Below, one piece after another: positions 1-49,514 of a stretch of 49,514 nt of DNA. Position 1 is the stretch's first letter, and the number at the start of each line of letters is the position of its first letter. The stretch comes from Vitrella brassicaformis CCMP3155 (taxonomy: Eukaryota > Protista > Chromerida), in NCBI GenBank assembly GCA_001179505.1, contig CDMY01000570.1, forward strand, positions 1 through 49,514. The letters run 5' to 3'. A program made the translations under genes and the position numbers. The notes below the pieces were generated by a model. It was not told where the DNA came from, searched no databases, and saw nothing but the letters and a program-made list of their open reading frames with translations.

Positions 1-1090
1 CTGCTGCACCGCCCCCCTCCACCTCTCCGTCAGCGGATCCGAAGCGCCGCAGCGCCGCATCGGGGCGGGGCGAGGGCTGGTTGTCACGATTCGGCACATC
101 ATCTGCCATTGAGGAGGCCATCAAGCGTCTTAGTGAGTCGGCAGCCGTCATGATGGATTGCATCGAGCAGCGATGCGGTAGCCTGATAAAAGCGACACGG
201 GCGAGGGAAAGGTGCATTGGACACTTAGGTGGCATTGTGTATCTTGGGTGTCGTGGCTGTAGGTGTGTATCGTCGTCCAAGGTTGCGGGGTCTGCAAGTC
301 GTGGCCGCTGGGAGGAAGCCCTCCGGGTCAGCCCCAATTTGTGCGTTGATTGCCCGTTCATTCAGTAGGGATGTCAGCCATCCATCCATCGACAGCGACT
401 TCCATTTTATAGTCATCGGAGAGCCGCGGATGAGGTCTGCTAGAACTGTCAGGTGCGCAGGGAGAGTCGGCCGCCGATGCGTCTTCGCGTTGTGAAGGTA
501 ATCCGTGTTATCATGTTCCGCGTGCAGATGTTGAGCCGTGGGGTGTGCCGGTGCACCGACCTCGACCTGTCCGTGACGGCCGTCGATGCATCGAGGGCGG
601 CTTGCAATCGATCGGCAGCCGGTCAGGCAGCTCGTCGCTGACCATGTTCTCGCGAGGAGGCGCGAAGGAGTGACGGCCCTGGCGGCCGGTCGAGTGTGGC
701 CTTGGCGGCACCGTGTTGGCACTGACGGGAAGAATTTCGCGTCGCCATGCCGGTGTCTCCGTCGGCACGGGCGATTCGCCGTTTATCGAGCTCTCGTGAA
801 GACGAATGCTGGCCTTGGTGCCGTCTGCATGTGGTTTACTTTCCGCCGAGCCGGTGTGTCTACGGGAAGAGTGAGGATTGCCTTGCTGGTCGTCCATCCC
901 ATCAGACGGCCTGACGCCCTCTGAGGTGTCAGTGCGCATGTCGGCGTGGAGCAACTCGGCTGGCTTGGCGCAGGGCTGGCCGGCGGGGCGGCAGTTCCTC
1001 GGTGGGCGTATGTGGAGATGATGGCCCTCAGCGGCTCTAAGTTGCCAGCTGGTGACGAGGGGAGGGGGTGGATAGGTGGGATGGGATGGG
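1..1090 (-). repeat. Dispersed degenerate repeat, copy A (truncated by window start); reverse complement of 40765-41835
   Basis: The reverse complement of 1-90 matches 41745-41835 almost exactly. Translations match in several frames (QLRAAEG...HADMRTDTSEG...KPHADGTKASIRLHESSIN; MTIKWKSLS.DGWLTSLLNERAINAQ), with scattered substitutions and small indels. Confidence 0.92.
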
Positions 1091-1790
1091 CGGAGGGGGA
1101 GAGGGAGGCGGAGGAGGGAGTAGGGGAGGAGGGAGAGACATGCGTGGTTTGGTGGGGCATTGCGCCCGTTCTGAGGCGAAGGGCCATCTGTACCTGTCAC
1201 CAAGCGATAGATGTCGACCAGTGAGGCCGGATGTATGTATGGTGGCGGGCTGTGTCGACGGTACAGACCGATTGAGTTTGCTTTCTGCGTCATGGGTGTG
1301 TGGGCGGCAAGACCGTTGGCGCGTCATGTGATGAGTGCGTGAAACGATGTCTATGCTGTCACACTCAGTGCCAGCAACGCACGGCTGCATTCACTTATCA
1401 TGAGTGTGCGATCATAAAAACACGAGGGTCTGCCGCACCATCCGTGTCTGTCTGCCTTGGCGCCACACTCTGTCCTTTGACCGTCTGCCTGGTGTATGGG
1501 GCCGATCGAGATGTCTCTGTACAACTCTCTCTCATCGCAACAACACACGGAAGAGCGACAGGCAGACAGACAGATGGTGCGGCAGAGCCCGACACAGGCA
1601 GCGCATCCAGCGGCGGCAAAGAGAGAGTGAGCAGGGGAGTCAAAACCACTCACATCTGACCGACAGACAGACAGGCAGACAGGGAAGGAGGGAGGGAGGG
1701 AGCATTCGTCCAGACATGCAGGCAGCAGTCTGTCTGTCTGTCTGTTGTTAAGACTATCCTAACACGGCCACCTCTTACTCGTCCACTCAC

Positions 1791-4169
1791 TCATGTGGTC
1801 ATCTTGGTGTCCTCCTCTCGCGGCCTCTTGGCCTGCTGATCAGCCCCGCCCTCGCACTCCTCACGCTGTTGCTGCTGCTGGCCATCCATCTCTTCTCGCG
1901 GCCGCTTCGTACCGCGGCGACCCTGAACAGTGACGCAGCACACGCAGACATAGAGCGGTGACAAGGCCATGTGTGCCACTTGTGGCAAACAATCCGTCAT
2001 CATCAGGCCATGCATACTGACTATGTGGTGTACCTGGTCTTCGAGTGTGATGATTCTCTCGCGGAGCTGCTTGTTCTCGGCCTCCAAACGCCGCCGGTCG
2101 GCCGCCTCCTGTGCCGCAAACAGACACATACAGACAGACAGACAGACATGCTTACAGAGCCCATAGAGGCGACAAACACAGCCGATTTTGGCTGACCTGG
2201 GTGGCGCTGTTGATGAGAGCGTTGTATAGCTGCTTGAAGTGGTCGTCCTGTTGTGCGTCGACCGCTTCCTTGAGGGCGTCCTCGAAGGCCTCTTGGACTT
2301 CTGGCGGGAGGGTGGGCACGATGGGGAGGACGGCAGGCAGCACACTGAAGCTCTCGCGGATGGCGTCGCCCGTCAAGTTCTCGCCAATGGTATCATATTT
2401 AGACTGGGGCACATCCTGGATGGCCGCAGAGAAGAAGAGGCTGAGGGGCAGTCTGTAGTACGATGCGTTTGTGAGGCAGGAAACCAGGTTGAGAGCGATC
2501 TCACGATGAATCGACCTGCATATACAACACAACACGACACACAGGGGAGACGGCTTAGTCTCATGTTCGTGCACTTTGCGTGTCTGATTCTTTCTCACAT
2601 ACCTGGCCATCCATGAGTGTCACGCCCGCCCAGTGTCCGTCCCTGGCGCATAGCCTGAGATAGTGGAAGGCCAGGGTGCGCATGGGAAAGAACCGCACCG
2701 TCACCTTCATCTTCACCTCCTTCAGCCTGGCGTCCCCCTTGAGTGCCTCAGCCGAGATGTTGGCCTCCTGGACACCCAACGGTTGCTCTGTCCCGAGCAG
2801 AATGAACGAGAAGACGTCAACAGAAGCACCTTCCTCGCCCATCTCGATCCTCGTCCCCACGTTGATGACCGGAGGCTCATGAAGCTTGACGGACGAGGGA
2901 CGACGGGAGTCGCCAGCTGCCGGTTGCGTCGCTGCCGTGCCCTCAGCAGCACCGCAGGGAACCTCCAATGAGAAGTCGGCGCCGAAACACGACACAAATG
3001 TCTCCTTTGCCCTTGATCCAAGAGAGTCCGGCATAAGCGTGCCGATACGGACATTCCAGCCGCGAACGTCGCCGACTTTCGCATCAGCATCGCGCGGGGC
3101 ATCGGCTGGAGAGTCCCAGGGAAAGGGGGGGCCGTGACGCAGCCCGGCCACATCGACGAAGATGTTGCCGCGCTCGATGGATCCCCTCTTGCCGTCGTCG
3201 AAGGGGTGTGTCGTATACGACGCAGACGAGGTGAAGATGTCCTGCTCGAAAACGGCACCTGTGGACAAGACAAGAGGATGTCAGACGGTGGTGGACGACT
3301 CCATGTCGGTGGGCTTCTCACTATGTGCGTCAGAGAGCCCTGGGCTTCCCGTGGCCTCGGTGATGAAGGTGCTCAGCTCGTGGCAGGGCATATCAATGCG
3401 CCCATACGAGAGCTCGTCATCGACGGTGCCCACCAGGCTCACGGCCGCCTTGCTCGCGTCGTCCTCTGCCTCCCCTCTCTCACACCGACGCCACTGCGCC
3501 CGGATGAGCTGAGGCGCCTTGAGCAGACAGGGCAGCAGGCCGACGCGAATGTCCTTGTGGCGGTGAATGAAGCGGGCGATGAAGGCGTAGCGGGCGAAGC
3601 TGTCCAGCAGGCTGGCTACTGGCCAGCTGCTCATCTCGCAGCCAGCCGCCATGCACCACCTGAACCAAAGCAAAGACCCTTCAGCAGGCAAACAAGAAGC
3701 GGTAACCTCCCTTCTCCAGCTTACCCGTCGGTGGATGCGCCAGAGGAGACTCTGTGTGCTGCCCGGGGTGAAGATCTTGTCGGTGTCGAATTGGAGGTAT
3801 TCGAGTGCGATCATCGCGTCCAGCAGGTTGTCCTTGGTCAGCGAATTCACTATGTCAATCTCGTGTTGGAGCACCACCACACCGACGGCTCGAGTGACCT
3901 CCTTGATGCGGACCTCTCGCTGCTGCGACTCCTCAAACGCACCTTCCAGCACCTGTTGGTTGATCCACCAAACATGACAGAAGCAAAAGAAGAAATCAGC
4001 CGATGAATCATCTGTCATTCTTTCGTCTGCCTTGTGTGTGTGCTTCCTTCCTCACTTGCTGCAAGTACTTGAACGGCCGAGCAATGCCCTCATGCACTTT
4101 CAAAGGCGCGTCTGCTTCACCGTCGTCGGGGAAGCGCACGGTGATGGTCCGCTCTGTGAGGCTGTCCAT
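1791..4169 (-). CDS. Multi-exon BTB/POZ-domain protein with C-terminal coiled coil and basic KRPREE x2 tail
   Basis: Exon 1 MDSLTERTITVRFPDDGEADAPLKVHEGIARPFKYLQQ (ATG 4169, GT donor after 4056) splices in phase to VLEGAFEESQQREVRIKEV...LLDAMIALEYLQFD, a BTB-like F..ES...I.I.EV pattern. Further exons lie at about 3270-2610, 2490-2190, 2120-2030 and 1925-1791 (TGA). Confidence 0.72.
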
Positions 4170-4564
4170 TGCGATGAATGAGAGTGAAGGGAAATGCAAA
4201 GCGAAGCAGTATAGCCGTTCTCCCACTGCTTCCTCCTTTAAATTGCCTCGAGCTCTGGTGCGAGCTTTACGATCGCCAGAGGATGGAGCCGAATGGAGTT
4301 GCTGGAGGTGAGGAGGGGTCAGAAATGGGAAGCAAAGAAGCCATGAGGCCATACGTGTGTCGGATCTTCCAACACACACGGCTTCTGTTCATGCCCTGTC
4401 AGACACAGCTGCGATGAAAAGAGGTCTCCATGAGCCCGGCTGCGAGAAGAACATCAACAGAAGAAAGCCCTGTCACCGAAAGCAGCACAGGTACACAGCA
4501 TGAAAACTGCTCACATTCTGCTCAATGTCGAGTTCTGTGTCCATCCCTCAGACGCTGACTGACA

Positions 4565-6034
4565 GTGATGAGCTGGCTACCCCGGTGGCGGACGTCTCGT
4601 TTCTCTTATCGGCGAGTGGCCGACCACCGTCAGCTGCTGTCAGCTTCTGATGATGTTTATGAGTCCATCACTCAGCCTCTATTGGTCGTTATTGCCGGCG
4701 GAGCTGGCGCTGACCAAGGGCTTCCTGCTGAAGTGTTTGCTCGTGTGGTCATCCCTTTGCTCACTGTCGACGACGCCGTGAGCCTCCGGGCGGTCGGCAA
4801 GGCTTACGGCACTCAGCTGATCGATGAGGGGTTTCTACTGCGTCGCATCAACAGCTGCCTGACCCATCAACAGCTCACAGGCCTCATCGATGTGGAGAGA
4901 GACCGCGGCATCGACCCCTCGGCCCCTCCCCTCCCACCATCCATCTCGCGATTTGGGTACCTCGCTCGGTGTGCCTACGTCATCGAGCGGGCGGCTGAGT
5001 GGCGCCATATGGCCACATTCATCAGGGTGGCGAGTGTCTACGGTTTGGCTGATGAGCTGCCCCTTGTGCTGTCGGCTGAGGGTGTGGCTGCTCATGTGCC
5101 CGACAAGGCGACTTTCCATCGACTGCCCGCTGCCATGGCCGTCTACAAGACACTTGGCCATCAGTTCCGCAGTCCCCCTCATCACAGAATCCCACGGCGT
5201 CAGCTCACAGATGGCGGCAAGTGCGAGACTGATGTCTATGTCATCCCCGCCAACATGCGGGGCCGAGTCCTGGCTGGGACTGCTCTCGTCCTCTATTTGC
5301 TGCTGTGGGGCTGGCTCGTCGTGACCATCCCGCTGTCTCTCGTTCCTGATATGCGCAGCACCCCACATGGTGTCTGGTTCGTCTGGTTCATCTTGTGCTG
5401 CCTCGCCGCCTAAGGGGCTGGAGCTGTGCTCATGACGCTCTTCGGCGCTGTGGCGGGCCTTCACGGATGGCTTCACGCAGTCTGGCTGCATTGGAGGAGG
5501 AGGAGAGTGCAGTGGTATGTTCTCGGCTCAAGGCGATTCCGCACCATCGAGCGTGACGAGCTGTTGCTGTTGCGGCTCGTCCCATTCGTTGGGACCAATC
5601 CCCTCACTGACCCACCCATCAGCGAAGGGTTCAGTGATAACCGCTTGTATCCCACCTTCAGCGGCTTCATCCTCGACGCGCTGCTACAGCTGGACCATGT
5701 TCGTTCCCGCATGAGGGTCGCTCTTGACATTACAGTGCGGCGGTGCTGTCCGTGTTGGGATGCCCCTGATCCCCACCTGGTTATCATCAACTTCGCACAA
5801 GGCGTCATGGGGCGAGTACTGCCGGAAGCACTTGGCTACGGTGACGTCTGCGTGATGGTGCTGTCACTGAATGGTGGGTCTGTGGTGGCCGCCATGTCCG
5901 TCATCCACCAGCGCATTGTGGTCAGGACGACCGAGGCGGAGGTGGCCGGCTGGGTGACTGACGACGAGCGGTTCCCTATGACCATGGCTCGGGTACGGCA
6001 GCTGCTGAGGCGACTCGGGGTCGGAGATGTGTGA
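4565..6034 (+). pseudogene. Lineage-specific F-box-like family member, interrupted by an in-frame TAA (5411-5413)
   Basis: ORFs 4565-5413 and 5426-6034 are in the same frame. The N-terminal LPAEVFARVVIPLLTVDDAVSLRAV is F-box-like. The C-terminal FRTIERDEL...DPPI...YPTFSGF...RTTE...RFPMTMARVRQLL resembles a family I associate with Vitrella. A phase-compatible intron removing the stop was not found. Confidence 0.55.
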
Positions 6035-6219
6035 CATGTCGTGATGAGAATCTATATGTCCAAGCTTTTTGTTTGTCTGACTCCAATGCCGTGAATTCAT
6101 TGGTGTATCTGTCCACACCGATACTGCGGGCTCGCACTTACCCGTTCGCACGCACACAGCCCCGTCGCGCACACGCATCGACTATTGGCGCGACACAACA
6201 CGCCCACGACGCAGGCAGG

Positions 6220-6312
6220 CAGACAGACAGACAAGCAGACAGCTCCATTACGCGACACACAGACACACAGACATACACACAGACAGACAGACGCACAGAC
6301 AGACAGACGGAC
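6220..6312. repeat. (GACA)n/(CA)n compound microsatellite
   Basis: Visible agacagacagac...acacacagacagacagacgcacagacagacagac tract. Confidence 0.85.
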
Positions 6313-6521
6313 GAAAGCAACACCGACTTACGGCAAAGCTGCAGAGTGCGGCATCCACACATTGAGGACACGCACAGCGGGAAAAGACACACTCATTCTC
6401 CCTCCCTCCCCCCTTCCCCACTGCACCGCCCGATCAATGAAGACATCCATCAGTCAAACGACTGCTGGCAAGTCGCCGAGATCCACAGGTGGCCCATTCT
6501 GTGCTCATGGTGTGTCTCTTG

Positions 6522-7653
6522 TCATGCTCGCACTCGGCTTCCCACTAGCACCCAGAACTCCAACTCGTCCATGACTCTCATGCCAGGCACATGCTTGAAC
6601 ACCAGAGAGAAAACCGGATTCTGCTCACCCACATGTGCTCAGAGGCCATCATCATGCTCGTCGGTGAGTTCTCCACCAGGCTGTATGTCCCCGGCAGCCA
6701 ACAGATGCCATAGTTCAGCCTCGTTGAAAAGCCTTGTCTGCGCCACGAGGGCAGACCAGGGAGAGCACAGTGCGATTTTCGCGCACACGAGCAGTAGTGT
6801 TGCCGCATAGCCGAAGGCTGCAGACATACACACCAGAGGAAACATGGAGATGGATCGACGGTAACTGCATTCGTCATGCTGTCTGCGTCGACTTACGAGC
6901 GTAGAGCAGGACGGCGGCCATCGTAATGACGCCATAGGTACACGCTGCGAACTGCACAGCCATGTTGTGGTACGTCCCATACACAAGCAGCACATTGAGG
7001 AAAGCCAGGAGAGGGTCGCCCACTGCAAACAAGGCACCAAACCGACGAGTAAGGAAGGAATGAGAAAGGTGCTCGCCAGCCCACCGAGGCCGCTCATGGC
7101 GACGATGCCGGCCAATTTGACGTCCAGCATCGATGCTCCCAGGGCCACCATCCACAACCCAGCCAAAACTGCACGCACCAACACACCAAACAAAACAAAC
7201 AAGGCGAAGATGCAGCACTATCGCCCAGAGACTGAATCTCTTAGAGAGCAGTGCCCAGTAGAAGCGCATCTTGGCCGGCACGTCAGGGAGACAAAGCCTC
7301 ACCCGACGCTGCTTGCCCCACACCTCAGACACTACATCCATCACCAGGCAGCTGCCAGGACGCTGTGTCATGGTCTCCTTGACACACACATCATGGACAC
7401 ACGAAGACGGACTGGGGCTGGGATCCTGGTCGCCGGCAGCAACACACACTCGACATGCCGGCGGATGCTGGGAAGGACACACGCAGCCGTTGATGGCGCT
7501 GCCTTCGTCCGCTGCTGCTACTGCTGCTACTGCTGCTGTATATGTGGCCAAGTCGAGCGCATGAATTATGACAGATCTCGACGGCATAGCTCTTGCTGCT
7601 GCCGCTGGGCGAGTGGCATCGATGTCGTCGAGGGCCGGGGAGGCTGAGGACAT
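6522..7653 (-). pseudogene. Multi-pass membrane protein with Cys/His-rich (degenerate RING-CH-like) N-terminus; probable frameshift and premature stop
   Basis: CRVC...CVHDVC...CLV motif is followed by hydrophobic exons joined by GT-AG introns (IFALFVLFGVLVRAVLAGLWMVALG; GDPLLAFLNVLLVYG; PFGYAATLLLVCAKIAL). The frame changes near 7210, and a TGA at 6639-6641 is followed by about 38 more coding-like codons. Confidence 0.4.
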
Positions 7654-8330
7654 GCTGAGATCTCATCAGAAGATGATCAATGACATCTCAGCCGATAATG
7701 GCGTTTCTCACAGGCACCCTTCCGTGAGCCAAAGACGCCCCACTGCCCCTTCTTCTTCTTCTCTTGCCGAGCCCTCCAACACTAAGGTGCACAGACGGCA
7801 AGTCATTCTGTGGGAAGGACGAACCAGATCTGCGTACCCGCGATGTCAACGATGGCCAATGAGCTGTCCTGACGGCCTGCCGGTCGGCAATTCCATTCGA
7901 GGGAAACGCGAGCTCAAAAATAAGACCTCCATATCGACTCCTTCTGTTTGTTTTGTCTGCCTGTTTCACTGAAAGTGTGTGCGATCTCACCGGGAATGCA
8001 CCTGAGCGATAAAATAGCAAAACGAATTTGCCAAGTTCGAGAAAAGCGGAAGTTCGATCCTCACTCGATCCCGAGAAAGAGGAGATGCTCGGCAGCGCCG
8101 ATGCTTCAGAAGACTCACTGACGACCATGGGCGACTCCCATGGTGCCACATTGCATCACAACTCGTCGGTTCTTTTGCGAGCCCTTGAAGCAAACGAGAG
8201 TCGCGTTCGTCAAGTCGCGTTGATTTGTGGCCAACGAACCGCCCGGAGGAAGGCTGTGTGCCCCAATCGCTTCCTCAGATCTATTAGACCGCCTCTCGGT
8301 GTCCCAGAGGGTTGAGCGTCTTGCGCAGCG

Positions 8331-10518
8331 ATGGAAGAGGACGGTCGACAGGTGCGGCGTATGACAGCACCGCTTGCAATGGATGCGCATATCACCAGCC
8401 GGGTTGTGGCTGTCTTGTGTGTGTTGGGTGCATGCGTGCAGGTTAAGAGGTATCGCCCTGGGACCGACGCACCGGCGGCGTCTTCATCGGCTGCTGCTGC
8501 TGCTGGTTGTGACACCGATGAGGAGCGGCAGCGGCGGGAGGAGAGCGAAAGAGGGACCTTCGTGAGGAATGCACCTGTGAGCCAACCACACGAACTGAGG
8601 CCATCCACTGATGGATACCGACATCTCTCGCCGTCCCGTGTGCCGTGTGGTTGTGTGCTGCCATGTCAGAGGCGGCAGCAGGATCAGCAGATGGATGGGG
8701 AGGAAGGACATGATGAAGCTACGGAGACCGGGCTACGCCGCCCGCCAGCAGCACCACCTCACCATCAGTGCAGCCGACCAAGACCAGCGGTCCTTTTGGC
8801 AGGCGGCAACCATCAACCTCGTCAAGGAATGGGCCACATACCTCAGGCAGCTCACAACCATTACCCTCCGCCACCCCATCGGCGCTGCTCGCTGGTGTTG
8901 GGACGTGTTTGTGGCCATGGTGGAGGGCCACGTTGCCGGCCGACGGGCAGCCAACATGGGCGGCGGAACTCTGCACACCCTCACCATCGAAGGGGTTTGG
9001 CTGACCGGCACGGAGATGCAGACCCTGTCGAGGACAGACCCGCCCCTCCCAGCTCTTCTCGACCCGCCCCCCACCCTCCACGCGCTCACCACCATTGAGG
9101 GCCTGACCCACCACCATTATGGGTTGGCCGACCGACGCTGGGTGATGCCCTCACTCGCCACCGTGCGGCAGGAGGGTTGGGGTTCCGGCAGATTGGGGCA
9201 GCTCATCAGCTCGTCCCGCTCCCTGCGGCGTGTGGACGGCAGCTTTGGGGGTGAGGACTGGGCGGGTGTGCTTGAGGGAATCCCTGTGACACCTGCTGAG
9301 CAGCAGGGGGGGCCACTCGCACAGCTGGAGAGCATCGGCACCATCGTTGTCGATGGCAATGAGGCGGCGGGCATAGATCGGCTTCGGGTGATCACAAAAG
9401 ACGCACATGTACAGCGGCGCGTGCAGGTTGGCTCATGATGTCCTTGCTGTATGTGTTTCTTGTTGCGTTCAGGAAGTGCTCGTGTCGCGTGGCTGTCGAC
9501 GGTCACTCAATCAGCTGCACGTGCGCTTTGGTCGCTTCTACTGTATCGGCCGCCGCACGTTGCCCGTGCTACTGGCTCTCGACCGGCTGGTCGGCGCCTG
9601 CTGCCTACCGGACGCCCCACTCACGCTGACCACCACCGAACCCCACACCGAAGACTTCGACCTCGCCATCTTCTACCACACCGAGTTCCCCATCCACCCC
9701 TCACCCTCATTCAAGACCACGCTGCAGGAGCTAGCCCGGCAGGCCACATGGGTGAAGTACATCTTCACCCAGGACGGCCTCACCTCACCGACCCGTACGA
9801 CAACCCCTGCGAATCGGCAATCGAGATGGCCAAGACACTCTCATTCGACGAGGCCACGGATGTGGTCGTCGTGAATGCCGTTGGCTTCCATCCGCCACCC
9901 GACACCCCATCGCCCCGTCCCACCATCATCACACACCTCAAGCCGTTCCCGGGAGCCTCACGGTTGTGTGTCGCCGACAACCTGGCTGGTGCAGCTGGCC
10001 AGCTGCTCGCCGCCAAGATGCCCAAGCAGATGGGAAGGGCGGAGATCGAAGGGGTGTCGGGTGAGGAGATGGTGGGCGTGTTGACGGCGCTGGGGAGGGA
10101 GAGGGAGGTGGGTAGGGTGGAGATGGTGGGGGTCGGGGTGGACCAGTTGGTGGGGGCGGCCGACAGGTTGCCTACGATCAAGACGCTAGAGTTCTACATG
10201 ACACGTACGTTGAGAGACGTGTTGAGAGAGAGGGAAGTGTGTCCCTCTGTCCGTCCTCATTGCTGCCTTTGTGTGTGTTCATCTTCAGTGCCTGCTGGCG
10301 TGGAGGATGCGGGCAGCTTCGTCCGCACCGGCCTCTCGTCGCTGGTCTCGCACATCAGGGGCCTGCAGCGCGTGTATCTGAGGGTCCAGGACACCGACGA
10401 TCATCAGCATGATTCCATCCGCGCCTCCCTCCCTAACGGCGCCAACGTCGATGACTTCACAATCAGACATTTGCACTGTCGACATTCCACCGCCATGGAG
10501 GCAAGTCGCAGTGCCTGA
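8331..10518 (+). pseudogene. Member of an expanded lineage-specific family (AARQQHHLTISAAD...FWQ...LESIGTI...LDRLVGACC type), disabled by a micro-inversion and a frameshift
   Basis: Exons MEEDGRQ | VKRYRP...RNAP | AARQQHHLTISAAD...IDRLR | EVLVSRGCRRSL...DGLT / DPYDNP...EFYMT | PAGVEDAG...SRSA*, with GT-AG introns (8352-8441, 10205-10288). There is an 82-bp inversion at 8655-8736 and a 5-bp duplication at 9779-9788. Confidence 0.8.
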
Positions 10519-10935
10519 CGGTGAGGGACGGGCGCTTGATCAGACGGAGGTGTATCTCATTGTTCTGTATTGTGTGTTGGTGGTTGTCTGTCAGGCTGGT
10601 TGTGTCGGTCAATCACTTTAGCAGTCGTACGGGACGGGCAGTGCGACGATTCTTAGCTGACGCCATGCCATTCGTCACGGTGTGCTGCATAGCTGCCTGC
10701 CTGAGAGAGTATATCTATGTGTTGACGAGTGGCGCTATGGCCATGAATGTCACGTGTGCATGGCGTCATCACTGAGTCACGAACGTCGCACAACTCACCG
10801 ACCGCCACACCCACTGTCACTGTCCCCCACACTCAGCCAGCACCGTCAGTGAGAGAGTCTCGCACAGCACACAACGTGAAACCACCCGCCGCACAAGCAG
10901 CGTCACTCACACCCTCCCTCCCTCCATCCCTCCCT

Positions 10936-11878
10936 CTATCTCTCTGCATGGTGCTGCTGCAGGTAGATGTCGGCAATGCGCGCCAGTGATGGCTGGGGCA
11001 GCCACAGACCGCTCAACACTCGCCAAGGCCCTACACAGCACAGACAGCACAGACACCAAACCACACAGACAGACACCCGTGCCTCCCTCTGGGCTCTTTT
11101 GGCTGACTGACATACGTGGCAGCGACTGATCGGCGGTGTCCTGTTTGTCTGGTCTGCTGGGTGTGGCTTCTTCGTTGCTGCTGTTGTCGGGCTTATCGCT
11201 TGTCGGCTGCTGCTGCTGCTGTTGCTGTTGCTGCAGCTGAAGGACGGTGGTTGCCTTGGCGGCCACTCGGTCAGACTCGCCTTCACGATCCTCCCACTTG
11301 CCTACACATCGACACACACACACACACACACAAACAGACAGAGAGGCCGCCGTGGATCGACGCCCTCTCTCCCACTTACGCAGCAGCTTCGAGTAGTTCA
11401 ACAGAGCCTGGGAGTGCACTGTTCGCGCGCGAATGCCCTGGTAATTTACCAGCAGCAGCCACACACAGACGGTCTCCTTCGCTCTCTCTCGCCACGTGAT
11501 GTGTGTGGTGTGTCGCTGACTGACCGGCGTCATGTCTGTTTGGCGGTGGTGCTGTAGGTAGACATCGAATTTATCGAGGGCCGACGTGAAGAGCCCCTCG
11601 GCCACCACGACCTGCTGGAAGTGGCTGTATACCGCAGCCAGACCGCTCAGCAGAGCCGCCATGCACAGACCACCTGCACACAACGATGGACGGATGCCCC
11701 TTGTGGTTGCCTCTCCCTCCCTCTCTCCTTCTGTCTCTGTCAGTCACCTTGCTCTAAGTCCGCTTTGCCTTCAGCGCGTTTGAGGCCCTTCTTGAGCAAG
11801 CCGATGCCACTCTGCACTCGTCAAACACAGGGCGGGCAATCATTCTCTGCGGGGGGGGTGTCTCTGCGCTCTGTACTT

Positions 11879-11928
<50 letters not shown>

Positions 11929-13577
11929 CTGCGTGGTGACCTTTGTGAGCTGGTCCGGTGGCTCCTCTAAGATGCTTGTGACGGCATCGCGGTGTCGCGT
12001 GAAGTACACCTCCACCAGGAGGCTGCCCCAGCCGCCGTACAGCTGACACACGCTGCTGTGCAGCTCTGCCACACACACACACACGCACACCCAGGCACAC
12101 TTACAAGGGGCCATGTGTGTCTGTGTCTGCCTACCCATTTCGTTCTCTTCTGCGATTATCCGATCCAGTGGCTCTTCTGGCTGACGCACAACAGAAAGAC
12201 AGGGAGAGAGAGCCAACAGGCAGGGACACAAGCTCCTCGTGGCGCTTGTGCAGCCTCACTTTGTCCATTGCCGCCATGTCATCGAGCTTTTTCTCAAGCA
12301 CCTCCAGGGAGGTCTCACACGCGGCCGCCTGCTGCAGCAGCTCATCGTCAGACGCCGATAACACACCTGCACACACACACCCATGTGTGTGTGTGTGTGT
12401 GTCATGTGGATGGATTGGCGCCTACGCGGTGTGGCGCGGGCAGTGTTGTATTCCATTGCAACTGACGTACAGACATACAGACACACGACTTGCAGCCTCA
12501 CATTGTGTGGGTGTGTGTCCATTTGTATTTGTCTCACGTTGGAGCAATCGCCTTCTCCACCCATCAGAGGGCACCGAATCTGCGGCCGCTGCCGGCAGCT
12601 GCTCAGCAGACGATGCACCATCACCGTCAACAGCCAAACCAACGGCCTACACACACCCACACACTGTGAAAGAAAGCGAGATACTGGTGCCCACCACCCA
12701 GTATCCCACCTGCTGCACCAGCCGTATCTCGCGACACAGGTGCCCGCGGCAATACGTTTCCTCGCCGAATGATGCGGCCATCTCGTCGTCAGAGCAGCCG
12801 ATGCCCGCCAACCCCTTGTGTGCCTCGTCCAAGCGGCCCTCCTCCACCTGCACCAGGGCGGCCATGAGGCCGCTCAGCCGCGCGGCGTCGCTGTGTGCGT
12901 CAAGGGCGGCGGCCAGCCGATGGGCCGTGTGGAAGGACTGCACCAGGAGAGAGATGGAGTGTGAGACGACAACGAGAGAGAGGGTGTAAGGTGAGAATGA
13001 GAAGGAGGGCTATGGGGTGTGAAGTACGGTTACGTGCCTGCGCAGCCAGGTGCATATTGAGGGCTCTGCAGTGGGCGGTGCCCAGCCTGCAGATACACAC
13101 AGCATGATGGTAGCCACAATCCCCTCTCCCTCTCCCTCTCTGTGCGTGTGTGTGTGTGTGTGTGTGTCTGTGTCTGTGTCTGTGTCCCCAGCAGGTCTCA
13201 TACCACTGGTAGATGAGCGGTGCTTCCGGTGTCTGGCTCATGAACTTGGAGCATATCTCAGCCCCTCGCGACCACTCCACCGCGGCCGCCCCGAACCGGC
13301 CGTCAGCATACGCCCTCAGCCCAGACACGAACTCAGGAATCTGCACCCATCGCCCACCAACACACACACACACACACACATGAATCCAATGCACACATCT
13401 GCGATGCATTGATCTGATCTGATCCACCTGGAAGAGCACTGCGGACGGTCCCTGCTGCAAGGCAGACGCTGTGCTGAGGTGCCGCAGCCCTCTCTCTAGC
13501 CTCACGCACACACACGGCTTCATGAGTGAAAGCCAACTGTGCGGCAAAAGGGAGTGATGAATTGATCGTAGCGCCAT
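10936..13577 (-). CDS. Multi-exon helical-repeat (TPR-like) protein with possible mitochondrial presequence
   Basis: N-terminus MALRSIHHSLL...RGLRHLSTASAL is Arg/Ser/Leu-rich. Amphipathic helical exons: IPEFVSGLRAYADGRFGAAAVEW, AALVQVEEGRLDEAHKGL, VYSHFQQVVVAEGLFTSALDKF, QALLNYSKLLRKWE, then a poly-Q linker and GLWLPQPSLARIADIYLQQHHAER*. Not all exon joins were verified. Confidence 0.6.
11878..11928. repeat. Compound (GT)n(GA)n intronic microsatellite, representative of many in this window
   Basis: Directly visible perfect dinucleotide runs. Confidence 0.9.
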
Positions 13578-13809
13578 GAAGCTGCCTGCTGATATAGACG
13601 CCGGCGGGATCAACAGCGAAATCAAAGGAGATCTGCTGCGAGCTCGGCGGCGAGGCGTTCAGGCGGCATTTCGCATACGCCGAGGACATGTTGCTCTACC
13701 TTGCAGGTGCACTGTGCTCACGTGCGAGATCTGGCAAACCGCTCCGGAATGGCACTCTGTGGTGATGGTGATGGCCATGACTGACTGACGGCTGCTATGT
13801 TTCTGTGTA

Positions 13810-15613
13810 ATGGAGACGGCCCGGCTGTTTGCGCGCGACGTGCTGCTGCTGCATCACATCCTCTTCGACTCCAACCCATGGCACCGCTCCGTCAGACACC
13901 TCCGCTCCCGCAACCCTCTCATGCCAATGCTGCACAGCGTGATGCCGCCCCCTTGGGACGAGGAGCTCGAGAGGAAAGACCTGGACATCTACAGGCACCT
14001 GACGCGAGTGGTGGAGAGGCAGTTCGGGTTTATTCTGTGCGAGATCCTGGGGCTGGAGGCGGGGGCGTTTGGGAAAGGGCGGTTCGAGCGGCCGGCGGCG
14101 CTGCGGGTGGGGAAGTCGGTGATTCCTGGAGGGGGCTTGGGTGTGTTTGCGGCTGAGGACATCAGGAGGGGCGCCTTCGTGACCTTCTACCCTGGGTGAG
14201 TGAGTGCAGTGCGTGAGTCGATGCATCCGATGATTGGAAGGGAGGGATGGCTGGAGGAATGGGTGTGTGGCTGTGCTGTACTGCCTTTTGTCTGTGTGTC
14301 TGTGTGCCTTTGTGCCAGGTTCATCTTCACCAACCCGGATCTGCGCGTGATACCTGACAGCGACTACGTCGTCGTCAACGCCAACAGGTCAGTACGGTAG
14401 GCAGGCCTGTTGTGTGCCCACGGACGGTCCCTGTGCTGCCTGCGTGTTGTGTTGGGTAGTGCAAACAACGTGGTGATGGATGGCTACGGCTGGCAGGCCG
14501 AGGACATCCAGGCATTCCCTGCTGGCAACCTGCCGCCAGCTTATGGAGGTGGCGGCAGCGATGAGATGGTCTTCCACGAGCGGTATGAGAAGGGCAAGAG
14601 CAAGGGCAAGGGCAGCAAAGGCGGTGGTGGTGGACAGCAGAGGGACGTCAGGATCGTGCACAAGAACCGGATAGGCATTGGTGAGTGAGTCAGCAAGAAG
14701 AGAGCAGACACATCCACACCCACACACGCAGAGGAGGACATGTATGTGTTGATGCAATGCAGGTCAGATCGTGAACCACGCGCCGTCCCTCGAGCACCTC
14801 AACCTGGCCCCCTTCCCCTTTCGCTTCCCATACCTCACCGACTACACCGACGTCAATCAACGCGCAATTGCCGCCGCACAACAACGGCAGCAGCAACGAC
14901 AGGAGACGACAGTCTCAGACGTCCCTCAGGTGCTGAGCAGCGGCTTCTCGTCGGCCCTGTGTGTGGCTCTGCAGCAGCTGACCCCTCACTCTGTCATCCG
15001 CCCGGTCGACACAAACCTGGAGAAGCTTATCGACAGGCAGCATGAGTCACGCCTCAGCAACGCGCTCATGAGGCGCATCAGACGGTCGGTGCGCAGCCAA
15101 ATGGGGGGAGGGTACTGGAAGAAGGTCTCTCTCTTTCTCTCTCTGTGTGTGTGTGTGTGTAGGTTCGTGCAGTATGGCGACTATGTTGACCGCCACCGGC
15201 TCAGGGCAGCAAGAGAAGCGGCATTAGCACTGTCATCCGCCACCGGGGAGAAAGAACTTGAAGAACCTGAAGCCACGACGGTCGACCCCACACAGCCCCC
15301 GCCACCCCTCACACGCGCCATCGCGCGAGACAGGGAGTCCCCCTGGCCGTTCGACGACACGCCTCCGCCCTTTCCCTTCGATGGTCTTGGCTATGTGGCG
15401 TTGCGGGACATTCCTGCCGGCGAGGAATTGTTCTGGAACTATCGGTTTGCGGGCGTGGGGACGTCTCTGGTGCAGCAGGCCATCCTGAGGACGCCGGTGC
15501 TGCACAGGTGGTGGTACCCCCATTGGTACCACTTTATCGACGAGAGGGAGTTCTTTCTGAGGCATGTGAAGGGGGGTGACAGCAGCAGCAGCAGCAGCAG
15601 CGCGAGCGAATGA
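13810..15613 (+). CDS. SET-domain protein (SETD9-like lysine methyltransferase), SET domain split by a long insertion
   Basis: SET motifs in order across spliced exons: SVIPGGGLGVFAAEDIRRGAFVTFYPG, VVMDG, IGIG|QIVNHAP, GYVALRDIPAGEELFWNY, followed by PHWY. The start codon is uncertain. Confidence 0.82.
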
Positions 15614-15915
15614 GTTTGTCCATGGGCGGGTGTGTGCGTGTGTGTGCGCACCGAGACATCAGTCAGTGATAGGTACCATACATGTCATGACATGTGTGGA
15701 TTCAATCAGTCAGCATGGGTAGGTGGGGCAAAACGGTCCGCCGGCGGTCTTAACAAATACCTCATCCACCCTCCCCTCCATGCCATGCAACCACACCGCA
15801 CCAGACAAGCCATGCAGCAGCCAAGTCACGCCAGAAAAAAAAGAGATGAGAAACTTCGCCACCCCCCCTCCCCACCCCATCCCCGAACAAAGGCGTAACA
15901 CAGTCAGTCAGCCAT

Positions 15916-18531
15916 TCAATAAGGTGAGGCCCTCACACCCCTCCCCCCAGCTGCCGGCCTTGCGGGGCCATAGCCCCCAGGAGCACCACCAACACCACCA
16001 GCAGCAGCGGCACCCAGCTGCTGTGTGGCCGCTATGGGTGCCATCGGTGCCGCCCCGTATGCAGCGGGCATCGTGGGGGCGCTTAGCACGGTGGGAGCTA
16101 CCATACCTGCCACCACGACACACACACATACACATACACATACACACACGCGCGCAGAGAACGGAAGACTTTCTGTCTCAGCTGGTCGTGCGTGTTTTGG
16201 GGGTACCGTACCCGTGGGGCCGCCCACCGGGGGCGCCATCGGCATTGGCGGAGCCATCGAACCTGTCACAGCACACAGACGCGTCGTCAATCAATCAATC
16301 CAGTCAGTCCGTCGTGGCAGGCAGTTTTCTCGTCTTCTCTCTCTCTCTCTCTCTCTCTCATCTCACCGGCATAGCCGGCATACGCAACGTTGGGCGGGTA
16401 TGCAGCCCCAGCCACAGCAGCAGGAGGGAAGCCCGGCCCGTATGCCGGCGCGGGGAAGCCCCCATAGGCCGCGTAGCCGTACCCTCCTCCCATCCCCATG
16501 CCCATCCCGTACCCGCCCCCATAGCCGTCGTAGCTGTAGGCGTCATACAGAGGGCCACCTGACACACACAGCGAAACCAAGTTGCGGACGTGATACGCTG
16601 TGACTGAGTGTGTTGACTGACCGCGAGGGCGAGGGGCGGCCGAGTATGGTCCACCGCCCCGGAACTGCGGCTCGTACCAATCTGACGCACCACAAGACGG
16701 AGACAGAGACAGACACACGGATGGGTGGGTGTTGGTGTGTGGGTGGTGGTGCCCCCCCTACCTCTTTTGAATCGGTCGTCGTCAAAGGGTCGTCTGCCTC
16801 TGGGGCCGGGGGCGTCGCGCGGCACCGCATGCTTGGCCTCACATTGCTGATATATGACACACACAGGCAGGCAGATCCAGACAGACAGACAGACAGAGAG
16901 ACAGAGAGACAAAGAGTGAGTGAGTTGGTGCCTCGTCCGTGAATGTGCAAAGACGGTATGGATCCATCATTCATGTCACTCATGATTCAAGCACGCCCGC
17001 CCCGCTTAGCCATCCATCCATTATTCTGCCGTCGTCTGAGCTCCTTTCTCCATCTCTTCTCGCCTCGTCTCGTCTCGCCTCGCCTCGCCTCGTCGCTGGA
17101 TCGTTTCTCGCTCTATGGCTCTGCTCGCTGGCTCCCCTCGCTGCCTGCCGTGTGGCTATCTCGCCAGAATAATAGCTCGCCTTTCCTCCTTCCTCAGCCC
17201 CATCTCACCCACCCATTCACCTTAACCGTGCCCCCCTCGCCACTTGCTGATAGGGCTGCTTCTGCTGTTGCCTGCTGCTGCTGCTGCTGCTGCTGCTGAC
17301 GTGATGATCATAACAACGAGACGATCTGCCGCTGGCTGCTGGCTCGCTCCCTTACTCCTTTCTCCTTTCTCCTTACTCCTTACTCCTTGGCTGTCGTCGT
17401 GTTGGCTCTCTCTCTTCTCTGTGACTTGCCTGAACTGAGCTCTTACGATACTTATAGATAGCACGCCCCTCACGACACATCACAGCACGGCACGGCACAG
17501 CACGTCAGACCATGTAGCAGGGAGAGAGAGCAGGGAGAGAGAGAGAGAGACTGACCGCTCGGCCCTTGATGGTGTGTGAGCCACACGCGGCCTCCGCGTG
17601 GTCAGGGTTCTCAAAGACAATGAAACCAAAACCTTCATGTCGACCACACCACGCCAGACCATATCATATCATAGCATCACACGCACCCCCGCCATACAGA
17701 CACGCAGGCAGGCAGACACACAACCAACACACGACACACATGGGTGTGTCCTTCCTTGTCTGTCTGACTGACTGACAGTCTCTCTCTCTGTGAGAGGAGA
17801 GAGGTGTGCATACCTCTGGGCCGGTGGTTGGTCTTGTCATACGCCAGGACAGCGTCCTTCACCTTGCCGTAACGACGCTCGAAATAGCCCCGAAACTCCT
17901 CTGCACATACACACACATGACATCACACACAGACACTCTCTCCCTCTCTCTCTGTCCTGTGCGTGTGTGGATTGGATTGGACTGCCCACCTTCCTGCAGG
18001 TCTTCGGGCAGTCCGCCAACGAAGAGCTTGCATGGGTTGTTGACGCTATCGTGCGGAGCGGCCTGGCGGGCCTCATCACGGGGCAACGCGCGGCGGCACT
18101 CGACCTTCATATCATCCACACCACACCACACACCATAGAAAGGACAAGTCTCTCTCACACACGTCTGGTTGTCGTACCAGGACGCCGTCAATCTTGTGTC
18201 TGTCGATCATGGCATGCTCGACCGCCTTGGTGTCGACAAAGGTGACGAAGCCGAACCCCCGACTGCGGCCGACGCGCCGGTCCATCACCACCGCGCAGTC
18301 AGCTATCTCGCCGTACTTGGAGAAATGCTCACGCAAACCTGGCAGACACACCCGAACGGAACGTGGCGTGGCACAGGCACCAGGCACAGGCAGGCAGGTC
18401 AGTGGTCTGTCTGTCTGGTGGGTGTCCTGAATGTCAGCATCCGCATACAGCTCACCTTCTGATGAGGTTTCCTGCCCGAGCCCGCCTATAAACATCTTGG
18501 AGGGGTTCTTGTTCAGGTCATCCATCACCAT
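15916..18531 (-). CDS. Two-RRM RNA-binding protein (Musashi/DAZAP1/hnRNP A-D type) with Gly/Tyr/Pro-rich C-terminus
   Basis: RRM1 has RNP2 KMFIGGL and RNP1 RSRGFGFVTF. RRM2 has KLFVGGL, RPRGFGFIVF and QCEAKHAVPR. The low-complexity tail (YGGGYGMGMG...) ends RASPY* with TGA at 15916. Confidence 0.92.
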
Positions 18532-18759
18532 TTTGCCTACGTACGGCCCTCCGCAGTTTTCCTTCCGCAAAGGCGAGCTTTCATCTGCCAAGCTCGCAGA
18601 AAAAAGCGAAAGGGAAAGGAAGAAGCGAATCAATCACGAGCACAGACAAGGCATTTTCGAGGGATTCAAGACAAAAAAAGAGAATCAAACGAGCACCGAA
18701 GTCAGCGGGCCCCCAGGCAAACGCGCATTTCTCAGGCATTTCGGAAGGGCCGACAAGCG

Positions 18760-20321
18760 ATGTCTGCTGCGGCATCACGAGCACGGAAGGTGGGAGCGAA
18801 GTCTTGCAAGAAGAGAAACCAGAAAGGAAAAGAACTGCACCGCGATTGACTGTCTGTCTGTCTGACTGTCTCCCTCCCTCCCTCCCCATCGTCTGTCTGT
18901 CTGCTGCAGGCGCCTGTGTCTGGCGCTGGCGCTGGCGTGACGTCGACACGCGTGCCGTATGACGAGCTCGTACGGAAGTACCGGGACGCACTGGTAAGGC
19001 CTGACAGACAACCAACATAATGCGGCTTGCACTGATGGATTGGCTCCGCCCTGTTTGTTCTGTTGGTTCATCAGCAAGAGAATCACCGGCTCAAGACTCA
19101 GTTGCGCGAGGCCAATGGGCGAAACGAAAGTCTGGTACGGAAGGAGAGCGCATGCATTCTAGCACACACACGTGCTGACGGCTGTGGTTTGTTGCGGTGG
19201 TTGGTGCAGGTGAGGCTGGTCGAGAGCCTCAGCAAGAGATGGGAGGCCAAGTGCGCCAAAGTGACAGCCAGAAACACACACGCGTAAGCCAACACACACA
19301 CGCACACACACACACACACACATGACTGGCCCCATGCCTGGCTGCTCACATGTGCCTGTCCATCCATCCATCCATCAGTGAGCGCGAGCTCGCCCGTGTG
19401 CGAGAGATCTACATGGACCACGCCGCCCAGACGCACAGCTGCAAGAGGACCACCTCATCCAAGTCACAATCGTCACAACAACGGCAGCAGCAGCAGCAAC
19501 AGCAGCATCTTCTGGGAGCCCCCGGTCCACCCCCGCCCCGCCAGGCCTGGCTCCCGCCATCCACTGGCAACGGCCAAACGCCCACGCCCACATCCCAGCC
19601 CCCCGCACCCCCTCCCAAGATGACGATGGGCGAAAGGCTGAGGCTCAAAAGGGAAGAAGAGGAGAAGGAGCGACAGGCGAAAGATAGGGATGCTCAGCAG
19701 GCGAAGGCGAGCACCAGCGGCGATGCTCCACAGCAGCAGCAGCAGCAGCAGCAGAAGCCCATGACGATGGCCGAGAAGCTGCGGGCGGCCAGGCAGAAAG
19801 ACGAAGAGAAAGAAATGGAGAGGAAGAGGGCTCAGGAGGCGGCGACGCAGCCCCCAGCTTCTGCTGCTGCTGCTGCACCTGCTGCTGCACCTGCTGCCGT
19901 TGATGGTGAGAGTGGGGATGGCAAACCGGCGGTGTTGCCGCCTCCCCGGCTGACCGAGAAGGAGCGACGCATCCTTGAGGATGACAGCGACAGCGAACTC
20001 GACAGCGATGAGGATGACAATGACAATGACGAGCGCGGCCCCCCAGCCACACAGTGAGTCACACAAAAGAGAGAGAGAGAGAGTGGCGAGCAGGAATCCC
20101 TCTCTCTCTCTCTGTGTGTGTGTGTGTGTTGTAGGTCTGCCCCAGCCCCGGTCATGGCTAAAGCGTCGTCTGCCCCAGTGCTGTCCAAGGCCGCCTCTGG
20201 CCACCCGTCCCGGCCGCGCACGCCCCCAGCTGTGATGCCTAAGCTGCAGATGAACACCGCTGCCCTGCAGTCCATCTGGCTGAGTGGCGAGAAGCAGGCG
20301 GCCGAATACCCGATGGACTGA
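18760..20321 (+). CDS. Hypothetical coiled-coil / low-complexity protein
   Basis: In-phase exons MSAAASRARK | APVSG...YDELVRKYRDAL | QENHRLKTQLREANGRNESL | VRLVESLSKRWEAKCAK | VSERELARVRE...DDSDSELDSDEDD... | SAPAP...EYPMD*. Confidence 0.7.
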
Positions 20322-20812
20322 TGAACTGATGGAAGGGTGGAGGGCGCCACAGTGTGGCGCGTGGTGCGCTTGCTGCAGTGAATGGAATGGAGCAGTGAAC
20401 GCGCTGGATGGTTTGGATCCACCAAGAGAGACCTTGGCAGGGAGGAAGGAGTTCATCCGTTGAGGGCTGTGGGTGTGCCTGTGCGTGCGTGTCCAAGTAC
20501 TTACCTTACGTGTGTGTGCCCACGCCACGTGGGTTGACGGGCGGGTAAGTGTGCATTCGGGCGTGAAGATGGTTGGTGCATCATGCTTGTGACGTCACAT
20601 GACTGACATCAATGCATTGCCTCGAAAGAATCGAACTGGATGGAACGCGTTGTGCAATTGAGATCAAAACGCTTTGATCGATCGGACTGGCAAGTCAGTC
20701 AGTCGGCTATTCACAAGTGTAGTGTCCCCCCACCCCACCTAACTAACACACCCATCTCGTCCGTCCCTACGCCAGGCCCAACCCACCAGTCAGTCCATCC
20801 CTCCCTCACTAT

Positions 20813-23800
20813 CTACGAGTCGCTGAGCAGCCGCTTCCCCCGTCGGTTGGTGCGGCGGACGGGGGGCGAGTCGTCCTCCTCCTCCTCCTCCTCTGCCTCT
20901 TCCTCGTCTCCCTCGCCGTCCCCCTCCCCACCCCCACCCCCACCACCATTGCCCATGCCCATGGCCATGTTCTCGTCATTGTCGTGGTCGTCTTGCTGCT
21001 GCTGCTGCTGCTCGTTGTCTCCATCTCGATGCATCCCCCCGCCCCGCTCCGGCTCGTGCCCGTTCTCTTGTGCGTGGCGGTAGTGGTGGTTGTCTTCGCC
21101 CGCCGCATTCCCATCATCGTCCTCTTCCTCTTGTTGTTCTTGCTCATCCTCTTCTTCTCGTTCGTCGGTCTCGTCACGCTTGCGCTTGCCCCCTGAGCTG
21201 CCCGCACGACGGTCTGTGCCGTCGCCGTCGCCGTTGCCATCCGCCATCTCCTCATTCTCAAAAGCGTCGTCGGGATCGCCGTGTGGTGTCTGTGGGTGTG
21301 GGTGTGGGTGAGGCTGTGGTGGGCCGGCAAGAGGCAGCTGCAGCAGCATCTGCTGTGTCTGCTGCGTCTGCTGTGTGGGCGTGGCCGCCGCACCATTCTG
21401 CTGCGGCTGCTGCTGCTGCTGTGTGTGGTGGGCATGGTCCTCTGCGGGCTCTTGTTTGATGATGCTCATGTTGACGGGGTGGGGATGGGGGGGCGAGGCA
21501 GCGAAGATGGGCGGGGGAGGTGGGGGGCCGCCAGCCGCACCCACAGCAGCCAGATTTTGCTGCTGCTGCTGCTGCTGGTCGTCATCGTCATCGTCATCGA
21601 GATCGTCATCGAATCTCCTGGGCTTCCTCTCTTGCAGGGGGTTGTAGGGCGTGAAGGTGATCTACAGGCACATGACACACACACACACACACACTCCCTC
21701 TCTGCGTGCGGGCGTGTGTGGGGGGGGAGGGAGTGGCGGACTGAAGGACGGATCGGTTACGTACGGGTGGCATGTCTATGTCGTCGTCTACAGTGGCGCC
21801 CAGCTCGCGCGCATCGACAGTGAGGGCGTGGGAGCACCCCTGCCGCTTGCAGATACCCACCTGATCCACCCACGCACACACGCACAGAGAGAGAGAGAGA
21901 GAGAGCGCTGCACGTGTGTGTTTGGTGTGTGTGGTGGGAGGGTGTTGTGGCTTGGCTGGCTGGCTGACTGACGGACTGACCATTCTATCTACTTTTTCGA
22001 AGCAGTTGTTGCGCAAACTGATGACCAGAAACTGAGCCGAACGCGCCTGCATCTGCACACACACCCACACCCACACCACATGTGTCTGCAATTCTTCTTT
22101 GCTTGCCTTGACGTATTCGGCGATGCGCGTGACGTTGGACTCGTCGAGGGCGGCGTCGATCTCGTCCATGAAGTAGATGGGGGTCGGCTTGTAGTGGTGC
22201 AGCGCAAAGACAAGCGCCAGGGAGCTGAGCGTCTTCTCGCCACCTACACACACACACACACACATGCAGCGCAGCCATTGCGTGTGGTCTGGTGTACCGG
22301 AGAGGTGCTGTATCGGCTTCCACGGCTTCTCGTGCGGCCGTATGCTGAGGTTGACGCCCTTCTCGAAGGGGTCATTCGGCACCACTGGCTCTAAGCGGGC
22401 GTCCCCGCCTAATGTGATCATCTACACACACACACACACACACGGATGGCCGCATAAACAGAGAGAGAGAGGCAAAGATCTTTTCATGTGTGTGGGATGG
22501 TGGGTGAGCTTGCCTGGTACATCTCGGTGAGTTTCTTTGCGATGACGTCGAACCCTGCCTCAAAGGTGGTCCGCCGCTTGCACTCAAACTCACGCAGCAT
22601 GCCCATGGCATGGCTGCACGCGTCGCTCACCTGACACCCCCACACCCCCCCACACAAGACACAGAAATATCACCATGTATGTCTGTGTTGTGTGTGAAAG
22701 AGGTGCAGTCAGCCCTCCGCGCCTGCCTGTTGGTGCTCGCGAGTGCGTTTGTCGAGCAGCCGCAGCTTGGTGTTGTACTTGTCGATGACGCTCAGCTCGG
22801 GGTGGGGCCCCAGGCGCCCGGCCATCACCTCGCGGATCTCGTCCTGCAGGTCCTCCTACACAGACGTATGGGTGTACCCACACAGACACAGCGAGAGGGA
22901 GAGGGAGAGGGACAGAGCGATGTTTCCTGGACGATTGCAATTGCGAGGCTTGTTGAACTTGCCTCGGTGATCTGGTCCAGCTCGTCGGCCGTGCGCATGC
23001 GGAACGGACAATCCTGCACCCACACAAAGAACACTCGGCGTCCATCTGTGTGTGTGCTCGTCTGTCTGTCTGTCTGCCTGTCTGGCTGCGTACCGGACGG
23101 TCGTCCCTCCCACGGCCGCCACGATCAGCATCGTTGCCCTTCTTCCTTCTCGCCTTGTCCGCCGCCTTCTTCTTCATCTTGCGGCGCTGTGTCTGCTGCT
23201 GCCGCTGCTGCCGGTCGTCCTCCCCCTCCCCCTCACCGCCCTCATCGTCGATGTCCATCATGTCCAGCTCCCCCTCCTCTGCTGCGCCTAAACCGTCTTC
23301 GTGAGGCTGGTCGTCGGCCTCATGGTCGTCACGGTCGTCATGCTCCCGCACGACGGGCAGCTCGTAGTACTGCTTCTTGAAGCGGAGGATCTCCTTCTCG
23401 TGGGCGCGCACCTGAACCACACGCACACACACAGACAGAGGGAGGGAGGGAGAGGGGGAGAGAGGGAGAGCTTTGTGTGTGTCTGGAGGGAGGGGGAGGA
23501 GGGAGAGAGAGAGGGGAGGTGGGACCTTGTGTGTGACGGCTGCGAGTTTGGTCTCTTGGTCGTGTTTGCGCTGGTCGATTTTGATCTTGGCCAGCTCGAG
23601 GGCCTTCAGCTGCTCAGCCGCTCTCTTCTGCTCAGACTGGTGCGAAGACTTCTCCTAAACACACACACACACACACACAGGGGGAGAGAGGGAGAGGGAT
23701 GCAGCATTGTGTGTGTGTCTGTGTGTGCTTGGCCAAGGGTGGATGGTATGGCACCGCTGCAGAGACGGACCTCTTGTTTGTCTGTGAGGGCTTTCTTGGC

Positions 23801-26800
23801 GGCTTCGACCTTCTCAAATTGCTGCACACACACACAGACACAGACGCGCAACCACATCTCTCTCTCCGTGTGTGTGTGTTGTGGAGGCAGGGCACCCACC
23901 GGCATCGCGGCATCTTCCAGCTGCTGCTTCGCGGCCTCCTTCTCAGCCAGCAATGTCTGCACCCACCCACACACACACGGAGACCGCCTGCGATCCCCCC
24001 CGCCCCCCATGCAGCCACATGTGCTGTGCTGTGACTCGCCTGTGAGTTCTCGGCCTCCTTGGCGAGTTTGTCGGCCTTCTGCTGGGCCTCCTCTGCGCGC
24101 GTGCGGTGCCTGGCGGCCTCGAGACGGAGCCGACTGACGTCGTTCTTGAGCTCGCTGAGTGCTGCAGGCACACAGACAGACACACACACGGATGGATGGA
24201 TGGATGGTCACGCAGAGATTTGTCTTCGGGGCTCTCTCTCCCTCCCTCCCAGTGTGTGTGTGTGTGTGTGTGAGGGGGTGAGGGATGGAGTGTGCGTACC
24301 CTTCTCGGCTTTCTGGAGCTTCTCTTTCTGTTTCTTGACCTCGGGGGGCTCGGCGTTGCTGATTTTGGCCGTCAACCTACACACACACACACATGGAGGG
24401 ATGGTGATGGTGGTGGTGGTGGGGCGTTGGGGGGGCTCGCTAAGTCACTCACTCTTGTATCTGCTTGTTGATAGCGTCCAGCGGGGCCTTGCGCCTCTCC
24501 ACCTCCGCCGATGATGTGTCCATCTGACAGACACCCGCCCCACCCACACATGAATGAGAGAAGGGCAAGGGCAAAGGAGGCGGCGAGGGAAAGGGAGAGG
24601 GGGGCCACCTGACTGACCTTTTGTTTGAGTCGCTCGAGGTCTTTCTTCTCCTTGTCGGTGAGCTTGGGCACCTTCAGGCTCGCCAGCTGCTGCTCGGCTT
24701 CCTTCACCTGCACACACCACATAACACCACATAATCTGCCTATGCCTATGTTNNNNNNNNNNNNNNNNNNNNNNNNNNNNNNNNNNNNNNNNNNNNNNNN
24801 NNNNNNNNNNNNNNNNNNNNNNNNNNNNNNNNNNNNNNNNNNNNNNNNNNNNNNNNNNNNNNNNNNNNNNNNNNNNNNNNNNNNNNNNNNNNNNNNNNNN
24901 NNNNNNNNNNNNNNNNNNNNNNNNNNNNNNNNNNNNNNNNNNNNNNNNNNNNNNNNNNNNNNNNNNNNNNNNNNNNNNNNNNNNNNNNNNNNNNNNNNNN
25001 NNNNNNNNNNNNNNNNNNNNNNNNNNNNNNNNNNNNNNNNNNNNNNNNNNNNGGGGGACCGACCTGTTTGGCGTTCTGCTCTAGGTCTAGCTTTAGCATC
25101 GGCAGGTTGGCGCGCCACTCGTCCATCTGTTTCTCCAACTCAGCTACCTTCGCATTCACAGCGTCCTGCACACACACACACATGGGTGGGTGCATCAGGT
25201 CGGTCGCTTGGCTGTTTAGCTGCCTGCCTTACAAGCCGCTCCTTGGCCTGGCCGCACTGCTGCTTGGCCTGCTGTGCGGATGCCAGCGCCTCGGCCAGCT
25301 GCTGCTGCGACACTCGGGGACCGCCGCGCGCGCCGCCCATCCCACAAAGATTCGCGGAGAGACCTAGGTGGGTGATCGGTTGGTCGATCGATCGACACAC
25401 CACACACAGCACATGGCAGAGAGGGGGGTCATTTGCATGGGAGTGGAGGGTGGGAGAAGGATTGGTAGCTTACGGCCTCCCGTCATTGCGCCGGTGGTGT
25501 CGATGACGTCACCCGTCAGACAGGTGACTGTCGCGTAGGCACACACACACACACACACATGTCGCGATGGTGGTCAGCACAAGCACAAAGTCACACCGTA
25601 CTGACTCTTGTATTTGGGCGGTGCGTTCCTGTCGCCCGCAGGGTAGGCCACCTCTGCCGCCTGCATGCCTCACACACACAGACGAACACACGGATGGATG
25701 GATGGATTGAAGCGTGTATGCTATGCTTGCTCACCGTGTTGATATCTTCGGCAACGAGGGTCTCCCGGCAGAAGTAGTAGAAGGCCAGCTGCACCACGCA
25801 AAAGACGACAAGCGAGCCATTGTGTGGGTCGGGAGGGGGGTGTCGGGGCTCTCTGCGCCACCTTACCCTATACTCCTCTTTGGTAGGTGTGATGAGGTCC
25901 AGCAACTTGGGCAGGTCTGATTGACGGACACATACAGGTCTGAGATCGTGTAGAGAGGTGTGTGTGTGTGTGTGTGTATATGGGCGACAGAGAGGACCTC
26001 TGGGCGGCTTCATCTCCTTCAGACGCTCCAGCTTGGGAAGCAGCGCCTTCAACACACACACCCACAGCCATCCATCCATCCATCCGTCCATCGGTGTGTG
26101 TGGACCTGCTGCCTCTCCATGACAAGGCACGTGACGCGCTCGCCCTTGTCTCGCGCAGCCAGGAACTCCAACACCGCCTGCAGCCACCCGCCCCGCCCAT
26201 CCGCCCGTTCACACGCCGACTTAATGAGTGAGTGGCCTGGTTCGGTTCACCTGTGCGTCTTGTGTGGTGTTGACGACCACGTAGTCCACCGCACCGGGGC
26301 CGACAGCAGCGGTCAAGGCCATGTTGTACTAACACACAAACACACACACATAGACATGAGACCAGGATGGATGGATGGGCGTGGGCAAGTGGGCACATAC
26401 ACACCACACACGGACCTTCTCATCGATGCGCCCGAGGTCGCCAAGACGCCCCTTGACGCCACCCAACCTGACACACACACACACACACACACATGCCGAG
26501 AGTGGCCGTGTGTGAGGGTGCTATGATGAGCGTACTCGCCCCTCCGCTGCGCGTCCATGATAGCCGTGAAGACGCTCTCCTGCGCGTGATCGTCGTGCTG
26601 GCTCTTGAGGCGGTCGTGCACTCCGGCCAGGTCGGTCTCGCGCTTGAGCAACGAGTCATGCTGCAGCACAGCACCACAGGTGGACACGGACAGATGCCTG
26701 TGTGTGAGTTGTGTTGTGTGTGAGGGTGGGAGGGACGTACCTTCTTCTGCAGCTGCTCCTTCTCCTTGGTGGCCTGTTGGTGTCCGTCGACACACACAGA

Positions 26801-28855
26801 GGGGAGAGGGTGGGGTCTGGAAAGGGTGGTCTGATACGTACCTTGGCGAGTTCCTTGGTGCCGTCACGGAGGTCCTGCTCACACGTCTTGACTGCCTGCA
26901 CACACACACACACACACACAATGACGGATAGCCACCTGTGTGTGTGTGTATGGCGGCCCACCAAGCTTGGTCACCTACCTGCGATTTGGTCTCGCGCTCC
27001 TCATGGCCTGCAGGGGCACACGGAGAGAGAGAGAGAGAGAGATGAGCACGTGTCTGTGTGAGTGTGAGTGTGTGTGGTCTTGACAATAATACATTTCTTG
27101 AGGGTGGCTTCGAGGGTGTCTTTGCGTTTCTGCGCGGCGCCGGTCTTCTCAGCCAGACACTGGTTCGCATGCTGCACACGCACAGACAGACAGACAGACA
27201 GAGACAATGAGAGAGAGAGCGGGAGAGAATGAGTTGAGTTGCTTCTCCCTCTGTGTGTGTGTGTGTGTGGTGCTTGCCTTGTCTTGCTCGAACGCCTGTT
27301 GGGCCTTCTCGAAGTCAGCTGCCACACCACCACCACCACCACACACACTCAGGAATGCACACGAAGATGCACACGGCCGGCCGGCCGGCGGACCTTGCAG
27401 ATTGACTTGCTGCTCGATGAGCCTTTCCTTCTCCTGAGTGTCCTTGTCGGTCTCGCCCATGCGGGAGCTCTTGACCTCCCTGTACTTGGCCTTCTCGTCG
27501 CGCACACTCGCCTCGGCGTCGGACACCTTCAGCCACACACACAGACAGACAGACAGACAGAAACAGTCAGTTGTGTGAGGGTGTGAGAGTTTGTGATGGG
27601 GGATGGGGTGTAGGCGGACCTACCTTGCTCTCCTTGTCAGCGGCTGTCTTCTCGTTGTTATCGGCTTTTTTGATCAGATCGGCCGCTTTCTTGCGCAGCG
27701 CCTTGGCCTCCTCCTACACACACACACACACATCCACACACAATATGGGCACAGACAGAAGAGCGTGTGTGTGCGTGTGGCTGCGGTGCGGTGCCTTCTT
27801 CGCGGGGGCTTTCTTGGTCAGATCGGCGATCTCCGCCTGACAGACGAAGACACAGAGAGGATCACACACACACACACATAGACAGACAGTGCGTCCGTCC
27901 GTCTGTGTGGCTGTGTGGCTGTGTGTGTGTGCAGAGGGTGGTGTACATCGAGCTTGGCGTCGCGGTTCTGGAACACCTGAAACTCGTCATTGGCCTACAC
28001 CCACACCACACCCACACGCATGCAGCCCAGCCATCCGTCCGTCGTGTGTGTGTGTGTGTTTGTGCCAGCCACGCAGGGCTGCACACACAACACACCTTCT
28101 TGTACTCATTCTGCAGCGCCTTCTCCTCCCTGACGAGCTGACTAACGCGGGAGTCCACCTGACACACACATCCACCACCACCACCAAAAGAGAGAGAGAG
28201 AGAGAGAGGATGCTGCCCTGCCACCCCCACACACACAAACGCATTCATTGTGTCCACAGACGTAGCTACCTCCTTCTGTCGCTCGGCGGCCTCTCTCTGC
28301 TTCTGCTCGTGCTGCTGCAGCTCGCTCTCCACGGCCTGATGGACGGACGGATGGCGCCCATACCACGAGTAGGCCTTTTTGTGTGGGGTGTGTGGGGTGT
28401 GCTGTGCCTGGTAGGCCTGTTTCTGCTCCTCATATCGCCCGGAGAGTTTCTGCAGCCGACGAACACGCACCCACACCACACACACAGACAAGAGGGGCGT
28501 GGGTGTGTCGGCCTCATGAGATTCCCCGACACCCACCCACCCCACCCACCCGCAGCTCGAGCTGCTCCTTGAGCGCCTTGTTGACGAGGATGGTCTTCTC
28601 GCCGTTCACCCAGGCCTCAGCCTTGCGCCGCGCAGCTGACATGTCATTTGCACACACGCACATACACACACACAGACATAGACATACACAGCCATCCATA
28701 CCACGGAGGTGATCTAGTGCACCTTACCCTCTAGGGAGTCCTTCTCCTCTTGGGCCACCTGCAGATCGGCCCACTTGACCGACACCTGCAGCACACATGA
28801 GTGACGAAATGGGGCGGGTCTGGTCTGGTCTGGTGGCCATCTCCCTCTCTCCCTC

Positions 28856-28891
<36 letters not shown>

Positions 28892-29592
28892 TGTGTGTGT
28901 GTCTGTGTGTGTGTGTGTGTAAACAAAACAAGATGCCTACGGTCTGTTTGAGCTCCTCGGTCTTGTCACGCCACTCGACGATCTTCTGGATGTACCTTCA
29001 TACGACGCACACAGCCACACAGCGGAATGGAGGGATGGGCGTGTGGGTGTGGGTGTGCCCAAGGCCTATATACTGTGAAGAGCCGATGACGTCTTCCAGG
29101 TACTCGAGAAACCCCTCATCGTGGTCGTTCTGACACACACCGTGCGAAGGATGTGCGTGTGCGTGTTGGTGCGAGTGCGTGGCCACGCACTCCTCTCGTT
29201 TGCTTACCGGTGCTTTGGGCTTCATGGCTGCGATCTGCTCCACCTCCCCCTGTGTGTATGTGTGGGCGTCAATGCCATCTATCCATTAGAGGGGCGAGTG
29301 GGTGTGCGCCTGCCTGTAGGATGAGGAATCGGTTGTGCGTGAGGTCGATGCCGTGCTGCCGCAGCGCGTGGGTCACGTTGGCCATGGTCGCCTGACGGTC
29401 CTGCACACCCACACACAGCACAGCATCATAGCCGTCTACCCATCCATCCAGCTCTCTCTCTCCCTGTGCGTGGGTGGTTGCATCGTTCATTACGTTGATG
29501 TAGTATGTGGAGGAGTTGTCCTTGCCCGCCCTCCGGCTGATGCGGAACTCCGACCCCTCGACGACACGATAGCCCACCGGATCGTCATCAGG

Positions 29593-29628
<36 letters not shown>

Positions 29629-30313
29629 GGAGAGAGAGAGAGAATGGTCTCAATGCACCCGCAGAGAGAGAGAGAGGAAGAGAAAGAGAGAGACCGACCA
29701 AGCGACCACCCCACTGCCCAGTCACCATATCGACAATCTCCTGGAAGTCCACGGTCACCTTGGCAGAGTCGGGCTGGCTGCTGCTGCTGTGGTGCACGAG
29801 CTCCGCCACCCGGTTCATGCGGATCTTGCGGGCCTTCTTGGCGAACACAAAGAGGAAGGCGTCCAGCACGTTGGACTTGCCGCTGCCGTTCGGCCCCAGG
29901 ATGCCGTTCATCCGCTGCGCAGCCGTTGTGTGGACGCACAGACACACACACACACACACATTTCTATCAGATGCACTTCTGTGGAGTGTGTGTTGCGTAC
30001 GTGGCTGAAGGTGCCGAGGATCTTCTTGCCCGAATACGATTTGAAGTTCTCTAGCGTCACCTGGCACCCATAACAAGGAGGAGAACCATCCATCCATCCA
30101 CATGGCTGGCTGTTTGTCTGTGGCTGAGCTCACCTTTCTGATCATGAGCCTGGGCTTCCCAGTGCCGCCCGCCCCGTCCTTGCCGTCCTTGTCATTCCCG
30201 TTCGCTCTGGCCAACACGCCATCTCCGCCACCTGCCGCGGCTGCCGCTGCTGCTGCGGCTGCTGCCGGCGGTGTTGGCGGCACTGGGCGCCGCAGACGGT
30301 CCCTCTTGTCCAT
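20813..30313 (-). CDS. SMC4: Structural maintenance of chromosomes protein 4 (condensin subunit), many exons
   Basis: N-terminal head: RLMIRK|VTLENFKSYSGK, Walker A GPNGSGKSNVLDAFLFVF, GIDLTHNRFLILQ|GEVEQIAAMKPK, DEGFLEYLEDVIGS. Hinge exons: LAFYYFCRETLVAEDIN, VTCLTGDVIDTTGAMTGG. C-terminal head: [48 protein letters not shown]. Confidence 0.97.
24753..25052. other. Assembly gap (300 N) inside an SMC4 intron
   Basis: Flanking exons DLEQNAKQ| and |VKEAEQQLASLK have a GT donor and an AG acceptor on either side of the gap, both phase 0. Confidence 0.9.
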
Positions 30314-30350
30314 CTCACTCAGTCAACCACGGCCCATGCGATGCATTCAC

Positions 30351-30396
30351 TGGGTTTGGAGTGTAGGGTTTAGGGTTTGGGTGTAAAACCCTACAG
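30351..30396. promoter_or_regulatory. Telomere-like TTTAGGG / telo-box cluster upstream of SMC4
   Basis: tgggtttggagtgtagggtttagggtttgggtgtaaaaccctacag lies about 40-80 bp upstream of the SMC4 ATG. A regulatory role is inferred. Confidence 0.45.
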
Positions 30397-30576
30397 TCCT
30401 GCTGATTGGATTGCAATGGGCCATCCCCCTCCCTCGTTGTCTGTCTGTCTGCCTGCCTCGCCCACTGGCAGGTAGACAGATGCCCATCATCATGGGGATG
30501 CATTGCTTCGGTCGGTCGGTCGGTCTGTCTGTATGTCTGGTTTGCGTCAACTGCACATCAGGCTTGTACATCAATG

Positions 30577-31511
30577 TCATGAAGACGACGTTGATTCCTT
30601 GTCCTTGTTGGCCGCAACGGCGACCTCGAAGCCGCCATAGCCGGCGACCAATGCAGCGTCCTGCATTCCAGCCAGCCATCCATCCATCTGTCTGTCTGTC
30701 TGTGTGTTGTGTGTGTGGGTGTGGGTGTGCTGTGTGTTAACGTGCCTCTGATATGGGCTCGATGGACATGGTGGCTTTGACGTGGTCCAAACCGGGCTCG
30801 CTCAACAGAGAACCTGCACACACAGACACACACACACACACACATAGAGAGAGAGAGAGAGAGGGAGAGAGGGATGGGCACGTGTGCTGGTGTGGGTTTG
30901 TCTGTCTGTCGGCGGTTTACCGTCCATTGCCCATTTGAAGAGGAAGGGGTCCTCGTGTCCAGTGAAGATGACGCTCTCGTGCAGCCGCACTGACATGCTG
31001 CATACACACACACACACACACATCCCTCTATCCATCCTTCTTCCTCTCATGTGCGACCGACATGTTGGTCATGGTGGGCATGGCCGCAATGAGCCGCATC
31101 GTCGGCAGGGTGTACAGGAAGGCCATCCGAGCGCCTCCACCTGCACACACACACACACGCGCGCCGATGACATTAATGAGATGGTGTGTGTGTGCTTGTG
31201 TGCTTGTGTGCTTGTGTGCGTGTCGGGGTGTACCATACCAGCCACCAGCCAATGGCCAAGAGGGTCACAATCAACGCTCGACAGATGGTGCGGCGCGAAA
31301 GGGGCTGAGAAACCACACACACACACACACACTCGCACAGCACAGCACATGTCCTCCCGTGTGGCTGTGTGTTATGTGGGTGTGCGGAGAGGTACGTGTG
31401 GGCTCGGTGGGGGCGTTGGTTGCTGGCGTGAAGGACGACACGTGTGCACCGCTGCGGGGGTCTGCACACACACACATTAGACGTATACTGGTTGGTCGTG
31501 TACCTCTCTCC

Positions 31512-31550
<39 letters not shown>

Positions 31551-32595
31551 TGTATGTGTGTGTGTGTGGATGTACCGAAGAATCGCAGGCAGCCGTCCTC
31601 AGAGGCCGTGACAAGCTGACCACCACAACAACAACCCAACACAGGTACAAAACACAACACGAAGCTCTCTCTTTGTCCTGTCTGTGCCGATTCAATCATA
31701 TCATTACCTGCTTCGTCTGTCCGGGGACGTACTTCATCTCGTGGATGACCACTTTGGGGCCCCCGGTGTTTACCGTTCCCATCTTCCGGACATCTGCACA
31801 CACACGCACCTCGGACCACACACGCACCTATCTGTGTGTGCGTGTGTTGCCTGAGGGGGGAGAGAGAGATTCCCTCCCTACCGGGTGTGTTGAGGTCGTG
31901 GACGATGAACGAGCCGTCGGTGGACGCGGCAATGAAGAGATGGTTCCTCTGTCACACAGACACACACAGACAGACGAATGGATGGATGGATGGATGGGCC
32001 ATCGTCCTGTGTGTGTGTGTGTGGCAGTTACGTCTGTGTCGATAGCCAAAGCCACGTTGACCGAGCTGCTCTCCTGCACACACACCCCACCCCACACACG
32101 CCACACACGCCACACGCGGGCATGAGAGTGTGTGTGTGTGTGTGTGTGCAGGGAGACGAATGATCGAGGACACACAAACCGGCAGAGGGATCTCTCTCGG
32201 ATGCACCCCCCGAACCTCCCCTGCAACTCCACCACACACACACACATATGAGCCACCAGCAAAGGTCAACGAGTGTTGGTTGATGCCTACCGGTGGTCCG
32301 ATTGCCCTCGTCGCACACCTCCTGCCAGTTCCACACGTGCACCCGGCCGTGCGCAGCCCTGCACACACACATACGTGTGGATCCCCTTGAGCAGACAGGC
32401 CTACAGGCACACGCGGCCTATCTGTGCGTGAGGGCGTGAGTGCCCACGAGATGAGCCTGTTGGTGGCACTGTGGAAGGCGGTGGCCAGGACGGGCTTCGT
32501 GTGGGCATGGGGGAGGGAGAACAGCTTCACCACAGATCGACCGCTGAGTCACTCATTGCACACACATCGATAGGCCGACATCCGTCTGTCATGGT

Positions 32596-32644
<49 letters not shown>

Positions 32645-32780
32645 TGTGTATTTCTGTGCCGGCTCACTCTTCGTTGACTGCGAGTGCCGTCAGAGAGCCG
32701 TCGCGGTGGCCGTAGGCTATCTGCTGCTTGCTGCCTTGGCCGTGGCCGCAGAAGGAGGCCGTGCAGTGAATCGCGTCCAT
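30577..32780 (-). CDS. WD40-repeat protein, THOC6-like (THO/TREX subunit 6)
   Basis: Exons: IAYGHRDGSLTAL, HTKPVLATAFHS, GRVHVWNWQE, VNVALAID, LFIAASTDGS, LVTASEDGCLRFF, SSVDCDPLGHWLVAG|GGARMAFLY, IFTGHEDPFLFKWAMDG, ALVAGYGG. The WLVxGGG blade and this order resemble THOC6. Start and last exon frame are uncertain. Confidence 0.68.
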
Positions 32781-33013
32781 CTGGTATGATATGACCCAGG
32801 CCAGTCACTCCCCCGGGGCACGACAACAGGACAGGCAGACAAACAGATCTGACACACAAACAAAGAGATTGACTCATTCGATGAACCATTTACACGACCA
32901 AGTGAATGCGTGTGTGTACTTCTCGTGGGTTGCTCACCCTTGCTCCTTCTCGTCTTTGCTTGGAAAGCTCGCAAAAGATCTGCCATCAAAACCCGTCCGC
33001 AGAGATCTTTGTG

Positions 33014-40039
<7,026 letters not shown>

Positions 40040-40764
40040 CAACCGACCATGGCTGGAGTGTGTCTCGTGTGTGTTCGTGGCGCATCGACGGTAGGCTATA
40101 GTGTTGTGTGTAGTTGTATGTAATGTGTTGCACGGCCTCATTGCGGGCAGCTGTGGACGTGCCTTCCATTCACCGATCAATGCAGCTTTATTTGCCACCG
40201 CCAGACAGACACACAAGGTCAATGATTTGCGTTCCACTCACTGTTCACCACGCAGCACGCATCAACACATAATGGCTGTCGTGCCATCCGCCCTTGTCTC
40301 ACGTTGTCTTGCTACCATCCTTGGACAGTCAGCACCACTCTCTACAGTGTGGGGAAGGCTGCAAAGGCCTCACTGGCACATTCGGCGAGCGACTCCGCGG
40401 CGCCGACACTAATGTGCACGTCGAGTGACGAGACACGGCCACTCACTTCACTGCCTCTCTCTCCCCTGCCTCGCACAGCCCCCACTTCAGATCATATCCC
40501 CATCTGGCTGTCACGAATTGCCGACAGCCGGGCATGGTGATGTCCGTCACGGAAAATGGTACATGCGGTCCTCTCCTACTCTGCCTACTCGCTGGCTCTA
40601 CACGCCCAAACACTACGGCGTCCTGGCATTCGCGTGCAGGCACAAGAATAGGCAGAAGGCCTCTTATCAAACCCCTCCCCCCTCCCCCAACCAGCACAAC
40701 CATCTCCCAAACCCTCCTGGCTGCATCCTTTCTACCAACCCTCCCCTCCTCCCTCTCGACCCCC

Positions 40765-41835
40765 CTCCCATCCCACCTCACAAGCAGGCAACTTAGAGCC
40801 GCTGAGGGCCATCTCCACATACGCCCACCGAGCAACTGCCGCCGCGCCGGCCAACCCTGCGCCAACTCAGCCGAGTTGCTCCACGCAGACATGCGCACTG
40901 ATACCTCAGAGGGCGGCAGGCCGTCTGATGGGATGGACGACCAGCAAAGCAATTCTCACTCTTCCCGCAGACACAACGGCTCGGCGGAGAGTAAACCACA
41001 TGCAGACGGCACCAAGGCCAGCATTCGTCTTCACGAGAGCTCGATAAACGACGAATTGCCCGTGTCGACGGAGACACCGGCATGGCGATGCGATTCTCCT
41101 TCTCGTCAGTGCCAACACGGTGCCGCCGAGGCCACACCCGACCGGCCGCCAGGGCCGTCATTCCTTAGCGCCTCCTCGCGAGAACATGGTCGTCACCGAC
41201 GAGCTGCCTGGCCGGCTGCCGATCGATTGCAAGCCGCCCTCGATGCATCGACGGCCGTCACGGACAGGTCGAGGTCGGTGCACCGGCCCACCCCACGGCT
41301 CAATATCTGCACGCGGAACATGATAACACGGATACCCTCACAACGCGAAGACCCATCGGCGGCCGACTCTCCCTGCGCACCTGACAGTTCTAGCAGACCT
41401 CATCCGAGGCTCTCCGATGACTATAAAATGGAAGTCGCTGTCGATAGATGGATGGCTGACATCCCTACTGAATGAACGGGCAATCAACGCACAAACTGGG
41501 GTTGACCCGGAGGGCTTCCTCCCAGCGGCCACGACTTGCACACCCCGCAACCTTGGCGATACACACCTACAGCCACGACACCTAAGATACACAATGACAC
41601 CTAAGTGTCCAATGCACCTTGCCCTCGCCCGTGTCGCTTTTATCAGCCTAGCCTACCGCATCGCTGCTCGATGCAATCCATCATGACGGCTGCCGACCCA
41701 CAAGGGCGCATGAATGGGAAGCCCCAAATGGCCGGTGATGCGCCAATCGTGACAACCAGCCCTCGCCCCGCCCCGATGCGGCGCTGCGGCGCTTCGGATC
41801 CGCTGACGGAGAGGTGGAGGGGGGCGGTGCAGCAG
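40765..41835 (+). repeat. Dispersed degenerate repeat, copy B (inverted relative to 1-1090)
   Basis: See copy A. It is preceded by a C-rich tract (40670-40780) that mirrors the G-rich tract at 1055-1135. Confidence 0.92.
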
Positions 41836-42209
41836 GCCGTCAATCGGAAGATCCACAGACCTCACCCCACCCCGATGGCCGACAACATCTGCACGACGTA
41901 CAAAATGGCGATGCACCCGCAATGCGAAGACGCGCCGGCGGCCGAGTCTGCGCACCTGCGAGTGCGCCCCCCAGCGAACCGCTGGCAGACCTCATCCACG
42001 GCCTTGCGACTAGGGACCATAAGTGGGGGCCGCTGCCGAAGGACGGCTGCATGCTTGGATGAATGAATGAGCGGACGGACAGACCGATCGGCGGACTCAT
42101 GGGGGCTGGATGGAGTGAGCTGTGTGTGCACCGAATGCAGCACCCCAAATTGCAACATCCGACGAACTTGGGGGCTGGTCCGGGGGCTGAGAACGCCGCG
42201 ACTGACGCA

Positions 42210-43090
42210 CCCGAGGCACACCCTTGGACGGCAACACGCCCTTGGAATGACACCCAGCATATACAAAGACACGGAAGCGTCAAATGCACCCTTCCGTCGG
42301 GCAGCCCATTACCGCATAGGGTTTCCCTTCGCCGAGGCGCCTCATTCATCGGCCGCCGACTAAGCAAACCTGAAGTTACGACGCACGACAGACATACACA
42401 GACGAACAGATGATGAAGGAATGCACCCCCCGCGATGCTGGGCTCGTGCGTGCAGCGTGCAGTGCCTGCGGCCTACCTCACCGCCATGTGACCGCCACAT
42501 CATCTGGAGAGCATGACTGAGGGGGCCACGAGCCCCTTGGAGTGGACGGCAACACACCTGCAGCCATGGCACCCAGCCTCAATGACACGGAAGGCTCAAA
42601 GGCACCCTCCAGTTGCCCGTGGCGGTATACCTCATGCAGGGCTTCCCTCCGCCGAGGCGCCTCATCGGCCGCCGACGAAGCAAAGCTAAAGTTATGATAC
42701 ACACACGAACAGATGAAATGTATCCCCGCAATGCTACGTGTGTGCGTGCAGCCAACTGGCAGCCTACCTCAATGCTGCACATAATCACGGCTGTCGGAGT
42801 AGCATCTGCAACATGAAATGGCCACCTCCCCGATGGCCGATGACCACCCCCATCGTCCGGGAGGGTGCCCCGAGCCCCTTGGACGGCAACACACCTACAG
42901 TCATCGCACTCAATGACACGGAAGGCTCAAATGCACCCTCTAGTTGCCCGTGGCCGTCTACCGGTCATTCACCGGGCGCCTCCGCCGCCGACGAAGTAAA
43001 CCTGAAGTTGTGACGCACCACCCCCACACACATACGAACAGATGATGAACAAATGCACCCCCCGCGATGCTGTGCGTGTGCCTGCAGCCT
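42210..43090 (-). repeat. Three degenerate tandem copies (period about 320-335 bp) of an exon-intron cassette
   Basis: Anchors recur: ggacggcaacac at 42226/42544/42881, gacacggaag at 42268/42584/42915, gaacagatga at 42404/42707/43036. On the minus strand, copies 2 and 3 read HGQLEGAFEPSVSL. Confidence 0.85.
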
Positions 43091-44171
43091 CGCGAGGCCT
43101 CCGTCCCGGACTGCCGTCGACAGCAAGGGAAAGCACCTGCACCAAACAGCACCAACGACAGACAGACAGCACCAGCCATCCAATCGATGGCATGGAGGTG
43201 AGATGAGCAGCCAGCCAGCCAGTGGCAGTGCCTGTCACTTACCCTCCCCAGTAGCATGCCGCCAGTATGTTGAGACCTCACGGGAGACTCACGGGAGCAC
43301 ATCATCACGGCTGTCGGCGCATCATCTGCAGATCTGCAGAACATCAATGCCCACCTCGTCGATGGCAGATGACCACCACCATCGTCACAACCACCCTCCG
43401 CAGCACCGTGCAGCGGTGTTTTCAGGGTTTCGGGTTAGAGATCACAGCAGCTGAGCTTGCAGCGCCTTTCCGAAGCGCGGCCTTTCGGCGATGGCGAGAA
43501 GGGCGTCGACCACATCAACACCGATCCTCGGCGCATCTTACAAGTGGCCTGCCGCTGTGGTTGCAGACTGCTCGCCGCTGTCCTCCACCACTCCGCCGCC
43601 TCTATCTGCCACCAGCCGAGCAGCAGTAGACCACACCACATCGCTGCGGCCTGGCGACCACCTGACGAAGACAAAGAGAGGGAGAGGACCGCTGCGGCGG
43701 CGGATGGCGGTGTTTCTCGCTGCCTGGCGGCTGGCTGGCGTGTCCGCGGCTGCCCGCACCCTCCAGACGGCAGATCCAGTGTTTCTCAGCACTTTTAATT
43801 CCTTCGCTGTCTCGGCGAGAAAATCCCACGGCTTAGCTCGCAGATTATTTCAGCACAGAGAGGGCAGACCAGACACAGCAGAGGACTGAGAAAGTGTGTG
43901 GTTGGCCTCTGTGTGTGCAGGAACGGACCTGTCGAAGGAAAACTCGGTTCCTTCAGCGATTTCGGCTGGAGGGCTCTGGCCGTCTGTGGAGCATTGCAGA
44001 GGTCACGAGGACCGCTGAATGGCCTCACTCAGGTACAGAGGAGCCACGAACCATCACAGTGAACATCAATTGAATCGTCTGCGGGCTTGGTTTCAGGCGA
44101 TCTCGTGGCCCCCATTTGGTGCGAGCCGGAGACCCCCACATTGGTTCGGTTCTCGGCATTCTACCGGAAGA

Positions 44172-45121
44172 ATGTCTGCCCGACGCGCACCCATGGCACA
44201 TCCTCCCCCTCCCCCACCGCCCGCACGGCATCATCCACCCCCTCTCCACCCGTCGGCACCGTGGCGCCCCCCTCTTTCGTCTATGCGGCCCTCCATCCCC
44301 CTCAGCAACACTGGGGAGGGCTCAGCGGGCGGCCGGGGCACTCAAGGAGCAGTGGGAGCTATGAACGACCTTAACCGCTCCCATGGCGTGGCTGAGGCGC
44401 TTCGGTCCTTCCCCAGATATCAGCCGGGGCTCACCGCCAGCATGACGGCCAGCCGAGCCGACTATCGAGGGTCATCCCAGGCTCTACCGCCTCGCCATGC
44501 GGTGAGACATACGACGGACGGCACACAGGCGGCAATCAGCTCTCTCATAAGTGTGTCATCCGTCCGTGTTGTGTGTCTTCTCTGCACCACCAGGATGAGT
44601 TCGCTGCAGCTGGGCCGAGATTCGTGACGCGCCAGAGTCGCGAGGCGTCGTCACGTCAGAGCAGCTCCGGTGAGTCCGAGCGGCCATCGAGTTCCCGAGA
44701 GGCGCGGCAGCAGACGTCTGACGGTGTGGGGTCTAAGGTGCGTGAGGGGCATCAGAAGGACAAGTTCATGGAGTCGCGATTCTTCAAGAGTAAGCCGCGG
44801 CACACATGACAGAGGAGGGAGGGGAGGATGTGTGTGCCTTTGGTTGGTTGATTGGTGCAGTTGGGGGACATCCGCCGGCTGAGTATGGGCTGTGCAATCT
44901 GGGAAACACGTGCTATCAGTAAGCAAACCACAGCCCCTGCGTCATCCACAAGGCGAACACCAACACACACAAATGGCTGTGCTGTTCCATCCTCCCTCCT
45001 TGTTTTGTTGTTGTGTGCAGGAATGCGGGTATGCAGCCGTTGCTTCGGACTCCATGGTTCTGGGACTGGTCAGCTGGCCAAACGGCCCCCCACCCACACA
45101 ACGGACCAACCAAACAGCACA

Positions 45122-45152
<31 letters not shown>

Positions 45153-48100
45153 CTGTTCGGTGTGCTGTGCAGGTTCGCGGTGGCGTTTGATCAGACGTTC
45201 ATATGTCCTCGCAGCCCATACAGAGGACACGTAGCTTCGGTGATTCAGTGAGTGAGTACCTCCACCACGCACAGACACACCAAACCACAGACACTTCTGA
45301 TGTGGTGTGTGTGTGTGTGTGTGCCAATCAATGACTGCAGGTGTTTGCCGACCTCATGAGAGAGTTTGCGTCGAACGGCCCGTCGCTGCACCAGCAGGGC
45401 GTCGTCGACCCGACCAACTTCCGCCGCGTCTTTGCAAGGAACAAGAAGGAGTTCAGAGGTACACAACACGCCTCACCCAATGCGCACCGGTGGTTGGCAT
45501 CATCACACCAAACAAGACTTGTGTGTGCTGTGTGGGTGTCATTCTGTGGGCAGGTCGCCGTCAGCATGATTCGGCAGAGTTTCTCGTCAAGCTGCTCGAG
45601 TGTCTTCACGAAGTAAGGCACCACCAGATCGCCCCTAACACACGCATCCACCACTGACCTGTGTGTGGGTGTTGGGTGCATGGCACGTGTGCAGGACACC
45701 AACAGGATCCAGGAGAAGCCGACCTTCCACCACATGGACGACCTACCGGGGGAGACGGCCACACAGGCCAGGTGGGTGCGTGGGTCTGTGCGGGGCTGAG
45801 CCACACACGTGAATTGATGGACACTTATCCTTCTCCTTCCCTCTCTCTCTCTCTCTCTGTGTGTGTGTGTCATCAGCGACCGTTGGTTGGCGGACGAGCA
45901 GCGGCGGAGCAGCTCCATCGTCTCGGACGTGTTTGCTGGACAGCTCATGACAGAGATCACATGCCCAAAATGCGGCCACAGTGAGCACACAGCACACACC
46001 CACCACACCACACCACACCCACCACACCCATCAAAGACGTCCCTCAATGCACTGTTGTGTGTCATGATGTGTCTGTCTGTGTGCAGTTCCGCAACTTCGA
46101 GAGCAATAGAACTCTACCCCTGACCATCCCTGACGAGACAGCAGAGGTCGACCTCGACGAGTGCCTCAAGACGTTCTGCAAGATCGAGGTGAGTCCGGTC
46201 CGCCCCATGCAACACACCGACTGCCACACACGCCCCCTCTCTCACTCTCTCTGTGTGTGGCATGCCATTGATCCATTGATCAGGTCTTGAAGGGCGAAGA
46301 CGTGTGGTTCTGTCCCAAGTGCTAGGAATACGTCGAGGCCAGGTGGGCGGGGTGGGGGATGTCTCTGTGCTTGTGTCATGTTGATCTGTCTGTCCGTCTG
46401 TGTGGGTGTGCCAGCAAGGAGGTGACCATCATCAGGCCCCCGCCGGTGCTGGTCGTTGTGCTCGGCCGGTTCCGCAAGGACAAGTTCGGCGGGACGGAGG
46501 GCATCTTCAACGCCAAACGCATCAACACCCCCGTCAGCTTCAAGACCAGCAACCTGTGTCTCGCTGACGTCGATGGCCTCTGCCAGCACTCTGGTGAGAG
46601 GGAGATGTGGGAGAGAGGCGGGGAGGGTGCGCTCATGCCTCTATGTGTCTCTCTCTCTCTGTGTGAGTGTTTGTTGCGTGTTCAGAGGATCCCTCCATCG
46701 GCCGCCAGTACGACCTGTACGGCGTCACCCACCACGACGGCATCCTGCAGGGCGGCCACTACTACTCGTGAGCACACGACAGACACACAGACAGACACAC
46801 AAACAAACAGACAGACAGACAGACAGGGCGTGACTGGAGAATGGATATGTGGGTCTGTGTGTTGTGTGTGCAGCTATGTCAAGCTGGTGGTCAATGGGGT
46901 GGTGACGTGGGTGCGGTTCGACGACAAGGCGACTGAGTACTTCATGCCTGAGGAGCAGATCCAGGGTACGTATCTGGAGCGGGGAGCAGGGGAGGGGACG
47001 TCGCACAACAAGAGAGACTGGCCCATGTGTGTGTGTGTGTGTGTGTCAGGTCCGGGGGCCTACATCCTTTGGTATGCGGCCCGGGACATGTCCAAGACGT
47101 TCCAGGAGAAGCGCTCCGTCCCCATCGCCAAGCGTACGTACGACGATAGACGAGCACACACCCGTAGCACACAGCACACACACACTATTCGGCTCTGTTG
47201 TGCAGTGCCCGACCCATCGGCCGAGGACGAGGAGGCGGACGACGTCGACAGCGATGAGGAGGACTCACCTGCGGCCGTCGACTTGGAGAACTTCCCACCA
47301 CTGGCACCGACCAGCCGGCCTCCCAAGCGCAGCACTGGTCCCCAGCTCCCGCCCCGCCCGTCCCCACCACACACACACCGTCCGCCGCCAGCGCCGCCAG
47401 CGAAGCCACAGACCCCCCCGACCACCAACCGGAGGAAGCCCGCCCCTCCCGCATCCGCCAAGCGTCCCGACGTGCCACCGACTCAGAAGAAGGAGCGTGA
47501 AGGTACGCGCCGATGATGTCGACCATCCACCCACACAGAGACACGCTCACACGCATTCATTCATGTGTGTCTGCTTGGTGTGTGCTGTGTGCTGTGTGCA
47601 GTGCCGCTGCCCCGTTCCATCGACAACCCGGTGGCGCCGTCGAGCCCCTCGAGTGTGGTCGACAAGGACACCGAGGACATCACCTCCCCGCTGGACGACA
47701 GCACCGACATCGCCGCACCGGCGGCTGCTGGCGCTTCCTCCCACCTCCCTGCGCCCACCGTCCGGCCCTCGAAGCCGTCCACTGTGCCCCCGCCCGCCCC
47801 CGCTGCTCCCACCCCTCCGGCCGCTGCCCTCTCGCCACCGCCAGTGCACGGCAAGGCCCCCAGTGCCATCACCACCACCACCGAGAAAGAGGAGACGGCA
47901 GAGAGGGCGCCAGGGAAGAAGAAGGGCAAGAACAGAGGGAAGGACACGGACACGGCCGCCCAGCTCCGACGGATTCGGGCGGTCAGCACACTCGCACCAC
48001 ACGAAGCACAAGCGGTCAGAACGCTGCGTGGATAATGAGTGTGTGTTGGTCCGACAGGCCCTAGCGATGATGGAGAAGGGCGCTGAGGACAAGAACAAGA

Positions 48101-49514
48101 CTCGCGCCCCGGCCAAGAAGGTCAGCAGACAGCCCCGCAGCCCCTCCAACGCCCCCTCCCATTTGTGTGTGTGTGGTGGCTACCAGGCCGCGGGGGGCCA
48201 CCGCATGCTCACCAAGAAGGAGCAGGAGGAGCGGAGCCGCATTCAGGAGAAACAGCGGTACCTGTTCACACACAATGTGGGGGCCAAATGCGCACACACA
48301 TATACACCATGTCTGTCTGTCTGTCTGTGTGCGTGGTCTATACGAACGTGTCTGCAGTGAGGAGCAGGAGAGGAAGAAGAGGGAGGAGGAGCAGGACCAG
48401 AAGCGCCGAGAGGAGGAGGAGGAACAGAAGCGCCGTGAGGAGGAGGAGAGGAAGGAGGAGGAGCGGAAGCGACTCGAGGAGCAGGTACGCACCCTCCCCC
48501 ACCCACCCAACCAACTCGACATACCTACGACATGTGTTGTGTGTGCGCGTGTGTGGTGTGGACCAGGAGACGACACGTGCTTCAGTCGAGCGGATGTCCA
48601 AGCTGGCGGGCCTCGTCAGCCGGTGCCTCGCCGACGAGCTCACTGCCGCCAAGCTCGTCAGCGAGACGCACCAGCTCCTACAAGAGGTAGACCAACACAC
48701 ACACACGCACTACTCGTTCAGTTCACCTGAGCAACCAACTCGTCTGTCTGTCTGTCTGTGTGTGTTCCGTGTGTCAGTCTGATTGGCACCAGGTGTTGCC
48801 GTCGGCCACCATCGCCGAGGAGCTGCTCAAAGCCATCGATGGTGCGCATCTCTGACTGACACCGACATACGGCGATTGGTTGATGTGATGTGTGGTGGGG
48901 TGCACTGCAGCTGGTGTGGCTGATGAGAGTTTGGAGAGCCTCGAGGCGGTCAGTGCCCTCGTCGCCAAAATCAAGCCCACACTCGAGAACATCTTCCAGG
49001 TCAATCAGTCAGTCAGTCAGGGAGGGAGGGAGGGACAGACACAGATGGCATGGATGTGCACGCGCAACCTTGTGTTCATTCAGACGTCTTGCATCCACCG
49101 GCACAAGCTACGGTTCCTGTTTGCCATTCAGAAGGGCACACTCGGTAACAAACTGACGTGACCAGGAGCCATGCAGTGCACGTCCGTCCATCTCTCCGCT
49201 ATGTGTGTGTGTCTCTGTCCATTGTGTGTGTCCATTGTGTGTGACATAATAGAGTTGCGTCACGTCCGCATATCGCCCTTGTGGGCTTTGGTCGAGGCCG
49301 TCTTCGACGCCCTCTACACGCAGGACATCATCGAGGAACAGTACTTCACCTGGGTAGGTAGCCCAACACACATGACTGACTGACACACACGGAGAGGATG
49401 CACTGGCTGACTGCTTTCACGGGCCCCTCTGTGTGTCCAGTGGCGGGAGGACGAGCAGGACAAGACACCAGGCAAACAAGAGACACTCTCCCAGGTTCAC
49501 ACACACGCACAAAC
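44172..49514 (+). CDS. Ubiquitin-specific protease (peptidase C19) with Pro-rich/charged linker and C-terminal W2 domain; in-frame TAG at 46323; 3' end beyond window
   Basis: Cys box GLCNLGNTCYQ|NAGMQPL (Cys 44911), RQHDSAEFL, SIVSDVFAGQL...TCPKCGH, LDECLKTFCKIE, WFCPKC, His box YDLYGVTHHDGILQGGHYYS (His 46757), WVRFDD, AYILWY. Terminal exons LFAIQ, FDALYTQDIIEEQYFTW|WREDEQDKTPGKQETLSQ. Start is 44172 or 44019. Confidence 0.88.

What the first reader, a model, noticed from the sequence alone, without database searches (positions are those of the whole stretch)
44172..49514. Deubiquitinase fused to an eIF4G/eIF5/eIF2B-epsilon-type W2 domain
A USP catalytic domain with intact Cys, His and Asp is followed, through in-phase exons, by a Pro-rich linker, an E/K/R coiled coil and a helical region. 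That region ends RFLFAIQ...VEAVFDALYTQDIIEEQYFTW|WREDEQDKTPGKQETLSQ, which matches the acidic/aromatic boxes of W2 domains (LY..DII.EE....W). W2 domains bind eIF2-beta and, in eIF4G, Mnk kinases. I know of no characterised USP-W2 protein. It suggests a DUB recruited to translation-initiation complexes (ribosome ubiquitin control or stress-granule function).
Basis: partly seen in the sequence, partly recalled or inferred. Interest (0 to 1): 0.75.

Follow-up and report, generated by a model that had tools for sequence, protein, structure and literature searches.

The report
Broken deubiquitinase gene with W2 tail
In the alga Vitrella brassicaformis, a ubiquitin-removing enzyme gene really is joined exon by exon to a translation-factor-type W2 domain, but this copy carries three disabling mutations inside the enzyme domain, so it is most likely a recently dead, still transcribed duplicate.

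Summary
The window is the whole contig CDMY01000570.1 of Vitrella brassicaformis CCMP3155. A 26-exon + strand gene (44361/44172 to the contig end) encodes four parts in order:
- a USP4/11/15-like deubiquitinase domain;
- a Pro-rich linker;
- an E/R/K-rich helix;
- the first two thirds of an eIF4G/DAP5-type W2 domain.

The domain calls hold. The public model scores UCH E 1.8e-40. The window's truncated W2 scores 17.9 bits, and complete sister copies score 44 bits, above Pfam's cut-off.

The "intact" enzyme domain does not hold. Compared with an intact paralogue, this copy has three lesions between the Cys and His boxes:
- a weakened exon 5 donor, with probable use of a cryptic donor that adds an in-frame TGA (inferred from a contig length);
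- a 2-nt deletion at the start of exon 10;
- AAG>TAG at 46323.

DNA contigs from two studies agree with the last two lesions. Spliced RNA contigs use the canonical sites. The public model hides the last two lesions by skipping 26 codons.

The linker-helix-W2 cassette is a Vitrella-only segmental duplicate. An OTU-RING deubiquitinase gene carries it too, and its W2 exons recur in a W2-STAND array. The scan had already noted this deubiquitinase-W2 pairing on other DNA (s1-226941, s1-197152). No paper describes the architecture. Interest is modest.

The parts
44361..44501 (+). Exon 1. The conserved start codon is at 44361 (MNDLNRSHG...).
   Evidence: RNA contig X5 record 17 covers 44198-44500.
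44000..44389 (+). 5' segment (upstream region plus the first 10 codons) shared at 98.5% with the OTU-RING gene on CDMY01000468.1.
   Evidence: blastn.
44861..47133 (+). USP (peptidase C19) catalytic domain, exons 3-15. Cys codon at 44911-44913, His codon at 46757-46759, FDD at 46917-46925. It is 80% identical in DNA to the intact paralogue on CDMY01000404.1.
   Evidence: Pfam UCH E 1.8e-40 on P0001. Single-exon UCH hits are collinear with the profile. blastn. The paralogue's domain is closest to USP15, USP4 and USP11 structures, E 3e-56.
45240..45257 (+). Lesion 1 (inferred). The exon 5 donor reads GTGATT where the paralogue has GTGAGT. A cryptic GTGAGT donor at 45252 would add 12 nt that end in an in-frame TGA (45249-45251).
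   Evidence: for the donor comparison. RNA contig X5 record 17 holds 185 nt between exons 2 and 6, which fits 58+48+79 and not 58+48+67. The inference rests on length only.
46087..46090 (+). Lesion 2. A 2-nt deletion at the start of exon 10 relative to the paralogue. Exon 9 is 104 nt in both genes, so canonical splicing (45980 to 46087) shifts the frame and stops translation after 359 residues.
   Evidence: The piece of RNA contig X5 record 18 ends at 45980. DNA contig X2 record 3 covers 45876-46182 with no differences.
46323..46325 (+). Lesion 3. An in-frame TAG replaces the AAG (Lys) of the paralogue, in the second Cys pair of the zinc ribbon (CPKC-K).
   Evidence: DNA contigs X2 record 4 and X4 record 13 cover it with no differences. 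RNA contig X5 record 19 reads GCCAG before exon 12, which fits the full exon 11 and not the shortened one.
47206..47981 (+). Pro/Ser/Ala-rich linker, exons 16-17. The cassette shared with the OTU-RING gene begins at 47286. Part of exon 17 is also present in the USP paralogue.
   Evidence: dN/dS 0.85. RNA contigs X5 records 19-21.
48058..48484 (+). E/R/K-rich helix, exons 18-20. It has almost no hydrophobic positions, so a single ER/K alpha-helix spacer is more likely than a coiled coil.
   Evidence: Translation. dN/dS 0.31 against copy 1. The helix type is an inference from composition.
48567..49494 (+). eIF4G/DAP5-type W2 domain, exons 21-26, cut off by the contig end. The first aromatic/acidic box is in exon 25 (49253-49353). 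The second box lies beyond the contig end.
   Evidence: Pfam W2. PDB sequence matches to eIF4G2 (3d3m, E 6.3e-6) and eIF4G1 (6zmw, E 1.7e-5) over query residues 34-185. Atlas neighbours are W2 clusters. Exons differ from copy 1 at 8 of 369 nt and introns at 66 of 389 nt.
48790..49514 (+). Last 725 nt of the contig, identical to W2 copy 2 (head of the W2-halfCHAT-STAND array) on CDMY01000468.1. The contig breaks inside this repeat.
   Evidence: DNA contig X4 record 15 spans 48625-49100 and supports the join of exon 21 to the W2 exons at this locus.

Best explanation
This is a transcribed, recently disabled duplicate of a USP4/11/15-like deubiquitinase gene. The gene is joined to a Vitrella-specific cassette made of a Pro-rich linker, an ER/K helix and an eIF4G-type W2 domain.

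Shown here:
- The exons are collinear and in phase in the DNA.
- The domains are a real USP and a real W2.
- The cassette is a segmental duplicate shared with an OTU-RING deubiquitinase gene. Its W2 exons are also shared with a W2-halfCHAT-STAND array.
- Relative to the intact USP paralogue, this copy has a 2-nt deletion at the start of exon 10 and a Lys-to-TAG change in exon 11.
- The USP exons are transcribed and spliced at the canonical sites.

Inferred:
- A weakened exon 5 donor leads to a cryptic donor and an in-frame TGA.
- The mature mRNA therefore carries premature stops before the His box, so no USP-W2 fusion protein is made. At most a fragment of about 230-360 residues with only the Cys box would result.
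- The fusion was probably functional until recently.
- In intact family members the W2 tail would act as a protein-binding adaptor that places a deubiquitinase next to a W2 partner. For eIF4G, DAP5 and eIF5 W2 domains the known partners are the eIF2-beta K-boxes or Mnk-type kinases.
For: - Identity of the locus: contig CDMY01000570.1 of GCA_001179505.1, 49514 nt, the same length as the window.
- Gene model. The public model P0001 differs from the canonical exons only by shortening exons 9 and 11, using donors at 45929 and 46319. This skips 18 and 8 codons and hides the two lesions.
- Lesions against L003. Exon 9 is 104 nt in both genes, exon 10 is 102 against 107 nt, and AAG is TAG here.
- Consequence: a stop after 359 residues with canonical splicing.
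- DNA support: contigs of runs from two studies match the window with no differences across both lesions (X2 records 3 and 4, X4 record 13).
- RNA support: spliced contigs X5 records 17, 18 and 19 have no mismatches. Record 18 ends at 45980. Record 19 joins the full exon 11 to exon 12. Record 17 carries 12 extra nt that fit only the donor at 45252.
- Constraint: dN/dS for the USP domain against the paralogue is 0.32 at dS 0.37, so purifying selection acted for most of the divergence. W2 exons are far better conserved than their introns (2% against 17% differences; dN/dS 0.29).
- Spread of the cassette: it was found only in the Vitrella proteins P0001, P0003 and P0005.
Against: - Downstream of the lesions about 700 codons stay open, which is unusual for long decay. 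It is expected if the inactivation is recent or if the tail is homogenised by gene conversion; the last 725 nt are identical to another copy.
- All three lesions lie in the first third of the coding sequence.
- RNA letters at the TAG and at the exon 9/10 joint were not seen directly, only piece boundaries and contig lengths.
- Contigs drop rare isoforms, so a minor frame-preserving isoform like the public model cannot be excluded.
- The runs that confirm the lesions may come from the same strain as the assembly.
- Only one paralogue serves as comparator for the USP part.
Confidence: 0.68

Rival explanations
1. A functional USP-W2 protein is made through alternative 5' splice sites, as in the public model P0001. 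That model uses donors at 45929 and 46319, which skip 18 and 8 codons and so avoid the frameshift and the TAG.
For: Both alternative donors are GT and keep the frame. P0001 still scores UCH E 1.8e-40 over the whole profile. The frame stays open downstream.
Against: The RNA contigs extend to 45980 and include the full exon 11. The skipped 26 residues carry both Cys pairs of the zinc ribbon in the ubiquitin-binding fingers, which the paralogue keeps. Gene predictors routinely choose such paths to avoid stops. The probable cryptic donor after exon 5 adds a further stop.
Confidence: 0.1
2. The lesions are sequencing or assembly errors, or strain-specific polymorphisms, and the true gene encodes an intact USP-W2 protein that targets a deubiquitinase to translation-initiation factors.
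For: The catalytic motifs are all present and dN/dS is 0.32. The W2 exons are under constraint. The assembly is fragmented and breaks inside this gene.
Against: Contigs built independently from runs of two studies reproduce the deletion and the TAG with no differences. Three separate lesions of different kinds are unlikely to be errors. No difference at these places appears in any of the four runs laid.
Confidence: 0.08
3. The USP head is dead, but the tail (ER/K helix plus W2) is still used. It could be expressed from an internal start (Met codons in exon 18) as a small 5MP/BZW-like W2 protein, or it could serve as a donor for gene conversion with the other W2 copies.
For: All lesions lie upstream of exon 12. 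The W2 exons are conserved and identical to copy 2 over 725 nt. Exon 18 begins with ALAMMEK.
Against: No transcript start was seen inside the gene. RNA contigs over the W2 exons carry the variants of copy 1, so they come from the OTU-RING gene and not from this locus. From 48790 on the window cannot be told apart from copy 2.
Confidence: 0.09
4. Programmed recoding: TAG readthrough plus a frameshift, or a non-canonical GA-AG intron at 45983, produces the full-length protein.
For: A GA donor 2 nt downstream would restore the frame and give the same length as the paralogue. Other scan notes list in-frame TAGs in otherwise intact genes of this genome.
Against: The RNA piece ends at 45980 and not at 45982. 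Two or three independent recoding events in one gene, each at a site where the paralogue has ordinary sequence, would be without precedent.
Confidence: 0.03

Closest known systems
USP15 / USP4 / USP11 subfamily of ubiquitin-specific proteases (for example PDB 6gh9, 7r2g, 2y6e)
   Same: These are the best solved-structure matches of the paralogue's catalytic domain (E 3e-56 to 1e-51 over the whole domain). The Cys, QHD and His boxes and the zinc-ribbon CxxC pairs are shared.
   Different: No DUSP or UBL domains were found by Pfam. The C-terminal linker, ER/K helix and W2 are not part of that subfamily. The window copy has a broken frame.
W2 domain of eIF4G1 and eIF4G2/DAP5 (PDB 6zmw, 8oz0, 3d3m, 3l6a; Pfam PF02020)
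   Same: The sequence matches over the whole helical domain, including both aromatic/acidic boxes in the complete sister copy. Pfam W2 is above its cut-off in complete copies. The nearest Atlas clusters are eIF4G3-like W2 proteins.
   Different: No MIF4G or MA3 domain precedes it. It is attached to deubiquitinase or STAND modules. Binding partners are unknown. In the window the domain is cut at profile position 41 of 79 (about 58 with exon 26, my estimate).
Vitrella OTU-RING-linker-helix-W2 gene on CDMY01000468.1 (P0003; scan notes s1-197152 and s1-226941)
   Same: It has the same 5' 390 bp (98.5%) and the same cassette (85.6-92.6% in DNA; W2 exons 98% identical). RNA contigs with its variants show its W2 exons spliced.
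   Different: Its ubiquitin-editing head is an otubain-like peptidase plus a RING-like zinc module, not a USP. Its public model runs on into halfCHAT and STAND pieces.
Duplicated (unprocessed) transcribed pseudogenes
   Same: The copy keeps its introns, is transcribed, has a few fresh lesions and shows intermediate dN/dS against the parent-like paralogue.
   Different: The parent-like paralogue (P0002) lacks the W2 tail, so this copy is the only USP-W2 arrangement found.

Membership tests
USP / peptidase C19 (Pfam PF00443 UCH) | Profile match over the whole catalytic domain | tested here: met
   P0001 scores E 1.8e-40 over profile positions 2-254 of 254. Single exons hit collinear profile segments.
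USP / peptidase C19 (Pfam PF00443 UCH) | Catalytic Cys box, His box and Asp/Asn motif present | tested here: met
   NLGNTCY, GGHYY and FDD are all in the translation. Their codon coordinates are given under parts.
USP / peptidase C19 (Pfam PF00443 UCH) | Uninterrupted reading frame from the Cys box to the His box (needed for an active enzyme) | tested here: not met
   A 2-nt deletion at exon 10 and a TAG at 46323. A probable TGA from a cryptic donor.
W2 domain (Pfam PF02020) | Profile match above the curated cut-off (30 bits) | tested here: inconclusive
   The window's own part scores 17.9 bits over profile positions 2-41 of 79 because the contig ends. Complete sister copies, 92.6-98.7% identical in DNA, score 43.6 and 44.4 bits.
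W2 domain (Pfam PF02020) | Two aromatic/acidic boxes | tested here: inconclusive
   The first box (LY.QDIIEE..F.WW) is in exon 25. The second box (NWLDWL plus an acidic tail) is seen only in the sister copies and lies beyond the contig end here.
W2 domain (Pfam PF02020) | All-helical HEAT-like fold | tested here: inconclusive
   The single-sequence AlphaFold2 model is all-helical (9 helices) but has mean pLDDT 49.8. That is too poor for a fold search, so none was run.
eIF4G / DAP5 proteins | MIF4G and MA3 domains before the W2 | tested here: not met
   Pfam finds neither in P0001 or P0003.
5MP / BZW proteins | 5MP HEAT domain (PF25504) before the W2 | tested here: not met
   No such Pfam hit. 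A 5MP cluster ranks only 20th in the Atlas, with score 0.78.

The most novel reading that the evidence does not exclude
Vitrella has evolved a portable targeting cassette (ER/K helix plus eIF4G-type W2) and has placed it on two unrelated deubiquitinase classes (USP and OTU-RING). Its W2 exons also head STAND NTPase genes. Under this reading, W2 serves as a shared adaptor that links ubiquitin editing and NLR-like signalling to one partner, possibly eIF2-beta or another translation-initiation factor. The copy in this window would then be a recently lost member of a working system.
Probability: 0.12. Interest if true: 0.65.

Novelty: new variant of a known kind. Interest (0 to 1): 0.3.

Why it matters
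A deubiquitinase tethered to the translation-initiation machinery by a W2 domain would be a new way to couple ubiquitin removal to protein synthesis. No such protein has been described. This locus shows that the combination exists in one chromerid alga and was kept under selection for some time. It is also the weakest place to study it: the copy is broken, it is cut off by the contig end, and it belongs to a set of recent duplicates. The practical lessons are two. The public gene model is an artefact that hides two lesions. Any experiment should start from the intact OTU-RING-W2 paralogue.

Tried and rejected
- A first hand-built model with a GA donor at 45983 read straight through. I rejected it after the paralogue alignment and the RNA piece boundary at 45980.
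- I enumerated GT-AG exon chains that give 185 nt between exons 2 and 6 without stops. Only two solutions came out, both implausible. One search was the same search unfiltered and was useless. The solution that fits includes a stop.
- The whole-protein word search with P0001 was swamped by low-complexity words, with 8000 candidates and 3 hits.
- Region searches with the W2 part of P0001 and of P0003 found only Vitrella proteins. They are sensitive only to close relatives within the length limits, so they do not exclude distant USP-W2 proteins elsewhere.
- The AlphaFold2 single-sequence model of the W2 module had pLDDT 49.8. It was not used, and no fold search was run.
- Intron hairpins: 8 introns were folded, giving z-scores from -2.9 to +1.6 against dinucleotide shuffles. 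Folding is no better than composition gives.
- Paper searches for W2 together with deubiquitinase or USP returned only incidental co-mentions. A search on Vitrella pseudogenes returned nothing relevant.
- The spliced protein has no reference, so it was never sent whole to any search tool. Single exons, stop-free stretches and the public model P0001 were used instead.
Full report
**What the window is.** The look-up of encoding contigs places the public protein P0001 on contig CDMY01000570.1 of assembly GCA_001179505.1 (Vitrella brassicaformis CCMP3155). That contig is 49514 nt long, the same as the window. The finding therefore sits at the end of a contig, and the gene runs off it.

**Gene model.**
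- I read 44000-49514 and chained exons by hand. The result is a + strand gene of 26 exons with introns of 66-116 nt.
- The public model P0001 (922 aa) came back from the representatives search with the stop-free stretch 46359-47513.
- Mapped exactly onto the DNA, P0001 uses the same exons as my model, with four differences:
  - It starts at the ATG at 44361.
  - Exon 4 is 45021-45068. I adopted this.
  - Exon 9 is cut short at 45928.
  - Exon 11 is cut short at 46318.
In the paralogue the same frame is closed by stops, so 44361 is the conserved start.

**Domains.**
- USP: Pfam gives UCH at E 1.8e-40 across the whole profile for P0001. Single exons give collinear UCH hits. The Cys box, QHD box, His box and FDD are all present in the translation. 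The paralogue's domain is closest to the solved USP15, USP4 and USP11 domains (E 3e-56 to 1e-51).
- W2 in the window: exon 25 alone gives W2 as its only Pfam family (E 0.0046). The tail of P0001 gives 17.9 bits over profile positions 2-41 of 79. This is below the cut-off of 30 because the contig ends in intron 26.
- W2 in the sister copies: the two complete copies in P0003 score 43.6 and 44.4 bits, and 75.4 bits together. Against solved structures, the complete copy matches eIF4G2/DAP5 (3d3m, E 6.3e-6) and the whole C-terminal W2 region of eIF4G1 (6zmw and 8oz0, E about 2e-5, query residues 34-185). The nearest Atlas clusters are W2 families.
- The "helical region" of the finding is therefore the first part of the W2 HEAT domain.
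- The E/K/R stretch has almost no hydrophobic residues. I read it as an ER/K single helix rather than a coiled coil. This is an inference from composition.

**The frame is broken.** The intact paralogue P0002 lies on CDMY01000404.1 (locus L003). It is 80% identical in DNA over the USP exons and has the same exon structure. Aligned to it, the window copy shows three lesions.
1. *Exon 5 donor.* It reads GTGATT where the paralogue has GTGAGT, and a GTGAGT lies 12 nt downstream.
   - RNA contig X5 record 17 holds 185 nt between exons 2 and 6.
   - Among single changes of a canonical splice site, only use of the donor at 45252 gives this length (58+48+79 nt).
   - That adds 12 nt ending in an in-frame TGA.
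   - This lesion is inferred from length alone.
2. *Exon 10 deletion.*
   - Exon 9 is 104 nt in both genes. Exon 10 is 102 nt here against 107 nt in the paralogue.
   - Part of the difference is a 2-nt deletion right after the acceptor.
   - With the canonical joint the frame shifts and stops after 359 residues.
   - The piece of RNA contig X5 record 18 ends at 45980, the canonical donor. It does not end at 45982, as a GA donor would require.
3. *Nonsense codon.* The Lys codon AAG of the paralogue's CPKC-K motif is TAG at 46323.

Support from reads:
- DNA-like contigs of two studies match the window with no differences over lesions 2 and 3: X2 records 3 and 4, and X4 record 13.
- RNA contig X5 record 19 reads GCCAG before exon 12. 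This fits the full exon 11 and not the shortened one of the public model.
- The public model avoids lesions 2 and 3 by dropping 18 and 8 codons, which include both Cys pairs of the zinc ribbon. I take that as a predictor's workaround.

**Age of the damage.**
- dN/dS of the USP domain against the paralogue is 0.32 at dS 0.37. Selection therefore acted for most of the time since the duplication, and the inactivation looks recent.
- No further stop or frameshift occurs in exons 12-26.

**The cassette.** blastn against the loci of P0003 (L002, CDMY01000468.1) and P0002 gives these matches:

| Window segment | Match | Identity |
|---|---|---|
| 44000-44389 (5' region and first 10 codons) | start of the OTU-RING gene | 98.5% |
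| 47286-48732 (first part of the cassette: linker, helix, W2 exon 21) | its copy 1 | 85.6% |
| 48690-49511 (W2 exons 22-26) | its copy 1 | 92.6% |
| 48757-49514 | W2 copy 2, head of the W2-halfCHAT-STAND array | 98.7% |

- From 48790 to the contig end the window is identical to copy 2.
- Against copy 1, the W2 exons differ at 8 of 369 nt and their introns at 66 of 389 nt. dN/dS is 0.29 for W2, 0.31 for the helix and 0.85 for the linker. The W2 coding sequence has therefore been under constraint.
- DNA contig X4 record 15 spans 48625-49100, so the join of exon 21 to the W2 exons at this locus is not an assembly chimera.
- The USP paralogue P0002 shares part of exon 17 but has no W2.

**Transcription of the tail.**
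- The GT..AG joints 48840-to-48910 and 49352-to-49440 appear in RNA-like contigs.
- The X5 contig with the 48840-to-48910 joint carries 48941C and 49101C, the variants of copy 1.
- The X6 contigs across the 49352-to-49440 joint have 1-3 mismatches to the window, and copy 1 differs from the window at two places in exon 26.
- The first comes from the OTU-RING gene, and the second very probably does too. The two X5 contigs at the 49352-to-49440 joint could not be assigned to a copy.
- From 48790 on, reads cannot separate this locus from copy 2.
- No contig shown bridges the USP exons and the W2 exons. A single transcript is plausible but unproven.

**Distribution and literature.**
- Searches of the large protein collections found the cassette only in the Vitrella proteins P0001, P0003 and P0005. 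The nearest non-Vitrella USP is 29% identical and has a DUSP domain, not a W2.
- These searches see only close relatives within length limits.
- Paper searches gave no description of a deubiquitinase with a W2 domain.
- The scan itself had already noted the deubiquitinase-W2 pairing and the W2-STAND arrays on contig CDMY01000468.1 (s1-226941 and s1-197152). My comparison agrees that two deubiquitinase genes carry the cassette, and adds that the USP one is broken.

**Verdict.**
The domain architecture is real in the DNA and is not described elsewhere.
- The claim of an intact enzyme fails. A deubiquitinase working on translation complexes cannot be argued from this copy.
- Most likely this is a transcribed, recently disabled duplicate (0.68).
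- The interesting question is why Vitrella puts an eIF4G-type W2 on two kinds of deubiquitinase and on STAND proteins. That question belongs to the intact paralogue.

Noticed in passing
window 44000-44389 and L002 1683-2072: The upstream region and first 10 codons of this USP gene are 98.5% identical to the start of the OTU-RING gene on another contig. The two deubiquitinase genes therefore share both ends (5' segment and 3' cassette) and differ in the enzyme head. This looks like a head swap by non-allelic recombination or gene conversion.
   Followed up: partly
window 48790-49514 and L002 7448-8172: The last 725 nt of the contig are identical to W2 copy 2 of the STAND array, and the contig ends inside this repeat. 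What follows exon 26 at this locus is unknown: either a stop after W2 or halfCHAT-STAND exons.
   Followed up: partly
window 45877-45982 and 46284-46342: The public gene model (P0001, annotated as a partial unnamed protein) shortens exons 9 and 11 to avoid a frameshift and a stop. It is an example of annotation hiding a pseudogene.
   Followed up: yes
window introns, e.g. 45981-46086 and 46768-46873: Introns are CA-rich after the donor and TG-rich before the acceptor, as many other scan notes on this genome say. Eight introns folded here gave z-scores of -2.9 to +1.6 against dinucleotide shuffles, so their folding is no better than their composition gives.
   Followed up: partly
window 45962-46140, 46499-46677 and 48289-48467: Depth spikes and many false long joints (for example 46019-to-48310 and 46670-to-48310) in all runs sit on (CA)n/(TG)n/(TC)n intron microsatellites. 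They are contig artefacts, not splicing.
   Followed up: no
window 45722-45733: One X4 contig (record 12, 45588-45773) differs from the window at 9 letters, 5 of them within 12 nt of exon 8. It could be a local rearrangement, another close copy or a contig artefact.
   Followed up: no
L003 8985-10618: The intact USP paralogue shares the first 100 or so codons of the exon 17 linker. It then runs on as one 1.6-kb low-complexity exon without any W2. It either lost the cassette or never had it.
   Followed up: no
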